From UHGV virus genome UHGV-0091736: DNA of 64,000 bases. The stretch is one strand, 5' to 3'. The DNA comes from a virus. How positions within the stretch are numbered: position 1 is the first letter of the stretch; each line of letters starts with the position of its first letter. The notes under the pieces are model-generated. The model saw nothing but the letters and a program-made list of their open reading frames with translations, was not told where the DNA came from and made no database searches. Shown here piece by piece: positions 1-64,000 of the stretch. The position numbers were made by a program, and so were the translations under genes.

Positions 1-527
1 GCTTCGAGGGTTTCCCTGTTAACCCCCTACTCCCGCAGGATAGTCTCTACACTTTCCACTTTCGAATCCATCTACAAGCGATTCCAAAGCTCACACCAAA
101 CCTTTCTGCAAGAGCAACACCAGTGCATTCATTGTTAAGCCAGAACTCTTTAGCAGCATCCTGTCTTTCTCTATTTCTGCCAGTGTTTGATTCAATAGCA
201 TGTGCACTACCTTCTAAGATTTCTAGATGGTCAGTATTACAACAAGCTCTATTCTTGCATTTATGGTTAACTTCATAACCGTCAGGAATTTTTCCAAATT
301 CCTCTTCCATGACGTATCTGTGATACATGACCCATTTGCCATTTATCACTTTTCGAAAGTAACCGTCTTTATTTAATTTGTGTGAGATAGGGATGATACA
401 TCCTGTGCTAGTTGTTTCTAGCACTAGATCTTTCTTAGCCATATCACCTCCTAATAGCTTAGCTCGGTATTGCCCTCAACTTAATGGTCGGGTTTCACCG
501 AGTTCACCAACTTTTACATGCACAATG
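1..527 (-). mobile_element. putative group I-type intron in the DNA polymerase gene (partial, runs off window start); carries HNH ORF 47-442
   Basis: Pol ORF loses similarity to T7 gp5 just before motif C (HDE) and ends HCACKSW*; DNA at the break (TGTGCATGTAAAAGTTGGTGAACTCGGTGAAA...GAGCTAAGCTA) closely matches DNA at the primase-helicase break (12440-12548). Confidence 0.5.
47..442 (-). CDS. HNH homing endonuclease (intron-encoded)
   Basis: 131 aa; His-Me finger motif EVNHKCKNRACCNTDHLE; SD AGGAGG upstream; sits inside the polymerase insertion. Confidence 0.7.
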   Translation of the reverse strand: MAKKDLVLETTSTGCIIPISHKLNKDGYFRKVINGKWVMYHRYVMEEEFGKIPDGYEVNHKCKNRACCNTDHLEILEGSAHAIESNTGRNRERQDAAKEFWLNNECTGVALAERFGVSFGIACRWIRKWKV

Positions 528-2225
528 AAGTTTATGCATATCAATTACCTTAGCACAACGAACTCCATCCTTCTCAATCCACTTGTTAAGGAACATCATA
601 GCGTATTTCATAACAACAGCACCAGCACATTGCAGGAGTGTGTTAAGTGCTTTATGAACCATAACTTTACCAGTGGCATCTCGTCTCATTGTAATCTTGC
701 GACCATCAACACCAATCAAGTACCCTTGAGCAGCTTTCTCTGTCATGCGATCAATGAGGATTGCAATACATGGGTTCTCTGCCAAGAAACGTGCTCGCAT
801 CACTGAACCTTCATCAGCCCCGCCACCTACAATTGAACCAAGCTTAGCATCACCAGCACCATAGTTGAATGCATAGATAAATGTCTTAGCATTGTCACGA
901 GTAGGGAGACCAGCAAGTTTCTGGTTGTGGGAGTGGATATCCCCTTCGAGGAGAATATCACGATACATAATAGCAGAAGCTAAACCGCGTTCTGCCAGAG
1001 CTTTCTTAGCTGGATTATTCTCTTCGATTGCTTCAGCAAGCATATCTCTACATTCTTTGATGAGGTAGTGAGCGAGCATACGAAGTTCAAGTCCAGAACC
1101 ATCATACCCTAAGAATACTTCTTTACCAGCGGGTATGTAATATTTGTAAGCACCTACAGGTTTGTCTTTCTTCCCCGGCTTACCTTTCTCGTAAATTACG
1201 TTAGTACCTTTTCGTATATAACAACCATCAGGAACAACGTTAGTAATAACGAAAGGACGAGAGTGATCACTGTCTGAGTTATAGTCAGACTCAAACAAAC
1301 TGCGACACTCGTGACCAAACAAACCACGGGAGGGAATATTAACCACGATACGATGTTTGAATCGAAAAGTCGGCGTAGCGCAGCTGTTAGCTTCTGCCGA
1401 AAGTTTACCATCTTCGCGTTCCTTTGCTATAAGTCCACTGATAAGACCTAGCCTGTGAGCCGCTACAACACGTCTCTTAAGCAAACTTCCAACACTCCCT
1501 AGCTCACCCCCTAACCCTTCTTCAAGAGTCTCCTCGAGGTTTGTAGGAGCTGTAGGCCACTTGTTTGATGTAGCTAGTGCTTTCTTAATCTCATCAAACG
1601 TTACAGGGTTACGGCGATTAGGGTTTAATCCCAAACCAAACACGTAAGCCTTCATGTAATTCTTAGTCTTAAACCTAAAATGCTTTTCTAAGAATTTCTT
1701 GATATCAGCGTCAACCATCTCGGCTGTCTGCTTCTGCTTAGCACTGCCTCTCATCCAAGCAGTGTACCAAGCCTGATATGTTCCATACTTTCGCATGTCT
1801 TTCTTAATTTCGAAAGTATTCCAAGGCTTCTTAGATACGTTAAACTCTGGAGGAAGAAAGCCCTCATCCATAAGAGCTTCTTTAACTCGTGCATCTTTCG
1901 ATGGGTCAAAGTCTACATATTCTACACAGGTGAATGCTCCACCAATGTCTTCTCTCTTCAGCCCAACCCTATCACAATAAGCTTGAGGCCACTTCTGCAA
2001 AGCACCAGACTTCTTAAACGGCTTCATGTAAGTAGAGCCATCTAATCTCATCTTAGGTAAGAGAGGAATCAACTCTCTATCAATATTAACAATAATCTCT
2101 TTAAGGAGGTGAACATACCACCGAGCATTTCTTCGGTTGAAACTCACTCCGTGCTTTGCTTGCTTAGAGATTATATCAGCGACAGTCATCTCTGTCAAAA
2201 ATGGAAGAGCGTCCGGGTTGCTCAC
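504..2225 (-). CDS. DNA polymerase, family A, T7 gp5-like polymerase domain (5' exon; exon probably ends near 525, motif C lies beyond window)
   Basis: 573 aa; motif A YDGSGLELRMLAHYL; motif B RDNAKTFIYAFNYGAGDAKLG; GVDGRKI...HKALNTLLQCAGA matches T7 gp5 C-terminal region; thumb region alignable to T7 thioredoxin-binding segment. Confidence 0.9.
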   Translation of the reverse strand: MSNPDALPFLTEMTVADIISKQAKHGVSFNRRNARWYVHLLKEIIVNIDRELIPLLPKMRLDGSTYMKPFKKSGALQKWPQAYCDRVGLKREDIGGAFTCVEYVDFDPSKDARVKEALMDEGFLPPEFNVSKKPWNTFEIKKDMRKYGTYQAWYTAWMRGSAKQKQTAEMVDADIKKFLEKHFRFKTKNYMKAYVFGLGLNPNRRNPVTFDEIKKALATSNKWPTAPTNLEETLEEGLGGELGSVGSLLKRRVVAAHRLGLISGLIAKEREDGKLSAEANSCATPTFRFKHRIVVNIPSRGLFGHECRSLFESDYNSDSDHSRPFVITNVVPDGCYIRKGTNVIYEKGKPGKKDKPVGAYKYYIPAGKEVFLGYDGSGLELRMLAHYLIKECRDMLAEAIEENNPAKKALAERGLASAIMYRDILLEGDIHSHNQKLAGLPTRDNAKTFIYAFNYGAGDAKLGSIVGGGADEGSVMRARFLAENPCIAILIDRMTEKAAQGYLIGVDGRKITMRRDATGKVMVHKALNTLLQCAGAVVMKYAMMFLNKWIEKDGVRCAKVIDMHKLHCACKSW

Positions 2226-2241
2226 TTTATACTCCTTTGAA

Positions 2242-2646
2242 TTATTGGTAAAGTAAATCTGTAAATGCTTGGTTGTCAGTTATTGCATCTAGGTCATTAT
2301 GAGATACTCGGATAACATTACCTTCAACTCTCCACGGAGTTGGCGTAGGTGAAGACCTAACTTCAAGAGGCTGCTCTCTGACTAAATGGGCCATGACCCT
2401 CTGATTGGCAACTTCCTCTCTTTCTCGAATAGCTCTTTGGATGTAGGCCAGCTTCATGCCCCAAGCTTCTTCAAACTCTTGAGGATGTTTGTCACTGATA
2501 ACCACATACTGACGCTCAGGGATACCAGATCGAATCTCTGATAATAATTCATGGAACAAATCAAGTTCATGTTCAGTGAGATTCATTTCGATATCATCCC
2601 ACTTGAGAACTAAGAAACGGTTTTGATATCTAGTTGGTAATGGCAT
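2242..2646 (-). CDS. hypothetical protein
   Basis: 134 aa ORF, tightly packed with neighbours. Confidence 0.5.
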   Translation of the reverse strand: MPLPTRYQNRFLVLKWDDIEMNLTEHELDLFHELLSEIRSGIPERQYVVISDKHPQEFEEAWGMKLAYIQRAIREREEVANQRVMAHLVREQPLEVRSSPTPTPWRVEGNVIRVSHNDLDAITDNQAFTDLLYQ

Positions 2647-2649
2647 AGC

Positions 2650-2934
2650 TTAACCTTTTGGGAATGGCATTAAAGACTCCATAGCAGATTTAATTTTGCT
2701 ATTGATTCGAGCATCTCTATAAGAGATAAACTTACCTTTGCTATCTCGTAACATCACATGAGTTCTGGCTGTTGTGTTAGGAAGTAATGTAATCCCAGTT
2801 GGGATATTGTCAACCCCCACAGGGAGTTTGTGAATAGTCTTACTTTCAGTTAATAGGTAAGACCAAGTAATTGGTTTACGATCTGTTCGATTAGGATATG
2901 TGTCTCGAATCTGAACCATAGCTAATTTATTCAT
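2650..2934 (-). CDS. hypothetical protein, tandem paralog of 2936-3187
   Basis: 94 aa; shares RDSKGKFISY...PFPKG with neighbour (ADGKFISY...PFPKGV). Confidence 0.55.
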   Translation of the reverse strand: MNKLAMVQIRDTYPNRTDRKPITWSYLLTESKTIHKLPVGVDNIPTGITLLPNTTARTHVMLRDSKGKFISYRDARINSKIKSAMESLMPFPKG

Positions 2935-2935
2935 A

Positions 2936-3187
2936 TTAAACTCCTTTAGGGAATGGGATGAGGTTTTCTACTGCAACACGAAAAGATTTTTCTACATTCT
3001 TATTCTTATAAGAAATGAATTTACCATCAGCACCACGAAGGATTACGTTAGTACGAGCTGTATTGGAAACTAAAGTGATCATAGAGATGGTGTTATTTTT
3101 TGAGTTGTTGTAGTTGTTATCGAAAGTCCACTTATCCAGACGATCATCCATTACATCAATAATAGTTACAGTTTTTACGATAGACAT
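2936..3187 (-). CDS. hypothetical protein, tandem paralog of 2650-2934
   Basis: 83 aa; conserved GKFISY and C-terminal PFPKG. Confidence 0.55.
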   Translation of the reverse strand: MSIVKTVTIIDVMDDRLDKWTFDNNYNNSKNNTISMITLVSNTARTNVILRGADGKFISYKNKNVEKSFRVAVENLIPFPKGV

Positions 3188-3222
3188 ATTTGTTACCTAA
3201 GAAGTTTAGTTTGGTTTATATA

Positions 3223-3250
3223 AAAGAAAAGGCCACCCATTTGGGTAGCC
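3223..3250 (-). terminator. rho-independent terminator after basic-protein gene
   Basis: minus-strand GGCTACCCaaatGGGTGGCC followed by TTTTCTTTT. Confidence 0.6.
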
Positions 3251-3255
3251 TTATA

Positions 3256-3573
3256 TCATGATGAGCTTAAAGCTCCTTTGCGTGCTCCAGCTGCTTTTCC
3301 AGCTCGATCACCACTTTTGCCGCCGTTTGAACGGTTTGAGCTGACTGATTCAACACGTAAGTTGCTTGACGCATTAGAGCCTCCAGACTTGATAGCTCGT
3401 TTGTGTCCAACGTCTTTACCTCTGACAGCAGCTTTTCCATCGCGCTTTTCAACGATGCGACGTGCACGGTGGCGCTGAGCATCTCCGCTCTTGCTCCCAA
3501 TGCCTGTTTCACCACGGGCAATTGCGGTACGTCTTTCTTGTGCATAATCTCTCTTTCCTACATGGTCTGCCAT
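3256..3573 (-). CDS. small highly basic Gly/Ser/Arg/Lys-rich protein (putative nucleic-acid-binding)
   Basis: 105 aa; SD AAGGAG 7 nt before ATG; G-rich first codon position; late-type TAATGTATA motif about 37 nt upstream; terminator immediately downstream. Confidence 0.55.
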   Translation of the reverse strand: MADHVGKRDYAQERRTAIARGETGIGSKSGDAQRHRARRIVEKRDGKAAVRGKDVGHKRAIKSGGSNASSNLRVESVSSNRSNGGKSGDRAGKAAGARKGALSSS

Positions 3574-3609
3574 TTAAAACTCCTTAACATATCAGTGTAC
3601 ACTAAGGAG

Positions 3610-3618
3610 TATACATTA
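3610..3618 (-). promoter_or_regulatory. TAATGTATA promoter-like motif (minus strand)
   Basis: same 9-mer occurs at 47721 and 63306 about 35-40 nt upstream of start codons. Confidence 0.4.
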
Positions 3619-3629
3619 TAAGTTACTGT

Positions 3630-5348
3630 TTAAGCTTTCTTTTCCATTGCTTTAACAATCGCCTTACAGAAACCAGAACGAACAATATCATCTGATTCAC
3701 CATCTACAATCTCAGCAAACTCATACAGATCATGTTCATCAATAAAGTTAGTAGCCCAAGTAAGACCACTCTCACGACCACGCATATCATGCTGGTTAGT
3801 ATCACCCATGCAGAACAGCTGAGAGGTTTCTCCCAATCGAGTCATGATTGAGAAGGCTTCATCTTTAGTTGTGTTCTGGAACTCATCCACGATAACAATG
3901 GCATCATTGAAAGAGCGACCACGGAGATATTCCAGAGGTACAAATTCAATGTTACCATTTCCGATTTGGCATTCATAGAACCCCTTACCATATCGCTGAG
4001 TAATAACATCAATGATAGGCATCAGGTATGGTTCAAACTTCTCACGCATCCCCCCCGGAAGTAACCCAAGAGAGTTACCCATGCCGACCGAAGGGCGACT
4101 CAGAATGATCTTCTGAATCTTACCACTCTTCAGTGCATCAATAACTGTGGAAGTGATTACAAAGGTCTTACCACAGTTACCTGTCACGAAAATGTTATCA
4201 TCTCGACGGAGCAACAGAGCACCTGTTGAGGTTGTAAAGCAATATTTAAAACCATCCTCCGTCTTCATCTTTGTGATCACAGCTTTCCCAGATTGTGGGT
4301 TGTTTGGGGTAATACTGATATGTGTCTGTTTAGAGAAATAAACACGATACTCTAGAGATTTACGAGTATATCCACCATACTCCCGACCAACTCTGTCGTA
4401 AGTTATGATAGATGATTTGTAACCACACTGCATTCCTACAAACTGGATATAGTCTGCATCATCTTTATCGGAAGTAAAGAAAGGTGGTAGTCTATTTCCT
4501 TGTAGGGCAAAACCCCCGTCCCAGAATTTAATCTCATCAAAGATGATTTTAGCATCACTCTTGTTACACAAAGGCCAGTCTTTATACCTTTTAGTCGCAC
4601 CTAGAAGAGAGAAAGATATTACATGAAACCCTGTATCATCTGACTTTTCTGAGTAATCTAAATGGAGAGTATCCAATAACTCTTTGAGTCGAGAAATCTT
4701 CCTCTCTTTCTTTAATCTGAAGACGAATCGCGAGGTGGACTCTGTTTCCAAGTGGGCATCAGCCTTGATGGCAACATGAAGACGTAATTCAGGTTCAGAT
4801 AGACCTAAACTTTTCCCTGAAACAAAGTTGGATGTAGTTTTAATTAGACCCTCAAACCCTATCTTCTTCTTGTGGTGCCTTGAAAGAAGATCAGATACCT
4901 TGATTTTGTTCGCTTTGTCTTTATCTCCCTTACGATAATAAACGACATTATGGTCATCACATAACGCCTGAGATATCCCACGGTATGTTTTAAACAAGTT
5001 CAACTCTTTACACTCTTGTTTAATATAAGCTACAGGTTTTTCTAAATGAGACTCTCCTGTGGTTAAGTTTACTGCTGTTATTAAATCACCTTCCACATAG
5101 TCAGAAATCTTTTTCCATCCAAACTCTGAGAGAAACTCGGTATCCTTATCAACACAGCCCGCAGGAGCGTCTGTGAACACAACTTGTTTAGTCTTAATAG
5201 CATTGAGTAGCTCAGACTGAAACTGGTTCTGAGGGACTACAGGCTTTGCTAAAACCACCTCTTCATACTCTCGCTTACCCTTACGAGTAACAAGTGCTTC
5301 CCGACGAAGGTCTTTCCGTGATTCTTTCCTTGATTGACGACGACTCAT
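3630..5348 (-). CDS. phoH: PhoH-like ATPase interrupted by an intein
   Basis: 572 aa; P-loop reconstituted as DAPAG + CGKT across the insert; PhoH motifs LSRPSVGMGNSLGLLPGG, VIVDEFQNTT, MGDTNQHD. Confidence 0.8.
   Translation of the reverse strand: MSRRQSRKESRKDLRREALVTRKGKREYEEVVLAKPVVPQNQFQSELLNAIKTKQVVFTDAPAGCVDKDTEFLSEFGWKKISDYVEGDLITAVNLTTGESHLEKPVAYIKQECKELNLFKTYRGISQALCDDHNVVYYRKGDKDKANKIKVSDLLSRHHKKKIGFEGLIKTTSNFVSGKSLGLSEPELRLHVAIKADAHLETESTSRFVFRLKKERKISRLKELLDTLHLDYSEKSDDTGFHVISFSLLGATKRYKDWPLCNKSDAKIIFDEIKFWDGGFALQGNRLPPFFTSDKDDADYIQFVGMQCGYKSSIITYDRVGREYGGYTRKSLEYRVYFSKQTHISITPNNPQSGKAVITKMKTEDGFKYCFTTSTGALLLRRDDNIFVTGNCGKTFVITSTVIDALKSGKIQKIILSRPSVGMGNSLGLLPGGMREKFEPYLMPIIDVITQRYGKGFYECQIGNGNIEFVPLEYLRGRSFNDAIVIVDEFQNTTKDEAFSIMTRLGETSQLFCMGDTNQHDMRGRESGLTWATNFIDEHDLYEFAEIVDGESDDIVRSGFCKAIVKAMEKKA
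4176..5156 (-). mobile_element. intein (327 aa) inside PhoH Walker A motif
   Basis: Begins C-VDKDTEF (block A like), TGESH (block B TxxH), ends FVTGN followed by +1 Cys of CGKT; in frame, no stops. Confidence 0.6.
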
Positions 5349-5530
5349 TTACGCTCTCCAATTTCTTCGTAATGACACTCAGTGGTTAAACAATCTTTAC
5401 AGATTGCTGTGTAAACCCTGACGTTAGTAAATCGTTTGTTCTTCCCTTTGGTTGGAGAGCCTTTGGCAAGCTCTCTGATAACCTTGTTACTTAAATGAAG
5501 GTTTGTTCCTTCACATTTAGAGCACTTCAT
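5345..5530 (-). CDS. small zinc-ribbon protein
   Basis: 61 aa with CSKC...CKDC pairs. Confidence 0.45.
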   Translation of the reverse strand: MKCSKCEGTNLHLSNKVIRELAKGSPTKGKNKRFTNVRVYTAICKDCLTTECHYEEIGERK

Positions 5531-5846
5531 GGTTCATATCTTTATGAATCCTGTAAACAGCTGTCGCCATACAAGCAACAGCCTCATTGTGTGGGAGGTG
5601 CATCCCTGTAGAACCATCCCAATCTTTGAACTCATTGTCAAAGACTCCAGTAGGCTCTGGATACAGAGCTTGCAGCTCCACTAGATCATTAGCAACTTGT
5701 TGCCATTTATCATCAGACCAGATAGGGTCATCCAACCAGTAATACAAATAGGAATGGATGATCAATTGCCTTCTGTGCCGATTAATTACTTCAGCGGGAC
5801 TTATTTCACTTCCATTTGAAGTCCTAAATGTATTACTGTCAATCAT
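5517..5846 (-). CDS. hypothetical protein with NAD-ligase Ia-domain-like motif
   Basis: 109 aa; HSYLYYWLDDPIWSDDKWQQV...LQALYPE resembles N-terminal Ia domain of NAD-dependent DNA ligases. Confidence 0.5.
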   Translation of the reverse strand: MIDSNTFRTSNGSEISPAEVINRHRRQLIIHSYLYYWLDDPIWSDDKWQQVANDLVELQALYPEPTGVFDNEFKDWDGSTGMHLPHNEAVACMATAVYRIHKDMNHEVL

Positions 5847-6061
5847 TTCACAACCTTAAATTTGAATGTTGTTGGGTGGTAATAGTGCAATCTATTGATA
5901 ATGTGCTTATTCTCATGATAGGTAATACAAGCATGGCACATGGAATGAGTTAAACCAGTTACAGAATTAGGTTTAAAGTTGACAATAGGCTTCTCTTTCT
6001 TACAGAAGCTACACACTTTATGTGTCATCAGTTCTCCAAAGTTTTCTTCAGAGCTGCCCAT
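5843..6061 (-). CDS. small zinc-finger protein
   Basis: 72 aa; CSFC...CHAC. Confidence 0.45.
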   Translation of the reverse strand: MGSSEENFGELMTHKVCSFCKKEKPIVNFKPNSVTGLTHSMCHACITYHENKHIINRLHYYHPTTFKFKVVK

Positions 6062-6684
6062 GAGATTGGGTAGAGCTTAGCCATCTCTTCATCCAGAGAT
6101 TGGGCAAACACTCGAACTTCATATTGAGCGTGAGAGGAGAGTCGCTGACGACACAACTCAAACCAGCCATACAAAGAACCGGTCCACACCCACTCAGTGA
6201 TCATTCCCTGAGGAAGAACAAATCGAGCTTGCTCTGGTGCAATAAATTCAATCAACTTGTCATATGCTGCTAGAGAAGCTTCATATGCATCATTAATCAG
6301 CATTAATGCTTCAGCTCGCTCTCCGTCAATGAGTTGAATCCCTGAACCTGCATGGAGGTCCGAAGGTCTCGCAAAAATCTCTTTAGGGATGAAGACTTCA
6401 ACTGCTCCATCTTTATACCGCCGGGACATTTCGTTCCACGAGAATCCAACCTGATGCTTGCCCAACTGTCTCGCAATTGCGATAGGTGCTTTGCATCGGA
6501 AACTGACTTGCGGGTGTCGGAATGGGGTAACATGCTTCTCTCTTGCGAGGAAGTTGATGAGACGTTCATCACGTTCATTTAAATCACCTTCACGGGTTAC
6601 GCCAAAGGAAACTCGAGCTGCGTTTACTACGCTACGATCACTTCCCATAGCTTCGATTAATGTTGCTTGTAGTTGTTCATTCAT
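6028..6684 (-). CDS. thyX: flavin-dependent thymidylate synthase ThyX
   Basis: 218 aa; KHQVGFSWNEMSRRY fits the ThyX RHRxxSxxxxSxRY signature region. Confidence 0.65.
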   Translation of the reverse strand: MNEQLQATLIEAMGSDRSVVNAARVSFGVTREGDLNERDERLINFLAREKHVTPFRHPQVSFRCKAPIAIARQLGKHQVGFSWNEMSRRYKDGAVEVFIPKEIFARPSDLHAGSGIQLIDGERAEALMLINDAYEASLAAYDKLIEFIAPEQARFVLPQGMITEWVWTGSLYGWFELCRQRLSSHAQYEVRVFAQSLDEEMAKLYPISWAALKKTLEN

Positions 6685-6699
6685 CCGTGAATTTCCTTA

Positions 6700-6909
6700 T
6701 TAATATTCTTTTACATAATAAATCACTAAGGTTCCCATCTCTGACAACGTTGATTTATGTAAGCTTATTTTACTATAAATCTTTGGAGCCATCTTAAGAG
6801 ATTTCTTAAAACGGCGAGCATCTTTACGAGTAGCAAAGTGCTCTGTGACAGGTATAGACTGGTCTTGGTGGAGATAATATACCACCGTCCAATATTTTTT
6901 CATAATCAA
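6700..6909 (-). CDS. hypothetical protein
   Basis: 69 aa ORF overlapping neighbours by 4 nt. Confidence 0.45.
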   Translation of the reverse strand: MIMKKYWTVVYYLHQDQSIPVTEHFATRKDARRFKKSLKMAPKIYSKISLHKSTLSEMGTLVIYYVKEY

Positions 6910-7184
6910 ACACCTAGGGCAGTAGTTAAGAATGCTTTCAGGTTTGCTTCGGTCTGCATACCAGAAATGCTGTAGTGTGCACCACTATTACGGTCAGGCA
7001 CAATGAAAGCAGGGATACTTCGTACACCATACTTAACAGCTTGCTCACGACCATCACCTTCAAGGATGTTAATCTCTTCCACTTCTACATCAAACTCCTT
7101 AACAACCTTCTCAAAGGTAGGAGCCATTGCTTTACATGGAGCACACTGATCACTATAAAACTTAATTACTTTAGACATTAACAA
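6906..7184 (-). CDS. thioredoxin
   Basis: 92 aa; CAPCK active site, KYGVRSIPAFIV, LKAFL; close to E. coli TrxA pattern. Confidence 0.8.
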   Translation of the reverse strand: MLMSKVIKFYSDQCAPCKAMAPTFEKVVKEFDVEVEEINILEGDGREQAVKYGVRSIPAFIVPDRNSGAHYSISGMQTEANLKAFLTTALGV

Positions 7185-7348
7185 TCCTCGTTAACAAATT
7201 CTTTAAGGTGGCGTTTTGTGGTAGGGATTACGATGTAATCTTTATACCCTTGAGCTTTGGCTAAATCCTCAGCTATCTTTTTAGTAGCCCCCAATGCCAT
7301 CACACACTGACAAACAATCACCGTGTGAGCTTTGTATTCGTCCTTCAT
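7178..7348 (-). CDS. small hypothetical protein (below ORF-track cutoff)
   Basis: 56 aa MKDEYKAHTVIVCQC...; weak SD; overlaps thioredoxin start by 7 nt. Confidence 0.3.
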   Translation of the reverse strand: MKDEYKAHTVIVCQCVMALGATKKIAEDLAKAQGYKDYIVIPTTKRHLKEFVNEDC

Positions 7349-7357
7349 TTAAGAACC

Positions 7358-7537
7358 TTATGCAGTCAGGAGGTGAAGCAGGAACGGGATAACAACAGCT
7401 ACGATAACCATGATAGTTGATGCTGTTTGAATCTCACCTTTCTTATCAGGAGTTTCTTCAATAAGCTTACCAGAAGCCCAATAAATACCACCACCAATAA
7501 AGATAGCCCAAATACCCCATACGATTGCTGATAACAT
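7358..7537 (-). CDS. small two-helix membrane protein
   Basis: 59 aa MLSAIVWGIWAIFIGGGIYW...MVIVAVVIPFLLHLL; SD AAGGA upstream; alternative to the 66-aa track ORF in another frame. Confidence 0.4.
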   Translation of the reverse strand: MLSAIVWGIWAIFIGGGIYWASGKLIEETPDKKGEIQTASTIMVIVAVVIPFLLHLLTA

Positions 7538-7593
7538 ACATCGATATCCTTATAAAGATAAAACCCCGTCTATTCCTAGACAGGGTTTGAGTT

Positions 7594-17122: not shown

Positions 17123-19153
17123 TTAACCTCTATTCAATGAACATTTAGGAGAATTACAATAAACTTGATTCATAGAACCAAGCGTACAACTTTCAGCATC
17201 GCGCCACGGAATCTGCTTAAAACACTCTGAGCAGTATCCGAGGGTTGACCACATGGCTTTGGTGAAGTCAGTGCTTCGGTTTCCGTCGAAGCTGACAACA
17301 GTTTTGCGGAGAGCTGTTCGTGATTCAGGAAACACACCTGCTTTCTCAGCAGGTTCCTCCTTTTTTGGCTTAGTTGAGATTGCAAAAATACTGTTGCTAC
17401 GTTTCTCAACATAAGCATCAACAACATCCTCCAGAGTGATGCCTGTTTGTTTCGCTGAGGAAGGTAATACAGTCATACGACCAATCATTTCTTCAGTTAC
17501 ACGTAAAGCAAACTCAGGACGACGGGTGTTTGTTGTATCTGTTGCTTTAATCCAGACATAACCATCTTTGATCGTAGCATTAGATACTTTCTTCTTTACT
17601 TCTACAGCGCAGACTTTACAGATATCTTCACCACGAAGACGACTAAGTTCATCATCGAACTCATTCTCTGTTTTAACCTCACCACAGATTTCACAAACAC
17701 CAATAGGAGTCTCCTCCTCTTCTTCCTCTTTAGGTTTAGTCAAACTTTCCAGACACTCTGGATGCCAGTAGCATTGATATGCGAAGACTGCTTTAGGTGC
17801 ATCCTTCCAATCAATGTGCTTGTCACAACCACCACAATCACCATGAGAGTGTGCTTCCCAGAATTTACGAGTGATAGTAACGCCATTCTTGTTGACGAAA
17901 CTATCATTCATATCAAAAGGGATATCATCATCAAAATCAGCAGTAGTTGACTCAGGCTCCTTTTTCTCCAGAGATGGGTCAACAAAACGACCTGCTGTGA
18001 TCACTAAACGAACCATAGCATTGACTTCGGAGATGCAGGATACTGTCCCACGGTAAACAATTTTAGGGTCTTTCAGGGCATCCTGATAGGCCTTAATGTC
18101 TACGTTATGAACATCACCTTCGATATACTCTTGAGATTTCTCATCGTAGATATAACCAATCATCTTACCACGAGAAGGGACAGCACCAGAAGTTGCATAA
18201 GGAACAAACTCATGCGGAGTGATTTCCACAGTCATGTCGCGGCGAATATCAATGTTTCGATCGCTTGCGATTTTGTTTTGACTTACCACTGCGTTTCTTC
18301 GACGAACATCTGCCGCCGTCACCCCCGGCTTCGTGTCGTAAGGATTGCTTGTACTGCTTTTTGAGGAGCTTTGATAGTTGCTTTGGCTGTAGTTGTTCGA
18401 GTAGTAACTGGCCCAACGATTGACTACCGTAAAAACCGGAAGCTCATGGGCGACCTCTTCAACCAGTGTCATGCTGTTATTTGACATGTCAAAGATGTAC
18501 TCTGTACCAACCTTACATTCAAAATGCTCATCAATGCGGTTCTTGTGAGACTTCGAACGCTTCAGAATCCACATCAGCATATCTTCTTCAGAAGCACCAA
18601 ACCAATCTTTATTACAACGTGCGAGATGGAAAGGACGTTCTTCGTTACGAATAATATGAAGCCGGTTATCAGAAGCATCATGCCAGATTAAAGTGAAAGC
18701 ACCATCCAACTTTTGAATAGTCTCTGCTGCACCAATGGTGTTAATAGAGTGGCAGATGTTCTCGCTGTCTACCTCGAAGTTTTTACTGTCAGGTAACAGG
18801 TCTTGGTCAATCAAGGTTCCGTTATGAACCAGAGTGATGTTACCGTGTTGGAAAGGATGGGCGTTCTTGGCGTTAACTGCACCTTTCGTTGCATGACGGC
18901 TGTGACCAACAATCCATGAAGGTGCTACAGTGTAAGATGTTTCACCAGTGGTATGCTTCTTATACTCATCTTGTAGGATGAATGCGAAAGAAGGAAGGGC
19001 TTCTTTATAAGTGAAGACCTCCTTAGTGCTCTTACGCTGACCAAAGATACCAGAAGAATGTTGTCCTCGGAATACCCCAGCATAAAAGAGTTGGTTGAAT
19101 ACGTCTAAATCGGTGCTTGACAGATTACCGCCAGCTAATACGATGCCACAAAT
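17123..19153 (-). CDS. class II (Ntn) glutamine amidotransferase domain protein with Cys-rich zinc-ribbon C-terminal region; non-ATG start
   Basis: Open frame upstream of track ORF encodes CGIVLAGG...RGQHSSGI...GHSRHATKG...HPF...LVHNG; conserved Cys preceded by ATT with SD AGGTGGA 7 nt upstream and an in-frame TAG. Confidence 0.6.
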   Translation of the reverse strand: MCGIVLAGGNLSSTDLDVFNQLFYAGVFRGQHSSGIFGQRKSTKEVFTYKEALPSFAFILQDEYKKHTTGETSYTVAPSWIVGHSRHATKGAVNAKNAHPFQHGNITLVHNGTLIDQDLLPDSKNFEVDSENICHSINTIGAAETIQKLDGAFTLIWHDASDNRLHIIRNEERPFHLARCNKDWFGASEEDMLMWILKRSKSHKNRIDEHFECKVGTEYIFDMSNNSMTLVEEVAHELPVFTVVNRWASYYSNNYSQSNYQSSSKSSTSNPYDTKPGVTAADVRRRNAVVSQNKIASDRNIDIRRDMTVEITPHEFVPYATSGAVPSRGKMIGYIYDEKSQEYIEGDVHNVDIKAYQDALKDPKIVYRGTVSCISEVNAMVRLVITAGRFVDPSLEKKEPESTTADFDDDIPFDMNDSFVNKNGVTITRKFWEAHSHGDCGGCDKHIDWKDAPKAVFAYQCYWHPECLESLTKPKEEEEEETPIGVCEICGEVKTENEFDDELSRLRGEDICKVCAVEVKKKVSNATIKDGYVWIKATDTTNTRRPEFALRVTEEMIGRMTVLPSSAKQTGITLEDVVDAYVEKRSNSIFAISTKPKKEEPAEKAGVFPESRTALRKTVVSFDGNRSTDFTKAMWSTLGYCSECFKQIPWRDAESCTLGSMNQVYCNSPKCSLNRG

Positions 19154-19232
19154 TTTCTAATCCACCTGAAGGGTAAACCCTTTCATCTAATTAACCTTTA
19201 AATTGTGCCCCTTTACCAGAGGCACCCATTGA

Positions 19233-20336
19233 TTACAGCGCTTGTTCTAACTGGTTTTCCAAATGGTCTGGAATGTACCCTGTGATATTGCTATCACTGT
19301 GACCTGACTCACGCAGCAAGTCAAAAATAGCACGGACACGTTGTTCTGGAGCGTGTCTTACTTGAGACAGGTCAGTTGTACTAAGCATAACCAGAATCTC
19401 TTGGTACAAGCTGTTAGCATTCCCTCGAACATATCCAAGGAATCCATAGAAGTCTGGAATAAGACGTAAGTCAACAAGAGCTTCTCCGTTTGGGTTGGTT
19501 CGTCGTAAACGAATACGACCAGACTGCTCTACTTCATGAGAACGGCAATACAAAACATCACGGGCCATACAATATCCTGAATGCAAATCCAACTCATCCA
19601 GATTGTAATCCAGAGGGAGATAAGGGAGCATTGGAGTGAATCGTACAGTATTTAAATGCTCAACAAACTGATCATTGCTCATATCTGCGTTATCTAAAGC
19701 CAGCTTCTTCAACATCAAGAAACGGTTAACCAAATTGAGAAGTTGACCACGTTTCCACTTAGGCTCACTGATACGGAACTCAATCGAACCATATTGGGCA
19801 AGTGGCAGAAGGTTCAGAGATGTGTATTTATCCCATGAACGAACCAGACGGTTGAAGAATTCTTCACCATCGTAGTTAAATGCGTCAGAGGCATTCATCA
19901 CCTGTGCTTGTACCACTGCAAACGCAGGGCAGAAGTTGCTACGGTAACGATGGTAGCCCGAACACTTGAACAACATCTTTTCATAGAAGGTCCAAGCGAG
20001 AATGGTTTTCTTGAGGATATTACTATCAGCATCCCTCATATCCATATGAACGTGAGTAGAGCAACGCCAAGTCCCCTCGGCGTGCGATTCAGCTACTGCT
20101 TCACTCAGGTTGTTGATAGCGTCTAACAACTCCTGTCCATTGTAAGGCCGTGAACATACCATTTCACAACCATTACGCAGGGAACCATCCTCTGTACAAT
20201 CCCACATATCTGCTTCGATATGATCGGAACCTTCGAGTTCAAGTTCAATACCGACACCGCACTGAAGTGCAATTGAACTATGCTCCTCAGTTAAACGACC
20301 TTCTCGATATCCAAAAGTTTGCGCTACAGTTGTCAT
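19233..20336 (-). CDS. COOH-NH2 ligase / amidoligase-like (glutamine synthetase / GCS2-like fold)
   Basis: 367 aa; N-terminal GVGIELELEG resembles carboxylate-amine ligase GxExE strand. Confidence 0.45.
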   Translation of the reverse strand: MTTVAQTFGYREGRLTEEHSSIALQCGVGIELELEGSDHIEADMWDCTEDGSLRNGCEMVCSRPYNGQELLDAINNLSEAVAESHAEGTWRCSTHVHMDMRDADSNILKKTILAWTFYEKMLFKCSGYHRYRSNFCPAFAVVQAQVMNASDAFNYDGEEFFNRLVRSWDKYTSLNLLPLAQYGSIEFRISEPKWKRGQLLNLVNRFLMLKKLALDNADMSNDQFVEHLNTVRFTPMLPYLPLDYNLDELDLHSGYCMARDVLYCRSHEVEQSGRIRLRRTNPNGEALVDLRLIPDFYGFLGYVRGNANSLYQEILVMLSTTDLSQVRHAPEQRVRAIFDLLRESGHSDSNITGYIPDHLENQLEQAL

Positions 20337-20950
20337 AACGAATCCACCAACGTAATATTATAATTGCTAAGGTTTTCAGAAATGTGATGAAAGTGTTCCA
20401 GAAGTCGCATCGGTTGCTGACCGTAAGAGTCACGAGGTGCTTCCAGATCTACTTGCCCTACCAGTGCACCTTTATAATGCACCTTACCATCAGTAGGGTT
20501 GATGTAAATATAACGAGTAACCAATCCCTCGAATTCAGGATTGAACAGACTGTAAACCATCTCCCCGGAGATAGCACGACCAACACCCGGAGCATTTCGA
20601 ATCTTGTTACCCATCAAACCCTTTGCTCTCTGACGAACAGGGTTAATATGAGTCCAACTTACAGTGTTACCGTTATGGAACAGATAACCAACATCAGGTG
20701 ATTCAAGAATCAAGGTTGGGTCGAACACTGGAATATTCATCGTAGTGTTTCGAAGGTGCCCTTGCTCATTCTTGTACCACTGCTCTACAACAAAATACAG
20801 AGCCTGCTCTGCTTCGTGAGAGAAGTCATCGCTGCGGAAGTTACCGCTCTGCTCAACACCAATCACAAAACATGGAAGGTTGATATTACCTGCTCGTTTA
20901 GCAATCCATGTACCATTATAGTAATGAGAAAAATCAGCTACTAAGCTCAC
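20333..20950 (-). CDS. hypothetical protein (within ligase cluster)
   Basis: 205 aa ORF, 4-nt overlap with upstream gene. Confidence 0.5.
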   Translation of the reverse strand: MSLVADFSHYYNGTWIAKRAGNINLPCFVIGVEQSGNFRSDDFSHEAEQALYFVVEQWYKNEQGHLRNTTMNIPVFDPTLILESPDVGYLFHNGNTVSWTHINPVRQRAKGLMGNKIRNAPGVGRAISGEMVYSLFNPEFEGLVTRYIYINPTDGKVHYKGALVGQVDLEAPRDSYGQQPMRLLEHFHHISENLSNYNITLVDSL

Positions 20951-20959
20951 GATAACCTC

Positions 20960-21766
20960 TTATGCTACCTGAAGGAGTTTGATCTGCTGGTCCGCTTCTT
21001 TAACGTTGTTGCCGTTAATGATTTCATGAAGCTTCTCAATCGGAAGGCGAGAGTGCAATGCCATCAGAGTGGACATATCACACTGCTGAACAACCTTGTC
21101 AACCTGATCGTAAACAAACTTACGGTTTTCACGATCGCTAATCCAGAAGTTAGACAGCGAACGATATTCGATACCATAGTCTTTATAACGGATTGCAGAT
21201 GCTTTACCGTAGAGTTCTTTACGGCGAGTATCTTTGTCCATAATTACTGCTGGGAGTGATAGGAAGTAGTCACACAGCACACCAAGCATCATCTGAGTTT
21301 GCAGAGTGATATCCAAAGCCCCAACGACACCAAGATGTACGTGACCACCGGCAGTACGAAGTCCCTTATTCTGAGAAGTTGGGGATGGGTTTTTCTGACC
21401 AGTGAAAGCGTTGAAGTCAGGAGTGCATCCAAAGATGAACGCTGATTCATTAAAGGTCTTCATCTCTTCTTCGGTGAAGATGTGAGAGCTGACACCCGGA
21501 GCTGTTTCCATATCCAGTTTGTTCAGGACTTTATTGGTGAGATCAATACCACGTTGCATGTTATCATTAAACGCTTCAAAACCGCTCTGTGGGTCAATAT
21601 CAAACTCAGCCAATACGTTGTCCTCTTGAAGACGAACATCCTTAGCCAGAGCGATCTTATCGTCCTTAGAGCAGCCTAGAAGACCGGCTACAGAGGTGAT
21701 GATGCCGTTGCTAGTACGAACGAAGAGCTCAGGGTCGCTGCCTATTAAGAATTTGCGCTTAGTCAT
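20960..21766 (-). CDS. possible second amidoligase-like protein
   Basis: 268 aa; N-terminal LIGSDPELF motif; weak. Confidence 0.3.
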   Translation of the reverse strand: MTKRKFLIGSDPELFVRTSNGIITSVAGLLGCSKDDKIALAKDVRLQEDNVLAEFDIDPQSGFEAFNDNMQRGIDLTNKVLNKLDMETAPGVSSHIFTEEEMKTFNESAFIFGCTPDFNAFTGQKNPSPTSQNKGLRTAGGHVHLGVVGALDITLQTQMMLGVLCDYFLSLPAVIMDKDTRRKELYGKASAIRYKDYGIEYRSLSNFWISDRENRKFVYDQVDKVVQQCDMSTLMALHSRLPIEKLHEIINGNNVKEADQQIKLLQVA

Positions 21767-22730
21767 TGTAATACTCCACTAGTTCAGAAAAGAGAGATGA
21801 GATTGTGTTACCAACTTCTTCAAGTGTAAGTCCAGAGCTTGGACCAGTACGTTGAATCAGTCGGGCTGTAAAGTTTTGTACTGTAATGTTTTCCAACTTA
21901 TTGTCTATTGTTTCACGTTTGTGACCATGACAGTTGGACCAGAGTTTTAACCACCCTGACATTGTTTCATACTCGTCTGGGTCTTGATCTTTATCAAGAG
22001 CAAACCCTCGTAAGGCCTCTGGGTTATGGTTACGAACATAACCATTCTCATTGTAACCAACACCGAAGGGGTTTTGAACCCATACTTGCTTCGTGTACTC
22101 ATCAGAGTCTACAACCAAAGGAAGGAATGCTGCTGCTGACATACCATTGTTGATAAGAATGGCTGTGTTCTCTCCACTCCCATTGGGGATTCCTCGTTGA
22201 GACCATCCACCGAAGAAGTCACGACCTAACCCAGCTAACACTAGAGCGATGCCTATGCGTTTACGCTTCAGCCACTCTTCCCTGTCTTCAATTCCTTCTG
22301 CTAGGAAATCCATTCCACGATACTGCCCTTCCAGAATACTACGAAAGAGCATAAGTCCTGTGAAGATCTGATCTGCTGGATGCTCACGAAGGTTGACAGC
22401 AACACTGTTCGCTGAAGTGATAGTAAATACATCACGATAGCAAGACATGGAGTTCATAATGTCTGCTGTTTCAACCAAGATCTTTTCAATCTCAGATGCA
22501 GGGTGATTGTGAAAAGAGTGAGTCCAGTAATTCAACATCTCCAGTTGCAAGTTGATACCACGGTTGAAGCGTTTATGACGCCCATCTTCCATGATATATT
22601 CGCCATTAATGTCAATTAAGAGGTGGCTTTGCATGTAGTTGTGGACACCGAAGCACCCACAACCTAAGAACTTCTGTTCCCCTAAACCCTGTTGAAGATT
22701 TAGAGGCACGATCGTTGTAGAGATTGCCAT
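21759..22730 (-). CDS. hypothetical protein
   Basis: 323 aa; own SD AAGG. Confidence 0.55.
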   Translation of the reverse strand: MAISTTIVPLNLQQGLGEQKFLGCGCFGVHNYMQSHLLIDINGEYIMEDGRHKRFNRGINLQLEMLNYWTHSFHNHPASEIEKILVETADIMNSMSCYRDVFTITSANSVAVNLREHPADQIFTGLMLFRSILEGQYRGMDFLAEGIEDREEWLKRKRIGIALVLAGLGRDFFGGWSQRGIPNGSGENTAILINNGMSAAAFLPLVVDSDEYTKQVWVQNPFGVGYNENGYVRNHNPEALRGFALDKDQDPDEYETMSGWLKLWSNCHGHKRETIDNKLENITVQNFTARLIQRTGPSSGLTLEEVGNTISSLFSELVEYYND

Positions 22731-22740
22731 AACTAACCTT

Positions 22741-23937
22741 TTATTTTCCTAAAAATAATCCGCTCATAATACCATCCCATTCAGAGGATGGAACCACTGA
22801 ATACTCCGAACTTTGGTCCAGAGTTCCACTACTAAATCGCTGAATAATGTTATAGATGTTGAACATATCCTTAGTCTCGATACGATTACCGTAGATTAAT
22901 TTGTCAGCTGTTCTTTCACCTTTAGATGCACGACGGACAAAGTTAACCAGAAGATTATCACATTTAAGTGTTTCTGACCCACTCTCTACTAAATCGGGGT
23001 GCATCACCGGCAAGAACATTGAGTTATTAACTCGTAATTCTGATGTTTCGTTATTTTCATAACTTATCCATCTAAAATCTTCATCACGGAAGTGGCCACA
23101 CCCATCTCTATACGACTGTTGACGCCAAGGCACTTTAAACGCTTCAGCATACTTGTTAGCCATACCAACTGTAAACAGTGATGACGGGAAGATACAAGCA
23201 TCCCAATCATTACCAACCAGAGTTGATTTTGTTTCCCCCAAGAGGTTAGTGTAAGTGCTAACCATTCTGGAGTAAACATAAGCCTGAAGGATTGTCCAGC
23301 CTTCAACCAACCATTTATGAAGGAAGGTTTCGACCTGACTCTCTTCTTCTTCGCAATAGAAGGTTCGATCTAACATTAAATAGAACAGACAACGGTCAGC
23401 ATGAACGTTCTCAGTTGCTACACCCATAAAACCTTTTTCGTGCCAGCGTAAACAGGAGGGACGGTCTTTGTCCACAAATGCTTCCATAGCTTCCAGTACA
23501 GCACGAGGTGTGGTTTGATATTCAGGGTTTTTGTCGTTCCAGCGTTCGATGTTATTTTTAAGCTCACCTTCGTAATCAATAGCACCCCAACCCAACCCTT
23601 TGGTTACGGGTTTTTCATCACGCCAGCTCAGAAAACCTAACATGTCTAAGTGTGTTCCAGAGTTCCAGATATGTTTGATATTGCACATATCCATCTCTCG
23701 ACTCAACAAGAAGTCTTGCCCATCAGCACTACTAATGTTAGATGCTTCGCTCCACACTCGAACGTGCATATTCCACCCATGGGTTGCCTCATAGGTGTTA
23801 GGTTCAAAATATTCATCATATTCCTCATCATCTTCATCAACGCCACCATTATAGTTGCGAAGCTGAAGGAATCCATAGCAAGGAGGATAGACCGTTAAAA
23901 CTTTACCTTCAGTATCTTCTAATGTTACTGGAAACAT
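22741..23937 (-). CDS. hypothetical protein
   Basis: 398 aa ORF. Confidence 0.55.
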   Translation of the reverse strand: MFPVTLEDTEGKVLTVYPPCYGFLQLRNYNGGVDEDDEEYDEYFEPNTYEATHGWNMHVRVWSEASNISSADGQDFLLSREMDMCNIKHIWNSGTHLDMLGFLSWRDEKPVTKGLGWGAIDYEGELKNNIERWNDKNPEYQTTPRAVLEAMEAFVDKDRPSCLRWHEKGFMGVATENVHADRCLFYLMLDRTFYCEEEESQVETFLHKWLVEGWTILQAYVYSRMVSTYTNLLGETKSTLVGNDWDACIFPSSLFTVGMANKYAEAFKVPWRQQSYRDGCGHFRDEDFRWISYENNETSELRVNNSMFLPVMHPDLVESGSETLKCDNLLVNFVRRASKGERTADKLIYGNRIETKDMFNIYNIIQRFSSGTLDQSSEYSVVPSSEWDGIMSGLFLGK

Positions 23938-23948
23938 TATACCAACCT

Positions 23949-24311
23949 CTATTGGTTTTTAATCAACTCAATTGACTTACGGATATAAAGAATATCTCGG
24001 AAGTTTCTGTAGTTGTTCATAAATTGGTGCTTCTGAAACTCAGCTTCAAGCAGAGATTCTTTAGCACTTTCGTAGTTCTGGCGGGCAAGATGTACAACCC
24101 GCTCTGGTAACGTGTTTGCGCGACGTATGACATACTTGTGAGCTTTCATATTACTTTGCTCACGAGCAATCTTACTTTTCGCTACCGTAATACCATTTGC
24201 AATCCAAGCAAGTTCTTGCTCAAGTTCTTCGTTGGACATACCACCGAGGTTTGATGCAACCTTGTTCAGAGTTTCAATATTAACGTTGCCCTTAATGGGA
24301 CGTGTATTCAT
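23949..24311 (-). CDS. hypothetical protein
   Basis: 120 aa ORF. Confidence 0.5.
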   Translation of the reverse strand: MNTRPIKGNVNIETLNKVASNLGGMSNEELEQELAWIANGITVAKSKIAREQSNMKAHKYVIRRANTLPERVVHLARQNYESAKESLLEAEFQKHQFMNNYRNFRDILYIRKSIELIKNQ

Positions 24312-24313
24312 AC

Positions 24314-24466
24314 TTACTCCTGTTGTTTACACTCGTCAATAACCCACTGATAAGTGGATTGCCCAGAAAAGAAACACTGAATAAATCCAGATGTTCTCTG
24401 CGTTACCAGTGCTAGTGCACAAATCACTATAGCTGCTGCTAGCAGTTTTAAATCTAATTTAGACAT
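24314..24466 (-). CDS. small signal-peptide protein
   Basis: 50 aa MSKLDLKLLAAAIVICALALV...; SD GAGAGGAAA; stop abuts next start. Confidence 0.35.
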   Translation of the reverse strand: MSKLDLKLLAAAIVICALALVTQRTSGFIQCFFSGQSTYQWVIDECKQQE

Positions 24467-24484
24467 ATTTCCTCTCGTTGAATT

Positions 24485-24510
24485 TAAAAAAGGACTCTCC
24501 GAAAAGAGTC
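24485..24510 (-). terminator. rho-independent terminator
   Basis: minus-strand GACTCTTTTCGGAGAGTC followed by CTTTTTT. Confidence 0.55.
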
Positions 24511-24701
24511 AAGCTTTAAACACAAAAAGATATTACCCAATATCTGTGGATAACCTGCTCTTAAAATATCTATCCGACGGATGTTTGAGGAATATCCCTC
24601 GCCCTAGCATCGGCCCCATACGGGAAATATATTAAGGTTAGGTTAGTTGAGTCAGAATAACTCACATAGCCCTCCGAAGAAGGCTATAGGCGTTACTACA
24701 A

Positions 24702-24917
24702 CTAAAAGTCACTTGATTCTACAAAAGCATCACTAAGGATTTCGTCAATTTCTTTGTTAGTCAAATCTTTCCTGAACCAACAACAAGGTACATCCACCCA
24801 TTGACCAGAGTTGTTTTCTACAGAGCATCTATTGCCTGTCTTACTCTTGCATTTATAGGTTTTACCTTTGTCTAGACGGTAGTGTATCCTGTAAACGACC
24901 GACACAAGTGTTATCAT
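24702..24917 (-). CDS. hypothetical protein
   Basis: 71 aa ORF. Confidence 0.45.
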   Translation of the reverse strand: MITLVSVVYRIHYRLDKGKTYKCKSKTGNRCSVENNSGQWVDVPCCWFRKDLTNKEIDEILSDAFVESSDF

Positions 24918-25150
24918 TACTCGCCTTTCTTAGCACGATCTTTGGCAGTTTTGCCAGTGCGGATGCGATGAGAAACGTTAACCAGAGTGCCACCATCAAC
25001 TACGGTAACGCTCTTGTTTTTAGCCAGATCAAACACAGTTTTCTCCGTGCCGCCCAAGCGAATTTGCTTAGGCTCACTGAAGGTTTGGGTTGATTTGGAT
25101 TGGAACTGGAACGGTTGACGGATTGCATCGATTGCGCTTACTTTAGACAT
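24917..25150 (-). CDS. hypothetical protein
   Basis: 77 aa ORF; SD AAGGAA. Confidence 0.45.
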   Translation of the reverse strand: MSKVSAIDAIRQPFQFQSKSTQTFSEPKQIRLGGTEKTVFDLAKNKSVTVVDGGTLVNVSHRIRTGKTAKDRAKKGE

Positions 25151-25383
25151 AGGGGAAATTCCTTAAAAAGTCATGGCTGCGTAGAGGGAATTCCCTACGC
25201 AAATTGGGCCGCCCACAGGGAGGCGTCATAGTACTAAAAGAAGGAGAGAAGAGGGCTTATTTAGCTACCTTTTCTGTCCATTTACAAACCAGATAATCGA
25301 ACCATCAGGCTGTCGTTGACCTAAGCTTTTCTGGTTAATCATATCGTCATAAGAATATGCTTTACGTCTCATTTGTTTTCCTA

Positions 25384-25596
25384 TTAACAGGCGTAGTTAC
25401 TTAGGTATACATGCCGATCTCTCAGCACCTCACCAAGAAAAGATTTGTAATCTTCTGTTATTCCAGAATAAAACTTCTCTTTAGCTTCTTCTTCAGACAC
25501 TTTCCACAACTTAGAAAGTTGATTGAACAAGACTTCCTCAGAGGAGAATAGTAGGTATGCATTCTGGATGAGTATGTCTTTCTCTTCTTGAGTCAT
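25384..25596 (-). CDS. hypothetical protein
   Basis: 70 aa ORF. Confidence 0.45.
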   Translation of the reverse strand: MTQEEKDILIQNAYLLFSSEEVLFNQLSKLWKVSEEEAKEKFYSGITEDYKSFLGEVLRDRHVYLSNYAC

Positions 25597-25603
25597 ATAC
25601 CAC

Positions 25604-25852
25604 CTACGGAGTTAAGATAATTTCAGCCTTACTAAACTTCTCACCAACAACCATATCACCAGAGATGACACGTAGTTCTCCCGTGCCCAAGTTAACAGCT
25701 CCAGCAGGTTGGAAACCTCTGCTCTTTGCTGTCAGCATGTAAGTCTTTTGAAGATGGCACTCTTGGAGAGTGAACACATCTGACATATTTAGGTCTTTAA
25801 CACGGAGGACTGTTTCCTCTTTGCTCTTAACTTTAACATGAATAGTGCTCAT
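25604..25852 (-). CDS. small paralog-family protein
   Basis: 82 aa; LRVKDLNMSDVF...GAVNLGTGEL fits family pattern L..GDVF...NL.xG. Confidence 0.5.
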   Translation of the reverse strand: MSTIHVKVKSKEETVLRVKDLNMSDVFTLQECHLQKTYMLTAKSRGFQPAGAVNLGTGELRVISGDMVVGEKFSKAEIILTP

Positions 25853-25854
25853 AA

Positions 25855-26100
25855 TTACTCCTGAACCACTGACATACGAATTACTTCAACTGGGGTATCA
25901 CTTTTCATAACACCCAGTACGCCAGTAAGAAGATTAACGGTCGTAATCCAACCCTCTTCTACAGAGATTTTGTTGGATACATTATTAACACGGATGTGGT
26001 ACTGAGGAGTTGCTGTTCCTCTCTGAACTACGAAAGGGTTTCCGGGAATAATTGTAGCCAGTGAAACAGTGTTATCTTTAATCTTTGGGATGATTTTCAT
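25855..26100 (-). CDS. small paralog-family protein
   Basis: 81 aa; IIPGNPFVV...VNLLTGVL. Confidence 0.5.
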   Translation of the reverse strand: MKIIPKIKDNTVSLATIIPGNPFVVQRGTATPQYHIRVNNVSNKISVEEGWITTVNLLTGVLGVMKSDTPVEVIRMSVVQE

Positions 26101-26348
26101 TGCGTATTATCCACCAAAAGTTCTGCTGATACAGGAACAACCTGACAACGACCAAGAGGGGCTGAAACAACCCCATCACCTAGCCGGAGAGTAGGTATCC
26201 GGTTATCTGGGATTTTGATGTTAGGACTTAAGGTAACAATTCCTTTCACATAAAGATCTTCATTGTGTGGGAATTTAAACACAGAACCATTAGCTAGAGA
26301 GCTTAGCTCTACTGCTTCTACTTCCTCTTTCTTATATGTGATTTTCAT
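26097..26348 (-). CDS. small paralog-family protein
   Basis: 83 aa; VELSSLANGSVFKF. Confidence 0.5.
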   Translation of the reverse strand: MKITYKKEEVEAVELSSLANGSVFKFPHNEDLYVKGIVTLSPNIKIPDNRIPTLRLGDGVVSAPLGRCQVVPVSAELLVDNTQ

Positions 26349-26356
26349 ATTGATTC

Positions 26357-26668
26357 CTATTTAAGTTTGAGGCTAATGTTAAGGTGCATACATGCCCTGT
26401 TCTGTACAGCAGCATAACTTCTACCGAGCATGTCAGCCATTCTCTGAATAGACATGAACCCAGCATTACGGATAAGGAACTGGTCTTCTTCTTTAGACCA
26501 CTTAACTCGGATTGAAGCTCTTGATATTCCGAATTTAGTACAAGCTGTGTTAACTGCATTCTCCGTTACATTCATAATCTGAGCAACTTCTTGAACCGAG
26601 TACTCTTTGATTAGTCTCCGAAGATTTTCAATCTGCATCGGAGTCCATATAGTTCTTCGAGCTTTCAT
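26357..26668 (-). CDS. putative DNA-binding protein with two tandem HTH-like repeats
   Basis: 103 aa; WTPMQIENLRRLIKEYSVQEVAQIMNVTENAV and WSKEEDQFLIRNAGFMSIQRMADMLGRSYAAV. Confidence 0.45.
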   Translation of the reverse strand: MKARRTIWTPMQIENLRRLIKEYSVQEVAQIMNVTENAVNTACTKFGISRASIRVKWSKEEDQFLIRNAGFMSIQRMADMLGRSYAAVQNRACMHLNISLKLK

Positions 26669-26983
26669 ACATCCTCCAATTAAACATTTATATAAGACTT
26701 GCTTAGATAAAGATTCAATAAAATAGGGGGAGGGGACGAATCCTCCCTTATCCTATTAGTCAATATTGCATGTAAGATCTAACAATCGGTTGCCTTTGTA
26801 GGAATAAGCGTTATGCTAATCCAGCACTAAACTCCCGCCCCCTTAGTGGGCTGGGTTATTAAAGGGTAACGCCCTTATGGGCTAGTTACATGAATGTTAG
26901 TTTGATAGGAGATCTGAAGTCCTATCTCAAAGGACTCTCGTAAGAATCCTTCACGATAGTCACGCTTTGAGCGTGGTAGCTCC

Positions 26984-27205
26984 TTAGTAAACTAAACCTA
27001 CAGCCTTAGCATCAGGCTGAGGGACCACCTTTGCGCTAGGGCGATAACCATCCACTGAACCATTCCAAAGATTGACACAGGTGATATATCCATCGTTTAT
27101 GATGTCTGTTTTAATCCAGAAGTGTTTATCATGACCAAAAATACTTCCGTTTGGCAGTGTGGACAGCTCAACGGTTTTAAGTGACTGCTTAGAGTCTAGT
27201 TTCAT
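26984..27205 (-). CDS. small paralog-family protein
   Basis: 73 aa; VELSTLPNGSIFGHDKHFWIK...CVNLWNGSV. Confidence 0.5.
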   Translation of the reverse strand: MKLDSKQSLKTVELSTLPNGSIFGHDKHFWIKTDIINDGYITCVNLWNGSVDGYRPSAKVVPQPDAKAVGLVY

Positions 27206-27212
27206 AATAACC

Positions 27213-27518
27213 TCAATCGTCGTAGCATGTATCCCAATACATGTAGTTAACGTACGTTCTCGGTTTGAGTCCGTACATGATAAAGTGAGTCTTCTTAATT
27301 CTTTCCTTCAAGGTATAATAAAGACCATCACTGAAGTTACCAATCTTTACTTGGAAGCGTAAGGAGCGAGCATCCATTCGAAGCATAGAGATTAGCTGTA
27401 CTCTACTGCCCCCAGCCATCTCTTCCAGAAGCTTCTTTGTGTTCCAATAATGAGCTGTCATATTACCACTCCTTACCGGTTGTAATCGTAGAACCACCAC
27501 ACCATAAGGCTGTATCAA
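27213..27518 (-). CDS. hypothetical protein
   Basis: 101 aa ORF. Confidence 0.4.
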   Translation of the reverse strand: MIQPYGVVVLRLQPVRSGNMTAHYWNTKKLLEEMAGGSRVQLISMLRMDARSLRFQVKIGNFSDGLYYTLKERIKKTHFIMYGLKPRTYVNYMYWDTCYDD

Positions 27519-27762
27519 TCACAACATTGTCTGGCGTAGACTTCTCTTCATTGATAGAAGGATTAGCATTAGAACAGGTTGCTCCGTTCCATCGCATATC
27601 AATTTCACCAGAAGGAACCTTCTCACCCTTATGCCAGCGAGATACACAAATACCATCCACTGCTACTGCACACCATCCATCAGGACGGCTCTGTACGCAG
27701 CCTGTAAGGGCCACACAGACAAGGAAGATACAGATTAAGGATATTACACCACCCCAACTCAT
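27463..27762 (-). CDS. small Cys-rich lipoprotein
   Basis: 99 aa; signal peptide MSWGGVISLICIFLVCVALTGC with lipobox LTGC. Confidence 0.5.
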   Translation of the reverse strand: MSWGGVISLICIFLVCVALTGCVQSRPDGWCAVAVDGICVSRWHKGEKVPSGEIDMRWNGATCSNANPSINEEKSTPDNVVIDTALWCGGSTITTGKEW

Positions 27763-27867
27763 AACTACCTCCTATTTGATTTGGCGCACCGTGTAGGACT
27801 CCAACCTACAACCTATTTCTTAGAAGGAAATTGCTCTCTGCAATTGAGCTAACGGCGCTTATTTCAG

Positions 27868-28092
27868 TTAGATCATATCTCGCTTTTTGATACGACCACA
27901 TATTTTACATCGAAGTATATAACGAGTTCCAGTACCTTCCAGACTACCAAAAACTCCATATTTTCTTAAAGGGTTAGATTTGATTATCTCCCATTCGTGG
28001 AGATGGAAGAGATGTTTAAACCACTTGAACACATTAACCTCAAGCACAAGCAGGGAGAGTGATGATTTTATACCGACCTTCAAACTCTCCAA
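27868..28092 (-). CDS. hypothetical protein
   Basis: 74 aa ORF. Confidence 0.4.
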   Translation of the reverse strand: MESLKVGIKSSLSLLVLEVNVFKWFKHLFHLHEWEIIKSNPLRKYGVFGSLEGTGTRYILRCKICGRIKKRDMI

Positions 28093-28339
28093 ACAAACCT
28101 AAGAATGTAGGACTGTAAGTTCCAGTGCAAACAAACTCATCAAACAACTCATTATAGCTAGGCTTAATTTTCCAAGCCCATACATAACCCATCTTGTCAA
28201 TTGCAATGTAACGGGTGTTCAGAGGAACAGTCATCATTACACCATCAACTTCGATCACTTTAGTTATTGGTGCAGCTTGGAAGTTTTTCATCCTACTCTC
28301 CTGACGTTTAGGGTAGCTTGATAAAATTTGACAGGACAA
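28040..28339 (-). CDS. hypothetical protein
   Basis: 99 aa ORF. Confidence 0.4.
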   Translation of the reverse strand: MSCQILSSYPKRQESRMKNFQAAPITKVIEVDGVMMTVPLNTRYIAIDKMGYVWAWKIKPSYNELFDEFVCTGTYSPTFLGLFGEFEGRYKIITLPACA

Positions 28340-28512
28340 CTTCTATCAAATGTAAATCTTGTTTCAGGGTTATTTATACAGATAGCATGTCTGTGCATAA
28401 CCTTCATATATAAAGGAGGTTTTGTATCCCCGTCTATCTCTAGAGAGAATACATCACCATTGCGGAGGCTGCCAAAAGTGTTATCTTTAGGCTCAGAGCG
28501 AACGATAATCAT
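28288..28512 (-). CDS. small paralog-family protein
   Basis: 74 aa; FGSLRNGDVFSLEIDG. Confidence 0.5.
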   Translation of the reverse strand: MIIVRSEPKDNTFGSLRNGDVFSLEIDGDTKPPLYMKVMHRHAICINNPETRFTFDRSCPVKFYQATLNVRRVG

Positions 28513-28685
28513 ACTTTACCTTTAATGAAAATATCATTACCACAGACACAGCATGAACGAACAACAGTAGCGCCACGCTGAACAATACGAACCTCTTCCT
28601 TAATCAGACTAATACGAGCACCGCAGCAAGGGGAGTTGACATAAGAGTAACCAGCTTGCGTATGTTTGATTGTTTGCTTAGACAT
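28509..28685 (-). CDS. small zinc-ribbon protein (below track cutoff)
   Basis: 58 aa MSKQTIKHTQAGYSYVNSPCCGARISL...SCCVCGNDIF; SD GAGGAAG; ATGA overlap with downstream gene. Confidence 0.4.
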   Translation of the reverse strand: MSKQTIKHTQAGYSYVNSPCCGARISLIKEEVRIVQRGATVVRSCCVCGNDIFIKGKV

Positions 28686-28786
28686 TTTAGCTTCCTCTTG
28701 TTAGTTTAGGTAAACCACCCCCCAATCACTGCTACACTCATTCATGTGGAATGCAGATGGGAAAAGCAATTAAAGGTGATTTACCT

Positions 28787-28822
28787 AAAACAACAAAGGC
28801 CACCCGATTGGGCAGCCTTTTA
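28787..28822 (-). terminator. rho-independent terminator
   Basis: minus-strand GGCTGCCCaatcGGGTGGCC followed by TTTGTTGTTTT; near-copy of the 3223-3250 hairpin. Confidence 0.5.
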
Positions 28823-28823
28823 T

Positions 28824-29075
28824 TTATCGATTTACTTCACGAAGTAAGATAACCTGTAAGTATGTATCATCTGCATTTGACAGAAATGCAAAGTACAACT
28901 CTTTTGCTGTATCTATTGAGCAATTAAGACATTTGGATATCTGAAGAAGCTGGATACTTCGTTCAGTGTTATCCAGAATAGCAATGCGAATAATTTCTCG
29001 CATACCGATTACATGGGTATTTTTAACCTTCATAGGTCCAATTGCCTTGCTTGTTACGGATGGCTGACATTGCAT
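28824..29075 (-). CDS. hypothetical protein (start uncertain)
   Basis: 83 aa track ORF; alternative internal start MKVKN at 29033 and an overlapping 46-aa ORF 29023-29163. Confidence 0.4.
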   Translation of the reverse strand: MQCQPSVTSKAIGPMKVKNTHVIGMREIIRIAILDNTERSIQLLQISKCLNCSIDTAKELYFAFLSNADDTYLQVILLREVNR

Positions 29076-29521
29076 GAATCCAGAAGCCTTCCAGTTTCAG
29101 AGCACCGTTAGCTACTGCATCCATACGTTCAGGGCGGTTCATACGTTTGGTTGATACTTTCATACCTATCTCTCTTTGTTAGTGGAGGCATTATTGCCAG
29201 TTGATATAAGGGATAGCCCTAGTCAGGAGACTAATTCTGACCGCGTACTCATTGCCGACCTTCTCTGCCTAAGAGTTCAGGTTCTAGAGCTATCTCTTAT
29301 TCCAACTGGTGAAGACTTCCTACCCCTAGGAAGCCTCCTGAATCCCAAACCAATACGTACCCCTACATATCGGAAAGTCTTTCGAAAATTAACAGGTTTT
29401 AGTCTAACACCGGATGTTCGAGCAAGCTCTCCCTAGCGGTGTGGCATATGCCTGAATTAATAAGTTAATGAGGAACACCCTCACATAGCCCTCTGATAAA
29501 CACAAGGGCTATAAGTCGATG

Positions 29522-29740
29522 TTACTTTTGAGTCAAATACAAATCAGGACGAGGCATAACAGTGGTTGATGGATTGAAGTTACCAACATAACCGGTGCTT
29601 AGATTAGCAGCCCTACGTAGTCCATTAGAGAGGTCATCATCCAGCATCAGCCAGAATTTTTGATCATAAGAGAAAACATCACCACTCTTAACATCTTCCA
29701 CAGTTGCATATTTAGGAGTATCAACTACTTTAATTTCCAT
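29522..29740 (-). CDS. small paralog-family protein
   Basis: 72 aa; VEDVKSGDVFSYDQKFWLML...ANLSTGYV. Confidence 0.5.
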   Translation of the reverse strand: MEIKVVDTPKYATVEDVKSGDVFSYDQKFWLMLDDDLSNGLRRAANLSTGYVGNFNPSTTVMPRPDLYLTQK

Positions 29741-29998
29741 TTACTTACCTTTATTAGTAATAACAACGTCATGAAGAAGAACAACCTTGCTCTTCGAGCT
29801 GAGCTTAATGACTTGTTTGTTTGTTAGACTGAGAACGACACAACCACCATCAGAAGGTTTGGTCTCCTCGATCTGCGATTTAAACAGTTGAACAACCATG
29901 TAGAAATCTGCTCGTGTTTCCCTGATTTGGAATACATCTCCAAGTTCAAGATCACCAACACACAAAGATGGTTCGTTTACCTTCAAATCAATCTTCAT
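29741..29998 (-). CDS. small paralog-family protein
   Basis: 85 aa; VGDLELGDVFQIRETRADFYMVV. Confidence 0.5.
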   Translation of the reverse strand: MKIDLKVNEPSLCVGDLELGDVFQIRETRADFYMVVQLFKSQIEETKPSDGGCVVLSLTNKQVIKLSSKSKVVLLHDVVITNKGK

Positions 29999-30224
29999 CT
30001 TTAACCTCTATGTTAGTTATGTGGAGATCACTGCGTACTTGGCAAACTTCATCACGATCAAAAGGGATAACCTTTCCAGTGACCACATTAACACAATTTA
30101 CACCATTTTCTGCGTATCGTGTGTCGGTTCTAATGTAAAGAGTGTCTTTACGCTCAAACAGAACCCCCGGCTTCATGTTATTTAATCGAATCATCGTACG
30201 ATCAGATTTAATATTAACTTTCAC
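29988..30224 (-). CDS. small paralog-family protein
   Basis: 78 aa; NNMKPGVLFERKDTLYIR...CVNVVTGKV. Confidence 0.5.
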   Translation of the reverse strand: MKVNIKSDRTMIRLNNMKPGVLFERKDTLYIRTDTRYAENGVNCVNVVTGKVIPFDRDEVCQVRSDLHITNIEVKDED

Positions 30225-30226
30225 TG

Positions 30227-30487
30227 TTAATCCACCTTATCAGTAAGTCGAGCATTGTTAATCTTCTTAACAATCACACTATGTCGATCTGCTGAGATCA
30301 CACCGTTTGAGAGGTTCATGTAGTTTCTACAACCATCTGATTTGTTAAATCTACAGGAAGCCATGTAAAAATCATCAGAGTTCACAAGGAATTGGAACAC
30401 ATCACCTGAATCGAGATCCCCAAGAGTTAGCTTCTTTGGTGGATGGTTCATGTCAATTATCACTGTTAATCTCCTGCTGCTTAGCAA
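30227..30487 (-). CDS. small paralog-family protein
   Basis: 86 aa; LGDLDSGDVFQFLVNSDDFYMA...MNLSNGVI. Confidence 0.5.
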   Translation of the reverse strand: MLSSRRLTVIIDMNHPPKKLTLGDLDSGDVFQFLVNSDDFYMASCRFNKSDGCRNYMNLSNGVISADRHSVIVKKINNARLTDKVD

Positions 30488-30749
30488 TAGCTACTCGCAA
30501 GTCTTCATTAGCACGAGCAAGGCGCAACACTTCATGATTGAGATTCTGAAGACGCTTGTTTCTGTCCTCTACTTGCATAATAAGATCGTTGAGTGTTACT
30601 TTAACTTTCTCATTATACATCTCATCCACTCGGACTAGGGATTTATACATTCTCTCCCAGCTTGCTGCTTTGTTTCTGAGAACAATAAATCCTATAACGC
30701 TGATAGTTAAACAGCTTACAAAAAGGAATTTATATACTTCTAAAGTCAT
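30453..30749 (-). CDS. membrane-anchored coiled-coil protein (i-spanin-like architecture)
   Basis: 98 aa; N-terminal TM FLFVSCLTISVIGFIVL then heptad-rich helical region. Confidence 0.45.
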   Translation of the reverse strand: MTLEVYKFLFVSCLTISVIGFIVLRNKAASWERMYKSLVRVDEMYNEKVKVTLNDLIMQVEDRNKRLQNLNHEVLRLARANEDLRVAIAKQQEINSDN

Positions 30750-30949
30750 ATCATTTTACCCTTTATCAGAGATTAAAAGTAATATTATTTAAGTAAGTTA
30801 TATTTAGTAAACTTATTTTCTAAGAAATTTTCAAAGGGTCTATATACAGAGCATTACCCATAGTCCCAGAATACTACCATCTTTTTCAATAAATTTACTA
30901 AGTGGTTGGTTTATAAAGGAATTTAGTTTGTCAAATCTGGCACTAGTGA

Positions 30950-31339
30950 TTATTCCCTAGAGCTATTATCGAACACTAAATCACCACAATACATAGGATT
31001 GGCATACCATTTTGGCACCCCTTCGCTCTTACTCTGAAAGTAAGTCCCACTGTACAGCGGAACATAATTCTTCTTAAGGGCACGTTTAGCTAGCCTCTCG
31101 CTTTCTCCAATGGCTTGCTTAGTCATCGGATTTTTATCACGAATCAGCTTTACATAACGTTTATAAGGTTTCTCCTGTTTTAATAGTACCGGAATCCACT
31201 CAAACTGGTTCTTTTGTCTTATCACCTGTTCAGCGGTCAGTTTTCGTTGAGCCATTCTATTTATCACGGTATCCGCAACTAAAGCCTTACATGCGGTTGG
31301 CTGATTCCCTGCCTCATAATAAATAGTCAATGTCAACAT
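30950..31339 (-). CDS. SleB-like cell wall hydrolase
   Basis: 129 aa; YYEAGNQPTACKALVADTVINR resembles the cell-wall hydrolase (Hydrolase_2) motif. Confidence 0.55.
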   Translation of the reverse strand: MLTLTIYYEAGNQPTACKALVADTVINRMAQRKLTAEQVIRQKNQFEWIPVLLKQEKPYKRYVKLIRDKNPMTKQAIGESERLAKRALKKNYVPLYSGTYFQSKSEGVPKWYANPMYCGDLVFDNSSRE

Positions 31340-31388
31340 TAGCTGTGCCGTTGTTATCAGAACTTGATACCTCCTGTTTTACGGGCAT

Positions 31389-31413
31389 AAAAAAGCCCCA
31401 GCCGTAGCCGGGG
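31389..31413 (-). terminator. rho-independent terminator
   Basis: minus-strand CCCCGGCtacGGCTGGGG followed by CTTTTTTAT. Confidence 0.6.
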
Positions 31414-31475
31414 TAAACCTGAAAGCAACACATGACCGTTGCTATAAATACACTCGTAAATGCACTTATAGCAAC

Positions 31476-31498
31476 GCAAAAAGCCGCTCAAAGGCGGC
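31476..31498 (-). terminator. rho-independent terminator
   Basis: minus-strand GCCGCctttgaGCGGC followed by TTTTTG. Confidence 0.5.
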
Positions 31499-31579
31499 TA
31501 TGCGGAAGCTTCAAATGGGAAGAGGGCACGACGCGACAGAAAGAGCGTCATAGTACTAAAAGAGGGGGATATATTCCTA

Positions 31580-32023
31580 CTACTTAACTCTTGCCTCTTT
31601 GATAGGGTCAATGTATTTCCCAACACCCCACTTGTGTTTACTATCTGCGTAGAAAACATCAGGTGCACACTGGCTTGTCTTAGGGAAAGCCTGCGGGTCT
31701 TTCGTGCTACCCTTAAACTTCTGTTTACCACGGGTGCGACCATTACAGAAGATTTCTAACTTCTTCTCTTCTTCTGTTTTAGCGCCCCCGCTCTGTAACA
31801 AAGAACGTTTATGATCAGCTAACAACAACGCATCAGCACGATGGACACGATGGCCTACACGTTTTGCCACACTAGAAGGGATATGAGATTCAGCTTCAGC
31901 CTTTGCAGCACGACGTTTTAAACTGCGCTTGCTGACGTGATTGGTTGCCTTTGGCTTCTCTTTCTCCAGTTCAGAGATAGAAAAACAACGCCCGCCCTTC
32001 ATGCTGATTTTAGATTTAGCCAC
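31580..32023 (-). CDS. basic hypothetical protein
   Basis: 147 aa Lys/Arg-rich ORF; two terminators downstream. Confidence 0.5.
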   Translation of the reverse strand: MAKSKISMKGGRCFSISELEKEKPKATNHVSKRSLKRRAAKAEAESHIPSSVAKRVGHRVHRADALLLADHKRSLLQSGGAKTEEEKKLEIFCNGRTRGKQKFKGSTKDPQAFPKTSQCAPDVFYADSKHKWGVGKYIDPIKEARVK

Positions 32024-32092
32024 AATCTTATTCCTTTCAGTGATAAGTTATATCGGGCAAGCCCATCAAGGCGATAGGCTTGAACAAATAAC

Positions 32093-32302
32093 TTAATCGA
32101 GTAAACTAAATGACTTCCAACTGCGTAGCAGGATTGTACCGTCATCCATAGTCACACACAGCTTTAGTAGTTTCTTATTAGCACTGCTTACTGTTGTAAT
32201 TCGTCCGATTGTGCATTTACCCTTATTACTATAAAGATACACTACACGACGACCTAACAAACGAGAGGGAGCTTTCTTAAACTCTGAAAGATTAGTGATC
32301 AT
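32093..32302 (-). CDS. hypothetical protein
   Basis: 69 aa ORF. Confidence 0.4.
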   Translation of the reverse strand: MITNLSEFKKAPSRLLGRRVVYLYSNKGKCTIGRITTVSSANKKLLKLCVTMDDGTILLRSWKSFSLLD

Positions 32303-32520
32303 TATCCGTAAAACTCCAAATGGTTAGCACGTTTATCTTTAAAGTAGGAGCATTCGATACCCCTTGCTTTTATCTCTTCTTTGCGCTGGTTAGTATGTAC
32401 AGTATCCCAATGCTCACTATTACGTCGGCGCTGTAGTATCTTACTACATTTGCGATGGTTTCCGGTGCTGCGATGTTTCTCACAAATAGGACACTTACCA
32501 AAATTACTACTGAATATCAT
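32302..32520 (-). CDS. small zinc-finger protein
   Basis: 72 aa; GKCPICEKH...NHRKC. Confidence 0.4.
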   Translation of the reverse strand: MIFSSNFGKCPICEKHRSTGNHRKCSKILQRRRNSEHWDTVHTNQRKEEIKARGIECSYFKDKRANHLEFYG

Positions 32521-32744
32521 TTTCTCAATCCTAGCTTACGTAATACACGGCCCAAAATTGTTTCTTGCGTGATGATATAACTAATCGCTTCACGTTCTAA
32601 CGTCTCAATTTTCATTGGCGACGGATACCATTCACCGGTAAGAATACACTTACATTCAACGCCATACTTTTTAGACAGGCGGTAATGTTGACCGTTACGA
32701 AGGTTTCTGTAGATCGTGGTATGTGTAGTTAACATAATCATCAC
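32517..32744 (-). CDS. hypothetical protein
   Basis: 75 aa ORF. Confidence 0.4.
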   Translation of the reverse strand: MMIMLTTHTTIYRNLRNGQHYRLSKKYGVECKCILTGEWYPSPMKIETLEREAISYIITQETILGRVLRKLGLRK

Positions 32745-32846
32745 CTTTGATTAGATTCTTTGATGAGCACACTGAATCAATGCACTGATAAAAGAAAAGG
32801 CGCTACCCGTTAAGATAGCGCCTTATATTTATTCAAATTGTCTTAC

Positions 32847-33755
32847 TTATGCCGCTTGACGTGCTGCCATAATCTCAGCTGCCTTGCGTAATACTTCTTC
32901 TTCTTCTGCTTTCGCCGCTTGTTCAGTACGGGTAGCAACCGTTGAAGAGATACGACCGCGCAGGTTATCTAACTTCTCCTGCATAGCTGAAACAGCTTTT
33001 TCCATTTCATCAGCATAGGAGTCTAGAGATTCCAGTTCCTTGCTTGATGCGTTCATCAGATAATCATCGGAGATCGCTACCGTTGAAGCCGTAACTTTCT
33101 TGATGAGTGAGTCGAAAGACTTTTTAACCTTCCCAACTTCTTCACTCAAGGCAATAGTGTTATCGCTAGTTGCGCCGTTGCGCTCATCTGCCAGCAATTT
33201 AGATTCAATACGGATGGCATTCAAGCGTTCAACCAAAGCGTAAATATCTTGGTTAAAATCTTCCTTGTTTTTCGCCGGAATTTGCAGGTGTGCCGCCACG
33301 TTGTCATTGCAACCTTTGTAGAAGTTAGGATTATCCACTTCAATTGCACGACCTAAAGCAAAGTTTTCGAAAGCATTTGACCAGCGAGCGCGGTTTTGTT
33401 CCATTTTGGTTTTAATTTGCGCTTCTTTCGCATCTTCTTTCGCTTTCGCTTCACCTTCCAGATTAATCCACTTCTTACGACCGTTCGCCGCATCAGTGTT
33501 AAACTTGATAGGAGTTAAGAAAGTGATCGCGGTAGAAATAACATCCATATCGCGGAAACGTTCAGTTAACAGAAAATCAACAGCCGCTTGTAATACGTCC
33601 AGCTTCTTACCGTTGCTGCGGAAGTGCTGTAAGTGCCCTAACAGGAAGTTAGAAACATCTTGCTTAATCGCTGCGTTATTGCTGCGGATGTTGTTAGCCA
33701 GAGCGTTAAAACCAGATTCGTTAACCAGATTAAAGATTTTAGCCATGATATTCAC
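32847..33755 (-). CDS. hypothetical protein (first gene downstream of long non-coding region)
   Basis: 302 aa helical ORF; SD AAAGGTGA. Confidence 0.55.
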   Translation of the reverse strand: MNIMAKIFNLVNESGFNALANNIRSNNAAIKQDVSNFLLGHLQHFRSNGKKLDVLQAAVDFLLTERFRDMDVISTAITFLTPIKFNTDAANGRKKWINLEGEAKAKEDAKEAQIKTKMEQNRARWSNAFENFALGRAIEVDNPNFYKGCNDNVAAHLQIPAKNKEDFNQDIYALVERLNAIRIESKLLADERNGATSDNTIALSEEVGKVKKSFDSLIKKVTASTVAISDDYLMNASSKELESLDSYADEMEKAVSAMQEKLDNLRGRISSTVATRTEQAAKAEEEEVLRKAAEIMAARQAA

Positions 33756-34570
33756 CTTTCAATTGTAAGGGCGCTATTGCCCCGCTCTCTATGAGCTTGT
33801 TTAAGTCACTATTAACTTAACTCTAACCACTCACTTTTTAAGTAGTTACAGGTAAGCGGGGCGGTCTTATCAGGAGTTAACCTTGCCGCCCCCTTATCCG
33901 TGATGTTTCATCTGGTATCTTTAATTAGTCGCTATAAATAAAGCCGACCTGATAGCGATGATCAATCATCACAATAAGGCAGTGCGTCCGACTCTAATTA
34001 GTTACGTTTATTGTAACCGTCGGCAATATCGTCTACTTTGCTTTCGCTCTCGCCTATCCTTTTGTATTAACTCTCAATCGCTAGTCATCGCCCACTACGG
34101 GATACTATTGCGAAAGAGTCATTAACCGTCTAATATTCCGACGTTTTATATCTTTCAGCGAGTTTACTACATAAACCGACTATGTACTTTCATCATAAGA
34201 CGAATCTCAAGCCGTTCACATCGTAAACGTTCACACTAAACCTTATTGTTAAATAGCAATTTGCCACTTTTTAACCGCTCCCCGCCGCCCTCAATTGGGC
34301 GTTAATTTGTCGGACTTGTCTACCCTGATTAACTTCTTTCACTGTAGCGCCTTGTTAGCGATGACCGCCGCTACCCTTAACCGTGGGCGATTAGCTTAAG
34401 CCTTTGCGTGCACTCAGTGAATCCGTTTATCAGTGGTGACGTTTCCAGTAAGGGATTGCAAGACTGTTTCCTCTGATAGTTTAGAGAGCCTTACATCGTT
34501 TTATCTGGTACGCTTTCCGATGGTTATTATCATCAAGCATATTCAACCGATATAGAAGAACGTTTAAATT

Positions 34571-35056
34571 GTTAAAGAGCGGTAAATCTATCAGCGTGTT
34601 TACTCACGCTATGCAACTGTTAGCCGTTGTCTCGCTTTTCACTTAAGCGGTGATTTGCTTAGTGAGTGCTCATTATGAATCATGTTGTTTTAGCTGTCAA
34701 CCACTTTTTTAATCTTTTTCGTCGTTCCCATTATCGGGAGGATATACCAATCAGCTTTATTTGATTGGAGATTAAGCGGTGATGCTTAACTTATGATTCA
34801 TATTGTTAAAGAGCGGTTACTACATTCACAGCTTAACACATCGTGTTAGCTTGTCAACTCTTTCTATCGTCTTCTTTTTCTCTCTCTCCCTCTGTCTCGC
34901 GTGAATCTATGCGAAAGGGCAAGACGATCAGTTTTTAAAGAGCGGGGATTTTTTAAGTCATCGCTGACTGAGTGCTCATTATGAATCAGGCTTTTTCCGG
35001 TGTCAATACTCTTTTTAAGAATATTTTCACTTTTTAGCCTGATTTTTAAGGAGCGG
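34571..35056. repeat. dispersed direct repeats inside the 1.8-kb non-coding region
   Basis: TTAAAGAGCGG at 34571, 34805, 34935, 35046 (variant TTAAGGAGCGG); GAGTGCTCATTATGAATCA at 34664 and 34970; TTAAGCGGTGAT at about 34643 and 34773. Confidence 0.6.
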
Positions 35057-35495
35057 TTGAAGTCTCTCTCTTCACGGGGTATTGCGTAGTTCCCAACGTT
35101 CTCTGCCACCGCGCTATAGGTAGTGGCTTAGTATCCGACAATCAGACCTTCTTCACTCGGTGAAGCCCGGCCCCTCAATTTACTGTTAGTGAGGCGGTTA
35201 CAGTGTACCTGCTACCGATTCCGTGGTGGCGTCTTACTGCTTGTTGCTTACTGCTTACTACGGGATTCATATTACTATACAGGAAAACCCTGTCAATACC
35301 CTTTTTTCAAATTATTTTTCATCTCACTGTTTTCTAAAGGAATTTATTTTATTGTCAGTAGGACACCGGAAGGAATCAGGAGGTAAAAGAGCGGGAGCGC
35401 GTGATACATCACAGGAAACGGCTTGTAAAGCAGTAATAAGCGTCCTAAAACGCATCACAACGAGCTAAAAGGGAGTAAGGCATACAATCACCTTA

Positions 35496-35526
35496 GAAAA
35501 TAGAAAAGCCTCTTAATGAGGCTTAC
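35496..35526 (-). terminator. rho-independent terminator
   Basis: minus-strand AAGCCTCattaaGAGGCTT followed by TTCTATTTTCT. Confidence 0.55.
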
Positions 35527-35600
35527 AGGAAGGATTTAAAGCATCAGATAGATTATGACCATAGGCATGACCACGGCACAATACAGGAGAAAGATTAAGC

Positions 35601-36053
35601 CTATGGATTTACACATTGACCGTTACCGGATTCTACTTCGTTCATGGACTCATCAAAGAGTGTCAACGATGAGCGCATCAGGTGATCGACCGTGATTTGT
35701 TTACCAGTGGTTTCATTTACTAATAGAATAGTTTTACTATCTGATTGCACATGTTCGAAATCATTTACATGTAAAATAATAACTTTAGGTGACTTTTTAC
35801 CAGTGTCATAATTCTCAATCAAATAGGTGCACTGTAAACCGTCAACCGTAGCAGGGGAAAACGTTGCAGCCCTTACGCTACCCAAAGATGATAGCAGGAC
35901 ACCTAACAGGAGAACAACCAGAAAGAAGCCTACAACCATTTTAACTAAGAATTTAATAAACCACATAGCAATCAACCTTTTAGTTAAAGAACGTAAGAGT
36001 AAAGCATATCGGCGACGAATAGCGCCACTGTAGCAACGAATAAACACCGCCAA
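35601..36053 (-). CDS. early membrane-anchored protein
   Basis: 150 aa; hydrophobic segment FLVKMVVGFFLVVLLLGVLLSSL; start may be internal Met. Confidence 0.5.
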   Translation of the reverse strand: MAVFIRCYSGAIRRRYALLLRSLTKRLIAMWFIKFLVKMVVGFFLVVLLLGVLLSSLGSVRAATFSPATVDGLQCTYLIENYDTGKKSPKVIILHVNDFEHVQSDSKTILLVNETTGKQITVDHLMRSSLTLFDESMNEVESGNGQCVNP

Positions 36054-36059
36054 AAATAA

Positions 36060-36323
36060 TCATTCTTCATCATTGCCTTTACCTTCAAAGAGTGATACTC
36101 TAAGCAATTTAATTTCTTCCAGTGACAGAAGAATCCCACGTTGCGCCAGATAATGACCAGCTTTAACATCATCCATAATTAGAGCGACGGCAGGAAATTC
36201 TACCGCATTAATATTATCGCCACCAACAAACAAGATCAGACACTTGTCAGAATTGTCAGTATATGAGAAATCAATATCCCCATAGTTATGAGTAGGGATA
36301 GTGTAACTATGTTCTTTAGCCAT
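36060..36323 (-). CDS. hypothetical early protein
   Basis: 87 aa ORF. Confidence 0.5.
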   Translation of the reverse strand: MAKEHSYTIPTHNYGDIDFSYTDNSDKCLILFVGGDNINAVEFPAVALIMDDVKAGHYLAQRGILLSLEEIKLLRVSLFEGKGNDEE

Positions 36324-36333
36324 GTATTAATCC

Positions 36334-37206
36334 TTACTTATTAGCCTTAATGCAGTTGGCTAGATTAACGTGAACAGTATAAACAGCATTATCAGCGTTA
36401 TTATAAACGGTAGTGGCGATCATCGACTCCTTAACCGGACCATAACTCACTAGATTGGTTACAGCTTTAACGTCTTCATAACGTTGTACAGTACCAAATG
36501 TCACCATATCCGCATCATTATCAGTGCGCTTAAGCACCAAATCATTGTTAGGCTGATTATCTAGTGTTTTAGACTGAAAGAGAACGCCTTCATTTGTTAC
36601 GTTGCTAAACTTCATTTTTAAGACAATAGTATTGCCGTCACTATCCGCACCGTTGCAAATCATCCAACCTTTATTGATGGAACTAGAGAAGACACTAGCC
36701 GCATCAGTTGCAGGAGCAGGACTAGCAACAGCCTTATCAGAAAGAGATGTGACCAGTGCACTAACACCGATCGCTGCAACCAGTGCATAACTTGCCAGAT
36801 TAACAGACTTCATAATCTTACTTGCAACAGTAGGCTTGATTGGCTGTTTCTTGTTTTTCTTGTTCCATGCTTCAACCATGACAGACAAGCGGGATAATTC
36901 AGCTTTCACATCACGGCATGACTCAGGCCAATCTTTCTGATTCCAGCTATCTAAATTTGCTTGAATGTAGCAATTAATAGCGTCCTGCATATCGGTAAAA
37001 CCGTTCTCTTTGAACGTGCTTTCATCTTCACACTGTAAAGCGTTCGCAGTAGAGTTAATGATCAAGCAAGCCAGCATTACAGAGTTTTTGAATCCTTTAC
37101 GTGCACTTTCGTTTTCCATCCACGCATCAGGACTACCAACGGTTAAGCCTAAAGATGAAAGGTTTTCGTTTGCTTTGTTCAAGTGGTTAATTGCTACTTT
37201 AGACAT
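36334..37206 (-). CDS. early protein with central transmembrane helix
   Basis: 290 aa; TM VNLASYALVAAIGVSALVTSL; first gene after strong sigma70-like promoter; SD AAGGAA. Confidence 0.55.
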   Translation of the reverse strand: MSKVAINHLNKANENLSSLGLTVGSPDAWMENESARKGFKNSVMLACLIINSTANALQCEDESTFKENGFTDMQDAINCYIQANLDSWNQKDWPESCRDVKAELSRLSVMVEAWNKKNKKQPIKPTVASKIMKSVNLASYALVAAIGVSALVTSLSDKAVASPAPATDAASVFSSSINKGWMICNGADSDGNTIVLKMKFSNVTNEGVLFQSKTLDNQPNNDLVLKRTDNDADMVTFGTVQRYEDVKAVTNLVSYGPVKESMIATTVYNNADNAVYTVHVNLANCIKANK

Positions 37207-37250
37207 TTGATATTCCTTATGGTTGATGAAAACTACAAACTACAATCGCA

Positions 37251-37278
37251 ACTATATAATAAAGGAAAAGGCTGTCAA
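37251..37278 (-). promoter_or_regulatory. sigma70-type early promoter (leftward)
   Basis: minus-strand TTGACA, 16-nt spacer, TATAGT; about 45 nt upstream of ATG at 37206. Confidence 0.6.
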
Positions 37279-37421
37279 CCATTTATTTTCTAACTTTCCT
37301 ATAACTTACTGAAAACTAAAGGAATTTAATTTACTAAACTTTCCATACTCAGAGAATCAGCTTACTGGATATTGTTACTTTATAACACTAATCCTACGGG
37401 TAACAGACCAACAGACCAGGG

Positions 37422-37852
37422 CAAACGGGGAACACACAACCGCAGGATAGACCACGGGGAAACATAGCCAGATAGTGCGGTAGTAATATACCACTTAAAT
37501 AATTAGTTAACTATTAATAGCATTACTCAAACATCAAAGACCATTCGCTACGCTCATGCACGCTGAAAAAGAAAAGAATAAAAAGAATATAATAACCATC
37601 AAACATAATCTTTCCACTTAATTAATACATATATCATTATTGCACTCATAATAACAACTATTGAAACTATTTACACTCAAACTATGGGGGATGGGATGGT
37701 TACTATACGGTATTATTAGACCTGTTATTATCACGCCTTAACAGAGTCTAGCCTTTCATCCACTCAGTAAAGGGGAACTAAATAAACGGGTAGGTAATGT
37801 AATAGATGACATATACGGGGAAAGAATAACGGGGAGTAGGCACGGGGAAGGT
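37422..37852. repeat. ACGGGGAA direct-repeat copies in divergent intergenic region
   Basis: AACGGGGAAC 37422, CACGGGGAAA 37452, TACGGGGAAA 37813, AACGGGGAGT 37827, CACGGGGAAG 37840. Confidence 0.55.
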
Positions 37853-38000
37853 TAGAACGTGGGAGGAGGTGTAAAGGCATTGCCAATAACCCTTTTTTAA
37901 ATGAGGACTCCCCCTTTTTAGGAATTCGTCGCAGAGCGCCTAGCCCCACTCGGTCAAATCAGAATTTTAAACTCTTATATATAAGGTTGAAAGAGAACTT

Positions 38001-38165
38001 ATGTGGAAAATTAAGTTAATCATTAAGCAATTCAAATGTGATCATGAGTACTATCGGATACGCAAAGCTTACGGGGATGAAAGAGTTCACTCCCTTTATA
38101 AGTCCACTTGGAGATGTAGTGAATGTGGTAAGCTTAAGCACAGCACATGGATGGATAGGCCTTAA
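38001..38165 (+). CDS. small zinc-ribbon protein (below track cutoff)
   Basis: 54 aa MWKIKLIIKQFKCDHEYY...RCSECGKLKH; alternative to track ORF 38038-38241. Confidence 0.3.
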   Translation: MWKIKLIIKQFKCDHEYYRIRKAYGDERVHSLYKSTWRCSECGKLKHSTWMDRP

Positions 38166-38375
38166 CGTGACATGGCCTTTATGGGGGTGCCTTAATGTGA
38201 AGTCCCTTTTATGTTTTAACTTTTATCAGAGGGATGTATGACTGAAGATGAATATGGTAGCTTCTCTGAAGAAGACTACGAAAATGAATACAGGTATACT
38301 CACGGGTGTTAATGTGAGGTGGCCTTTACGGGTTAGATAGCCATCAAAGATGACGATATGACTAGCCCTTTATAC
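38161..38375 (+). promoter_or_regulatory. four copies of a 25-nt promoter-like repeat
   Basis: CTTAACGTGACATGGCCTTTATGGG 38161; CTTAATGTGAAGTCCCTTTTATG 38191; GTTAATGTGAGGTGGCCTTTACGGG 38308; ATATGACTAGCCCTTTATAC 38356. Confidence 0.45.
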
Positions 38376-38395
38376 TTTACTCAGAGGACAAAAGT

Positions 38396-38506
38396 ATGGG
38401 ATGGTTCCTGTTGGTTTTAATTCTTTTTACCACTGTTCCTATTGTTGCTGTGTTTGGTTGCATAGCCGCTGACTTATTAGGAATAAAGAAAGGAGATGAT
38501 TTATGA
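38396..38506 (+). CDS. small hydrophobic single-helix peptide
   Basis: 36 aa MGWFLLVLILFTTVPIVAVFGCIAADLL...; SD GAGGA; ATGA overlap with next gene. Confidence 0.35.
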   Translation: MGWFLLVLILFTTVPIVAVFGCIAADLLGIKKGDDL

Positions 38507-38859
38507 GGTTGGATTTAAGAGGTTGTACTAGGTCAGTTATATTGTTCAGAGGTTATGCTATCAAGATTCCTACTTTTAAATCTTGGAAGCTTTTCTTAAA
38601 AGGGATTCTTGCTAATCTACAAGAGAGACATTTCTCTGAGATGAAAGACCCCAACCTTTGTCCTGTAGTCTTCTCTGATAAGTTAGGTTTCTTAGTAATA
38701 ATGAAGAGGTGTAAAGAGGTTGAGCACATAGGATTGTGGATGGCAGAGATTCACACCTTGAAAGGTTCCCTTCCTAAAGAATTTTACCTGTCAGATCTTA
38801 AGCCAGAAAATTATGGATACCTAGGCGGGCGGTTGGTTAAATTAGATTATGGAGATTGA
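38503..38859 (+). CDS. minimal protein-kinase-like protein (T7 gp0.7-like catalytic motifs)
   Basis: 118 aa; YAIKIPTFK (VAIK-like), DLKPEN catalytic loop, KLDYGD (DFG-like); strong SD AAAGGAGA. Confidence 0.45.
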   Translation: MRLDLRGCTRSVILFRGYAIKIPTFKSWKLFLKGILANLQERHFSEMKDPNLCPVVFSDKLGFLVIMKRCKEVEHIGLWMAEIHTLKGSLPKEFYLSDLKPENYGYLGGRLVKLDYGD

Positions 38860-39083
38860 TCATGAATTTAATACTAGACTTTTTATCAGAGTTGGTGCCT
38901 CGGTTCAGAACAGAAACTTGTGCCTTTGTTAAGATATCCCCTGAAGAATTAGAATGCATCGGTCGTCTGGTTGACTTGGATGATGATGAAGAATTTGATG
39001 CAACGATGGAAGTTAGTAGCCTAGGATGGTTATTCTTCCGAGCGTTCACCACTATCAAACCACACACTTATAAGGAATATTAA
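38856..39083 (+). CDS. hypothetical protein
   Basis: 75 aa acidic ORF. Confidence 0.45.
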   Translation: MIMNLILDFLSELVPRFRTETCAFVKISPEELECIGRLVDLDDDEEFDATMEVSSLGWLFFRAFTTIKPHTYKEY

Positions 39084-39086
39084 TTT

Positions 39087-39488
39087 ATGTTAGACTTAAT
39101 CCACACTACTCGCCCTAATTCTAAAACTAAAACACAACCATCTACTCTGGAAGTAGTTGAATATGAATCTACTAAACATGACCACCTCCCTGACTATGCT
39201 CGTGCAATGATTGAGATGATTGAAGAAGCTGAATATGAAATGCTCCATGATTACATTACCTCCAAAGATGAATGGCATCGTGATGTTCGAATAGAAGAGG
39301 ATGGTACAGAAACAATTACGTGGATTCACAAGAGTGAGCTAGTAGACGACGCACTGCGAGACTACGAAAAATTTTTGGTCGACGGCTCTATTCTTTTAGA
39401 GGAAGGGAAGGGTGCAGAACTTCCGTGGGAAGGCGAGACGATTGCTCTTGGTAAGATGTTTAACCTGTCCGTTGGTGATTGTAAGTAA
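39087..39488 (+). CDS. hypothetical protein
   Basis: 133 aa acidic ORF; terminator downstream. Confidence 0.5.
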   Translation: MLDLIHTTRPNSKTKTQPSTLEVVEYESTKHDHLPDYARAMIEMIEEAEYEMLHDYITSKDEWHRDVRIEEDGTETITWIHKSELVDDALRDYEKFLVDGSILLEEGKGAELPWEGETIALGKMFNLSVGDCK

Positions 39489-39493
39489 TATTT

Positions 39494-39516
39494 GCCTCCG
39501 TTGGGAGGCTTTTTGT
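39494..39516 (+). terminator. rho-independent terminator
   Basis: GCCTCCgttgGGAGGC followed by TTTTTGTGTT. Confidence 0.6.
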
Positions 39517-39544
39517 GTTGTTGATAATGTAGAAGGAGTATAAA

Positions 39545-40018
39545 ATGTTTGGAGAAAACGGAGAACTCACGCCTGCACAGGTAGCTGAGATTACAGGAAG
39601 ATTACCCGGAGTAACGGAAGAACTTGAAGGCCGTGGTATGAACCCAAGCAATGGGAAGTTTCAAAAGGGGAATAAATTCGGACGACCCAAAGGTAGTAGA
39701 GGTAAACTGACACAATTAATGTTGGACCGTGTTGCTGCAAGTCATTTGTCTCCTGATGAAGTGTTAATTCAAATTTACGAAGATCCTAATATTCCACCTG
39801 ATCTTAGATTCAAGGCTGCATCAAAAGTTGCAGATCTGGTATATCCTAAGGCGGCCTCCGTTGAAGTTAAGATTGAGGAAGAGAATGTAATCAACGAAGA
39901 ATCATTGAATGCACAAATCAAGGACTTCTTGACTGGAGCACTTGGTATCGACGTTATGCCTCCAGAAGAAGACAACTCTGAGGACGCTGAAAAGGGGGAG
40001 GAAGCGGACGAGAGTTAA
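39545..40018 (+). CDS. putative small terminase subunit (positional call)
   Basis: 157 aa; basic GRPKGSRG segment, acidic C-terminus; immediately upstream of large terminase; SD AGGAGT. Confidence 0.35.
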   Translation: MFGENGELTPAQVAEITGRLPGVTEELEGRGMNPSNGKFQKGNKFGRPKGSRGKLTQLMLDRVAASHLSPDEVLIQIYEDPNIPPDLRFKAASKVADLVYPKAASVEVKIEEENVINEESLNAQIKDFLTGALGIDVMPPEEDNSEDAEKGEEADES

Positions 40019-40087
40019 GTAAAGGAAAGAAGGGGAGGTTCTTTGACGAAGGGACTTTCCCTTTTCTATTTTTAAACTGGAGGAAGT

Positions 40088-40699
40088 ATGTCACTAGATA
40101 AACAAATTTATGAAGCTCTAACTGGTAACAATCTTAGTGTAGATGAAAAGAAAGCACTATTGAATATGTTGAAAGAGCGTGACCAATGGAGGAAGTATAA
40201 TAGGATTTTGTCTTTCAAGGCGTATGACTTCCAAAAGAAATTTTATGCAGCAGGATTGAAGCATAGGTTCAGGTTTCTCTGTGCGGCTAACCGAGTTGGG
40301 AAAAGTTACAGTGAAGCGTACGAATTCGCATGCCACGTTACCGGAAGATATCCAACATGGTGGACCGGTCATAAGTTTAAGAGGCCAATACTTGCGTGGG
40401 CTGTAGGGATTACAGGGGACTCAACAAGGAAAGTATTGCAAAAAGAATTATTTGGTACACCAATTGGAAAGGACACTAATCTGCTAGGTACTGGAGTTAT
40501 TCCACGAGATGCAATAGTAATAGATACTATAGAAAGGGATGGTAATAAGCTACAGATAGTACAGATTAAGCACCAGAATGAAAGGGGTGAGTTTGATGGA
40601 TTAAGTACGTTAGAATTTCGATCAACACAACAGGGTGAACATACACTGATGGGTGCTACTGTTGATTATATATGGCTGGATGAAGAGGATTGTATATAA
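40088..40699 (+). CDS. terminase large subunit, 5' exon (ATPase Walker A/B)
   Basis: Walker A AANRVGKS; Walker B YIWLDEE; ORF stops 5 codons after DEE. Confidence 0.8.
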   Translation: MSLDKQIYEALTGNNLSVDEKKALLNMLKERDQWRKYNRILSFKAYDFQKKFYAAGLKHRFRFLCAANRVGKSYSEAYEFACHVTGRYPTWWTGHKFKRPILAWAVGITGDSTRKVLQKELFGTPIGKDTNLLGTGVIPRDAIVIDTIERDGNKLQIVQIKHQNERGEFDGLSTLEFRSTQQGEHTLMGATVDYIWLDEEDCI

Positions 40700-41479
40700 C
40701 ATAGCTAGAAGTGTTGGTCCTCTATAAACTCGGTGAATTGCTGGAACCTCTGACCCTTAAGTGGAAGACAATCAGCAGCGAAGATAATGTATAACTTACT
40801 CATGATACATTATAACGTTCAACGACTATCGAAAGCATAGCCCGTATGGGTGAAGAAGCAAGTAGAGTAGATACCAAGTGGTATCGAAGTGCCGAGCAAA
40901 ACTAAGGAGTGATACATTGGGTAGACCTAACAAATCATTAGATTCAACCAAAACATGTTCAGTGTGCTCTGTAACAAAAGACATAGAATCTTTTGCAATA
41001 AGAACAAGAGCAATATCCACTGGAGAGGTTAGAATCTACCGTAAGTCTCAATGCAAAGAGTGCATGGCTGAGATGAGAAGGGATTGGGGTAAGAATAATC
41101 CAGATAAGATTCGTGAGAATAATAATTCTCCAAATAAGAGAGCTTGCGATAATGCAAGACGGGCTGGATTAGAAACTGCTTCTATTATCAGAGATGATGA
41201 GTATAATAAATTTGTTATGGAAGAAATGTATGAACTTCGAAATCTTAGAACAAAGGAAACTGGATTTCAATGGCATGTAGATCACATAATCCCTTTAAAA
41301 GGTAATAACGTATGTGGTTTTCATGTCTGGTATAACTTGCAGGTAGTTCCTGCTGTTTTCAACCTATCTAAGAGTAATAGTTTTGATGATATAGTCTGCT
41401 CTGCATGGAAACATGCAGCTGGAGAAATCCGGGATGAGATTAACGATCTTGTCTGAACAACACGCCATATGAGTCTATG
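40691..41479 (+). mobile_element. putative group I-type intron splitting the large terminase gene; carries HNH ORF
   Basis: ATPase motifs resume at AIFAQCV...TATPENG in 41477 ORF; no SD before exon 2; insert has AAACTCGGTGAA block shared with the polymerase and helicase insertions. Confidence 0.6.
40878..41456 (+). CDS. HNH homing endonuclease (intron-encoded; start may be TTG at 40917)
   Basis: Zn-finger CSVCS...CKEC plus HNH core [38 protein letters not shown]. Confidence 0.7.
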
Positions 41480-42403
41480 GCTATATTCGCACAGTGCGTC
41501 ACACGTACACTCACAACTAAAGGTCTAGTTACAATTACAGCTACACCAGAGAACGGTTTAACTGAACTGGTAGATAAATTTATGAAAGGTGAAGGGGATG
41601 AGAACACAGGTTCTCTATATTTCCAGAATGCTTCTTGGTGGGATGCTCATGCAGACCTAGGTGGACATATCACTGACCAAGATATAAAAGATATGACTGA
41701 AGGTATTCCAGCGTGGCAGTTAGAGATGCGTTCGAAAGGTATGCCATTGTTAGGAAGTGGTTTGATATATGATGTATCGGATGACACAATTAAATGTGAA
41801 CCATTCGAAATTCCTGATACGTGGAAACGTGTCTGTGCAATTGATATTGGTATTGATCACCCAACTGCTGCTGTTTGGACAGCTTACGATGCAAACACGG
41901 ATACTGTCTATGTTTACGACTCATATAAAGAAGGTGGCTTTACTCCAGTGTATCATGCTCCAGCTATTAATGGTCGTGGTCAGTGGATTCCTGTCATCCT
42001 ACCGCATGATGCGGACAATATTGAGAAAGGTAGTGGATCATCTGTTGCTCAATTCTATAAGAATGCAGGAGTTAATGTACAGAGTGAGACCTTCTACAAC
42101 AAAATTGGAATGGATGGTAAAAAGAACTTCTTTGTAGAACCCGGAATCACAGATATCCGAGAAAGAATGATGAGTGGACGCTTTAAAATCTTTAACACAG
42201 CTGCTAACGCTAAGCTATTCGAAGAGAAAGCTAGATATCACCGCAAGGTTGGTAAGATTATTAAAGAACATGATGACTTAATGGATGCAATGCGCTATTC
42301 AGCGTGCTCTGTTACACATCGTGGTCGCTCTAAGCATGACGTTAGCTACGGAAGTGCTTCTCTGTATGAGGCAAACGTAAGCAGATGGAATCAGAGTTAC
42401 TAA
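41477..42403 (+). CDS. terminase large subunit, 3' exon (ATPase motif III and nuclease domain)
   Basis: TATPENG coupling motif; CAIDIGIDHPTAAVWTAYD...VYVYDSY nuclease-type acidic motifs. Confidence 0.8.
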   Translation: MAIFAQCVTRTLTTKGLVTITATPENGLTELVDKFMKGEGDENTGSLYFQNASWWDAHADLGGHITDQDIKDMTEGIPAWQLEMRSKGMPLLGSGLIYDVSDDTIKCEPFEIPDTWKRVCAIDIGIDHPTAAVWTAYDANTDTVYVYDSYKEGGFTPVYHAPAINGRGQWIPVILPHDADNIEKGSGSSVAQFYKNAGVNVQSETFYNKIGMDGKKNFFVEPGITDIRERMMSGRFKIFNTAANAKLFEEKARYHRKVGKIIKEHDDLMDAMRYSACSVTHRGRSKHDVSYGSASLYEANVSRWNQSY

Positions 42404-42406
42404 AGT

Positions 42407-42438
42407 AAGGGGGAGGTTTGTCCTCCCTTCTTTTATTT
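42407..42438 (+). terminator. rho-independent terminator
   Basis: AAGGGGGAGGtttgTCCTCCCTT followed by CTTTTATTT. Confidence 0.6.
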
Positions 42439-42464
42439 AAGCTATCAACCGAGGGAGAGAATCG

Positions 42465-44708
42465 ATGGCTAAGCAAAAATATAGTGAAGAGGTGTTGGAC
42501 GAGTTACGTGTTGACCTTCAACGTCGTTTTAATTACGCTCAAGGCTACGTGGACATGGCTGTTAAGGGCTATGCTCGTGAAGCTTGGGAATATTTCTATG
42601 GTAACTTACCTGCACCAGTAACTGCTGGCAGCTCTAGTTGGGTAGATCGTACTGTTTGGGAATCTGTTAACGGTACATTGCAAGATATTATTAACGTATT
42701 CTGTTCTGGTGATGAAGCAGTTACTTTCGTAGCTGACAACCAACAGGATTCTGATGCTGCTGATGTAGCAACTAAATTAGTCAACCAAATTCTTCTGCGT
42801 GACAATCCGGGATACAATATTATCTCTTCTGCTGCACAAGAATGTCTGGTTACTCGTAACTCTTTTATCAAATATTATTGGGATGAGCACACTTCTACTC
42901 AAACTGAAGAAGCTGAAGGTGTACCACCGGAAGCATTGGCTGCATATGTTCAGGGATTAGAAGCTGGTGGACTCAAGAATCTGGAAATCTTCACTGAAGA
43001 TAATGAAGACGGTACAGTAGATGTTAAAGTTACTTATGAACAAACTGTTAAACGTGTGAAAGTTGAATATGTTCCTTCAGAGCAAATCTTTGTTGATGAA
43101 CATGCTACCTCTTTTGCAGATGCACAATACTTCTGTCATCGTGTACGTCGTTCTAAAGAAGATCTGGTTGCTATGGGCTTCCCTAAAGATGAGATTGAAG
43201 CATTCAACGACTGGACAGACACGATGGACACCACTCAATCTACAGTTGCTTGGTCTCGTACTGACTGGCGTCAGGATATTGATGCTGATATTGGTACAGA
43301 TACCGAAGATATCGCTTCTATGGTTTGGGTTTATGAGCACTACATCCGTACTGGTGTTCTAGATAAGAATAAAGAGTCTAAACTCTATCAGGTTATTCAA
43401 GCTGGTGAGCATATCCTTCACACTGAAGAAGTAACTCACATTCCGTTTGTAACCTTCTGCCCGTATCCGATTCCGGGTTCCTTCTATGGTCAATCGGTCT
43501 ATGACATTACGAAAGATATTCAAGATTTACGTACCGCGTTAGTTCGTGGTTATATTGATAACGTCAACAATGCTAACTATGGTCGATACAAAGCTCTTGT
43601 TGGTGCATACGATCGTCGCTCTCTGCTTGATAACCGTCCCGGTGGAGTGGTTGAAATGGAACGTCAGGACGCTATTGACCTGTTCCCATACCATAACCTA
43701 CCTCAAGGTATTGACGGCCTCCTAGGCATGTCTGAGGAGCTTAAAGAGACACGTACAGGTGTAACCAAACTAGGCATGGGTATCAACCCTGATGTGTTTA
43801 AGAATGATAACGCTTATGCAACCGTAGGCTTGATGATGAATGCTGCACAGAACCGTCTCCGTATGGTATGTCGTAACATTGCTCACAATGGTATGGTTGA
43901 ATTGATGCGTGGTATTTACAGTCTTATCAGAGAAAACGGTGAAGTTCCTATTGAGGTACAAACACCTCGTGGTATGGTTCAGGTTAACCCTAAACAATTA
44001 CCAGCTCGTCATAATCTTCAAGTTGTTGTAGCTATCTCTCCTAATGAGAAAGCAGAACGTGCACAGAAACTGATTAGCTTGAAACAGCTGATTGCAGCAG
44101 ATGCACAGTTAGCACCTCTCTTTGGTTTGGAGCAAGATCGTTACATGACTGCACAGATCTTTGAGTTGATGGGTATTAAGGACACTCACAAATACCTTCT
44201 GCCTCTGGAACAGTATCAGCCTCCAGAACCTTCTCCGATGGAAATCCTCCAGCTCGAGATGACTAAAGCACAGGTTGAGAACGTACAGGCTTCTTCTCAG
44301 AAGATGATTGCTGATGCATTCGACCAACGTGAACGTACTACATTTGAACAGCAGAAAGCTGCGGATGAATTGAGTCTGCGTCAGGAAGAGTTGCAGTTCA
44401 AGCAAGAAAATGCAGCAGATGTTATGACTCTGGAAAACCGTAAAGAAGATAACAGCGCTACTCTGGAACAAGCTAAGCACAAGTTAGCTCTTATGCAACA
44501 GCAGGTCCGTCAATATGAATCTGTACTGAAAGAGTTGCAGATGGTTATGGAACATCAGGTTGACCAAGAGAAGCTTAATGAACAATCACGCATTCAAAAC
44601 AAGACTTTGGAACTCCAAAAGAAAGAAGCTAATGTAACTAAGAAAGAGCAACAAGCTTCTCTCAAAGATTCACGGATTCCAGGCAAACGTCTTGGAAGTA
44701 AAAAGTAA
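42465..44708 (+). CDS. portal protein (positional and size-based)
   Basis: 747 aa directly after terminase; C-terminal coiled-coil; SD GAGGGAGAG. Confidence 0.55.
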   Translation: MAKQKYSEEVLDELRVDLQRRFNYAQGYVDMAVKGYAREAWEYFYGNLPAPVTAGSSSWVDRTVWESVNGTLQDIINVFCSGDEAVTFVADNQQDSDAADVATKLVNQILLRDNPGYNIISSAAQECLVTRNSFIKYYWDEHTSTQTEEAEGVPPEALAAYVQGLEAGGLKNLEIFTEDNEDGTVDVKVTYEQTVKRVKVEYVPSEQIFVDEHATSFADAQYFCHRVRRSKEDLVAMGFPKDEIEAFNDWTDTMDTTQSTVAWSRTDWRQDIDADIGTDTEDIASMVWVYEHYIRTGVLDKNKESKLYQVIQAGEHILHTEEVTHIPFVTFCPYPIPGSFYGQSVYDITKDIQDLRTALVRGYIDNVNNANYGRYKALVGAYDRRSLLDNRPGGVVEMERQDAIDLFPYHNLPQGIDGLLGMSEELKETRTGVTKLGMGINPDVFKNDNAYATVGLMMNAAQNRLRMVCRNIAHNGMVELMRGIYSLIRENGEVPIEVQTPRGMVQVNPKQLPARHNLQVVVAISPNEKAERAQKLISLKQLIAADAQLAPLFGLEQDRYMTAQIFELMGIKDTHKYLLPLEQYQPPEPSPMEILQLEMTKAQVENVQASSQKMIADAFDQRERTTFEQQKAADELSLRQEELQFKQENAADVMTLENRKEDNSATLEQAKHKLALMQQQVRQYESVLKELQMVMEHQVDQEKLNEQSRIQNKTLELQKKEANVTKKEQQASLKDSRIPGKRLGSKK

Positions 44709-44717
44709 GGACGTCGA

Positions 44718-44954
44718 ATGAACATTAGGCATCAATTCAATAAAGAGCACGCCGCCGCTTTGGCGGCTCTCAATCTTAACGGCAGTCTTGACGCAGCATT
44801 AGAGGCATTGAAAGAAAGACTCATGACAGAGATAGTTCAAACAGAACCTCATGAGAATAAGAAACGCGAAGATTGTTATCAAAAGTATAAAATGGTGGGT
44901 AGCTTAAAAGAGGTCATAAAAGCTGCTATCAATAGTGCAGGAGATGTTTCATAA
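44718..44954 (+). CDS. hypothetical protein
   Basis: 78 aa helical ORF. Confidence 0.45.
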   Translation: MNIRHQFNKEHAAALAALNLNGSLDAALEALKERLMTEIVQTEPHENKKREDCYQKYKMVGSLKEVIKAAINSAGDVS

Positions 44955-46039
44955 TGCCACAAGATAATTATATTGACCCGAACGATTTTAAATCTTTCCT
45001 CCAACTGGATGACCTGAAAGGTTCTTTCAAAGAAGAACTCGGTCGATTAGAATCTGAACAAGAACCAGAAGTGGACATTGACGATGAGTTCCCGGAAAAA
45101 GACGGTGACGATTTCGACTTTGATACCGACCTTCTCGGTGAAAGCGATGAGCTTAAGTTCGAAGATGAAGATGGTTGGGAAGATCGTGAAGAGGAAGGCG
45201 AAGTCGAAGAAGATGAGGAAGAATTTGATGAATCAGATGAAAACTCTGAAGCAGATGAGGACGACTCAAGCGATGCAGGATATGAAGATGATTCTGCTGA
45301 CGGTGAAGGTGAAGTCTTTGATGTAGACTACGAAACCGTTATCACCCTTCCTGATGGACGTGAGATGACTATTGAAGAACTTTCTAATGGCTATCTTACT
45401 GGTGCTGATATGACAGAACGAGAATCAACTCTTCAGCGTCATATGGAAGCATTTGAGGAACGTGTAGTAGGTTTGAAGGATGTATTAGAACTAGCGTCTT
45501 TAGAAGCAGACCGAGTAATTGAAGATTATAACGGTTTTGATTGGGACAAGCTTGCAGTAGAAGATCCTCAAGCATATGTTGAAAACAAACGTTTCCTAGA
45601 GAAGTACACAGCTCGCCGTCAACAGCTTGAACAGGCTCAGGTCCGTGTTAAGCAGGAAGCAGCAGCTAAAGAACAGGAAGCTTTCCAAGCCAAGAGCATT
45701 GAATGTGTTAATATTCTGAAACGTGAGATTCCAAATTGGGATGAAAACTTATATCAAAACTTAATGCAATACGCAATTGACTTAGGTGCTACTGAAGAAG
45801 AAGTATTGAAGGAAAACCGTCCGTCTATTTTCCTAGCTCTCCATAAAGCATACCAATTTGATAAAGGTAAGCAACAGGTGATGGCTAAGATTAAACGTCC
45901 CGGTGCTCCACGCAAGGTTGTGAAGTCTGATGCTGCAAAGTCTCGCACTTCCAATAAGCCCGACAACGCTAAGGTTGCCAAGGCATTCGCAGAGGGTCGC
46001 GTTAGTCACGAAGACGCATTCAAATTCCTCGTAGATTAA
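44954..46039 (+). CDS. putative scaffolding protein
   Basis: 361 aa; long Asp/Glu-rich stretch then coiled-coil; sits between portal and capsid genes. Confidence 0.5.
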   Translation: MPQDNYIDPNDFKSFLQLDDLKGSFKEELGRLESEQEPEVDIDDEFPEKDGDDFDFDTDLLGESDELKFEDEDGWEDREEEGEVEEDEEEFDESDENSEADEDDSSDAGYEDDSADGEGEVFDVDYETVITLPDGREMTIEELSNGYLTGADMTERESTLQRHMEAFEERVVGLKDVLELASLEADRVIEDYNGFDWDKLAVEDPQAYVENKRFLEKYTARRQQLEQAQVRVKQEAAAKEQEAFQAKSIECVNILKREIPNWDENLYQNLMQYAIDLGATEEEVLKENRPSIFLALHKAYQFDKGKQQVMAKIKRPGAPRKVVKSDAAKSRTSNKPDNAKVAKAFAEGRVSHEDAFKFLVD

Positions 46040-46079
46040 TCGACAAATTAATTATTAATAGTATAGGAGCTAACATAAC

Positions 46080-47138
46080 ATGGCTAATCCAACTTTATTT
46101 GTATCGTATGACCAGAATGGTAAAAAACTTTCTTTTGCTAACTGGATTTCTGTTCTGTCCCCTCAGGATACCCCGTTCGTATCCATGACCGGTAAAGAGT
46201 CTATCAACCAGACTATCTTTAGCTGGCAGACCGATGCACTGGCAAGCGTTGACGGTAATAACGCACACGTCGAAGGCTCTCGTGCTGAAGACGGCGAAAT
46301 GAAACCGACTGTTATCAAGTCTAACGTTACTCAGATTCTGCGTAAGGTTGTTCGTGTTTCTGATACTGCTAACACCACCGCTAACTACGGTCGTGGTCGT
46401 GAACTGATGTATCAGCTGGAGAAGAAAGGTAAAGAGATCAAGCGTGACCTCGAGAAAATCCTTCTGTCCGGTCAGGCTCGTACCGACGTTCTGGCTGACC
46501 AGTACCTGACTAACTCTGCAACTGATCCTGCTGTTGTTGGTCTGAATGACACCCATGCAGCTCGTAAGACTGGTGCATTCCAGTTCCTGTGTGCTCACGG
46601 TGGTCTGGCTGGTGGTGTTGTTGACAAGACCAAGAATGGTCCTGCTGACCCGGATACTGGTGCAGTAACTGTTAAAGTTGCACAGAATGCTTCTAACCTG
46701 ACCACTAACATTGGTTTCGACGAAGCTGATATCTTTGATATGACTCTGCAACTGTATACCGCTGGTTCTGAAGCAGATATCATCATGATTAACCCGGCTC
46801 ATGCTAAGATCTTCGCTGGTCTGCAAGAAAATACTCAGGGTTCACGTAAGCGTATCTTTGAGAACACCAAGCAGTTCATCTACGAAGTTAACAGCATCAC
46901 TGACCCGCTGGGTCAGAGCTACAAAATCATCGTTAACCGTTGGATGCCTACCGATGCAGTTTACTTCTTCCGTAGCGCTGACTGGACTCAGATGGTTCTC
47001 CGTGCTCCGAAACGTACTGAACTGGCTAAGGACGGTTCTTACGAGAAGTGGATGATTGAAATGGAAGTTGGTCTGCGTCACCGCAACCCATATGCTTCCG
47101 GCGTTCTGTTCACTGCTGCGGGAAAGGTGGCGGCGTAA
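46080..47138 (+). CDS. major capsid protein
   Basis: 352 aa; strong codon bias; flanked by scaffold and Ig-like extension; terminator after 47662. Confidence 0.7.
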   Translation: MANPTLFVSYDQNGKKLSFANWISVLSPQDTPFVSMTGKESINQTIFSWQTDALASVDGNNAHVEGSRAEDGEMKPTVIKSNVTQILRKVVRVSDTANTTANYGRGRELMYQLEKKGKEIKRDLEKILLSGQARTDVLADQYLTNSATDPAVVGLNDTHAARKTGAFQFLCAHGGLAGGVVDKTKNGPADPDTGAVTVKVAQNASNLTTNIGFDEADIFDMTLQLYTAGSEADIIMINPAHAKIFAGLQENTQGSRKRIFENTKQFIYEVNSITDPLGQSYKIIVNRWMPTDAVYFFRSADWTQMVLRAPKRTELAKDGSYEKWMIEMEVGLRHRNPYASGVLFTAAGKVAA

Positions 47139-47662
47139 CAGTAGACAGTGTGACTGTTAGCCCTGCGTCTTTAGCAAGTCTAGAGACAGGGGCTACTCGG
47201 CAGTTCACTGCAAGCGCGGAGAAAAGTGATGGTTCTACCGAAACAACTGGCTTTACTTGGTCAGTGACAGGAGGTGGTTCTATCACTCAGTCGGGTTTGT
47301 ATACTGCTCCGAGTGCGTCTCAATCCACTGATGTATCCATTACTGCAACTTTAGAAGGTGTTTCTGGTACAGCAACCATTTCTGAAATTGTTGCTCCTGC
47401 TCCTACTATTGTGAGTCGTGGGCCAATTACAGGTAAAGTAGGTGGTACTACCACTAACTTCAACACCATGTTTACTGTAACTAATTCTATTGCTGATGAT
47501 TATACACTTGTTGTAACTCCCGCAGAAGCTGGTACAATAAGCGCTAATAATTCGTTAAAATTAGATGCTGCTGCAAGTGGCGAAGTTACTGTTCAAGCTA
47601 GTTTGACAGCCACTCCGTCTATCAATGCAACATGCACTTTTACTGGTGTAACACCTGCTTAA
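47126..47662 (+). CDS. Ig-like (Big_2) C-terminal extension of capsid protein, reached by programmed -1 frameshift
   Basis: Slippery heptamer G_GGA_AAG at 47120-47126, 10 nt before capsid stop; -1 frame stays open and encodes VSPASL...TRQFTASAEK...FTWSVTGGGSITQSGLYTA. Confidence 0.6.
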   Translation, partial: GGGVTVDSVTVSPASLASLETGATRQFTASAEKSDGSTETTGFTWSVTGGGSITQSGLYTAPSASQSTDVSITATLEGVSGTATISEIVAPAPTIVSRGPITGKVGGTTTNFNTMFTVTNSIADDYTLVVTPAEAGTISANNSLKLDAAASGEVTVQASLTATPSINATCTFTGVTPA

Positions 47663-47667
47663 AACTA

Positions 47668-47698
47668 GACCCTGCCTTCGGGCGGGGTTTTTCGTTTT
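47668..47698 (+). terminator. rho-independent terminator
   Basis: CCCTGCCttcgGGCGGGG followed by TTTTTCGTTTT. Confidence 0.7.
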
Positions 47699-47720
47699 AA
47701 GACCTATACAAGCTAGTGTG

Positions 47721-47729
47721 TAATGTATA
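47721..47729 (+). promoter_or_regulatory. TAATGTATA promoter-like motif
   Basis: 34 nt upstream of ATG 47763; same 9-mer at 63306 and on minus strand at 3610-3618. Confidence 0.45.
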
Positions 47730-47762
47730 TTCTTTGTCTACATATAACAAGGAGGACAACCT

Positions 47763-48515
47763 ATGGCAATGCCAGACGTTCAAAACCCAATCAATACCTA
47801 CGGATGGCTTAAGAAGGCTGTGTCCCTCTGGGCTGACCGTGATGACTCTGAATTTATCAATCAAATTCCAAACTTTATTAATTTTGCAGAGAAAGAGATT
47901 TATCGTAACTTACGTATTCCTCCTCTGGAAAAAGAAGTCTATCTAGGGATTAAAGATGGTATAGCTTATATTCCACCAGATTATCTAGAGGCTCAATGGA
48001 TGATGAGAGCTGTGGATGGTTCAATATTTCAAGTGACTTCTCCAGAAGAGATAAGCTATCGAAGACAGCATGGGGCTATTAACTCTTCACATTGGAATAA
48101 CCAACCTGTTAATTTTGCACGGTTTGGAGCACGCTTCTTATTCTACCCTAGAATCAATGCAGATGTTCCACATTACCCTGATGATGGTAGTCCGATTGTT
48201 CCAGCAGAGAACTCCGTAATTTTAAGCTATTATGCAGATCCTCCGGAGTTTCATGAAGATGGTGATACAAGTGCGATTCTCACTATTGCACCAGAACTTC
48301 TTTTGTATTTTACTCTGAGGCATGCATGTTTATTTGTTCAAGATGATAATGGGGTTCAAAAGTGGTCTGCTTTAGGTAAGGCTATTCTTGATGAGCTAGT
48401 AGAACAAAGTAAGAAACAAGAATACTCTGGTTCTCCAATTGCTATACCTAATAACATGTCTAGGCTCCAGAGCAGCTTGCCAGATGTTTATGGAATACGT
48501 ACCTCACGAATATAA
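47763..48515 (+). CDS. virion structural protein (putative)
   Basis: 250 aa in late structural block; SD AGGAGGA. Confidence 0.5.
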   Translation: MAMPDVQNPINTYGWLKKAVSLWADRDDSEFINQIPNFINFAEKEIYRNLRIPPLEKEVYLGIKDGIAYIPPDYLEAQWMMRAVDGSIFQVTSPEEISYRRQHGAINSSHWNNQPVNFARFGARFLFYPRINADVPHYPDDGSPIVPAENSVILSYYADPPEFHEDGDTSAILTIAPELLLYFTLRHACLFVQDDNGVQKWSALGKAILDELVEQSKKQEYSGSPIAIPNNMSRLQSSLPDVYGIRTSRI

Positions 48516-48524
48516 GGAGATTTT

Positions 48525-51500
48525 ATGATCAGTTATAACAACTCAGCACCTACATCTGTTAACAACGTAGGTCAGTTTGGTGCTACGGAAGGTTCTATTG
48601 GTGCTTATAAGTCAGCAGCTGAGTATGCGGCTGATGCTAAATATTGGGCGCTTCTCTCACAGACTAAGTATTCATCTGTAGAAGATATTCTAGCCGAAGT
48701 GGAACGTCTTTATGCTCAAGGACAGTTACTTGAGAGTGATATTAAACAGCTTAGAGATGACTTTGAAGCACAGGAACAAGTACTCTTAGGTTTGATTCAA
48801 TCCACAGGGACTGCAATTGACAATACCAATGCAGCTACAGAACTATCTAGAGAAGCTACACAAGAAGTACTTGCTCAGTTAGATATCATCTCTAACATGA
48901 CAGTTCAGACTGCACTACTCCCTCCGGGAAGCTTAGCAACTGGTTCCTATGATAACTCAACAGGCGTCTTTACTTTTGGTATTCCAGAAGGGCAACCCGG
49001 CCGTGATGGTACTGATGGAACAGTTAGCGATATTGGAAATGTTCCCGTTGGTGTTCCAGTTGTTGATGACTATGGATTCTATGTAGACAAGGACGACGGT
49101 GGGTTATACAGAGCTAATATGTCAGATATTGCCAATCTTGTTCCTTCTATCAGATCTATCTCTATCAATGGCGGCGCTGAGCAAACAGGTTCAGTGGTTT
49201 TTGATTCTGTCTCCACATTCAATGGACGTAAGGGTGCTGTAGTTCCTGCTACTGGAGACTACACAGCTGCTCAAGTGGGAGCTTTTAGTGTAACTAATAA
49301 CCTATCCGAAATAACCGACACAAGTGCAGCTATTACAAATATTGGACTCGCTGAGTATGGGATTGGTAGCCCTACCTTAACCACAGTGGAGGCTCTGGAC
49401 TGGCAAACATTTAATTTTGTCAATGGAGGTAACTATTCAACATTAATGTCGAATATTACAAATGCCCCTGCTGAGATAGCATATCCTGCCAATTTTGGGT
49501 TATATATTGAAGTCATTGGCGTACTTACAGGAGGAGGTGAGGTACGAGTGGTGCCACGGACAAACAATAATAACTACTACTCAGTTTTCTCTGTAAGGTG
49601 GACTGGAATAGTTGGTTCCCGAGTATTTACAGTACGAGAAGAGCTGTCTTCCGCTCGCCCTGTGACTATCTCTCAGGGTGGCACTGGATCTACTTCAGCA
49701 GAGAATGCTCGACTAGCTCTAGTTGCTGCAAAGAGTGGAGATAACTCTGATATCACCTCTATGACTAACAAGGTTACTTTCACACAACCTCCAGTGGTTC
49801 CCGATGCTGTAGATGATAATAATGCAGTTACTTTGAGACAATTGCGTAATAGTAGCGATTCTGATGGAGTCATAGCTAACAAACAAGCCATTGCCCGTAA
49901 GTTTGGTGTTGAGCAATCAGAGGTTGTTTACTTCTCCGCAGGAGCTGCACTAAGCGGCTATAAAGTCATCTATGACAAAGAGTCACAGAAGGCTTATTCT
50001 TTACCTACTGACCTTGATTCAGATGTTACTGCTATTAGTCTTAGTACTGCTGGGGTGCTAGTTCATTCTGCTGGTAATGTGGACTTGGGTGGATTAGCAG
50101 TTACTCGTGAAGAGTATGTTACTTTACCAGGTTCATTTTCTACCGGGGTAACTGTTAATACTAAGAACGAGTTGGTTGTGTTTACTGATGGTAAATATCG
50201 TTGGGAAGGTACTTTACCTAAAGTGGTTGCTGCTGGTTCAACTCCTGCATCAACGGGGGGTGTTGGTTCTGGTGCTTGGGTCAGTGTTGGTGTTATTTCA
50301 CTAAGAACAACGATTTCTTCCACTACAGGTTCCACACTAGTTGGATATAAATATAAGTTGGAAAATTCTGCAAGTATCCGTAATGTTGCTGATGTTCTAA
50401 ATGAACGGGTCAGTCTTTGGGATTTCCACTGTGACTCATCGGGTAATATTATTCAGCCGGGACCTTCCATTGACAGTCGCCCGTATTTGCAGAATGCAAT
50501 TGATTTTGTTAGTTCTGTTGGTGGGGGTACTTTACTCATTCCTCAGGGTTACACTTGGTATCTGAATAGCATTAGCACAGGCCCCGTCTCTGGGCATAGC
50601 GGACTCATCCAGCTTAAGAGCAATGTAAGCATCAAGCTGGACGGCACAGTTAAAGTAGGTCCTGCCTTAGCTAACAGTTCCTTCCAAGTCTTCGTGGGAT
50701 TCACTGATGGTAATCCAGCTAACTCTGGTAACCTAGATAACTGCCATATATTTGGTGAAGGTAGTATTGACTTCGGGGGTTATGACTTCGCTGACGCAGG
50801 TCACTTGCGTAATGGTATCGCGTTTGGTAAGGGGTACAACTGTTCAGTAGACGGTATTACGTTCGTTAACGGTGACGTTACATGGGGTATAACTCTTGGA
50901 TGGAACGGTTACGGTTCAGACTCGCACGTCCGCAACTGCCGCTTCATTAACCTTATCCAGAGTGAAGTTAACCGTGACCATAGTACTGTTTACGTTAACT
51001 GCCCATTCAGTGGAGTTAGCAACTGCACATTCCGTGCAAGCTCTGCGCGTGCCAAGGTAATTGCGTGTACGGTGGAACTGCATCAGCAGAACACCTACTA
51101 CCGCAACAGTATCATCTCAGGTTATACACGTGGATGTTATGTAGCCCTGCATGGTGCTGAGTCTGCTGGTGCAGGTGCCTATCTGTATAATGCCGAAGTA
51201 TCTGGGGTCATCGGAGATATCTCTGGTCAGGCTGTCATATTAGCGGCAGGCCCAGATGATACAGCTACTACATACATTAATGGTCTTACGGTATCTAACT
51301 GTCGATTCACTGCTGGAAACCACCCGGGTATGTGCAGCTTCATCGACTTCTTCCAAGACGATAACTCTGACTCAAGTCAGTACCGCATCAATCACGTTAC
51401 GGTTAAAGGGTGCAGCTTCATTGTCGATAGGGGCCGTTCTCTTAGTGCAGCCATTACCCTGAACGGTAGCATTCAAGGCATCACCTTCCAGGATAACTTC

Positions 51501-52091
51501 TTCGATGTTAAGCAGGCTATGGTATCAGAACTCCCTAGCGGACGCACTGTACAGTTAGAACGCTTTAACTGGGATGCCAGCAATATCATCGGCGACGATA
51601 ACACTGGTACTCGTACTGGCCTGAACCTGTTTGAGACTCAGAGAGTATCCAGTATGTCGCGCTGTAACATTCAGGTGCATATGCGACAGCCTAGTTCGGA
51701 CCTGTACTGCTTTATGTATTTCAGGCCAAATGATACAACATTCAGTGACTGTACCTTTGAGGTATTGCCATATAATTGGTCTTGTACATCTGGTAATCCT
51801 ATATTTTTTGGCAGTACAGGCGTCCCAGCGTCTGGAATGCGCGTCAGGTTTCCTAAACAAATTTCGTTCACGTTGTCAGCCGGGAGTAACGTCCAACGCG
51901 TTACTGCTTCGGGAAGTTATGCTTGGGTGGCCCGGGCGGATGCTCTTGACCCCCGCAGTATTTCTGGGCAATTTGATGCTCCCGCATCATATACGGGGGC
52001 AAATAACGGGCAGTTGGTAGGTCTAGGCTGGCAGCTTGACGGTATAGAGCATGTTTATGATCATAATGTGTATCTTCAGAATTTCAACTGA
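48525..52091 (+). CDS. tailspike / tail fibre protein with beta-helix-like region
   Basis: 1188 aa; repetitive Asn/Gly/Cys-containing rungs (NCHIFGEG, NCSVDGITFVNG, RNCRFINL, SNCTFRAS) typical of right-handed beta-helix folds. Confidence 0.6.
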   Translation: MISYNNSAPTSVNNVGQFGATEGSIGAYKSAAEYAADAKYWALLSQTKYSSVEDILAEVERLYAQGQLLESDIKQLRDDFEAQEQVLLGLIQSTGTAIDNTNAATELSREATQEVLAQLDIISNMTVQTALLPPGSLATGSYDNSTGVFTFGIPEGQPGRDGTDGTVSDIGNVPVGVPVVDDYGFYVDKDDGGLYRANMSDIANLVPSIRSISINGGAEQTGSVVFDSVSTFNGRKGAVVPATGDYTAAQVGAFSVTNNLSEITDTSAAITNIGLAEYGIGSPTLTTVEALDWQTFNFVNGGNYSTLMSNITNAPAEIAYPANFGLYIEVIGVLTGGGEVRVVPRTNNNNYYSVFSVRWTGIVGSRVFTVREELSSARPVTISQGGTGSTSAENARLALVAAKSGDNSDITSMTNKVTFTQPPVVPDAVDDNNAVTLRQLRNSSDSDGVIANKQAIARKFGVEQSEVVYFSAGAALSGYKVIYDKESQKAYSLPTDLDSDVTAISLSTAGVLVHSAGNVDLGGLAVTREEYVTLPGSFSTGVTVNTKNELVVFTDGKYRWEGTLPKVVAAGSTPASTGGVGSGAWVSVGVISLRTTISSTTGSTLVGYKYKLENSASIRNVADVLNERVSLWDFHCDSSGNIIQPGPSIDSRPYLQNAIDFVSSVGGGTLLIPQGYTWYLNSISTGPVSGHSGLIQLKSNVSIKLDGTVKVGPALANSSFQVFVGFTDGNPANSGNLDNCHIFGEGSIDFGGYDFADAGHLRNGIAFGKGYNCSVDGITFVNGDVTWGITLGWNGYGSDSHVRNCRFINLIQSEVNRDHSTVYVNCPFSGVSNCTFRASSARAKVIACTVELHQQNTYYRNSIISGYTRGCYVALHGAESAGAGAYLYNAEVSGVIGDISGQAVILAAGPDDTATTYINGLTVSNCRFTAGNHPGMCSFIDFFQDDNSDSSQYRINHVTVKGCSFIVDRGRSLSAAITLNGSIQGITFQDNFFDVKQAMVSELPSGRTVQLERFNWDASNIIGDDNTGTRTGLNLFETQRVSSMSRCNIQVHMRQPSSDLYCFMYFRPNDTTFSDCTFEVLPYNWSCTSGNPIFFGSTGVPASGMRVRFPKQISFTLSAGSNVQRVTASGSYAWVARADALDPRSISGQFDAPASYTGANNGQLVGLGWQLDGIEHVYDHNVYLQNFN

Positions 52092-52097
52092 TAATAT

Positions 52098-52123
52098 AAA
52101 AACCCCGCTTCGGCGGGGGTTTA
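52098..52123 (+). terminator. rho-independent terminator
   Basis: CCCCGCttcgGCGGGGG followed by TTT. Confidence 0.6.
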
Positions 52124-52186
52124 GTAGTAAGTGTGTTCAAGAAGTAATGAAACTAGTATATCACAAAAGGAATACACATAGGAGAT

Positions 52187-52411
52187 ATGAAGATGAAAAT
52201 GATGAAACAAATCAGTTATGGATTAGCTTGTGTTGCTACTGGTTTTGCTGTGTCAGTGGCTGTTCCTGTTAACGCAGTGCATCCTCTGGCAACGCAACCT
52301 GCACCAGTTGAGAAATTGAGTGCATCCTGTAAGCAGCGTACAATTCAAAATAATCTTGTGGTTATTTGTCCGGACTCTGATTCTAGTGCTCTGAGAAATA
52401 TGCTTCAGTAA
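52187..52411 (+). CDS. small secreted/membrane protein next to endolysin
   Basis: 74 aa; signal-like MKMKMMKQISYGLACVATGFAVSVAVPVNA. Confidence 0.4.
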   Translation: MKMKMMKQISYGLACVATGFAVSVAVPVNAVHPLATQPAPVEKLSASCKQRTIQNNLVVICPDSDSSALRNMLQ

Positions 52412-52441
52412 TTTAGGGCTGGCTAGAAAGGGAGGTGAAAG

Positions 52442-52933
52442 ATGGATAATGTCGCATTGCCGCCGATACAACGGAGCTTAAGCCCAGAAGGGATGGAATT
52501 CATCATGAAGCATGAAGGCATGAGAACTCGTGCTTACCAAGATTCCGCAGGTATCTGGACAATATGTGTTGGGGCTACGCGCGATATGAATGGGTATCCA
52601 GTTAGACAAGGATTAACGTATTCTATAGAGGATTGTCTAGCTCTGCTAGATAGAGACACACAAGACTCTGTTCGTGCTACTCAAAAGAACATAAAGGTTC
52701 CTTTACTAATGCATGAGTTTGATGCACTCACTTCTTTCAACTTCAATGTTGGCAGTGGGGCTTTGAGCACATCTAAGTTAAGGAAGGTTATCAATGGAGA
52801 AGTGAAAGGAGATGTTTATTCAGAATTTCTTCGTTGGGATAAAATCACGGTTAAAGGGGAGAAACGGAGAAGTCAGGGTCTTCATAACAGAAGGGTTGCA
52901 GAAGCCGATCTTTATACCGAAGCTAAATATTAA
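52442..52933 (+). CDS. endolysin, phage lysozyme (GH24-like)
   Basis: 163 aa; EGMRTRAYQDSAGIWTICVGAT and HEFDALTSFNFNVGSGA match the phage lysozyme family. Confidence 0.8.
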   Translation: MDNVALPPIQRSLSPEGMEFIMKHEGMRTRAYQDSAGIWTICVGATRDMNGYPVRQGLTYSIEDCLALLDRDTQDSVRATQKNIKVPLLMHEFDALTSFNFNVGSGALSTSKLRKVINGEVKGDVYSEFLRWDKITVKGEKRRSQGLHNRRVAEADLYTEAKY

Positions 52934-52945
52934 TGGAGGTGCCTC

Positions 52946-53749
52946 TTGGCTATTGAAACTAATGCGGTAGTAGTTACCGACTTAAACCCTCTCTATCCTC
53001 GTGATAGAGATTATATTTATGAGGGTGCAGCTCAGCTGCGCCTAGTTAAACAGGTGTTACAAAACACTTTTCCTAATCTGACAGAGCCTATGACTGTTGA
53101 TTCTGATACTCTAGCCGCCATCTCTGACAAAATCTCTTTTGCTGGAGATTATATGGACGTTGGCGGTCTTATGATTAAGAATGGTACAGCGGGTACTGGT
53201 AATAATGACTTTACCACCAAAGCTCAAATGGAATCTTTTATGCTCAACTGGATGCAAAACAAGATCTATAGGGTTGGCTCTTATTACATCACTGAGGAAG
53301 ACATTAACCCGGGAGATTCTACATCTTTAGGATTCGGTATATGGACAGCTGTTACTGGTGTTATCATGGGTGCTGGGGTTGTGAACCCTGATGGAACAGT
53401 TCCTAATGCTCAACGTGTGGAATTTACTGCTGGTGCTACCGGTGGTCGTGTTTACAATACAGTTAAGACAGAGAACCTGCCTTTAACTACAATCTCTGGT
53501 TCTAGTTTCTCTCTTTCTAATTACACACACTCCCACACAACAACGTTTGGACGGGGGGATGCTAGTGGTCATAACAGCTCACCTAACTGGTACAGCCCGG
53601 GTAGTGGATATTCTGCTGTTACAAGTTCTGATACTCACACCCACTCTATCACGGGCAGTGCAACATTTGGTTATGATGACGTATCTCGTCAACCTATAAA
53701 TACGTTACCACCTTTCCGTGCAGCATATATCTGGAGACGTATTAGTTAA
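52946..53749 (+). CDS. tail fibre-like protein with His-x-His repeats
   Basis: 267 aa; HSHTTTFG and HTHSITGSATFG repeats. Confidence 0.45.
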   Translation: MAIETNAVVVTDLNPLYPRDRDYIYEGAAQLRLVKQVLQNTFPNLTEPMTVDSDTLAAISDKISFAGDYMDVGGLMIKNGTAGTGNNDFTTKAQMESFMLNWMQNKIYRVGSYYITEEDINPGDSTSLGFGIWTAVTGVIMGAGVVNPDGTVPNAQRVEFTAGATGGRVYNTVKTENLPLTTISGSSFSLSNYTHSHTTTFGRGDASGHNSSPNWYSPGSGYSAVTSSDTHTHSITGSATFGYDDVSRQPINTLPPFRAAYIWRRIS

Positions 53750-53758
53750 GGAGGAAGT

Positions 53759-56716
53759 ATGGCTCTCTACCCAATAAAATCTTTGGGTGCGGTTGGTGTT
53801 ATTGCCGACCAATCTCCTACGGATCTGGCTCCTAATGCATTTACCAATGCAATCAACGCTCGGTTTGTAGAACAACGTGTTTTTAAAACGGGGGGCTCTG
53901 CCCCTCTTTCTTACGTCGAGAGTGATAAAGAAATAAAACCATTATCATTCACTTCAATGCCTTTTGACTACTTCAGTGCTAACAATAGTTTCTTACTGGT
54001 AGGTACAGATAAGAGTATTTTTAGATTAAATAATGAATCTATGGTTGATGTTAGTCGAAGAGTGGCTACAGTCACCAAAAAAGCCGTGTCTTATATTAAG
54101 ATAAATCCTGTATTAACAGAGATTGTCCCTAAAGAAACATCTGTCATTATGAATTTTAATGAAAGCAAGGTTCTCGAGGTATCTCTTCTTCCAGAGGGTG
54201 TTACTACTCCATCTCTTGTGTGGGAGGTTAGTAACCCTTCTTATGGCTCAATACTAGTTGATCCTGATGACAGTAAGAAAGCTACATTGAGTGTCTTGTC
54301 TAATGAGGGAAGTTTCACTGTCACTGTCTCCAATGAAGATGAATCTGTGACTGCCAGTATTTCTATAAAGGTAGTTGATTCAGATTCTGGTATCTTCCTT
54401 AATCGAGACTCTGTCCAACTCCGGAAAGGTGGAACAACCACACTTACAGCAACAACAAGTAAGACCCCTCTGACGTGGACTTCTTCTAACCCAGCTATTA
54501 TCTCTGTATCACCTAATGGGGATACTACTACGGCTGTACTTACTGCTCAGGGGGTTGGAAACGCTCTTATTACTGTAAGCAACGGTTCCAAAACCTCAGA
54601 ATGCTCTGTTATCGTTATTAATCAGATTGACAGTATCTCTTTGAGCCAAACAGATTTACAAATTAACCGAGGGACGTCTTATGTCCTATACGCTAGTCTA
54701 ACTCCATCAAATGCTGCAAATCAGAAGATAACTTGGACTTCTTCTAACCCCAATATTGCCACTGTTTCAGGAACGGGTCTTCAAGGCACTGTTTCTGGTC
54801 TCACAGCCGGGTATACAGTTATAACAGCAACTACTGAAGAAGGTGAAAGGACAGCCACCTGTACTGTTAGGGTTGATTTATCAAGCAGGATGCTTTTTGC
54901 TGCTGCATCAGTTCCTTCTGAAGAACCAAGTTCTATGAATTCAGATATTGACACTTCGGCTATGTCAGAGGGAAACTCTTTTTATGACTACTCTATGGTT
55001 GATGGTGTCGAAGCCTATTCCATAAACGAAGTCATGTCAAGATCTACTCAACTCGAAACACTAACTTTAGACATTGTGGATACTGAAATTAATGTTGGAG
55101 ACGAGCTAGTGATAACCGCAACAGCGGCCCCTGAAGGGGATTACCTTTATACTTGGGTTGTTGATCAACCGGGGTATATATCTTCAACTTCTACTACAGA
55201 TTCTTCTTTTACTTTAACTGCTATTAAGACTGGTAAGGTGAAAATAACCTGCACTGCTAGTCAAGTGGCCCAGAGGGATTATGAAGCTTTTGAGGAGTAC
55301 CCTTGGTATAATACGATTATTTCTAACTGCGCTGTATTCACTACTCACTATGAAACTCCTCAGGTAAAAGAGTTTGCCTCTGAGTATTTCACAGATCTTC
55401 CGGGGTGGGGAGAACAGACGATAGTTGATGCTGATGGGAACCCATCTGTTGTGAAGTACAATTGGAAATGTGAAAGGGTTCGTGCTTTTAACAATCGCCT
55501 ATTTGCTCTTAATATGCGAGAGTCTAATGCATCAGGGGTTACCACTCATTACCCTCTTCGCCTTCGCTGGTCTAACTATGCTAATGAGAATAAGGCACCT
55601 ACCTTATGGGATGATTTTGCTTACGATAGGTATGTGACTTCAGACTTAGCGGCAAATGTTGTAGGACAAACTGAGGCTCTAGAAAATGGATATGCTGGGT
55701 ATATAGACTTAGCTGATTCAAACGGAAGTTTAGTTGAAGTTCTTCCTCTTAAGGATTACCTGTTTATCTATACAGAGTTTGAAACTTACATCGGATCCCC
55801 AACTAACAACACATATCAGCCTTTAATGTTCAAGAAGCTTTTCAACGATTCTGGAATCTTAGCACCTGAGTGCGTAGTTGAAGTTGAGAGTGGTCATTTT
55901 GTGGTTACTCAGAACGATGTTATTCTACACAATGGAGCAACCAAGAAATCTATTGCATCAAACAGGGTTAAGAATCTTCTCATTAATGAGGTGTGCTTAG
56001 TAAACCCTTTGGCTACTAAAGTTCATCTTCACCAAGACAAGAAGGAAGTGTGGATTCTTTATGTAGGACCCGGAGAACCTGCTGGGAGCTTTGCTTGTAC
56101 GAAAGCCGCTGTATGGAACTATGAGTTTGATACGTGGTCTTTCCGTACAATCCCATTCTCTCATTGTATTGGTTTAGTCGATCCTCCTACTTTAGAGAAA
56201 GGTCCTACTTGGGTTGATTTCCAAGAGTACACTTGGGATGACCCTTCAATCAGTGAACTTGTGTGGAGAAAGGATTCTACTAACTTCCGTCAGAGAGTTA
56301 CTGTAGTAGGTTCTTGGATGAAAGGTTTTTACCAAGTGGACATAGGTCCTTATGACTACTCTTATGATAGGCTGAATGATATTGTTGTCAAAAAGCCTCT
56401 AGAGATGAGACTGGAAAGAACTGGTATAGATTTTGACAACGTAACTAATGAATGGAATCAAAAGCACATAAACCGATTCCGTCCACAAGTAACAGGGTCA
56501 GGTACCTATATATTTCAAGCTGGTGGTAGTCAGTATTCTGATCAGGAAGATAGACATATTCACAGTGAAAAGTCTTATACAATTGGTGTGGACAGACATG
56601 TAGGTGTCCGACTGAACCATCCGTATCTATTCTATAATGTTATAGATAATGATGTTAACAGTAATGCAGCTATCAATGGTCTAACTATTGAGTTTGCTGT
56701 TGGCGGGCGAAGATAA
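53759..56716 (+). CDS. large virion protein with tandem Ig-like (Big_2) domains
   Basis: 985 aa; three Big_2-like segments between about residues 120 and 360. Confidence 0.55.
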   Translation: MALYPIKSLGAVGVIADQSPTDLAPNAFTNAINARFVEQRVFKTGGSAPLSYVESDKEIKPLSFTSMPFDYFSANNSFLLVGTDKSIFRLNNESMVDVSRRVATVTKKAVSYIKINPVLTEIVPKETSVIMNFNESKVLEVSLLPEGVTTPSLVWEVSNPSYGSILVDPDDSKKATLSVLSNEGSFTVTVSNEDESVTASISIKVVDSDSGIFLNRDSVQLRKGGTTTLTATTSKTPLTWTSSNPAIISVSPNGDTTTAVLTAQGVGNALITVSNGSKTSECSVIVINQIDSISLSQTDLQINRGTSYVLYASLTPSNAANQKITWTSSNPNIATVSGTGLQGTVSGLTAGYTVITATTEEGERTATCTVRVDLSSRMLFAAASVPSEEPSSMNSDIDTSAMSEGNSFYDYSMVDGVEAYSINEVMSRSTQLETLTLDIVDTEINVGDELVITATAAPEGDYLYTWVVDQPGYISSTSTTDSSFTLTAIKTGKVKITCTASQVAQRDYEAFEEYPWYNTIISNCAVFTTHYETPQVKEFASEYFTDLPGWGEQTIVDADGNPSVVKYNWKCERVRAFNNRLFALNMRESNASGVTTHYPLRLRWSNYANENKAPTLWDDFAYDRYVTSDLAANVVGQTEALENGYAGYIDLADSNGSLVEVLPLKDYLFIYTEFETYIGSPTNNTYQPLMFKKLFNDSGILAPECVVEVESGHFVVTQNDVILHNGATKKSIASNRVKNLLINEVCLVNPLATKVHLHQDKKEVWILYVGPGEPAGSFACTKAAVWNYEFDTWSFRTIPFSHCIGLVDPPTLEKGPTWVDFQEYTWDDPSISELVWRKDSTNFRQRVTVVGSWMKGFYQVDIGPYDYSYDRLNDIVVKKPLEMRLERTGIDFDNVTNEWNQKHINRFRPQVTGSGTYIFQAGGSQYSDQEDRHIHSEKSYTIGVDRHVGVRLNHPYLFYNVIDNDVNSNAAINGLTIEFAVGGRR

Positions 56717-56721
56717 TACTA

Positions 56722-56750
56722 AGGGAGCTTCGTGCTCCCTTTTCTTGTTT
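56722..56750 (+). terminator. rho-independent terminator
   Basis: GGGAGCttcgtGCTCCC followed by TTTTCTTGTTT. Confidence 0.6.
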
Positions 56751-56766
56751 ATAAGAAGGAGGTTAT

Positions 56767-57735
56767 ATGGGTGCTGGTGGCTTTCGTAAGAATACCGGAA
56801 GAAACAACACAACACAACCTTATAGTGTGGGTTTTCTAAACACCTCTGAGAGTGTAGAAACTAATAACGTTGCGATATATGATGAACTTCAGAATATTAG
56901 TACTGCAACTAATCAAATGTTCCAAGCTATAGATGAAATTCATGAGGAGATTGATGTTCGTATTAAAGCTCTTCATGCTATGAATTTACAATTCGACGAA
57001 CTAGAGAATCGTGTTACGACAGAGATTGAGACTGCCATTGCAGATATCATAACACAAATGGGTAATCTATCCACTGATGATATTTGGGATAACTCTGTTC
57101 AGCCTCCTGTTAAGTTAGATTCAACTATGTCTGGTATTAAGACTTCTATAGAAGGCAATACAGCATCTATTCAAACTGTCGAAGGCATTGTCAATGATCA
57201 AGGACAAGAGATTGCCCTTATTCAGTCTGATTTAACTAACGGGACAGGTAGTGCTTCTCAATATATGAAACTCACTGAATATGAAGCTACTTGGGGAGTA
57301 AATTCCACAGTAAATGGAAAGACAGCAGGGGTAAAACTGACAAATAATGGTTCTATAAGCCAATTCCAAGTCACAGCTGATAAGTTTGTGGTATCTGATG
57401 GCACATCAGGAAGTACTCCCTTCAAGGTTGAGAATGGAAGGGCTGTTATGGAGTTTGCTGATATTACTAATGTCAATATTACAACAGCTCAAATAGCAAC
57501 AGCTAGGATTGAATGGGCACAGATTGATAATGTCAGTATAACAAATGCACAAATCACAAGTCTCTCCGCTGATAAGATAACGGCTGGTTCTATGTCAGGA
57601 ACTAACTGGCGTCTTACAGTTGGTGGTGACTTTGTTTTAGGTGGTACAGGTGGGGCGCAGTTGTGGATGAATGGTAACAGAATAGACTTCTATGATGGAA
57701 GTGGTGCTCTGAGAATTAGAATAGGGAGTTGGTAA
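56767..57735 (+). CDS. virion structural protein (putative)
   Basis: 322 aa; SD AGGAGG. Confidence 0.5.
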   Translation: MGAGGFRKNTGRNNTTQPYSVGFLNTSESVETNNVAIYDELQNISTATNQMFQAIDEIHEEIDVRIKALHAMNLQFDELENRVTTEIETAIADIITQMGNLSTDDIWDNSVQPPVKLDSTMSGIKTSIEGNTASIQTVEGIVNDQGQEIALIQSDLTNGTGSASQYMKLTEYEATWGVNSTVNGKTAGVKLTNNGSISQFQVTADKFVVSDGTSGSTPFKVENGRAVMEFADITNVNITTAQIATARIEWAQIDNVSITNAQITSLSADKITAGSMSGTNWRLTVGGDFVLGGTGGAQLWMNGNRIDFYDGSGALRIRIGSW

Positions 57736-57736
57736 T

Positions 57737-58768
57737 ATGGCATATGGAATATGGTGTCAACCTGTAGGGCCGGGGCCAGCAACCCCCGCTCCCTTGTTTA
57801 TTGATAGCGGAAGTACTTTCCCTCAGTTCAAGAACAGCATAAGAGGAAGTTTTAACTTTAATGGGGCTGGAAGATCCTTCCCTATTAATGGGTGGGATGG
57901 TAGTGGTCAGATAGTTATTGTTCCTACCGGTTCTTTATGTTGGCAGTGGGAAGTCCCTCCTAACTTAGTTCCTGATGTTTATTGTGTGAATAACATCTAC
58001 GTAGAAAACAACTCCTCTTTTAGAGTTACTCTGAATCAGAACCCTGGCAGTAACCCATTATTCGACTGTGGGTTCAACGTATACCAAATATGGCCTAGAG
58101 CAGATAGGAATTATGGAATTACCTTTTCCAATACAGCAGACTACTTCTCAATATCTGATAGTGGGGTCGTCGGTCAATGTATTTGGGCTTGGCAGGGAAC
58201 TATAGGTAACTCCCTTCAAATACCAAATATTGGTGGTTTTAATATGGCTAATGCTGTTGTGTTTGCCAACTGGTCTGATGGAGGGATAGGACTATCTTAC
58301 ACATCCGATGACAGAATTATTCGCGTCTATCAGAATAGACCTTATGTCAATGGAAACACTAATGAAGGAGGGTCTGTCTTTGCGAGGGTTGCCGTATTCT
58401 GTAATGGAGCTGGTGTTCCTGAGCATAATGGAGGTTTGAATATTTACTCTCCGGGTACCACTCAATGCGTCTTCTCTACTAACAGAACACCTTTCACTGT
58501 GGATACTTTTATAGGCTCAGGAGGTGGTGACACTGGAATGTCATACCCTATGATACCTCTTACTTCTGGAATAGGTGCAATAAAAGGGCGAGGCAGTGGA
58601 TGGAGATATCAGCAAATGAGATCTCACACAATGAGTGGTTCTACGATAGGAACTGGCTATGGAAGGTATTTGTTTCAGTGGGATCAAAATTATGACCTAG
58701 GAGCTGATACTGTAGTTAATTTATCAGTTCCTGTAATAAATGCAGCTAAGGTTTTTGCTGGACTATAA
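57737..58768 (+). CDS. virion structural protein (putative)
   Basis: 343 aa; translationally coupled to upstream gene. Confidence 0.5.
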   Translation: MAYGIWCQPVGPGPATPAPLFIDSGSTFPQFKNSIRGSFNFNGAGRSFPINGWDGSGQIVIVPTGSLCWQWEVPPNLVPDVYCVNNIYVENNSSFRVTLNQNPGSNPLFDCGFNVYQIWPRADRNYGITFSNTADYFSISDSGVVGQCIWAWQGTIGNSLQIPNIGGFNMANAVVFANWSDGGIGLSYTSDDRIIRVYQNRPYVNGNTNEGGSVFARVAVFCNGAGVPEHNGGLNIYSPGTTQCVFSTNRTPFTVDTFIGSGGGDTGMSYPMIPLTSGIGAIKGRGSGWRYQQMRSHTMSGSTIGTGYGRYLFQWDQNYDLGADTVVNLSVPVINAAKVFAGL

Positions 58769-58780
58769 CAAGGAGATATT

Positions 58781-59563
58781 ATGGCAATTAAGATGGGTAT
58801 TGAAGAACTAGACCCAATGGTTCAACAGGCTTCAAAGAAGTATGGGATTCCTGCTGCTTTGATTCATGCTGTAATCCAAAGAGAGTCTAGTGGTCGTCCT
58901 ACAGTAGCCTCTGGAACTGGTCCTGTAGGTTTAATGCAAATCAGTAAAGGGTTGGCTAAAGACTATGGTTACAAATTAGAAGACAGACTTGACCCAGCAA
59001 AGAATATTGATATGGGTGCTCGTTATATTCGAGATAACTTAAAGGCTTTTAATGGTGATGTTAAGAAAGCAATGGTTGGTTACTCAGAAGGTATCGGCGG
59101 AGCTAAGCAAATGTTCGCTGGTAAAAAGGGATTTACACCTCAAGCCCTTGACTCAATGAACAACAAACACTTTCTCCCTTTCTATGGTGATGCAGCTTCT
59201 CAGATTGCTAACCCTGTTGGAGCTTTGCAAGCTGTTCAACCAGTCAATCAGTTTAGTCCTGACTTGTTAGATAGAGAGAAGGCCGCACAAGCTCCAACTC
59301 AGGCAGAGATTGCTGCTTCTAAGACCGGTGCTTTAGGTGGTAATCCAGTAGAGTTTTACTCTGATGAAGTACAGGAAGGTGAAAACCAGAAACCTCAACA
59401 GAACTTTGGTAATGCAGTATTAGGGGTAGCTGCTATGCTTGCTGGTAAACCTCCTACTTCTCAAACAGTTCAGAGGGCGAGTGCACCACATGCAGCAGGT
59501 TCTCAGTACAGTCTACAAACACAAGCAGTGCTCAGACGTTTGGCTAGCATTGGTGTAAAGTAA
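58781..59563 (+). CDS. lytic transglycosylase (SLT domain) internal virion protein
   Basis: 260 aa; ALIHAVIQRESSGRPTVASGTGPVGLMQIS. Confidence 0.75.
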   Translation: MAIKMGIEELDPMVQQASKKYGIPAALIHAVIQRESSGRPTVASGTGPVGLMQISKGLAKDYGYKLEDRLDPAKNIDMGARYIRDNLKAFNGDVKKAMVGYSEGIGGAKQMFAGKKGFTPQALDSMNNKHFLPFYGDAASQIANPVGALQAVQPVNQFSPDLLDREKAAQAPTQAEIAASKTGALGGNPVEFYSDEVQEGENQKPQQNFGNAVLGVAAMLAGKPPTSQTVQRASAPHAAGSQYSLQTQAVLRRLASIGVK

Positions 59564-59582
59564 TAATCTTTAAGGAGGACTT

Positions 59583-60635
59583 ATGTCTTTATTTGGAAAA
59601 TCAGCTTCTAGCAAAACCACAGTGGCCCCTTCCTCTCAGGTTGATGCCCTGCTGAAGCAGATTGTTGCTAATGCTCAGAATATGCAGAACAACGATCCGG
59701 GATTCATCTCCCAACAGCTGGCTGGGTTCAATGGCAACCAACAGGGTGCTCTGAATAACTTAGCGGCTTCTACAACTCAGAAGCAATTAGCTGATATGTA
59801 CACTCCTCGTACACAGCAAGGGTTGGACCAATTAAACTCTCTTGCACAACAGTATCAGAATATTGTCAATGGTGGTGGTCTAACTGCTGATGGTGTTAAT
59901 AACTTCAGTAAAGGATTGAATAGCTCAGCTCTTGCTCAAGCGACTAGTAAGGCAGCTTCCAATGTATCTCTCGGAAATGGTTCTGATTCAGGCTCTCTCC
60001 GTAGAGCTGCTGCTCAAGGTGCTGCTTTGAACAGTGCTAATACAAACTTAGCTCGTACTATCAGTGGCAAGAATATGGGAATCAGTGCTCTTCAACAAGA
60101 CCAAAACTTCCAGAGGGGCTTACTTGGTGCTCAGTCAGGGTTGGCTGGACAGAACCTCAACCTAGGTGCTCAAGGTGTTCAGGCAACTCAACAAGCTATC
60201 CAGAATCAACTCATGGCTGGTAATCTACAACAGCAACAAGCTCAAGCTCAAGCTGATATTAATTGGCAGAACGCTATTGGCTCTCAGCAGTATGGGTGGA
60301 ATCAGCTTAACAACCAACTTAATGTATTAAATAGTGTAAGCCCAATGGCTGGGTACACGATTAAGAATGCTGCTCCGGGGGTTAATACTGGACAACAGCT
60401 CCTAGGTGCTGGTATCACTGGATTAGGTATTGCAGGGCGTATGGGTGCTTTCTCTCCTAATCAACAGACTCAGAATGCTTGGAGTTCCTATAACAACTCA
60501 GGTGGGCAATCTGGAATGGCTGGACCTATGATTGGAGGTTCTAATCTTTCTCAACAGAGAGGTCAGTCTAACTGGTTATCCACAGCAGGTAGTAATATCT
60601 TAGGTGGTGTCTTAGGGGCATTTGGAGCAAACTAA
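59583..60635 (+). CDS. Q/N/G-rich internal virion protein, tandem paralog A
   Basis: 350 aa; MSLFGK start, QQ/NN-rich, C-terminal Gly-zipper-like hydrophobic tail. Confidence 0.5.
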   Translation: MSLFGKSASSKTTVAPSSQVDALLKQIVANAQNMQNNDPGFISQQLAGFNGNQQGALNNLAASTTQKQLADMYTPRTQQGLDQLNSLAQQYQNIVNGGGLTADGVNNFSKGLNSSALAQATSKAASNVSLGNGSDSGSLRRAAAQGAALNSANTNLARTISGKNMGISALQQDQNFQRGLLGAQSGLAGQNLNLGAQGVQATQQAIQNQLMAGNLQQQQAQAQADINWQNAIGSQQYGWNQLNNQLNVLNSVSPMAGYTIKNAAPGVNTGQQLLGAGITGLGIAGRMGAFSPNQQTQNAWSSYNNSGGQSGMAGPMIGGSNLSQQRGQSNWLSTAGSNILGGVLGAFGAN

Positions 60636-60647
60636 AGGAGAATATCT

Positions 60648-61616
60648 ATGTCACTTTTTGGTGGAGGCGGAAGTAAAACTACTTCCCAAATGATTCGCCC
60701 TGAATACATTCAACAGTATATTGACCAGCTTAACCAACAGATTGGTAATACTAGTTCAGGGGATTATGTTTATCGAGATAATGTAGGGTTTAATAACAAC
60801 CAGACAGAGGCACTTAACAACTTAGCACAATCTGGTGCTCTAGGAACTCTCTCACAGCAATACATGGATGCAGCAGGTCAAGGCTTGGGTTATCTAGATA
60901 ATGCCTATAAAGGCTATCAGAGCCTATCTGGACAAGGTGGGATTACTGGAGAACAGATTGGTGCTCTCGCTGGTCAACTGTATGATGATGACGCTGTGCA
61001 AGCAGCCATTACAGCTAATAATGAACAAGTTCAACAGAACTTGGCACGTAATGCTCTTCCTCAGTTGGCTCAGCAGTATGCTGGTCAGCAAGGTTCAGGT
61101 GCTCGTATGGCTAAGTCTTTTGCCCAAGGCGATGCTCTGAATCAGATGCAAGGTCAAGCAACAGATATTACCAACAGTGCCTATAACTCAGCTATTAGTC
61201 AAGCTGAAAGCATTCTCTCTGGTAATAGACAGAATCAGGCAGCTGCTCTTTCTGGTCTTTCTAATATTGGTTCTAACCTTTCTAACCTAGGTCAGCAGGG
61301 TGCTAATTTGTCTCAACAGCAAATAATGAATCAATGGAATGCAGGGTTGCAGCAACAACAGCAACAACAGAATGAATATGACAATGCCTACCAGAATGCT
61401 CAGAACGCAGCTAATTGGGGATGGCAAGATATCAATAACCAACTCGGTGCAGCAGGTGTGCTTAACGGCGCTCTCGGACAAACCACAACTACTAAAACAT
61501 CTGGTGGCAAAGGTGGTTTCCTTGGTGGAGCTATGAGTGGTGCAGCAGCTGGCTCCTCCTTTGGGCCTTGGGGTGCATTAGCTGGGGGTGTAATCGGTGG
61601 GTTGGCTAGTACTTAA
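60648..61616 (+). CDS. Q/N/G-rich internal virion protein, tandem paralog B
   Basis: 322 aa; MSLFGGGGSKTT start; C-terminal GFLGGAMSGAAAGSSFGPWGALAGGVIGGLAST. Confidence 0.5.
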   Translation: MSLFGGGGSKTTSQMIRPEYIQQYIDQLNQQIGNTSSGDYVYRDNVGFNNNQTEALNNLAQSGALGTLSQQYMDAAGQGLGYLDNAYKGYQSLSGQGGITGEQIGALAGQLYDDDAVQAAITANNEQVQQNLARNALPQLAQQYAGQQGSGARMAKSFAQGDALNQMQGQATDITNSAYNSAISQAESILSGNRQNQAAALSGLSNIGSNLSNLGQQGANLSQQQIMNQWNAGLQQQQQQQNEYDNAYQNAQNAANWGWQDINNQLGAAGVLNGALGQTTTTKTSGGKGGFLGGAMSGAAAGSSFGPWGALAGGVIGGLAST

Positions 61617-61629
61617 TTAGGAGATAAAT

Positions 61630-63285
61630 ATGCAACAGACAACTTACGCTCAGGTCAGAAGTCGTGACCCGAGAAATACTTTCTATGGTATTAATCCGGG
61701 AGCGGCTTCGGCCTCTCCTTATATGGCTAGACCTACTCAGACAGCGGATGTTTCTATGTACCAACGTCCTGCTGTACCTTCATCTCTTGCGGGTCTTGTC
61801 TCTCAGGCAGAAGAAGATCAGAATGCTATGGTTAATCCGGGATTCCAGCAACGTCTTATGGAACAGCAGAATCAAGGAACTCCTACAAGTCTTCAGGGTA
61901 TTGATATTGGAGCACCGGCCCCTGTAGTGGCTAACCCTAACCTATCCACTGATCAAGGTTTACAGGATGCTGGACTTATGCCTAGTGACCCTCTTCCGGT
62001 AACACCTCCTACTAAACCATTAGAAGCTGGCCCTATGGAGTTTACTCCTTCTCAAGTGGAACAGGCACAGGGTGTTATTAATACTCTTGCTCAAGGTCAG
62101 GATACTGGTGATGGAATGACTGCTGCTACTCGTGCTAAAGATCAGGAACGTGTTAACTCTGATATTGTGCAAGTTGCGAAAGCTAAAGACCCTTCAGAAG
62201 CTTGGAACAAACTACAGAAAGAACCATTCTATCAGAACTCTAGCTTCTATACAGGTTTGATGGGTGTAGGTCTTTCAATCATGTCAGGTAAGTCTCCTAT
62301 CGAAGCTTTCCAGATTGGTCAGGGAATGGCTAATCAAGATGAGACTAAGAAGCAATTGGAAGCTAACCGTGATGCTCTGATTGAACAAGGTTTCTCTCAA
62401 GACTCAATCGCAGCTGCTATTGCTAACGGAGACCCATCCCTGCTGAAGATGAAAGCTGTAGACCCTGCTCAGAAAGAGGCGTTGTATGCTGCTCGTGAAG
62501 AACGGCAGAATGCTGAATGGGATAGACGTCAACAGATTCAAGAGCAATCTATGCGTGAACGTGCCGAGGAGACTCGTCGTGCCGCTGAAAAGAGGACTGA
62601 CATGAACTTTGAACGTCAGAAAGAGTTGATTAGTTATCGTGATAAGGTTAAGGCTGAACGTGCTGAACAAGCTGCTCAGAGTTTTAACTTTAACCCGAAA
62701 GAAGTTCGTCTTGCTCAGAACACAGCTGAAGGTACGGTTGCTAAGCAGTGGGCAGAGAAAGGTGGTCTGTTTAATCAGTCCAACAAAGACTTGGATTTGG
62801 CTGACAAAGCAGTTAAAGAGAAAGACTATCAGACAGCTCGCTCTGCTTACATGCAGGCTATCATGAACTCCGCAAGGGCTGAAATCGGTGCTACTCGTTC
62901 TCTTACTGAAGAAGACTTGGGACATTTTGCAGAAGACCCATCAATCTTTGTTCGTGTTGGTAACAAGTTTGCGCTGAAGTCAGGATGGCGTCCTACTGAT
63001 GCTGCTCTTTCTTATGCTCGTAAGCAGGCTAACGTTGGTCACACCTCTGCAATGAAAGGTGTTTCTGATGCTAAGAAAGCTACTATCGAAGCGTACATCG
63101 GTTCTGGTATGGATAAGAAGAGAGCTACTGCATTGGTTAACCGTGCGATTCCTTCTGGTGGTTTCTATGATCCTCTAGGAGTTTTCTCTGAACAAGCGGA
63201 AGAATCCGTTGGTGGTGCAGCAACCAATCCTAAGCTTAATGGTGCTTTATCAGCTGTCGAAGATACTAGCTGGTTCGCCCAATAA
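61630..63285 (+). CDS. virion protein with long coiled-coil region
   Basis: 551 aa; SD AGGAGA. Confidence 0.5.
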   Translation: MQQTTYAQVRSRDPRNTFYGINPGAASASPYMARPTQTADVSMYQRPAVPSSLAGLVSQAEEDQNAMVNPGFQQRLMEQQNQGTPTSLQGIDIGAPAPVVANPNLSTDQGLQDAGLMPSDPLPVTPPTKPLEAGPMEFTPSQVEQAQGVINTLAQGQDTGDGMTAATRAKDQERVNSDIVQVAKAKDPSEAWNKLQKEPFYQNSSFYTGLMGVGLSIMSGKSPIEAFQIGQGMANQDETKKQLEANRDALIEQGFSQDSIAAAIANGDPSLLKMKAVDPAQKEALYAAREERQNAEWDRRQQIQEQSMRERAEETRRAAEKRTDMNFERQKELISYRDKVKAERAEQAAQSFNFNPKEVRLAQNTAEGTVAKQWAEKGGLFNQSNKDLDLADKAVKEKDYQTARSAYMQAIMNSARAEIGATRSLTEEDLGHFAEDPSIFVRVGNKFALKSGWRPTDAALSYARKQANVGHTSAMKGVSDAKKATIEAYIGSGMDKKRATALVNRAIPSGGFYDPLGVFSEQAEESVGGAATNPKLNGALSAVEDTSWFAQ

Positions 63286-63292
63286 GACCTAA

Positions 63293-63337
63293 GTCCTGCC
63301 TTCTATAATGTATATAGGGGGTAGGACATTTTTATTT
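63293..63337 (+). promoter_or_regulatory. hairpin enclosing TAATGTATA motif followed by T-run
   Basis: GTCCTGCC...GGTAGGAC stem with loop TTCTATAATGTATATAGGG (motif 63306-63314), then ATTTTTATTT. Confidence 0.4.
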
Positions 63338-63352
63338 ATAAAAGGAGACGTT

Positions 63353-64000
63353 ATGGCTAACATTAAACCGTGGGAAGAAGCTTCCAAAGCTCCTGCGTAT
63401 CTGAATGCCTCTCCGGAGCAACAAGCTCGAATGAGAGAACAATATAAGGCAGCAGGTGGCTCTATTCCTGAGGAACAGCCAGTAGCACAACCACAACAAG
63501 AAGAACGTGGTGCTATAGGTGAGTTTGCTCAAGGTGTGTCAAATGCTCTTCAATCTGGTGGTGCAAATATTGCAGCTAGTGCTGCTAAAGGTATTGGTGG
63601 TTTAGTTGAGATTGGTGAGAATCTAGCTGGAACACAAACTAGTTATGGTAAGCGTATCCAAGAGAACTCTCAGAACCTTCTGAAAGAACGTATGGAGAAG
63701 ATTGAGGACGGGATTGGTAAATCTGCTGGTCAGTACGCTGGAGTGGCTGCCGATATCGGTTTGACTGTTGCTAACCCATTAGCTGCCGCTGCTATCATCG
63801 CAGGTCGTGAGACAGGTCGTGCATATGCGGACCAAACCCCTGAAGATGGAGAAGATAAGTCTATCCTAGATGCAGCCTTAGTTGGTGGTGCTAACTATGC
63901 GGCTCAGAGAATCCTTCCGGGTGCTGTTGGTACAGCTGAGTCCGCACTTGGACGTATCGGTCAGAACGTTGCTAGTAACGCAGTGGCTGGTGCTAAAGGT
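63353..64000 (+). CDS. partial CDS (5' end of a large virion protein; continues past window)
   Basis: Open frame from ATG 63353 (SD AAGGAGA) to window end, 216 codons; Ala/Gly-rich; not in ORF track as no stop in window. Confidence 0.55.
   Translation, partial: MANIKPWEEASKAPAYLNASPEQQARMREQYKAAGGSIPEEQPVAQPQQEERGAIGEFAQGVSNALQSGGANIAASAAKGIGGLVEIGENLAGTQTSYGKRIQENSQNLLKERMEKIEDGIGKSAGQYAGVAADIGLTVANPLAAAAIIAGRETGRAYADQTPEDGEDKSILDAALVGGANYAAQRILPGAVGTAESALGRIGQNVASNAVAGAKG

Follow-up and report, generated by a model that had tools for sequence, protein, structure and literature searches.

Why a phage DNA polymerase gene should stop within its catalytic motif and be followed by an HNH endonuclease gene, and where the rest of the enzyme is encoded, is the question raised by the left end of the stretch analysed here (UHGV-0091736, 64,000 nucleotides, hereafter the window). 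Megablast identified the window as Kuravirus DNA (phiEco32-like coliphages, Gordonclarkvirinae), and the genes at its left end all lie on the minus strand. A preliminary description had reported a polymerase ORF ending in CACKSW and an HNH ORF at 47-442, both of which are found exactly there, and had proposed that the gene was broken before motif C by an HNH-carrying intron. Our comparisons indicate, with a probability of about 0.92, that the insertion is a functional mobile IA2 group I intron of the PhiI/W31 type, a reading built on sequence data. The polymerase locus comprises the following features.

504..2225, minus strand: family-A DNA polymerase ORF, 573 aa, from the ORF list
534..2225, minus strand: polymerase exon 1, 564 codons, GTG start at 2225, collinear with the ES17 polymerase up to ...VIDMH
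504..533, minus strand: read-through of exon 1 into the intron, nine codons (KLHCACKSW) and a stop
1..533, minus strand: predicted group I (IA2) intron, nucleotides 1-533 of 607, from its boundaries, T7-like homology and structure
47..442, minus strand: predicted gene for a 131-aa HNH homing endonuclease, within the loop of P6a

The polymerase ORF terminates in ...NKWIEKDGVRCAKVIDMHKLHCACKSW, also given as ...VIDMHKLHCACKSW, in both cases followed by the stop codon. Pfam DNA_pol_A covers residues 361-564 and the match ends at profile position 334 of 381, while the polymerase of phage ES17 is one contiguous protein of 614 aa that reads ...VIDMH-DEGQFSVNRND... (...VIDMHDEGQFSV...). The last codon of exon 1, CAU, encodes the histidine of motif C (HDE), so that the break announced earlier is real, but it falls after His564 (window position 534) and not ahead of the motif, separating His from Asp-Glu (H/DE; here and below a slash marks the junction). 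The residues KLHCACKSW that precede the stop are read-through into the intron and no part of the polymerase sequence.

Scanning IMG/VR viral contigs for an exact copy of the first 57 nt of the window gave no match. An exact-protein look-up with the window HNH led to a metagenome scaffold (ENA ERZ28589921 scaffold_19, 76,613 bp) that shows 0 mismatches to window positions 1..4442 (4442 nt) and extends the sequence leftward. The intron on this source scaffold is likewise 607 nt long (3910..4516 of the retrieved stretch); the scaffold supplies its final 74 nucleotides and then a 153-nt exon 2 that starts with GAUGAG and encodes DEGQFSVNRNDVKKLKEHTELCVKKAGEYLNMECPLASDCQIGLNWMHTH before its stop codon. 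The expectation that a 3′ exon would be found beyond the window start was thus borne out: 607 nt separate the break from an exon 2 whose first residues are DEGQ. Phage 1-6bf has an insertion of the same length, 607 nt, extending from AAACUUCAUU... to ...AACAUAAAUG, with GAUGAGGGCCAG directly downstream; the boundaries were set by comparing the intronless ES17 with the intron-bearing 1-6bf and the source scaffold. Conceptual splicing gives the junction ...GATATGCAT/GATGAGGGC... (CAU/GAUGAG) and a polymerase of 614 aa that differs from that of ES17 at 3 residues. This polymerase subunit has no exonuclease domain, and the 3′-5′ exonuclease is a separate 185-aa gene (11129..11686, minus strand), about 9 kb away, which overlaps the stop codon of helicase exon 2 and is labelled ‘DNA polymerase exonuclease subunit’ in relatives. 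An intein was considered as an alternative form of insertion and rejected, given the in-frame stop nine codons into the insertion and the separate start and ribosome-binding site of the HNH ORF.

The RNA that would be transcribed from the insertion can be drawn as a group I core, whose parts in the window are listed here.

518..539, minus strand: P1 with the internal guide sequence, read directly from the sequence
455..511, minus strand: 5′ core, from covariation counts and the same helices in RNAalifold
511..506: P3 5′ strand
502..497 with 468..463: P4
492..473: P5 hairpin
462..461: P6 5′ strand
457..455: P6a 5′ strand
1..45, minus strand: 3′ core within the window, from the alignment of homologues, with the architecture of PhiI/W31 in PMC3428280
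45..41: P7 5′ strand, GACUA
40..31: P7.1 hairpin
30..28: GUA linker
27..6: shortened P7.2

The remaining parts, in the 74 nt beyond the window start, are the 3′ strand of P3, P8, the 3′ strand of P7, P9 and the omega-G. In P1 the exon sequence AUGCAU (539..534) pairs with the intron sequence GUGCAU (523..518), located 10 nt downstream, placing a U.G pair at the 5′ splice site; this helix is paired in all 11 aligned sequences and contains one compensatory pair. Exon 1 ends in U and the intron in G (...AAAUG/ on the source scaffold), and a P10 is possible between intron UUCAUU (529..524), just 5′ of the guide sequence, and exon-2 GAUGAG. P1 leads straight to J1/3 and P3, with no P2.

The structure was examined on the 11 homologues, aligned after removal of their ORFs, with P1, P3, P4, P5, P6, P6a, P7, P7.1, P8 and P9 drawn by hand. 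Pairing was found in 99.6% of the 495 cells formed by 45 base pairs, and compensatory double changes appeared in 19 of those pairs, among them five of six in P3 and four of five in P8. Sliding the partners by 1-3 columns lowered pairing to only 31-46%, and none of 500 shuffles reached the observed covariation score. The columns AGACUA, UCC/GGA of the hairpin and GUA are invariant among the homologues, and since P7 and P7.1 do not vary, they are uninformative for covariation. RNAalifold, run independently, gave the same helices minus the P7 pseudoknot, which that program cannot draw. One of the changes, a C-G to U-A double change in P8, distinguishes the source copy from that of 1-6bf. Against Rfam RF00028, with its gathering score of 50, the truncated window copy scored 11.7 bits and full-length copies 26-27.5 bits. 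Yet the annotated introns of 13a, JeanTinguely and K1F reached only 36-38 bits, so the gathering threshold is non-diagnostic for this ORF-bearing family and the low score of the polymerase intron constitutes weak evidence against its identity.

The HNH ORF starts 61 bases past the end of the polymerase ORF, preceded by the ribosome-binding site AGGAGG at 452..447, and matches Pfam HNH_3 with 46.5 bits (cut-off 24.8; E 2.9e-12). It is full length and lies between the two strands of P6a, a placement supported by the covariation of P6 and P6a, and its final codons W-K-V-stop (58..47) double as the 3′ strands of P6a and P6. The product is 59% identical to the intron ORF of phage 13a over all 131 aa without gaps; a PDB sequence search with the window HNH gave no meaningful match.

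Megablast matched 86 related records, of which 75 match exon 1 only up to window position ~535 and 11, representing eight distinct phages, carry the insertion. A more distant blastn search with the 607 nt detected homologues of the insertion in numerous T7-like phages as well as in Vibrio phage Vp_R1 (Grimontviridae). Coverage of the intron was 98-99% in T7-like phages such as Teetrevirus VSG32 (98%, E 1e-42), 83% in Teseptimavirus 13a (E 6e-20), 62% in Kayfunavirus K1F and about 82% in Vp_R1 (E 2e-44), and further copies came from Teseptimavirus JeanTinguely and from Aeromonas, Edwardsiella and Klebsiella members of Autographiviridae. Each copy follows the same CAU and in all of them exon 2 starts with GAYGAR, the contexts being DMH/DEGQ here, AWVH/DEIQ in 13a and MMH/DEFQ in Vp_R1. 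Gene 5 is entered as a joined CDS in RefSeq (13a, K1F) and in GenBank (JeanTinguely). The suggestion of an HNH-carrying intron is thus upheld by the contiguous polymerase of ES17, the covarying group I fold and the annotation of the family as introns in T7-like phages. Between genera, the intron is 91% conserved relative to PAS59 against 78% and 72% for the flanking exons, and 85% relative to ECBP2 against 77% and 70%. The patchy spread and the higher conservation of the intron than of the exons are consistent with mobility of a putative homing element. In the motif-C copies of Edwardsiella DT115P1 and Klebsiella RCIP0053 an additional hairpin, ACGUCGAGUAAUUGACGU, separates P1 from P3; this hairpin is a P2 missing from the other members of the family.

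The preliminary description had also pointed to near-identical DNA at a second break, in the primase-helicase gene, and had taken this as a sign of related introns. The features concerned are these.

12525..14090, minus strand: primase-helicase ORF, ending in the second break
12555..14090, minus strand: primase-helicase exon 1, ending ...LMR (...GSRSLMR)
11935..12554, minus strand: second group I intron, 620 nt, RF00028 48.6 bits, E 2.7e-9
12113..12448, minus strand: HNH ORF of this intron, 111 aa, Pfam HNH_3
11680..11934, minus strand: primase-helicase exon 2; intronless relatives join exactly at 12555/11934

The three blocks said to be shared by the two breaks are present (GCATGTAAAA, TGAACTC[G/A]G[T/G]GAAA and GAGCTAAGCTA), and the common ribozyme core, together with the RF00028 score, supports the kinship of the introns; near-identity of the DNA does not hold, as the first ~100 nt of both insertions agree at 65 of 98 positions (66%). 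The alignment of the two breaks scored 65.5 compared with 21.7 ± 4.6 (maximum 39) in 300 shuffles, so their similarity is far beyond chance. The blocks identical in both introns correspond to the ribozyme core, namely the guide sequence with J1-3, P3-P4-J4/5 and P4′-P6, and the ending ‘CACK’ is common to the two truncated ORFs because the RNA is conserved there (IGS/J1-3). P1 of the primase-helicase intron pairs AUGCGU with GCGCAU, and its differences from the polymerase intron in P1, P3 and P4 are compensatory. Although both belong to HNH_3, the HNH proteins of the two introns showed no detectable similarity to each other. The primase-helicase intron was found at full length in none of 50,697 phage genomes, where the best coverage was 18%. 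Segments of its core share 92-97% identity with introns that occupy other sites in KBNP1711 (polymerase) and VTCCBPA_211 (helicase, near window position 12843). Escherichia phage O18-011 has an intron-like element with an HNH ORF (1002..1840 of the retrieved stretch) in the interval from the helicase stop codon to the start of the exonuclease gene. The 3′ core of this element, at 84%, comes closest to the window primase-helicase intron, and the element may be a footprint of ectopic movement.

A polymerase made in pieces would be another explanation of this arrangement: a free-standing HNH gene would have split the polymerase, and the fragments of 573 aa and 51 aa (M-DEGQ...) would assemble without splicing. 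Such a situation has a precedent in Aeromonas phage Aeh1, where nrdA is split by mobE. The GenBank records of relatives do list three CDS, a polymerase, an endonuclease and a 51-aa ‘DNA polymerase-like protein’, and in the Kuravirus copies the last three intron bases form an in-frame AUG directly before exon 2. The short ORF occurs in three of those records, as follows.

5349..5504 of the retrieved stretch (two records) and 1005..1160 of the retrieved stretch (one record): 51-aa exon-2 ORF

However, this ORF was annotated because the terminal ...AUG of the intron creates a start codon in frame, and it is an annotation artefact of the unrecognised intron. The homologous T7-like and Vibrio copies do not have that AUG, no Shine-Dalgarno sequence is found ahead of it, and the split would fall inside one catalytic motif, leaving H on one side and DE on the other. 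Moreover, the non-coding flanks, about 210 nt, show conservation and compensatory changes in ten helices, none of which a free-standing gene would need. We consider assembly from fragments very improbable.

Slightly less probable again is a decayed intron, that is, an insertion that no longer splices and leaves the polymerase as a pseudogene, with another polymerase replicating the genome. The shortening of P7.2 relative to the T7-like copies and the low Rfam score would agree with decay, but exon 2 is intact and in frame, every core helix is kept, recent double changes preserve pairing and the HNH ORF is full length. The insertion is carried by eight independently isolated plaque-forming phages, and near the replication module no second gene with a polymerase domain was found, only the exonuclease subunit at 11129..11686. 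As for an error of assembly, conceivable for a scaffold of metagenomic origin, the same insertion at the same nucleotide in eight independently sequenced genomes of cultured phages excludes it, and the margin over the shuffle maximum argues against a chance likeness of the two breaks; these are the least credible of the options, with hardly any weight left to them.

With the functional mobile intron as the preferred reading, we infer splicing and homing in the window phage along the following lines. The polymerase pre-mRNA would fold into a ribozyme whose P1 displays the U.G pair of the 5′ splice site and whose helices P3-P9, together with P7, would form the guanosine-binding core. Exogenous guanosine would attack after U534, and the freed exon 1 would then attack after the terminal G of the intron, yielding CAU/GAU GAG, restoring H-D-E and allowing translation of the 614-aa polymerase. 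The HNH gene would be expressed from the P6a loop by means of its own ribosome-binding site. In a mixed infection the endonuclease would cut or nick intronless polymerase alleles near the TGCAY/GAYGAG insertion site, and recombinational repair would copy the intron into the cut allele, the process known as homing.

Recognition of the intron bears mainly on annotation. Deposited Kuravirus and Suseptimavirus genomes annotate no intron in the polymerase gene, which is entered there in the form of two or three unrelated CDS, with a 573-aa product that has neither the catalytic Asp nor the Glu; once the intron is recognised, a normal enzyme of 614 aa is restored, and correct annotation is the main value of the finding. 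No description of an intron in Kuravirus or phiEco32-like polymerase genes was found in the literature searched (Kuravirus, phiEco32, ECBP2, SU7). The range of the PhiI/W31 family now comprises T7-like phages and two further lineages at exactly the same codon boundary, and it follows from this shared boundary that the target is the conserved motif-C coding DNA (TGCAT/GAYGAG) and not one particular phage. The polymerase intron leaves the current understanding of group I introns and homing unchanged.

Other elements of the window are listed below.

40691..41464, plus strand: third group I intron, 774 nt, in the large terminase gene, RF00028 45 bits, E 3e-8
4176..5156, minus strand: in-frame insertion of 327 aa in the PhoH P-loop, inside the PhoH ORF 3630..5348
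8748..9272, minus strand: free-standing HNH_3 endonuclease ORF, 174 aa, between a dCTP-deaminase-like gene and small ORFs
27785..27858, minus strand: tRNA-Arg(UCU), Rfam 60 bits, gathering score 29

The terminase intron, which is absent from the records of related phages, splits the gene after ...IWLDEED, exon 2 starting with PYESMA, and an HNH-like ORF (40878..41456) overlaps its 3′ core. Terminase exon 1 is 84.5% and exon 2 98.9% identical to ES17, a difference that looks like a co-conversion tract. The PhoH insertion (APAG/C...VTGN/CGKT) has intein-like termini, with Cys first, Asn last and Cys following. None of the 80 related records contains it, and it has no Pfam match, including none to Hint/intein or LAGLIDADG domains; it may be a divergent intein.

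It is possible, though at somewhat less than even odds, that the Gordonclarkvirinae coliphages are a hot spot in which one IA2 core type has been repeatedly re-targeted, each site with a different HNH, and that the motif-C intron has crossed at least three lineages. The sites concerned would be polymerase motif C, the polymerase of KBNP1711 (where the intron interrupts the codon that follows FIYAFN), the terminase and two sites in helicase genes, and the lineages with the motif-C intron are Autographiviridae, Gordonclarkvirinae and Grimontviridae. If true, a genome of 76 kb would carry three introns besides an insert resembling an intein, with two or three of these elements missing from 50,697 phage records, and would offer a natural system for recombination between intron cores and endonuclease genes and for ectopic movement.

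The closest known counterparts of the polymerase intron belong to T7-like phages, in which the family has been described since 2004 (Bonocora & Shub 2004, via PMC3428280). In that paper, the polymerase introns of PhiI and W31 are classed as IA2, without P2 and with G-U-A as the link from P7.1 to P7.2, have the HNH endonuclease I-TslI in P6a, are placed at Pol I site 881 and are said to self-splice (PMC3428280, citing Bonocora & Shub 2004). The window intron agrees with this published description, through which PhiI and W31 are known here, in its site after the motif-C histidine (Pol I site 881), the IA2 type, the lack of P2 and the GUA that joins P7.1 to P7.2. At the level of sequence, the element agrees with the published intron in each of these traits. 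Residues His881-Asp882-Glu883 make up motif C of Escherichia coli Pol I. Bonocora and Shub are also said to have reported in 2009 that the PhiI intron homes in a manner dependent on I-TslI and that T3 has a free-standing homologue which cuts at this site too. ‘Collaborative homing’ is the term under which a review summarises such relationships (PMC3984707).

Compared with the T7-like copies of 13a, K1F and JeanTinguely, the window intron likewise has a 131-aa HNH ORF in P6a whose 3′ end forms P6a and P6, whereas its P5 is longer by about 9 nt and its P7.2, as in the Kuravirus copies generally, is shorter. The host also differs, being a Gordonclarkvirinae podophage with the exonuclease domain of the polymerase encoded separately, and so does the intron end: the T7-like and Vibrio copies finish in ...AGAAAG/GAUGAG, in contrast to the ...AAAUG of the window intron, which generates the in-frame AUG. 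The introns of SPO1, SP82 and Bastille (I-HmuI, I-HmuII, I-BasI) and of Pf-WMP3 (I-PfoP3I) similarly combine a group I intron and an HNH gene in family-A phage polymerase genes, but they occupy another site (Pol I 674, in the finger subdomain) and were not among the blastn matches to the window polymerase intron. For Pf-WMP3, an IA2 intron with the ORF in P6a is described in PMC3428280. Nearer in host, the other Gordonclarkvirinae introns (window primase-helicase, KBNP1711 polymerase and VTCCBPA_211 helicase) have the same core type with an HNH ORF in P6a, share the blocks UGAAYUCRGKGAAA and GAGCUAAGC with the window polymerase intron and possess a P5 segment that is identical among the three. 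Their insertion sites and guide sequences nevertheless differ from those of the polymerase intron, and their core identity to it is only about 66%. The polymerase insertion is thus a known intron family in a new host lineage and not a new kind of element.

Follow-up and report, generated by a model that had tools for sequence, protein, structure and literature searches.

The closest described relative of the locus analysed here is gene 58 of the coliphage phiEco32. This gene is one of six located behind mapped phiEco32 promoters that depend on the phage sigma factor gp36 (phi32_gp36). Such promoters consist of a single element, tAATGTAtA, without a -35 element, and in phiEco32 transcription starts, as published, 6-8 bp further downstream. 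The promoter of gene 58, P58, is listed for six Kuraviruses in the literature, and later papers group it with the three 'middle' gp36 promoters and not with the late ones. The distant relative 7-11 harbours a validated late promoter of its phage sigma factor, P69, located one gene upstream of the homolog gp068.

Further systems are relevant for their proteins or their mode of control. The Geobacter protein Gme HNHE (Gmet_0936, PDB 4H9D) is a Mn-dependent HNH nicking endonuclease of ~100 aa, with a Cys4 zinc site formed by C38, C41, C73 and C76. In Cas9, I-HmuI and Gme HNHE, the Asp of the D-H dyad coordinates the metal. Terminase-associated HNH proteins (HK97 gp74 type, GVE2 HNHE and the nicking HNHEs of Xu and Gupta) are defined by a [CxxC]2 zinc site, and HK97 gp74-type genes adjoin terminase and portal genes. 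In Serratia-type nucleases, the active motif is DRGH. Translation of the T4 genes e, 49 (endonuclease VII) and I-TevI is gated by a hairpin that sequesters the Shine-Dalgarno (SD) sequence, and only transcripts from late promoters expose the site.

We analysed a stretch of 64,000 nucleotides (the window), which belongs to a Kuravirus, a phiEco32-like coliphage. An ORF of 105 aa on its minus strand has phiEco32 gene 58 and SU10 gp56 as orthologs; over the residues aligned by tblastn (1-83) it is 97.6% identical to the phiEco32 protein. The features of the locus are as follows.

3610-3618, minus strand: promoter element TAATGTATA (P58), an exact match to the published consensus tAATGTAtA.
3602-3604, minus strand: predicted P58 transcription start, from the published 6-8 bp geometry applied to the window.
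3598-3610, minus strand: 5' arm of the predicted leader hairpin, which carries the anti-SD sequence CUCCUU at 3609-3604; only RNA begun upstream of P58 contains this arm.
3579-3591, minus strand: 3' arm of the hairpin, with the SD sequence AAGGAG (3585-3580), predicted by folding.
3585-3580, minus strand: SD sequence AAGGAG, 6 nt before the ATG.
3256-3573, minus strand: coding sequence of the basic 105-aa protein (orthologs: phiEco32 gene 58, SU10 gp56 and 172-1 ORF72; PHROG 4590).
3328-3417, minus strand: HNH core, residues 53-82 (beta1 KDVGH, GG, N71-L, beta2, helix with N80).
3403-3405, minus strand: codon of His57, which alone is invariant across the family and would act as general base.
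3259-3327, minus strand: basic C-terminal tail rich in Gly, Lys, Arg and Ala (residues 83-105), of low model confidence.
3267-3545, minus strand: overlapping ORF of 92 aa in the +1 frame, not a gene but a by-product of amino-acid composition.
3220-3252, minus strand: intrinsic terminator with a 10-bp GC-rich stem, a 4-nt loop and a T-rich tail (-17.5 kcal/mol).

The Gly/Ser/Arg/Lys-rich ORF and the strong SD described in an earlier note on this DNA are both present. The protein, which begins at the ATG at 3573-3571, contains 16 Gly, 15 Ala, 15 Arg, 14 Ser and 10 Lys residues and no Cys, with a molecular weight of 10.9 kDa and a pI of 11.5. Its gene is embedded in the replication block, as had been proposed, between the PhoH and DNA polymerase genes, and an intein-bearing PhoH gene is its direct upstream neighbour. 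The promoter element, leader and terminator of phiEco32 gene 58 are all the same as in the window. In phiEco32 an extra gene, 59, sits between PhoH and gene 58, whereas the window lacks it; nothing essential differs. Gene 58 orthologs are labelled 'hypothetical' in nearly every Kuravirus record and in most of the Bruynoghevirus records listed.

The promoter element is separated from the start codon by 36 nt. The window contains four exact copies of TAATGTATA for 0.61 expected, a number reached in 0 of 100 shuffles. A relaxed pattern, [TA]AATGTA[TG]A, retrieved six sites. Three are located upstream of late-strand genes, at 39525(+), 47721(+) and 63306(+), two in the leftward cluster, at 8528(-) and 3618(-), and one, at 40785(+), within an insertion that splits the TerL gene. 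This agrees with the earlier observation of the motif both upstream of the ORF and before late structural genes on the other strand. The element is identical in seven Kuraviruses, and its position and flanks are as in phiEco32, SU10 and 172-1. The description of the promoter as 'late-type' holds in part: it is phage-specific and of the same class as the promoters of late structural genes, but later papers class P58 as middle. Since P58 has been mapped in phiEco32 and the consensus is published, the promoter itself was already known. The gene 58 ortholog would be transcribed from P58 by the host RNA polymerase core together with gp36, with P58 acting as a middle-class promoter that would remain active during late-gene expression, and the transcript would end largely at the strong intrinsic terminator.

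That terminator lies immediately downstream of the ORF, as first noticed from the sequence, with its stem (3252-3229, minus strand) beginning 3 nt past the stop codon. The z score of its fold is -4.25, and none of 200 shuffles folds as well. It is kept in five of the seven Kuraviruses examined, and changes are confined to the loop in 172-1, phiEco32, PAS59 and Bas87. The GAP52 homolog has another terminator 3' of the gene, and in SU10 and Bas89 an additional gene is inserted immediately after the stop codon. The monocistronic unit proposed for the window is an inference, qualified by these differences. An Rfam scan of positions 3150-3700 returned no RNA family, just sub-threshold terminator-like noise.

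The segment between promoter and start codon has features of its own. The 42-nt leader folds into a 13-bp hairpin (-10.7 kcal/mol, z = -2.18; 10 of 200 shuffles). An RNA begun at 3604 leaves the SD unpaired (MFE -2.9 kcal/mol; a fold at least as good in 196 of 200 shuffles). CTCCTT is invariant in seven Kuraviruses and absent from the other gp36 promoters. Over 45 nt, the leader is near-identical, with one A/G position, in Kuraviruses whose coding sequences differ by 15-19%; because of this invariance, the hairpin shows no covariation. Between the promoter element and the predicted start, 6 nt would constitute an anti-SD sequence, so that read-through RNA from upstream early promoters would hide the ribosome-binding site. 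An mRNA initiated at P58 would lack the 5' arm and be freely translated. On the basis of these folds, the leader may restrict translation to P58-initiated mRNA. As in the T4-type gating, the promoter of a phage factor would lie inside the 5' arm of an SD-hiding hairpin, and the predicted geometry fits exactly (anti-SD at 3609-3604, predicted start at 3604-3602). However, T4 gating uses gp55 whereas the sigma factor of the window is gp36, and the window case is a prediction; the hairpin statistics are modest, which counts against this part of our explanation.

The gene 58 product is a cysteine-free minimal and divergent HNH (beta-beta-alpha-metal) domain followed by a basic Gly-rich tail. Neither the window protein nor a profile of its close homologs gave a meaningful match in sequence searches of Pfam, NCBIfam and PDB. 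At E <= 1 the window protein itself matched no Pfam or NCBIfam HNH model, the PHROG HNH family 7785 alone being retrieved (E = 0.049). The domain was revealed only by a wider family profile and by scans of individual members: homologs linked to the window protein at E <= 1e-20 match PF01844 and PF13392 (best E = 2.3e-10). HNH membership is therefore transitive, as it is these linked homologs, and not the window protein, that match HNH models. Two N-terminal helices precede a core made of a beta-hairpin and an alpha-helix, and a flexible Gly/Lys/Arg tail follows it. In an alignment of 128 divergent members (numbered as the full-length protein minus 1), His57 never varies, while Asn71 and Asn80 each reach at least 90% conservation. 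The three residues align with the DH...N...N pattern of the AceCas9 and Cas8f HNH domains, His57 corresponding to the His of the DH motif in Cas9 and Cas8f. The HNH domains of Cas9, IscB and Cas8f are the best sequence-profile matches; they share this pattern and need no structural zinc. They are, however, domains of large RNA-guided effectors, whereas the window protein stands alone and Kuravirus members lack the Asp.

Indeed, the Asp of the D-H dyad is replaced by Gly (G56-H57) in the window protein and in all Kuraviruses. Most other members have D-H at this position, and a few have N-H or V-H. The spacing of H54, N68 and N77 in Gme HNHE (14, 9) is that of His57, Asn71 and Asn80, but sequence identity to this enzyme is only ~15%, its D53 before the His corresponds to G56, and its four zinc-binding cysteines correspond to V41, R44, S76 and S79. 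Gme HNHE also lacks the basic Gly-rich tail, in which the motif GGK.G..AGKAAG.RKG is kept in close relatives of the window protein; pLDDT is ~52-56 over the last three blocks of this tail. Terminase-associated HNH proteins differ by their zinc site, absent here, and by their genomic position, since the window gene is in the replication module and adjacency to terminase is found for remote homologs only. With an acidic residue placed two positions before its G-H, the D54-V-G-H segment of the window protein recalls the DRGH of Serratia-type nucleases. The suggestion of a DNA-binding protein thus stands insofar as a DNA-interacting role is plausible, but the divergent HNH nuclease fold makes the product more than a basic binder.

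We found homologs in 254 phage records; all 99 Kuravirus records matching the locus carry one. Bruynoghevirus proteins are ~60% identical over a core of residues 8-80. Synteny extends across genera, with an exonuclease or helicase gene on one side of it and the DNA polymerase gene on the other; in Bruynogheviruses it lies between two parts of the DNA polymerase. The gene is vertically inherited, as indicated by its presence in Kuraviruses, the ~60% core identity and the synteny. Clustering at 90% identity divides the family into at least 7,994 clusters, and homologs neighbour DNA polymerase A, PDDEXK nuclease or exonuclease genes. In other lineages the homolog precedes TerL and portal, either immediately or by two to three genes. 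The ICP2 homolog is placed among tail genes. Some members are C-terminal domains of large proteins of uncharacterised function, which are uninformative because their N-terminal parts match no Pfam or PHROG family and nothing in isolated phages. In the window, TerL is located at about 40.1-42.4 kb, not adjacent to the gene 58 ortholog. BLASTP comparison of the portal and TerL proteins of TerL-adjacent homolog contigs with the window gave no detectable similarity (E = 0.03-2.5), and packaging machinery shared with these contigs was rejected as a candidate link.

The most likely role of the product is that of a putative middle/late DNA-nicking or DNA-processing nuclease. The full explanation towards which we lean, by a modest degree, is that of an HNH nuclease driven by P58, held on DNA by its tail for nicking, acting between replication and packaging, and translated under control of the leader. 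The tail and N-terminal helices would keep the protein bound to DNA, which would be nicked or cut with His57 as general base, Asn80 as metal ligand and Asn71 as the structural Asn. The target would be replicated phage DNA at the replication-to-packaging stage, with possible roles such as concatemer or branch processing, or help to the terminase. On this view the protein would not be a structural component, and it would not act as a selfish homing enzyme either. Several observations count against a nuclease: the Gly56 substitution and the missing Cys4 zinc site, the failure to match any Pfam or NCBIfam HNH model, and the position of the window gene away from terminase, together with the dissimilar TerL and portal proteins of TerL-adjacent contigs. 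In addition, a dedicated strong promoter, SD and terminator would suit an abundant stoichiometric protein equally well.

With Gly56 in place of the DH Asp and no Cys4 site, the product could be a nuclease-dead DNA binder. It would then bind or organise DNA as an abundant protein, along the lines of the earlier note, and might be packaged with the DNA as an internal virion protein, the HNH fold serving only as a scaffold. Expression from a dedicated sigma-gp36 promoter with a strong SD and a terminator implies high levels, and a protein with a pI of 11.5 and 25 Lys and Arg residues in 105 aa would, through its tail and helices, coat or condense DNA late in infection. The Asp to Gly change in all Kuraviruses, the Gly, Asn or Val found at this metal-ligand position in several other branches, the ICP2 homolog among tail genes and the members fused to large proteins all point in the same direction. 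We nevertheless consider this reading unlikely. The conservation of His57, Asn71 and Asn80, invariant or nearly so across a very large and divergent family, is hard to explain without catalysis, and the D54-V-G-H segment resembles an active nuclease motif. The proposed packaging in the virion finds no support: SU10 gp56 has been seen only in a preparation concentrated with PEG and not purified on CsCl, among contaminating non-structural proteins such as DNA polymerase, the sigma factor and PhoH. The LUZ24 group also carries a homolog, and the tf paper, in summarising the LUZ24 virion proteins, treats them only as products of the late gene cluster.

A more specialised enzyme can also be envisaged, namely a sequence- and strand-specific nickase responsible for the localised single-strand interruptions of LUZ24/tf-like (Bruynoghevirus) genomes and for equivalent nicks in Kuraviruses. 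The literature searched names no nickase for tf/LUZ24-like phages, and a homolog ~60% identical in its core is present in every Bruynoghevirus record among the tblastn matches listed. Moreover, small phage HNH proteins are typically nicking enzymes, and in another nicked phage the nicks return late in infection, which would fit sigma-gp36 timing. Given the ~60% identity, a similar nick specificity would be expected. However, the tf nick motif TACTRTGMC (2 copies for 2.09 expected) and ACTRTGAC (5 for 4.79) occur in the window at chance frequency. A de novo k-mer search of the window found no exact 9-12-mer with at least 8 copies, the top k-mers being codon-periodic or ribosome-binding-site and start-codon strings, and the literature searched contained no report of Kuravirus nicks. 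These results make this enzyme decidedly unlikely. One degenerate motif, CAGAGNANNCT, has 17 sites in the window for 3.3 expected, distributed 15:2 between strands. In the related phage Bas89 it is near expectation and balanced (5:5); because it is not replicated there, we attribute it to multiple testing or to a peculiarity of this lineage and rejected it as a nick motif.

The HNH fold, the many HNH homing genes of Kuravirus genomes and the location between two DNA polymerase parts in Bruynogheviruses could suggest a free-standing homing endonuclease, i.e. a selfish gene parked near the DNA polymerase gene. This is very improbable. The gene occupies the same position in every Kuravirus record (99 matching records), is ~60% identical across genera with synteny, and is under purifying selection. 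At ~100 aa the protein has no separate DNA-recognition domain, whereas the HNH_3-type homing genes of the window encode 130-175 aa. It also has its own regulated promoter, conserved even in 7-11.

The purifying selection acts on the 105-aa frame, in which variable sites are distributed 23/10/49 over codon positions 1, 2 and 3. Amino-acid identity with divergent Kuraviruses is 86-92% in this frame, 59-66% in the +1 frame and 57-66% in the stop-containing +2 frame. All cross-genus homology is in the main frame, and two peptides of SU10 gp56 were found by mass spectrometry. That the overlapping 92-aa ORF is the translated gene, or a second one, has next to no chance of being true: it is open with a conserved ATG in all seven Kuraviruses examined and gives weak coiled-coil-like Pfam noise, but it evolves about as fast as the +2 frame, with changes falling at position 3 of the main frame, has no family match and no SD of its own, and stays open by chance in 18% of synonymous recodings of the main protein. 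By these patterns of substitution, the 105-aa frame is the coding frame and the overlapping ORF, which the earlier note had kept as an alternative, evolves as non-coding sequence and can be excluded.

Because the promoter and transcription unit are already in the literature, the initial observation as stated adds little. The gene 58 product is an interesting uncharacterised enzyme candidate, not a new kind of element and probably not a virion protein. The advance lies in a functional lead for this 'hypothetical' gene, linking it to a Cys-free minimal HNH domain and to a very large uncharacterised family, the PHROG 4590 mini-HNH proteins (at least about 8,000 clusters of ~90-110-aa proteins on phage-sized contigs), whose genes alternate between DNA-polymerase and terminase neighbourhoods. 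It is conceivable, although quite unlikely, that the whole family consists of unrecognised zinc-free late DNA-maturation nucleases, acting as the LUZ24/tf nickase or as a podophage terminase helper and gated by an anti-SD sequence in Kuraviruses. The predicted promoter-embedded anti-SD hairpin, if true, would offer a compact example of translation tied to sigma-factor usage. Should the protein prove to be an active nickase or to assist packaging, this would touch on the origin of LUZ24/tf-like nicks and on the way these podophages process their replicated DNA for packaging.

The ortholog of phiEco32 gene 58 lies on the leftward strand between the PhoH and DNA polymerase genes, and the ORF, Shine-Dalgarno sequence, promoter motif and terminator described in the earlier note were all found in the window. 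The elements of this region are the following.

3630-5348, minus strand: PhoH gene, upstream neighbour of gene 58
3618-3610, minus strand: element TAATGTATA of P58, the promoter upstream of gene 58
3609-3604, minus strand: anti-Shine-Dalgarno segment CTCCTT, 6 nt between the element and the published start-site distance, exact complement of AAGGAG
3594-3603, minus strand: perfect 10-bp palindrome AGTGTACACT, predicted +1 to +10 of the P58 transcript, identical in seven Kuraviruses
3585-3580, minus strand: Shine-Dalgarno sequence AAGGAG, 6 nt ahead of the ATG
3256-3573, minus strand: gene 58 coding sequence, 105 aa (16 Gly, 15 Ala, 15 Arg, 14 Ser, 10 Lys, no Cys), 10.9 kDa, pI 11.5
3252-3229, minus strand: terminator hairpin, -17.5 kcal/mol, z = -4.25, followed by a T-rich tail
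2936-3187 and 2650-2934, minus strand: two tandem small paralogs (PHROG 6814, function unannotated), immediately after the gene 58 terminator and ahead of the DNA polymerase gene
504-2225, minus strand: DNA polymerase, after the two paralogs

By megablast, 99 phage records match positions 2900-4000 at 80-95% identity, all of them phiEco32-like coliphages and Shigella phages (Kuravirus, Gordonclarkvirinae). Orthologs of the 105-aa ORF are phiEco32 gene 58 (phi32_58), SU10 gp56 and 172-1 ORF72, an equivalence that the supplement of PMC8948821 also tabulates, together with 7-11 gp068. The earlier note had kept an overlapping 92-aa ORF (3267-3545, minus strand, +1 frame) as a possible alternative. 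In a codon alignment of seven Kuravirus orthologs, 23, 10 and 49 columns vary at codon positions 1, 2 and 3 of the 105-aa frame. Amino acid identity to three divergent phages (81-85% at the nucleotide level) was 86-92% in this main frame, 59-66% in the +1 frame and 57-66% in the +2 frame, which contains stops. The +1 ORF is open in all seven Kuraviruses, as expected from the few Leu, Ile, Val and Met codons of the 105-aa protein: at least 92 codons of this frame stay open in 18% of synonymous recodings (0% for windows of other genes). Cross-genus homology is found entirely in the main frame, and SU10 gp56 (10.8 kDa) was detected by mass spectrometry with 2 peptides (18.3% coverage). Codon-position bias, amino acid conservation and this detection identify the 105-aa frame as the coding frame of a real gene; the +1 ORF, which evolves like the stop-containing +2 frame, was dismissed.

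Several observations concern the surrounding genes. With 572 aa, the PhoH-like protein is longer than its counterparts in phiEco32, SU10 and 172-1 (about 245 aa). Its Walker A motif is interrupted by some 325 aa (...APAG|C...VTGN|CGKT...), probably an intein, since the inserted part matches PHROG families in which ribonucleotide reductase and terminase carry inteins. One of the PHROG 6814 paralogs is labelled 'autotransporter adhesin' in some GenBank records, which looks like a mis-annotation. The DNA polymerase ORF (573 aa) is shorter than its 614-aa orthologs and is followed by an HNH homing-endonuclease ORF (47-442, minus strand, PHROG 6254); the polymerase gene is probably interrupted near its 3' end by an intron or homing gene, as annotated ('joined') in Bas89. 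Within the first 55 nt of the polymerase ORF lies a perfect sigma-70 consensus promoter (2170-2198, minus strand: TTGACA, 17 nt spacer, TATAAT, extended -10 TG; 12/12 matches). Directly after the gene 58 stop codon, SU10 and Bas89 carry an extra gene that displaces the terminator, a Cys/His-rich 97-aa ORF in SU10 (861-1154 of its locus) and an HNH homing endonuclease in Bas89 (1809-2303 of its locus); this junction looks like an insertion hotspot.

Taken alone, the window protein matches no Pfam or NCBIfam family; it belongs to PHROG 4590 (E = 9e-41, function unannotated) and weakly matches an HNH PHROG (E = 0.049). Pfam HNH, HNH_3, HNH_4 or HNH_5 were matched by 39 of 89 close and 44 of 128 wider homologs (best E = 2.3e-10). 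Searched against PDB sequences, the family profile found only HNH domains (Cas8f-HNH, 0.08; AceCas9, 0.37; Gme HNHE, the Geobacter HNH nicking enzyme 4H9D, 0.58), and the alignment placed vDH...GG...NL...N against LDH...GG...NL...N. In the AF2 model (pLDDT 74.5, pTM 0.57) two helices at the N-terminus are followed by a beta-beta-alpha unit and by a tail of low confidence; the BFVD neighbours are 'HNHc domain' phage proteins. In full-length numbering (the model and the family alignments A1-A3 lack Met1, and their positions are one lower), His57 is the sole invariant residue among 128 diverse members, and Arg8, Tyr10, Glu13, Arg34, Arg38, Gly64, Gly65, Asn71 and Asn80 are conserved in at least 90% of them. 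The spacings H57-N71 (14) and N71-N80 (9) equal those of H54, N68 and N77 in Gme HNHE, whereas the zinc ligands C38, C41, C73 and C76 of that enzyme correspond to V41, R44, S76 and S79. Judged from these residues, the fold is of the H-N-N HNH type without structural zinc, like the Cas9 HNH domain. The residue preceding the catalytic-type His is Asp in most members, Gly (Gly56) in all Kuraviruses, and Gly, Asn or Val in a few other branches; members without that Asp usually have an acidic residue two positions upstream (D54). The window protein is a divergent, zinc-free member of the HNH nuclease superfamily and not a novel kind of protein.

The family is widespread. By tblastn the protein was found in 254 phage records, including all 99 of the Kuravirus type; Pseudomonas Bruynogheviruses (PaP3, LUZ24, tf type) have homologs with about 60% identity over residues 8-80, and others were found in Aeromonas, Vibrio, Proteus, Cronobacter, Salmonella and Photobacterium phages. 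An exhaustive profile search gave 961 representatives at 50% identity, with at least 7,994 clusters at 90% identity, mostly of 85-110 aa and on phage-sized contigs. In one type of neighbourhood (Kuravirus, GAP52, 7-11, PaP3, PhCF1.2, LAh_8 and several metagenomic contigs) the gene lies in the replication module, beside DNA polymerase A, a separate 3'-5' exonuclease, a PDDEXK nuclease, or a primase or helicase; in the other it heads the late operon, with TerL and portal following directly or two to three genes later. The ICP2 homolog lies among tail genes and that of Pecta after lysis genes. The mini-HNH is also the C-terminal domain of a few metagenomic proteins of 250-960 aa (P0151, P0153, P0158, P0159, P0196 and P0207, 450-958 aa; P0180, 252 aa), whose N-terminal regions have no counterpart in Pfam, in PHROG or in isolated phages.

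Gene 58 is a vertically inherited core gene with a strong terminator and a sigma-gp36 promoter, and its product has an HNH-type fold with conserved catalytic-type residues. The element TAATGTATA has four exact copies in the window versus 0.61 expected, a number reached in none of 100 shuffles. As the earlier note had stated, copies precede late genes on the other strand, at 47721, at 63306 and, with one mismatch, at 39525; position 8528 (minus strand) carries a variant. The single-element consensus of E. coli RNA polymerase with gp36, the phiEco32 sigma factor, is tAATGTAtA, start sites lie 6-8 bp downstream of the element, and experimentally identified promoters precede genes 6, 13, 26, 40, 58 and 68 (PMC8948821, PMC4331800). 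P58 is tabulated with the exact TAATGTATA for six Kuraviruses. The motif is therefore a genuine phage-specific promoter, and both it and the transcription unit of gene 58 are already published. According to the SU10 paper, three gp36 promoters are middle and three late; the three on the leftward strand, including P58, would be the middle ones. In the distant relative 7-11, which employs a different sigma factor and promoter consensus, the validated late promoter P69 lies one gene upstream of the homolog gp068, so phage-sigma control of gene 58 is conserved beyond Kuraviruses. We consider it highly probable that an HNH-fold protein is expressed from P58.

An exact gp36 consensus also occurs at 40785, about 93 nt upstream of an endonuclease ORF (40878-41456, plus strand; PHROG 1035 'endonuclease VII', HNH type). 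This ORF belongs to an insertion that leaves the large terminase gene (40088-42403, plus strand) in two parts, N-terminal (40088-40699) and C-terminal (41477-42403). At 40672-41418 the insertion matches the Rfam group I intron model RF00028 (45 bits, E = 4.9e-10, slightly below the gathering score of 50), and megablast against the phage collection gave nothing for 40700-40900. A mobile intron seems to make use of the late promoter of the phage.

Apart from one A/G position, the 45 nt from the P58 element to the Shine-Dalgarno sequence do not vary among seven Kuraviruses, three of which diverge by 15-19% in the coding sequence and have unrelated sequence further upstream. CTCCTT is not shared with the other gp36 promoters. 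RNA containing this segment folds into a 13-bp hairpin burying the Shine-Dalgarno sequence (-10.7 kcal/mol, z = -2.18); with 3604 as its start, the RNA has almost no structure and leaves it free (-2.9 kcal/mol, equalled or bettered by 196 of 200 shuffles). No terminator was found between PhoH and gene 58. From these folds and the lack of a terminator, the ribosome-binding site would be masked in read-through RNA and open in P58-initiated RNA, and we predict that the leader gates translation by promoter choice, with modest statistics and an invariant sequence that gives no covariation. In T4, genes e, 49 (endonuclease VII) and I-TevI have ribosome-binding sites masked in read-through RNA and open in promoter-initiated RNA, an arrangement that the predicted gene 58 leader mirrors. 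The palindrome AGTGTACACT may belong to the leader hairpin or serve a dimeric regulator as its operator.

We propose a small enzyme that nicks or cleaves DNA as the product of gene 58, with a DNA binder derived from a nuclease as a possible alternative. The protein would be synthesised from the middle period on and would have replicated phage DNA as its target, during the processing of concatemers or branches, in recombination or as an aid to terminase. A role at the replication-to-packaging interface fits the alternation between DNA polymerase and terminase neighbourhoods and also the timing by phage sigma factors in two lineages whose promoter consensus sequences are unrelated. The specific idea of a terminase helper of the HK97 gp74 class fits poorly: two defining features of that class, terminase adjacency and a [CxxC]2 zinc site, are missing for the window gene. 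The family is also a natural candidate for the nickase behind the strand-specific Bruynoghevirus nicks at TACTRTGMC, for which the reports name no enzyme (PMC3517423, PMC11780129, PMC3634792). This is improbable: the motif is at chance level in the window (2 versus 2.09 expected), where no exact 9-12-mer is repeated 8 times or more. The one strand-biased motif from an exhaustive degenerate search, CAGAGNANNCT, has 17 sites across both transcription directions (15 on the minus and 2 on the plus strand; 3.3 expected), for example at 742, 6236, 38677, 40281 and 63190 on the minus strand, with five clustered at 38.7-42.3 kb; its bias is probably a multiple-testing artefact, since it was not reproduced in Bas89 (5:5). 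The abundant internal virion protein of the earlier note is unsupported: the sole proteomic detection, of SU10 gp56, comes from a PEG-concentrated, non-CsCl-purified preparation in which it is listed among 'middle gene products' with DNA polymerase, sigma factor, PhoH and thioredoxin, and the nine LUZ24 virion proteins, as summarised in the tf paper, are discussed as late-cluster products.

Of that first interpretation, the gene and its phage-specific promoter stand, and the virion role is unsupported. For an active nuclease in DNA processing we see even chances. The residual interest lies in a very large uncharacterised family, in the Asp-to-Gly active-site change of Kuraviruses and in an apparent translation gate operated by promoter choice.

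Follow-up and report, generated by a model that had tools for sequence, protein, structure and literature searches.

A probable mobile intein with a nested LAGLIDADG endonuclease in the Walker A motif of PhoH from a Kuravirus-group phage

The phoH gene of the E. coli phage genome UHGV-0091736, which we analysed in a stretch of 64,000 nucleotides (the window), carries an in-frame insert of 981 bp in the codons for its Walker A motif, and this raises the question of whether the insert is an intein or some other kind of sequence. A first-pass annotation had read it as an intein and, from its size, had guessed that a homing endonuclease was embedded in it. It held that this reading would fall if no splicing blocks could be aligned or if the insert were a normal domain of PhoH, and it proposed an intein HMM search and a comparison with intein-free PhoH homologues as checks.

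The coordinates and ends given in that annotation proved exact (Table 1). The insert cuts the Walker A loop as DAPAG/CGKT, so that Gly64 stands before it and the Cys of GCGKT after it (the slash marks the insertion point here and below); it starts with CVDKDTEF and ends with IFVTGN, followed by a Cys encoded at 4173..4175. The precursor open reading frame matched the Pfam PhoH model (PF02562, E 4.8e-50) and PHROG 32482 (E 3.4e-127), the latter being an insert-containing PhoH family. With the insert in place the Pfam match covered only profile positions 22-205, whereas deleting it in silico extended the match to positions 2-205 of 205 (E 1.7e-56) and left the Walker A motif of the PhoH-like ATPase intact. 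The GC content was 38.6% in the intein vs 43.6% in the exteins, and no second copy of the intein was found within the window.

Table 1. Positions of the phoH precursor, its insert and the motifs recognized in it, with the corresponding empty sites. Residues are numbered from the first residue of the insert unless stated otherwise; counts are numbers of relatives, out of 162, with the residue named.
Feature	Coordinates	Strand	Details
phoH precursor ORF (N-extein + intein + C-extein)	3630..5348	(-)	572 aa, from the ORF list
N-extein	5157..5348	(-)	aa 1-64 of the precursor; ends in ...FTDAPAG, first half of Walker A
Intein	4176..5156	(-)	327 aa, Cys1 to Asn327; precursor residues 65-391
Block A, CVDKDTEFLSEFG	5118..5156	(-)	Cys1, predicted nucleophile; C1 162, D3 155, T6 160, E7 161
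Block B, GISQALCDDHNVVY	4938..4979	(-)	G60..Y73; Cys66 at B:7, His69 at B:10, Val71 at B:12
LAGLIDADG-type homing endonuclease domain, nested	4287..4859	(-)	about aa 100-290, approximate boundaries
LAGLIDADG motif 1, LRLHVAIKADAH	4752..4787	(-)	putative catalytic Asp133, Ala134 for Gly; D133 157; position 134 G 148, S 8, A 6
LAGLIDADG motif 2, IFDEIKFWDGG	4512..4544	(-)	putative catalytic Asp213; W212 162, D213 156, G214 153
Block F, FKYCFTTSTGALLLRR	4203..4250	(-)	Y305 160, C306 161, F307 158, R317 162
Block G and residue +1, NIFVTGN/C	4173..4196	(-)	T325 159, G326 155, N327 162
C-extein	3630..4175	(-)	CGKTFVITS (second half of Walker A) to the stop codon; Pfam PhoH positions 22-205
Empty phoH site of Kuravirus, …GCTCCTGCGGGC/TGTGGTAAGACC…			
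SU10 / SR02 phoH P-loop site, ACAGACGCTCCTGCGGGC/TGTGGTAAGACCTTTGTA			

Comparison with intein-free homologues indicated that the insert is not a normal PhoH domain, as it was missing from phoH in 80 related Kuravirus coliphage genomes, which aligned at 96-97% identity to the exteins alone (43% of the query, in two pieces). The intein-free gene is 738 bp long and has a precise empty site. In silico removal of the 981 bp restored exactly the intein-free DNA, with at least 29 nucleotides identical on each side of the junction, and the junctions were codon-exact in the alignment to these alleles. Up to the junction the N-extein DNA differed from intein-free Kuravirus alleles at 1-5 positions, its final 153 bp being identical in SU10 and SR02, and residues 1-90 of the insert-deleted PhoH were identical to those of SU10 PhoH. 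No co-conversion tract was seen in the flanks relative to intein-free alleles, which fits a recent, clean homing event. Neither an identical allele nor a donor was present among 50,697 phage records (searched at the DNA level), 5,426 E. coli genomes and the IMG/VR close-relative scans. This allele is represented by one sequence only.

Curated sequence models did not recognize the insert. Searched alone, it had no intein or LAGLIDADG match in Pfam up to E = 1, in NCBIfam up to E = 10 or by phmmer against the PDB, so that the HMM search proposed in the first-pass annotation would wrongly have seemed negative. The weak uL24 and DUF3368 matches of the insert were attributed to chance. The failure of the curated intein and LAGLIDADG models on the insert itself counts against an intein, and it is in keeping with a lineage-specific accessory domain of PhoH, with a free-standing but in-frame homing-endonuclease gene or intron, or with an artefact of assembly. 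However, these origins have to contend with the 80 orthologues that lack the insert and with its codon-exact junctions. The region matched no Rfam family, which excludes a group I intron or another RNA element there; the only match was a sub-threshold one to an sRNA at 5455..5554.

The insert belongs to a large family. An all-against-library search with it returned 2,231 clusters, and among the best 150 of these all matched insert residues 1-327 within larger proteins; tblastn identified 262 phage records with full-length homologues (in PhoH, RtcB, primase/helicase, TerL, RNR and others). RecD2, PhoH, DnaB, MCM, AAA and ABC families are among the host proteins, the six nearest intein relatives all lie in PhoH, and the best protein relative of the insert is 51% identical to it. 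The Escherichia phages whose TerL has an intein of the family belong to Vequintavirinae rather than to Kuravirus. In about 125 of 162 relatives the insertion follows the Gly of G[C/S/T]GK[S/T], in P-loops of otherwise unrelated ATPases. The family is found mostly at such P-loops. Contrary to the first-pass annotation, the insertion point in PhoH, which directly follows Walker A position 4, is not the "classic" GK/T P-loop site (PMC5050341).

The insert follows the intein boundary rule (Cys1, Asn327, Cys+1), as do 162/162 relatives, and keeps every residue that is invariant in the family. Cys1, His69 and Asn327 are each present in 162/162 relatives, and the +1 residue is Cys in 80, Ser in 76 and Thr in 6 of them. 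Splicing blocks were thus found, and found family-wide, in the form of Cys1, [S/C/T]xxH, block F, a terminal Asn and a Cys, Ser or Thr at +1. One of them had been misplaced: TGESH, first taken for the TxxH block, has the spacing TxxxH, and its His37 is not conserved, the family having Glu, Ser, Thr, Asn or Lys there. It is replaced by C66-D-D-H69 as the real block B, where position 66 is Ser in 124, Cys in 23 and Thr in 15 of the 162 relatives and B:12 is Val, Ile or Leu across the family. Cys306 probably occupies F:4, which is Asp in canonical inteins, judging from the sequence pattern and the numbering of C124 in the AceL NrdHF intein (PMC7891396). The assignment draws on this pattern and these published numbers because an hhalign comparison of the Hint-only family alignment with Npu DnaE (approximate sequence) gave a probability of 1% and no usable alignment. 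A phmmer search of the PDB with the C-terminal 40 aa, run to align blocks F and G with 6zgq, returned nothing beyond chance matches to the cell-wall-binding repeats of clostridia.

The predicted structure bore out the guess of an embedded endonuclease, as the AlphaFold model of the insert (pLDDT 90.7, pTM 0.88) combines a Hint fold with a LAGLIDADG endonuclease. Its best PDB matches by Foldseek were inteins, with the full-length LAGLIDADG inteins TliVMA/PhoVMA (E 7e-14), PI-SceI, PI-PfuI and PI-TkoII at the top; TliVMA/PhoVMA, PI-SceI and PI-PfuI have the same architecture and fold (E 7e-14 to 1e-9, TM about 0.6). Between the Hint halves, the alpha/beta pattern of the model follows the helix/strand order expected of LAGLIDADG enzymes (alpha-beta-beta-alpha-beta-beta-alpha). 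This middle domain matched I-DmoI and I-Tsp061I (E about 1e-4), and the corresponding domains of PI-SceI and PI-PfuI matched as well. Both LAGLIDADG helices, which typically end in an acidic residue and Gly, could be assigned (…KAD133-A and …FWD213-G), save that motif 1 has Ala in place of this Gly. The Pfam model LAGLIDADG_3 (PF14528) matched 5 of 53 relatives.

With these results the non-intein origins considered above are effectively refuted. The insert turns up in dozens of unrelated host proteins, each time beginning with Cys1, ending in Asn and followed by a nucleophile at +1, and its splicing-block ends flank the endonuclease in a model that best matches full-length inteins. Very probably, then, what interrupts the PhoH Walker A motif is a mobile intein made up of a Hint splicing domain with a nested two-motif LAGLIDADG endonuclease, and the reading of the first-pass annotation is supported, as neither outcome named as speaking against it came about. 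From the features described above we infer splicing, its route and endonuclease activity of the PhoH intein. The element is of an ordinary type and is new for the Kuravirus group; its family is unusual and poorly annotated.

A rival reading is an intein in decay, in which the Hint domain, the endonuclease or both have become inactive, leaving PhoH non-functional or the element stranded without mobility. Positions conserved at >=80% in the family number 55, of which 48, both LAGLIDADG Asp included, agree with the consensus in the insert and seven differ (I26, A28, S109, A134, D201, Y236, T309). The latter include position 134 in LAGLIDADG motif 1, which holds Ala here and Gly in 148/162 relatives, a difference that also counts against the main reading. 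An essential role of phage PhoH has not been demonstrated, so that selection for splicing could be weak, and the endonuclease does get lost in this lineage, as in the related mini-inteins P0011 and P0012. However, the 981-nt frame is still open, all invariant or nearly invariant catalytic residues are kept (C1, H69, C306, R317, T325, G326, N327, D133, D213, K153 and W212), and A134 and C66 occur naturally in other family members. Furthermore, the flanks equal those of intein-free alleles and the insert has a lower GC content, suggesting recent arrival rather than long decay. We regard decay as improbable.

For an active PhoH intein, we propose the following order of events. Translation would yield the 572-aa precursor, in which Cys1, assisted by block B (Cys66/His69), would attack the Gly64-Cys65 peptide bond (precursor numbering), and the N-extein would then be handed to Cys+1. 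Cyclisation of Asn327, with Gly326 where the penultimate His usually stands, would free the intein and leave PhoH at 245 aa, its DAPAGCGKT P-loop whole and its sequence around the junction the same as in the PhoH of intein-free relatives (predicted junction peptide of the ligated protein, …FTDAPAGCGKTF…). Homing would follow: the freed intein, through its endonuclease, would cleave phoH at the empty site in Kuravirus phages infecting the same cell, and repair of the break by recombination would introduce a copy of the intein; this candidate target is intact in 4/4 intein-free alleles aligned. That Cys1 acts first is the route we favour, if with some reservation.

The reservation concerns the catalytic make-up. 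Like canonical class 1 LAGLIDADG inteins, the PhoH intein has Cys1, a His in block B, Asn as its last residue and a nucleophile at +1, but it is only 9-15% identical to them, with no HMM-level similarity. Their helpers, Asp at F:4, the block F His and the penultimate His, are gone, which counts against a canonical intein: F:4 is Cys, G:6 is Gly, and the block F His is seemingly absent, judging from the sequence pattern and the analogy with AceL. Gly at G:6 is an already known variation in phages (PMC5050341). The family as a whole is non-canonical, with an invariant Cys at F:4 and a Thr-Gly-Asn C-terminus.

The closest known systems share these peculiarities. PhoH-like proteins (PHROG 32482) of the Acinetobacter phages AM24, YMC13/03/R2096 and P577 have an intein of the same family at the same Walker A site (GFAG/…TGN/TSKT), which is 44.9% identical to the PhoH intein over all 327 aa (E 2e-78) and in AM24 has the same KADAH in LAGLIDADG motif 1. 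It differs in its +1 Thr and in its unrelated host phage, and it is not the donor because the identity is only about 45%. The Acinetobacter records are labelled "PhoH-like protein" only, the intein being unannotated. The RDF intein of mycobacteriophage Bethlehem and the Turj99/Switzer TOPRIM inteins are also family members (HMM E 2e-13 and 1e-46), and likewise have Cys1, TxxH, Cys at F:4, T-G-N and a LAGLIDADG endonuclease, with Ser or Cys at +1 (C1…TANH…VWCL…TGN/S in the RDF intein); intein annotation is present for the mycobacteriophage TOPRIM inteins. Unlike the PhoH intein, to which they are about 24% identical, they interrupt a metallophosphoesterase and a TOPRIM domain instead of a P-loop, and their hosts are actinobacteriophages. 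Kelley et al. (2016, PMC5050341) found that the Bethlehem RDF intein spliced to completion, that restoring its penultimate His (G316H) slowed splicing, and that its endonuclease proved toxic to E. coli.

The same intein might instead splice by a class-3-type or dual-nucleophile route, which we consider rather unlikely. Cys306, together with His69 and Thr325, would form the first branched thioester, taking the acyl group directly or from Cys1 and passing it on to Cys+1. Cys306 (161/162) is conserved on a par with Cys1, and Thr325 (159/162) and Gly326 (155/162) are nearly so; Cys at F:4 with Thr at G:5, numbered after AceL (PMC7891396), is a class 3 feature. The class 3 intein AceL NrdHF-1-1 (6zgq; Hoffmann et al. 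2020, PMC7891396), whose N-terminal half matches the PhoH-intein profile, is the sole solved intein found by the family profile (E 4.4e-8) and gives the best structural match for the Hint part alone. It has S-x-x-H, Cys at F:4 with a Pro four residues further on, a residue other than Trp at B:12, T-G-N/S and neither helper His, and its splicing is abolished by C124A/S and killed by G145H. The class 3 mechanism is proven for AceL NrdHF-1-1 and would extend to the PhoH intein by analogy. AceL NrdHF-1-1 differs in starting with Ala1, having no N-terminal nucleophile, and in residing in an RNR beta subunit; it is naturally split, a GIY-YIG gene separating its halves, and lacks a LAGLIDADG domain. 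The RNR-small-subunit intein of Corynebacterium phage Darwin (family HMM E 3e-42) similarly has Ala at its start and keeps VYC…SGN/C.

Against this route, Cys1 is invariant in 162/162 close relatives, which argues for its use, whereas class 3 inteins lack an N-terminal nucleophile. The Trp at B:12 that defines class 3 is missing (Val71), a deviation shared with AceL NrdHF (Met), and the +1 residue is Cys, at a position that in class 3 is mostly Ser or Thr (PMC5222942). Additionally, the survey of the RDF inteins placed mycobacteriophage inteins in class 1 or class 3 (PMC5050341). In the phosphoesterase intein of Rheinheimera Barba5S (Barbavirus), which belongs to the family, Cys1 is combined with Gly at F:4, and Cys F:4 is therefore dispensable in at least one lineage. 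Relatives with one nucleophile thus occur in both forms, Ala1 with Cys F:4 (Darwin RNR-beta, AceL NrdHF) and Cys1 with Gly F:4 (Rheinheimera Barbavirus). When 5.8 billion proteins were searched with a Hint-only profile for relatives without Cys1, the yield was only six short fragments, each with Cys1; the Cys1-less and Cys-F:4-less members came from the cultured-phage tblastn matches. The very large phage-borne family of >2,000 clusters (50% identity), which standard intein HMMs miss, keeps the class 1 nucleophile Cys1 together with the class 3 set of Cys F:4, Thr G:5 and no helper His, and we tentatively raise the possibility that the PhoH intein employs its two cysteines jointly, such as by relaying a thioester from Cys1 to Cys306 to Cys+1 or as a redox-sensitive Cys1-Cys306 pair.

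The element brings an intein to a well-sampled genus of E. coli phages, Kuravirus, in which the 80 phoH-matching genomes compared all lack one. PhoH inteins were not described in the literature searched, and existing ones are annotated plainly as PhoH. Because PHROG 32482 includes the intein, the "PhoH-like" label spreads to unrelated intein-bearing helicases and primases, which matters for phoH-based surveys of phage diversity and for automated annotation. Similarly, intein censuses built on Pfam and NCBIfam models under-count this family, since it is invisible to them. As relatives splice fast, the PhoH intein could give useful splicing tools, and its catalytic make-up (Cys1, Cys at F:4, T-G-N) bears on the evolution of class 3 splicing. 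With intein-free relatives at hand and four aligned empty sites intact, the Kuravirus phoH gene lends itself to measuring, in a tractable host, how far an intein homes during co-infection and with what effect on fitness.

The 327-aa insert in PhoH is a genuine intein and, judging from its sequence, is probably active. It occupies exactly the interval in which the first-pass annotation had seen the Walker A motif split, beginning with CVDKDTEF and ending with IFVTGN between the neighbouring residues DAPAG and CGKT. Splicing in silico gave a 245-aa product that aligned to the whole Pfam PhoH model (positions 2-205 of 205, E 1.7e-56); the unspliced open reading frame aligned only from model position 22. 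The window comes from a Kuravirus-like E. coli podophage (Gordonclarkvirinae); across its first 12 kb it is ~92-93% identical to Escherichia phages 1-6af, FH3, SR02, EcoN5 and others. The phoH gene and the small genes upstream overlap by 4-14 nt (window 5345..5348, an ATGA-type overlap, and 5517..5530), suggesting translational coupling within a tightly packed minus-strand operon. A match to the Rfam CssrA sRNA in the coding region (5455..5554, minus strand; E 0.028) fell below threshold, scoring 24.7 bits where the gathering cutoff is 93, and most likely reflects chance.

Features of the phoH region and conserved motifs of the intein (slash, splice junction; residues in intein numbering)
Feature	Window position	Strand	Length or sequence	Conservation
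phoH precursor ORF	3630..5348	minus	572 aa	
In-frame insert (ORF residues 65-391)	4176..5156	minus	327 aa	
thyX (same operon as phoH)	6028..6684	minus		
thioredoxin (same operon as phoH)	6906..7184	minus		
Block A			CVDKDTEFLSEFG	
Block B			GISQALC66DDH69NVVY	
Block F			FKYC306FTTSTGALLLR317R	Cys306 161/162; Arg317 162/162
Block G and +1			NIFVT325G326N327/C	
LAGLIDADG-type motif 1			LRLHVAIKAD133A	acidic residue 157/162
LAGLIDADG-type motif 2			IFDEIKFWD213G	acidic residue 156/162

Comparison with intein-free PhoH homologues, which the first-pass annotation had proposed as a check, bore out its reading. A megablast search of 50,697 phage genomes with phoH retrieved 80 records. In each, two aligned pieces at 96-97% identity together account for only 43% of the query; phoH there is 738-741 bp long and lacks the insert. 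The insert DNA matched no record. When the in-silico spliced gene was aligned to phoH of phages SU10, SR02, 1-6af and CHD5UKE1, removal of 981 bp exactly recreated the sequence of these four intein-free phages (…GCTCCTGCGGGC/TGTGGTAAGACC…). At least 29 nt flanking the junction were free of differences in three of the four, SR02 had none within 88 nt, and 1-6af had one, at -13; residues 1-90 of spliced PhoH were identical to those of the aligned phages. Because TGTG is present at both intein-extein junctions (window 4173..4179 and 5153..5159; the intein opens TGTGTT and the C-extein TGTGGT), the DNA breakpoint can be placed only to within 4 nt. The shared TGTG may be a trace of microhomology at invasion, or no more than a Cys codon followed by G. 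The GC content of the insert (38.6%) was lower than that of the exteins (43.6%) and the window (42.2%). Overall, the pattern is that expected if a foreign element had been acquired recently and cleanly.

The intein HMM search that had also been proposed was uninformative with curated models: the insert sequence had no intein or endonuclease match in Pfam, NCBIfam or the PDB. Using tblastn, we found homologues in 273 phage records, 262 of them over the full 327 aa, in hosts annotated as PhoH, RtcB, primase/helicase, large terminase, RNR, Nampt, polymerase and phosphoesterase; PhoH of Acinetobacter phages AM24, YMC13/03/R2096 and P577 carries one with 44.9% identity (E 2e-78). A HMMER scan of 1.84 billion cluster representatives gave 2,231 matches at E <= 1e-3 (381 at E <= 1e-30), and in each of the best 150 of the 2,231 the alignment spans insert residues 1-327 and lies within a larger protein (428-1,542 aa). 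We excised 162 inserts from homologous proteins as a family set. Every one begins with Cys and ends with Asn, 152 end in Thr-Gly-Asn, and the +1 residue is Cys (80), Ser (76) or Thr (6). Approximately 125 of the 162 lie in the Walker A loop, G/[C/S/T]GK[S/T]; the remainder occupy the RtcB VDIG/CGM motif and a few other sites. Hosts include mutually unrelated RecD2-type SF1 helicases, PhoH, PIF1, DnaB/Toprim, MCM, AAA+, ABC and SNF2 proteins. Termini that follow intein rules, in one element with many unrelated hosts, mark a mobile intein family. We excluded a PhoH accessory domain, as the same element is found in many unrelated host proteins.

The insert kept the consensus at 48 of the 55 positions with at least 80% conservation and retained every invariant residue, and for these reasons we expect it to be functional. 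Block B had to be corrected: His37 of TGESH, the TxxH block first put forward, is not conserved, and C66DDH69 takes its place, with His69 invariant and S, C or T at position 66 in 124, 23 and 15 family members. The suggested homing endonuclease domain is supported by the predicted fold together with the two LAGLIDADG-type motifs. The top PDB matches of a confident AlphaFold2 model (12 sequences; pLDDT 90.7, pTM 0.88) were complete inteins with LAGLIDADG endonucleases, including TliVMA and PhoVMA (E 7e-14 to 2e-11, TM ~0.62), PI-SceI, PI-PfuI and PI-TkoII; I-DmoI and I-Tsp061I, ranked after these, matched the central domain. Asp133 is followed by Ala instead of Gly, as in six relatives including the AM24 PhoH intein.

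Two metagenomic PhoH proteins of 425-427 aa (P0011 and P0012) contain mini-inteins that belong to this family and occupy the same Walker A site (GHAG/CVDKDTEF…FITGN/SSKT) with the endonuclease domain deleted, indicating that the PhoH intein lineage goes through the usual gain-and-decay cycle. A 579-aa PhoH-like protein (P0019) has a family intein outside the P-loop, at a second PhoH site (…RTPLEAG/…/SDRIGFLP) in the conserved RPxVEAGExLGFLPG motif. Four single proteins (P0020, P0023, P0026, P0028) each carry two family inteins at different sites, one in the P-loop and the other after a Walker-B-like …DE/ or other motif. In Escherichia phage 19-1-2 (Avunavirus; L006:1411-3413), the annotation divides the large terminase into two separate "terminase large subunit" CDSs (1411-2757 and 2997-3413), of which the former contains a P-loop family intein (GGAAG/CLSKDHE…VVTGN/SGKS). 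Proteins of Vibrio phage 1271 (OZ195674, L015:1210-3864; exteins, PIF1-like helicase) and Mycobacterium phage Switzer (gp56, NC_041985, L008:565-2106; exteins, Toprim primase) are annotated "PhoH-like phosphate starvation-inducible", and the intein is their only feature in common with PhoH. This label, borne also by ~80 Vibrio phage records, probably spreads via PHROG 32482, a PhoH-plus-intein family.

Inteins of standard architecture in P-loops are already known. The novelty lies in the host lineage, as no other Kuravirus genome of the collection has this intein, in the allele, and in recognizing that inteins occur in PhoH P-loops. Nothing in ~15 billion proteins exceeded 51% identity to this allele, and neither E. 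coli genomes nor IMG/VR gave a DNA match; the Acinetobacter phage records are labelled PhoH only, and none of the papers listed by a full-text literature search, judged mostly by title or abstract, describes a PhoH intein. The first-pass annotation had called P-loops classic insertion sites, which holds for the location but not for the position: the classic site is GK/T (PMC5050341), whereas insertion here separates Walker A positions 4 and 5, and the frequent Cys, Ser or Thr at position 5 serves as the +1 nucleophile.

In canonical class 1 inteins, F:4 is Asp and the penultimate residue is His; in the PhoH intein family these positions are Cys and Gly. The only solved intein found with the family profile, and also the top Hint-only structural match, was AceL NrdHF (6zgq, E 4.4e-8). 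AceL NrdHF is a naturally split class 3 intein with Ala1, S65xxH68, Met at B:12, an essential Cys124 nucleophile at F:4, Pro128 and T144-G145-N146/S; neither helper His is present, and G145H inactivates it (PMC7891396). Its residue constellation is that of the PhoH intein except at residue 1 (Ala versus Cys). The family HMM, built on the 162 inserts, also detected mycobacteriophage TOPRIM inteins (E 1e-46) and the Bethlehem RDF intein (E 2e-13; C1…TANH…VWCL…HLTGN/S), for which Kelley et al. showed complete splicing, slower splicing when the penultimate His was restored (G316H), and an endonuclease toxic to E. coli (PMC5050341). The family intein in the RNR small subunit of Corynebacterium phage Darwin (gp74, L010:307-2175; E 3e-42) begins with Ala and keeps Cys at F:4 (VYC…SGN/C). 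It shares its host protein with AceL NrdHF and, judged from the flanks (…FME/…/CVH versus …RDE/…/SMH), appears to occupy the same ExxH site; it is probably a cis-splicing, LAGLIDADG-bearing counterpart of that proven class 3 split intein. Conversely, the phosphoesterase intein of Rheinheimera phage Barba5S (L014:355-1824; 83 Barbavirus records) has Cys1, TGN/C and MTDG where the second LAGLIDADG motif has YWDG, and its Gly at F:4 shows that one lineage can do without Cys F:4. The PhoH intein, like most of its family, thus has both nucleophiles; loss has affected each of them in at least one lineage. Splicing by a route involving Cys306, the F:4 residue by analogy with AceL NrdHF, is the less probable course, though a serious minority prospect; a Cys1-initiated (class 1) route is more likely, because Cys1 is invariant, B:12 lacks Trp and the +1 residue is Cys. 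The wider stake of the PhoH intein is this family-level question of class 1 versus class 3 chemistry.

Follow-up and report, generated by a model that had tools for sequence, protein, structure and literature searches.

What a phage would do with a small protein that resembles a single domain of a DNA ligase is the question raised by the gene described here. It lies on the minus strand at 5517..5846 of the window, by which we mean the whole stretch of DNA, 64,000 nucleotides (64 kb), that was analysed. The open reading frame is complete and encodes 109 aa, running from an ATG at 5846 to a stop at 5517. A Shine-Dalgarno-like TAAGGT, read from the sequence, stands at 5853..5858 on the same strand, 7 nt 5' of the ATG, and the start codon shares an ATGA with the stop of the small ORF before it. 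The first-pass annotation had described the product as a stand-alone protein resembling the NAD-binding Ia domain of the NAD-dependent DNA ligase LigA, and had offered three options for it: an NAD/NMN-binding module, a ligase regulator or a gene-fragment remnant. The peptide that it quoted is present in this ORF.

The surrounding 6 kb share 92-95% identity with phiEco32-group podophages of E. coli (Gordonclarkvirinae: EcoN5, NJ01, 172-1, SU7 and others), and on this similarity the window is assigned to a phiEco32-like E. coli podophage of the Gordonclarkvirinae, of whose genome it covers all except about 12 kb. The protein is 100% identical in phages myPSH2311, KM01 and EK5. At 60% identity or more it occurs in at least 94 phage records, against about 99 records with a DNA-level match to the region, which makes it a core gene of the Gordonclarkvirinae phages.

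The 109-aa protein is a stand-alone homologue of the NAD-binding Ia domain of LigA. Residues 16-102 match Pfam PF22745, whose full title is "Nlig-Ia, DNA ligase-like N-terminal NAD+-binding domain", over profile positions 1-90 of 92 with 121.7 bits (E=2.1e-35; curated gathering cut-off 27 bits), and the protein also matches PHROG 6466 (E=2e-43). Single-sequence comparison with the solved LigA chains gave marginal scores (E=0.05-0.15) but in the correct region. A profile of 64 homologues matched residues 3-53 of E. coli LigA (E=4e-4 to 7e-4); LigA chains made up most of the 28 PDB matches listed for it. The reverse search, tblastn with E. coli LigA residues 1-75, recovered exactly the Nlig-Ia ORF in the window (5655-5774, E=4.6e-4). 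Similarity to LigA at the sequence level is limited to about 50 residues.

The structural comparison was based on an AF2 model built from an alignment (pLDDT 91.5, pTM 0.83), a single-sequence AF2 model (pLDDT 48.8) having been set aside. Helices are predicted at residues 17-37, 45-61, 70-73 and 88-106. The best 25 Foldseek matches of this model in the PDB were all LigA structures, many of them aligned over about 47 columns at 0.6-1.0 Å, and in the model the Ia-type helical hairpin of LigA (E. coli residues 1-69; PDB 2OWO, 5TT5, 1TAE) is present. The resemblance to LigA Ia that had been read from the sequence alone was thus borne out by the profile searches, by a confident structure prediction that superposes on LigA Ia at 1.0 Å or less and by the fold searches. 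Two further sets of matches, a sub-threshold one to Pfam Imm41 (21.2 bits, cut-off 26.9) and those to STN1/UTP20 in the PDB, were judged to be noise from helical composition.

The solo Nlig-Ia family is already known, from the Pfam entry and from a computational description in 2022, and the window gene is a rediscovery. In section 3.5.1 of their paper Iyer, Burroughs, Anantharaman & Aravind (2022, Viruses 14:1977, PMC9503650) list solo Nlig-Ia in 81 phages, name ECBP2_0056 as an example, describe the ligand-binding residues as conserved and propose a NAD+ sensor or a shield against NADase effectors. The window protein is 76.7% identical to ECBP2_0056 and belongs to that family (PF22745), with which it shares the solo architecture and the lack of detectable ligase catalytic genes and from which it differs in nothing essential. 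In the Nlig-Ia passages of PMC9503650 we found no mention of the Asp36-to-Gln exchange, the C-terminal motif, the placement in replication modules or the helicase fusion that are described below. We found no experimental work on any solo Nlig-Ia member in the literature.

In a search of 5.8 billion proteins, the listed homologues were short in 120 of 120 cases (69-189 aa). An exhaustive profile search returned 1081 clusters (50% identity) at E<=1e-3 and 589 at E<=1e-10, almost all of them of 75-190 aa. Solo copies confirmed by PF22745 occur in an Arthrobacter phage (96 aa), a Clostridium phage (127 aa), an Erwinia jumbo phage (131 aa) and Streptococcus phage Dp-1 (gp16, 137 aa); further copies come from Rhodococcus phage Trina (108 aa) and an Enterococcus phage (104 aa). 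A pattern scan of 185,579 bacterial and archaeal species genomes gave only seven loci, all short solo ORFs, in agreement with the published view of the solo form as essentially viral.

The residue register against E. coli LigA was taken from the profile alignment together with single-sequence alignments. In it, LigA Tyr22, His23, Asp32, Tyr35 and Asp36 correspond to Tyr35, Tyr36, Asp45, Trp48 and Gln49 of the window protein, within the homologue of the LigA Ia NMN-binding motif (residues 31-49, HSYLYYWLDDPIWSDDKWQ, at 5700..5756 on the minus strand). Across 262 family members the first two positions are each Tyr in 260, the third is Asp in 261, the fourth is Trp in 238, Phe in 16 and Tyr in 7, and the fifth is Gln in 206, Asp in 37 and another residue in about 18. 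Of the five positions that contact NMN in LigA, four are kept, identical or aromatic, in nearly all members, and that of Asp36 is mostly Gln. The Tyr/Phe-Asp pair at LigA positions 35-36 was found in the sampled phages of Gram-positive hosts, and Trp-Gln in those of E. coli and Erwinia that were sampled, as well as in nearly all IMG/VR copies retrieved. LigA Ia and the phage protein have the motif h-x-Y-L-Y-[YH]-x(8)-D-x-x-[YWF] in common. The LigA pattern YYxxDxPxxSDxxYD, which the protein had been said to match, holds at most positions (YY-WL-D-D-P-IW-SD-DK-WQ) but fails at its final YD, which is WQ here (YLYYWLDDPIWSDDKWQ).

The five LigA residues are reportedly essential for the reaction with NAD+, a result attributed to Sriskanda & Shuman (2002), and Unciuleac et al. 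2017 is a further primary paper on the LigA Ia residues. According to a review (PMC7470946), two tyrosines hold the nicotinamide ring stacked between them in a pocket formed by Ia and NT. Exchange of Asp36 for Gln could alter the ligand preference or weaken binding. On the pattern of conserved residues, an NAD/NMN-binding module is the best supported of the three options of the first-pass annotation, and a role of the solo Ia protein as a putative ligase regulator is possible.

The most conserved block of the solo family, and one specific to it, is the motif F73-x-D-W76-D-G78-S-T80-G81-M-H-L84-P85 (residues 73-85, FKDWDGSTGMHLP, at 5592..5630 on the minus strand), defined by conservation in the 262 members; F73 is present in 262/262 and G81 in 260/262. 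The block is recognisable in every sampled lineage, phages of Gram-positive hosts included, apart from a divergent group of SAR324/Deltaproteobacteria MAGs. No LigA counterpart of this motif was detectable in the profile alignment, which ends at about position 56 and so leaves the second half of the protein without one. Relative to LigA Ia, the phage protein thus has about 45 extra C-terminal residues with an invariant motif of their own. The glycine-rich C-terminal loop may complete the ligand site in place of the NT domain. Positions 48 and 76 covary, an observation that is suggestive only, being confounded by phylogeny.

The protein differs from LigA in what it lacks. Nlig-Ia is its sole Pfam domain above cut-off, and the statement of the first-pass annotation that an adenylation domain is missing was correct. 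No NT domain (PF01653 or other) was found in the protein with Pfam, and no adenylation, OB, Zn, HhH or BRCT domain was found in the protein or nearby with Pfam, NCBIfam and tblastn with LigA. The NCBIfam LigA equivalog models scored 15.9 and 13.6 bits against cut-offs of 369 and 444 and were matched only at model positions 3-46. Because the lysine-adenylation domain is absent, the 109-aa protein is unable to ligate, and the GenBank label "NAD-dependent DNA ligase" for it is wrong. The label masks the fact that no ligase gene was found in these phages.

For E. coli LigA residues 70-671 and the T7 ATP-dependent ligase, no match better than E ~0.8 came from the 64-kb window, from Arthrobacter phage Adolin or from the complete genome of SU7, a close relative. 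The annotations of SU7 and Adolin list no ligase beyond the small Ia gene, and neither Pfam nor PHROG picked one out among the large unassigned ORFs of the window. In the account of Iyer et al. 2022 (PMC9503650), 80 of the 81 phages with solo Nlig-Ia are without any ligase catalytic module. With no catalytic ligase gene detected in either the window or the complete SU7 genome, these phages presumably rely on host LigA. They encode a primase/helicase, Pol A and separate exonucleases, including a 5'-3' exonuclease (PMC9965538). The "ligase" of the EVADES preprint is ATP-dependent and unrelated.

In the window the gene is part of a co-directional, closely packed string on the minus strand, comprising ThyX, a zinc-ribbon ORF, Nlig-Ia, a Cys-rich ORF and PhoH, in which successive starts and stops overlap. 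The flavin-dependent thymidylate synthase ThyX is encoded at 6028..6684 (Pfam Thy1, E=1.4e-43), and its stop overlaps the start of the zinc-ribbon ORF immediately upstream of Nlig-Ia (5843..6028, 61 aa; PHROG 15951, E=2.5e-36). The likely start of the latter is M12 of a 72-aa ORF, PHROG 15951 matching residues 12-72. Downstream, a Cys-rich ORF of 61 aa with the pattern CxxC...CxxC (5345..5530; PHROG 14369, E=1e-45) has a 14-nt overlap with the Nlig-Ia stop and an ATGA overlap with the PhoH start; it is 98% conserved in phage SU7 yet unannotated there. The PhoH-like ATPase follows at 3630..5348 (Pfam PhoH, E=4.8e-50) and, compared with the 246-aa PhoH of SU7, is split by an intein-like insertion. 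No promoter-like (sigma-70-type) or terminator-like sites were detected between ThyX and the PhoH start, a scan of limited value because these phages use their own sigma factor.

In the relatives, SU7 included, different small genes stand between ThyX and Nlig-Ia, and the Cys-rich ORF downstream is conserved. Genes for a dCTP deaminase, a 3'-5' exonuclease and, judged by synteny with SU7 and ECBP2, a DNA polymerase also lie near Nlig-Ia in the window. A "NAD+ diphosphatase" label near the gene in SU7 belongs to a 43-aa Cys-rich ORF that is missing from the window, and is probably a zinc-ribbon artefact.

The gene recurs in replication or nucleotide-metabolism modules of other phages. It adjoins Pol I and a primase/helicase in the Arthrobacter phage and is flanked by NrdD and NrdG, with a primase close by, in the Clostridium phage; in Streptococcus phage Dp-1 it stands between RecA and the clamp loader. 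Co-directional neighbours were also counted at 80 IMG/VR loci, which formed 49 groups after dereplication. A T4 gp33-like late-transcription coactivator was found 1-3 kb downstream of Nlig-Ia in 16 of the 49 groups, the gp32 SSB in 11 (median 3.2 kb downstream) and the gp59 helicase loader, likewise 1-3 kb downstream, in 9. These gp33-gp59-gp32 neighbours indicate that many carriers are uncultured T4-like phages in which Nlig-Ia lies just upstream of that replication cluster. Other neighbours were a cell-wall hydrolase (16/49), DUF932 (11/49), an SNase-type nuclease (8/49) and ThyX (7/49), and no neighbour gene was universal among the Nlig-Ia loci. For two metagenomic homologues the neighbourhoods were arrays of small unknown ORFs and were uninformative.

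A rare fusion ties the Ia domain to DNA transactions. Gp102 of Rhodococcus phage ReqiPepy6 (541 aa, annotated "DNA ligase"), found via a viral structure library, consists of Nlig-Ia (PF22745, E=1.6e-32, residues 16-101, motif FRDFDGSTGFHLP) fused to an SF2 DNA helicase of about 440 aa (PHROG 62, E=1.6e-63, residues 98-538). It resembles the window protein in its N-terminal Nlig-Ia of the solo type, about 100 residues long and including the C-terminal motif; it differs in the fused helicase and in having Phe-Asp at the LigA Tyr35-Asp36 positions, where the window protein has Trp-Gln. Only 9 records, from a few related phages, cover at least 80% of the fused protein, and helicases of the gp102 type are common in actinophages without an Ia domain.

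We tentatively favour, as something a little short of an even chance, a non-catalytic NAD+/NMN-binding module that serves a phage replication apparatus which apparently relies on host LigA. The computed fold consists of the Ia helical hairpin and two additional family-specific helices. By homology, the hairpin would bind the NMN half of NAD+, or free NMN, in a pocket lined by Tyr35, Tyr36, Asp45, Trp48 and Gln49, with the C-terminal loop possibly completing it. The Nlig-Ia protein itself cannot ligate, and the phages presumably depend on host LigA for that. The weakest step, which is drawn from context, is the output: it most likely goes to DNA replication, since this is a core gene of a replication/nucleotide-metabolism module. 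The protein could couple NAD+ availability to the joining of phage Okazaki fragments by host LigA, or alternatively hold a small NAD+/NMN pool for that joining. The proposed link to replication or to LigA derives from the fusion, from the surroundings of the gene and from its anticorrelation with ligase genes.

Much of the conflict between bacteria and phages is fought over NAD+, and phages that encode no ligase presumably have only that of the host, LigA, at their disposal. A widespread and conserved NAD+-recognition head is thus a good candidate for a link between NAD+ status and phage DNA replication. Several observations weigh against a replication-linked module: most members have Gln for Asp36, sequence similarity to LigA is short, the helicase fusion is confined to a few related phages and no neighbour gene is universal; host LigA has its own tethered Ia, so the gain from a copy acting in trans is questionable, and the position of a gene in a phage genome is weak evidence of function. 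A general NAD+ sponge standing on its own seems less likely than a replication-linked role.

A more specific proposal, which we consider unlikely, is that solo Ia is a trans-acting accessory by which phages without a ligase capture host LigA for their own replisome, either by NAD+-loaded docking on the nucleotidyltransferase domain of LigA or by removal of the inhibitory product NMN. Solo Ia and phage ligase genes are almost never found together, and this, the replication modules and the helicase fusion are hints in that direction. If it is true, joining of phage Okazaki fragments could continue as the host NAD+ pool collapses, and the system would be a new viral takeover of a host replication enzyme by means of a copy of its own domain.

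The published alternative to the replication-serving module is a NAD+ sensor or shield that acts independently of ligase; it would either signal to the phage that NADase effectors of host defence, such as Thoeris, DSR, SIR2 and similar systems, have been triggered, or guard NAD+ from them (Iyer et al. 2022). We hold it to be possible, though on balance improbable, and nearly as likely as the replication-linked module. The conserved pocket residues and the absence of ligase modules from the carriers would suit it, as would the LigA-derived NAD+ biosensor structure PDB 8jyd, from which it follows that the Ia fold is able to report NAD+; moreover, NAD+ depletion is described as a common defence against phages, which have several means of countering it. 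A single-domain protein of 109 aa has no output domain, however. The NAD+ metabolite pool is millimolar, and stoichiometric shielding of a pool of that size is implausible. The gene is also a core gene within replication modules and not part of variable anti-defence islands, and no NAD-salvage or ADP-ribose-processing gene was found among its recurrent annotated neighbours. NAD+ reconstitution by NARP1, NARP2 and NARP3 likewise concerns NAD+ in the conflict between phage and host, and the parallel is one of functional analogy only: the NARP systems are described as enzymes that rebuild NAD+, they share no sequence or fold relation with phage Nlig-Ia, and the latter has no catalytic domain.

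The protein would not need a pyridine nucleotide at all if the scaffold had been reused as a helical adaptor for a replication protein or for DNA, or for another small molecule. That the most conserved block, F..WDGSTGMHLP, lies outside the hairpin and has no LigA counterpart fits such a reuse, the Asp36 position is not conserved, and the helicase fusion would suit an adaptor or regulatory domain. The near-invariance of the LigA NMN-contact residues (two Tyr, one Asp and one aromatic) argues the other way, as maintenance of the fold alone hardly explains it, and we regard reuse without such a ligand as a minor possibility.

It is very unlikely that the protein is an antagonist of host LigA, a free Ia that docks on NT, blocks adenylylation and stops host replication and repair. 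The NT domain of LigA is the sole known partner surface of Ia, with which it forms the NAD+ pocket (PMC7470946), and the Asp36-to-Gln exchange in most members could yield a non-productive mimic. These phages need a ligase, however, because they replicate by means of a primase/helicase, Pol A and a 5'-3' exonuclease (PMC9965538); as no ligase of their own was detected, blocking the only one available would be self-defeating. In addition, the canonical Tyr/Phe-Asp is intact in the members from phages of Gram-positive bacteria.

Strong purifying selection acts on the gene: six Gordonclarkvirinae orthologues compared in pairs give dN/dS values of 0.06-0.22, at dS values that reach saturation, and the start codon, the length and the C-terminal motif are kept across more than 1000 clusters. 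That the ORF is the decaying 5' remnant of a ligA gene once carried by the phage or, as in GenBank, a genuine DNA ligase can be dismissed with near certainty despite the "NAD-dependent DNA ligase" or "DNA ligase" labels on many orthologues in databases and the YF01 genome paper (PMC9965538), which names the Nlig-Ia gene as the ligase of that phage, since the remnant option is rejected by this selection, by the 1081 clusters of similar size and by the solo copies in unrelated phage lineages, and the catalytic and accessory ligase domains are absent here and nearby. Among the longer members of the family (161-321 aa) a second Pfam domain is absent, and one of them carries tandem copies of Nlig-Ia.

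Proteins made up of Nlig-Ia alone, the stand-alone relative of LigA domain Ia (PF22745), are systematically mis-annotated in GenBank. Records of such proteins, 96-137 aa long, from Gordonclarkvirinae and from phages of Arthrobacter, Clostridium, Rhodococcus and Streptococcus carry the label "DNA ligase" or "NAD-dependent DNA ligase", which has been repeated in at least one genome paper (PMC9965538). No ligase catalytic gene was detectable in the genomes checked among these phages. "DNA ligase" is also the annotation of gp102 of Rhodococcus phage ReqiPepy6 (L017:25168-26796), in which an SF2 DNA helicase is fused to an Nlig-Ia domain; this fusion was not seen in the passages on Nlig-Ia of the 2022 survey (Iyer et al., PMC9503650).

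Many of the environmental carriers of Nlig-Ia are T4-like phages. The IMG/VR loci (L024-L100) were viewed with 10 kb of flanking sequence, and in these T4-like carriers a cluster of gp33-like, gp59-like and gp32-like genes lies 1-3 kb downstream of Nlig-Ia. A variant solo subfamily occurs on SAR324 and Deltaproteobacteria MAG contigs (L104-L107), which were binned as bacterial; it keeps the HSYLYY...D..[YF]D motif and has ...EASGYSIRxYP... in place of the C-terminal DGSTG..LP motif. The metagenomic protein P0218 (321 aa) contains 2-3 tandem Nlig-Ia domains in one polypeptide.

In the window, a 61-aa Cys-rich ORF (CxxC...CxxC; PHROG 14369) at 5345-5530 on the minus strand overlaps both the stop of Nlig-Ia and the start of the PhoH gene. 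Its counterpart in the related phage SU7 is 98% conserved and lies without annotation at record positions 44162-44344. One possibility is that this ORF partners Nlig-Ia; another is that it is simply a small gene left unannotated. The interval between ThyX and Nlig-Ia is a variable slot (5843-6061, minus strand, in the window; 44823-45200 in the SU7 record), occupied in the window by a minus-strand 61-aa zinc-ribbon ORF (PHROG 15951) with weak HNH/EndoVII-like matches and in SU7 by two small ORFs unrelated to it. One of these, a 43-aa Cys-rich peptide, is annotated in SU7 as "NAD+ diphosphatase"; the label is probably a zinc-ribbon artefact, and the peptide no enzyme.

The PhoH-like ATPase (3630-5348, minus strand) is 572 aa long in the window, whereas that of SU7 has 246 aa. 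Comparison of the two, which are 98% identical on either side, revealed that the P-loop of the window protein is split by a 326-residue insertion (about 4179-5156). The insertion starts with Cys after APAG and ends in ...VTGN, with CGKTF following. It thereby bears the signature of an intein; Pfam Hint and intein models gave no match to it. The putative intein probably carries a homing endonuclease.

Elsewhere in the window, a 455-aa protein (9817-11184, minus strand) belongs to PHROG 12715 ("nucleotidyltransferase") and matches the poly(A) polymerase/CCA-adding head domain weakly (E=0.004); dCTP deaminase and 3'-5' exonuclease genes adjoin it. The minus-strand cluster at about 15483-21766 corresponds to the set of peptide-ligase and amidoligase genes already known from the phiEco32-like phage group. 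Its ATP-grasp, glutamine amidotransferase and amidoligase genes were assigned solely by synteny with the SU7 annotation, and the phiEco32-type COOH-NH2 ligase (PF14395) came from a scan of the ORF at 20960-21766.

Follow-up and report, generated by a model that had tools for sequence, protein, structure and literature searches.

The window, a stretch of 64,000 nucleotides from the virus genome UHGV-0091736, is evidently a Kuravirus (phiEco32-like) genome. A query of about 3 kb around the thioredoxin gene matched 99 phage records with 93-96% nucleotide identity, nearly all of which are Escherichia/Shigella Kuravirus (phiEco32, NJ01, SU10, EcoN5 and others), and the gene order of the window is that of the middle-gene block of phiEco32. 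On the minus strand, this order starts with primase-helicase, the exonuclease subunit of the polymerase, nucleotidyltransferase, dCTP deaminase, small genes and a Dps-like protein, and goes on with thioredoxin, ThyX, a ligase-like gene, PhoH, small genes and DNA polymerase. The thioredoxin gene lies inside the replication module, with the exonuclease gene on one side and the polymerase gene on the other. An Rfam search at gathering thresholds gave no match anywhere in the window. The features that concern the thioredoxin and the polymerase are as follows:

534..2225, minus strand: first exon of DNA polymerase (564 aa, ending VIDMH in motif C), T7-like family A, without exonuclease domain
1560..1820, minus strand: helical insertion of 87 residues (polymerase residues 136-222), net charge +11, not in T7 gp5
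1821..1955, minus strand: polymerase residues 91-135, homologous to T7 gp5 318-361 by alignments
1896..2060, minus strand: thumb-tip element (polymerase residues 56-110), at the site of the T7 thioredoxin-binding domain
6028..6684, minus strand: ThyX, flavin-dependent thymidylate synthase, second gene downstream of thioredoxin
6906..7178, minus strand: thioredoxin (90 aa), ortholog of phiEco32 gp65, CAPC codons at 7134-7145
7178..7348, minus strand: ORF of 56 aa (PHROG 19504), whose TAA stop shares bases with the thioredoxin ATG (TAATG)
7594..8205, minus strand: Dps/ferritin-like protein, adjoining or near thioredoxin in most relatives examined
9241..9795, minus strand: dCTP deaminase; in Privateer, GAP52 and locus L109 the thioredoxin gene is just 3' of the deaminase gene
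11129..11686, minus strand: separate 3'-5' exonuclease subunit of the polymerase, ortholog of phiEco32 gp74

The earlier note on this DNA had placed a thioredoxin ORF at 6906-7184. This mechanically called ORF on the minus strand begins with TTG at 7184, and its first in-frame ATG is at 7178-7176. A GAGGA ribosome-binding site upstream of this ATG and the TAATG overlap with the stop of the 56-aa ORF make the ATG start and a 90-aa protein (beginning MSKVIKFY) most likely, and the same overlap suggests translational coupling of the two genes. The identification itself was borne out by Pfam (Thioredoxin PF00085, E=1.7e-13, 50.9 bits against a cut-off of 23.5), PHROG (PHROG 22 'thioredoxin domain', E=1.6e-12) and BLASTP against E. 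coli TrxA (30% identity, E=5e-14, with the alignment beginning at TrxA residue 24). The AF2 model (pLDDT 92.9) has the order beta-alpha-beta-alpha-beta-beta-alpha, with strands at residues 3-8, 32-37, 57-61 and 68-72 and helices at 13-26, 43-49 and 77-88, and Foldseek superposed it on E. coli thioredoxin with TM 0.82-0.83 and rmsd 1.6 A. The protein is thus a member of the Thioredoxin family (PF00085), in the phage-type short form with a minimal fold: the first ~20 residues of bacterial thioredoxin are absent.

The active site is C12-A-P-C15-K16 in the context QCAPCK (window 7134-7145), and the CAPC dithiol sits at the N-terminus of the first long helix (13-26). In the cis-Pro loop, R53-S54-I55-P56 is aligned with R73-G74-I75-P76 of TrxA, P56 being invariant in the alignment. 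The site had been called a canonical CxxC (CAPCK), which holds for the CxPC dithiol and the cis-Pro; on the other hand, the protein departs from the classical bacterial signature, as it has QCAPC in place of WCGPC, an invariant Lys6 in place of Asp26 and no N-terminal beta1-alpha1. Trp31 of TrxA is replaced by Gln. Further, TrxA R73, I75, P76 and G92 are kept as R53, I55, P56 and G73, and G74, K90 and A93 are replaced by Ser, Ile and Met, respectively. Across 15 homologs down to 48% identity, C12, P14, C15, the AMAP turn, R53, S54, P56 and G73 are invariant, and the pairwise dN/dS of 0.07-0.37 clearly points to purifying selection.

Phages very often have thioredoxin genes (PHROG 22), and the gene described here is already known: its phiEco32 version has carried this annotation since 2008, and over 100 sequenced relatives have it as well. 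To our knowledge, the only phage thioredoxins that have been functionally tested are T4 NrdC and, recently, that of Syn5. The phiEco32 gp65 and other Kuravirus orthologs share 96-99% amino-acid identity with the protein of the window, have equal length and occupy the same site between the Dps-like gene and thyX; gp65 is annotated as 'thiol-disulfide isomerase and thioredoxin' (YP_001671810). Unlike phiEco32, the window has an additional 69-aa ORF between thioredoxin and thyX, as well as homing-endonuclease, intron and intein-like insertions in genes near the thioredoxin. In SU10, the thioredoxin was detected by mass spectrometry with 52.8% coverage, and thioredoxin, Dps-like protein and polymerase were among the few genes common to the five C3 podophages then known (PMC4281155). 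In the literature on Kuravirus and Gordonclarkvirinae, we found no experiment on a Kuravirus thioredoxin and no data on trxA dependence.

The polymerase ORF spans 504..2225 on the minus strand. Its description as T7-like in the earlier note was confirmed by phmmer (E=1e-29 to T7 gp5) and by Foldseek (E=4e-16, model pLDDT 90), in which the top 27 matches were all T7 gp5, the closest solved relative. Motif B reads RDNAKTFIYAFNYGAG, with the T7-type Tyr. As in phiEco32, the polymerase is split from the 3'-5' exonuclease gene. Moreover, the polymerase gene is broken after VIDMH (codon ending at 534), where the intact phiEco32 protein reads VIDMHDEGQ.

The thioredoxin-binding domain of T7 gp5, which we take to be 76 residues (262-338) at the tip of the thumb between helices H and H1, has a shortened counterpart in this polymerase. 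In the model, a long helix (31-55) is followed by an ordered element (pLDDT 92-94) of a strand (59-66), a helix (78-87) and a strand (98-104), and then by a helix (111-120) and a strand (127-132). At the T7 thumb-tip position there is an insertion, though a shorter one: from the end of helix H to F98 there are 43 residues here against 64 in T7. A profile of the polymerase family covering residues 30-135 matches T7 gp5 320-361 at 23.4 bits, whereas none of 2000 shuffled gp5 sequences scored above 7.0 bits. This significant match corresponds to the last ~19 residues of the T7 binding domain and the next helix. A weak single-sequence alignment by phmmer pairs polymerase 64-134 with T7 296-362, and an independent tblastn search matched polymerase 70-134 to a T7-like coliphage polymerase (E=5e-4). 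T7 residues ~266-295, which include a basic loop, had no counterpart in the polymerase alignments. Thus, of the earlier proposal that a segment of the polymerase is alignable to the T7 thioredoxin-binding region, the part for T7 320-361 stands and the part for ~266-295 does not. Taken together, these alignments establish homology for the final quarter of the T7 domain and for the helix after it, and make it plausible back to the KPFKK/FKKPK loop.

Polymerase T99, V101 and E102 correspond to T7 T327, V329 and E330 inside the significant profile match (320-361), and R91/E92 correspond to R318/E319 in the weaker single-sequence alignment alone; E102 is replaced by Trp or Asn in most relatives. 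In a molecular-dynamics study of the contacts between T7 gp5 and thioredoxin, E319-K90 and E330-R73 were salt bridges, T327-I75 and V329-R73 were hydrogen bonds, and P325-A93 was also in contact (PMC5984650). By these alignments, the part of the domain that is retained is the part touching thioredoxin in T7. A similar reduction has been described in other split T7-like polymerases, where a 32-residue deletion halves the thioredoxin-binding domain (PMC10201439). The thumb-tip block PxxPxM...KPFxK.G...GGPFTxVxY..FD..K is among the best-conserved blocks of the polymerase family. Directly after the thumb-tip element, and also at the thumb tip, is the 87-residue insertion (136-222) of five helices (pLDDT 92-98), which is conserved across the phiEco32/LUZ24 polymerase family and is a candidate for a built-in DNA-binding or partner-binding element. 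In comparison with the complex of E. coli TrxA and T7 gp5 (PDB 1T7P), the thioredoxin fold is alike (TM 0.82) and the polymerase keeps the 319-330 contact strand. On the other hand, the thioredoxin here is phage-encoded, lacks the N-terminal ~20 residues and carries QCAPC, D26K, G74S and K90I, and the thumb-tip element has roughly half as many residues as the T7 domain and is followed by the basic helical insertion, with the exonuclease being a separate protein.

Two finer ideas about this interface were rejected. A mixed disulfide between thioredoxin and polymerase Cys100, which lies beside the T327 equivalent, does not fit the family, in which Cys100 is not conserved and is mostly Ala. Similarly, an 'RE' motif containing the E319 equivalent does not mark the lineages with thioredoxin, because locus L003 has thioredoxin and lacks the motif, acidic residues are common at this position everywhere and the independent clades number 2-3.

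To compare the distribution of the two genes, polymerase residues 1-148 and the thioredoxin were each used in tblastn. The former gave 251 phage records: 96 Escherichia, 105 Pseudomonas (LUZ24-like Bruynoghevirus), 11 Aeromonas, 8 Proteus, 7 Salmonella, 6 Cronobacter, 5 Vibrio and others. The latter gave 130 records, with Escherichia (93), Proteus (8), Salmonella (7) and Cronobacter (6) but no Pseudomonas, so that none of the ~105 Bruynoghevirus records with the conserved thumb-tip element was among them. LUZ24 has the same order of the replication module and an equally conserved thumb-tip element, and no thioredoxin was found either in its annotation or by a six-frame HMM/phmmer scan of its genome; nor was one found by a six-frame scan of a 21-kb stretch of PaP4. 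Ribonucleotide reductase, ThyX, Dcd and Dps are also absent from the annotation of LUZ24. Judging by these searches for thioredoxin, the element is conserved independently of a phage thioredoxin. The LUZ24-like phages could use host thioredoxin instead.

Nearly all relatives with larger genomes have a thioredoxin-fold gene, in most cases right behind the dCTP deaminase gene; in Salmonella phage 7-11 and locus L110, a single gene separates the two. GAP52, L003 and L109 have the order Dcd-Trx-x-Dps-NrdD, and the thioredoxin gene is near the gp68-like and Dps-like genes in Kuravirus, 7-11, Privateer, GAP52, L003 and L109. Aeromonas phage 4_4572, whose polymerase family and replication module are those of the window, shows the order nrdB-nrdA-methyltransferase-thioredoxin, and there the gp68-like/Dps pair stays in place while the thioredoxin is elsewhere. 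In the IMG/VR locus L010, whose polymerase is 39% identical, an ORF for a CINC glutaredoxin/thioredoxin-like protein is directly upstream of nrdB-nrdA. A phage ribonucleotide reductase is present in Privateer (T4-like NrdAB), GAP52, 4_4572, L003, L010 and L109. By contrast, the linkage of nrd genes with thioredoxin is absent in the window, and the annotation of phiEco32 has no ribonucleotide reductase, peroxiredoxin, Msr or PAPS reductase. Likewise, no such reductase or client gene was seen in the 40-90 kb examined of 7-11 or within 10 kb in L110, both of which keep the thioredoxin; that of L110 has no Dps nearby. A general gene link between T7-like PolA and thioredoxin was rejected, since a thioredoxin gene was within 10 kb in 3 of the 80 diverse IMG/VR T7-like PolA loci. 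A pattern-based search for distant thioredoxin loci gave few new contexts. In its distribution, the thioredoxin goes with the module for nucleotide metabolism and not with the polymerase, which LUZ24 has without an annotated RNR, ThyX or Dcd.

Some small genes in these regions may be mentioned. The gp68 ortholog of the window (8150-8479, minus strand; 109 aa, PHROG 10984, no Pfam match) adjoins the Dps-like gene in all relatives examined, including where the thioredoxin gene is located elsewhere. The thioredoxin-fold proteins of other loci include a 70-aa CGPC protein in L110 (7523-7735), after dUTPase/Dcd, and a 76-aa CVNC protein in L106 (28041-28271), after nrdB-nrdA; the CINC glutaredoxin-like protein of L010 (10360-10569), before nrdB-nrdA, is 70 aa.

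The best reading of these observations, which we hold tentatively and at somewhat short of an even chance, is that the gene encodes a redox-active phage thioredoxin supporting replication-linked metabolism. A short thioredoxin with a CxPC dithiol would be made alongside the middle genes for replication and nucleotide metabolism. Its job would be catalytic, taking electrons from host thioredoxin reductase or the glutathione system and reducing disulfides in enzymes that feed DNA replication, among which class I ribonucleotide reductase is the best candidate target. Since Kuravirus has no phage-encoded reductase, the target here would be host NrdAB. We infer the catalytic activity, the electron donor and the target from the intact fold and catalytic residues, the invariant CxPC and cis-Pro and the purifying selection, from the relatives 4_4572 and L010, which place a thioredoxin-like gene with nrdB-nrdA, and from the precedents of T4 NrdC and Syn5.

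In T4, the phage thioredoxin NrdC serves ribonucleotide reductase specifically and has a CVYC site and a glutaredoxin-like fold. Like the protein studied here, it is a small phage thioredoxin-fold reductant tied to nucleotide metabolism (in relatives of the phage studied here, by the gene beside nrdB-nrdA). It differs in having CVYC instead of CAPC and shows no significant sequence match, as phmmer with an approximate T4 NrdC sequence gave no match in the window, and Kuravirus does not have a phage reductase. The thioredoxin of cyanophage Syn5 is a closer precedent in architecture: it also lacks the N-terminal ~20 residues, is redox-active via CGPC and raises phage DNA replication, its deletion lowers genome replication, and most phage thioredoxins have the same truncated architecture (bioRxiv 10.1101/2025.10.05.680603). 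AlphaFold3 docked host thioredoxins, not the phage one, to the Syn5 polymerase, and the authors favoured activation of ribonucleotide reductase over processivity (bioRxiv 10.1101/2025.10.05.680603). The two cases share an N-terminally short phage thioredoxin, a replication cluster and a T7-like polymerase, and the same two hypotheses are weighed. On the other hand, Syn5 has a ribonucleotide reductase of its own as well as a CGPC site, and the activity, fitness effect and AlphaFold3 docking of its thioredoxin were all examined.

Several points count against the redox role. No reductase, peroxiredoxin, Msr or PAPS reductase is annotated in Kuravirus, and thus no phage-encoded client is visible. 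These phages carry a dNMP kinase and an exonuclease, suggesting T7-style salvage with little need of reductase activity. Phage 7-11 and L110 keep the thioredoxin without a visible reductase, and the host already has abundant TrxA. Moreover, the changes of Asp26 to Lys and Trp31 to Gln suggest that the catalytic properties may differ from those of TrxA. A dual role, redox and processivity, like that of host TrxA in T7-infected cells, is possible by analogy.

The foremost alternative is that the phage thioredoxin binds the shortened thumb-tip element as TrxA binds T7 gp5 and tethers the polymerase to DNA independently of host TrxA, which we consider rather unlikely. This idea is already in print, since the Privateer paper of 2021 proposed that the phage thioredoxin couples to the T7-like polymerase for processivity (PMC7881722), and the earlier note had also suggested that the phage supplies its own processivity subunit. 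Its premises hold. T7 gp5 is the closest solved relative of the polymerase, the stretch homologous to T7 320-361 is significant and includes the equivalents of T327, V329 and E330 (E92 for E319 comes from the weaker alignment), and the thioredoxin keeps R53, I55, P56 and G73 in place of TrxA R73, I75, P76 and G92, of which R53, P56 and G73 are invariant in the family. In addition, thioredoxin and polymerase are core genes of all C3-type podophages (PMC4281155; PMC7881722), the thioredoxin persists in lineages without a visible phage reductase and its gene belongs to the replication module, where it is placed between those for exonuclease and polymerase. In other respects the replisome resembles that of T7, a phage in which processivity is the sole essential role of thioredoxin.

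Nevertheless, many observations argue against such coupling. The LUZ24-like polymerases conserve the thumb-tip element with its GGPFTxVxY just as well, and neither the six-frame scans of LUZ24 and the 21-kb PaP4 stretch nor the tblastn matches in Pseudomonas records showed a thioredoxin. The basic-loop part (T7 ~266-295) is missing so that about half of the domain is present. The element and the adjacent +11 insertion are predicted to be folded (pLDDT >90) without a partner, in contrast to the T7 domain with its disorder-to-order behaviour, and the folded basic insertion could give DNA contacts without an accessory protein. No covariation at the contact positions was visible across 10 thioredoxin-polymerase pairs, and TrxA G74 and K90 are replaced by Ser and Ile. 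The invariant cysteines would be unnecessary for a T7-type role. Finally, the gene links to nrdB-nrdA in 4_4572 and L010 and the choice of host thioredoxins in the Syn5 docking point in the other direction. Owing to the LUZ24 decoupling, the half domain, the nrd linkage and Syn5, the processivity subunit is thus not the favoured conclusion from its premises. The more specific statement that Kuravirus encodes its thioredoxin as a dedicated processivity subunit, docking on the half-size binding element of a split polymerase, is unlikely, and more doubtful than the general one. If true, it would be the first phage to bring its own thioredoxin clamp instead of using that of the host, and the wider phiEco32/LUZ24 polymerase family would be thioredoxin-dependent. 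The evidence amounts neither to proof nor to exclusion of polymerase coupling and leans toward the ordinary redox role. Kuravirus is a good test case, since its hosts include E. coli K-12 derivatives, its replisome is T7-like and it does not have its own ribonucleotide reductase.

Another alternative, which seems quite improbable, is that the thioredoxin and the neighbouring Dps/ferritin-like protein guard phage DNA during replication, for example with thioredoxin feeding thiol peroxidases of the host. Such protection would limit peroxide damage, including damage by peroxide that the oxygen-reactive flavin of ThyX might produce. It is consistent with the conserved redox site, with the conserved neighbourhood of thioredoxin, gp68-like and Dps-like genes in the six kinds of phages and loci listed above and with the fact that both thioredoxin and Dps are C3 core genes, whose products were abundant in SU10 proteomics with 52.8% and 35.8% coverage, respectively (PMC4281155). 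On the other hand, the gp68-like/Dps pair of 4_4572 is apart from the thioredoxin, which sits with nrdBA, the thioredoxin of L110 has no Dps nearby, no peroxiredoxin is encoded by the phage and the link of ThyX to peroxide is conjecture. Lastly, Kuravirus and L003 have thyX within one or two genes of the thioredoxin, but the service of thioredoxin as direct electron donor or partner of ThyX, a redox role raised in the earlier note, is very improbable, because ThyX is reduced by NAD(P)H via FAD with no thioredoxin requirement known to us, leaving such a role without biochemical basis, and the adjacency is lost in 7-11 (four genes between) and 4_4572 (more than 15 kb apart).

Apart from the thioredoxin, several genes of the module carry putative mobile insertions. 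The PhoH gene (3630-5348, minus strand) encodes 572 aa, compared with 247 aa for phiEco32 gp60, and an exact in-frame insertion of 325 aa splits its Walker A loop (APAG/C...TGN/CGKTF, with the slashes marking the insertion ends). The flanks are identical to gp60 in pairwise alignment except for the last few C-terminal residues. The insertion has Cys as its first residue, Asn as its last and Cys directly after it, the signature pattern of inteins, though Pfam at E<0.01 showed neither a Hint nor a LAGLIDADG domain. The gene for the primase-helicase is in two parts (11984-12604, minus strand): the first ends SLMR, the second begins WCQCII, and the junction matches the intact phiEco32 gp75 exactly. 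The gap aligns with the Rfam group I intron model from end to end (40.6 bits, E=8e-9, short of the gathering score of 50) and contains an HNH_3 ORF (12113-12448). The insertion in the polymerase gene (window 1-533, minus strand) also has an HNH_3 ORF (47-442); it had no Rfam match, as the 3' exon is beyond the edge of the window. Its 5' end is homologous to the primase-helicase intron, so that similar read-through peptides result (CACKSW and CACKTY, each followed by a stop). A free-standing ORF for an HNH_3 homing endonuclease (8748-9272, minus strand) lies between the dCTP deaminase and gp69-like genes and shares ~30 bases with the 3' end of the former.
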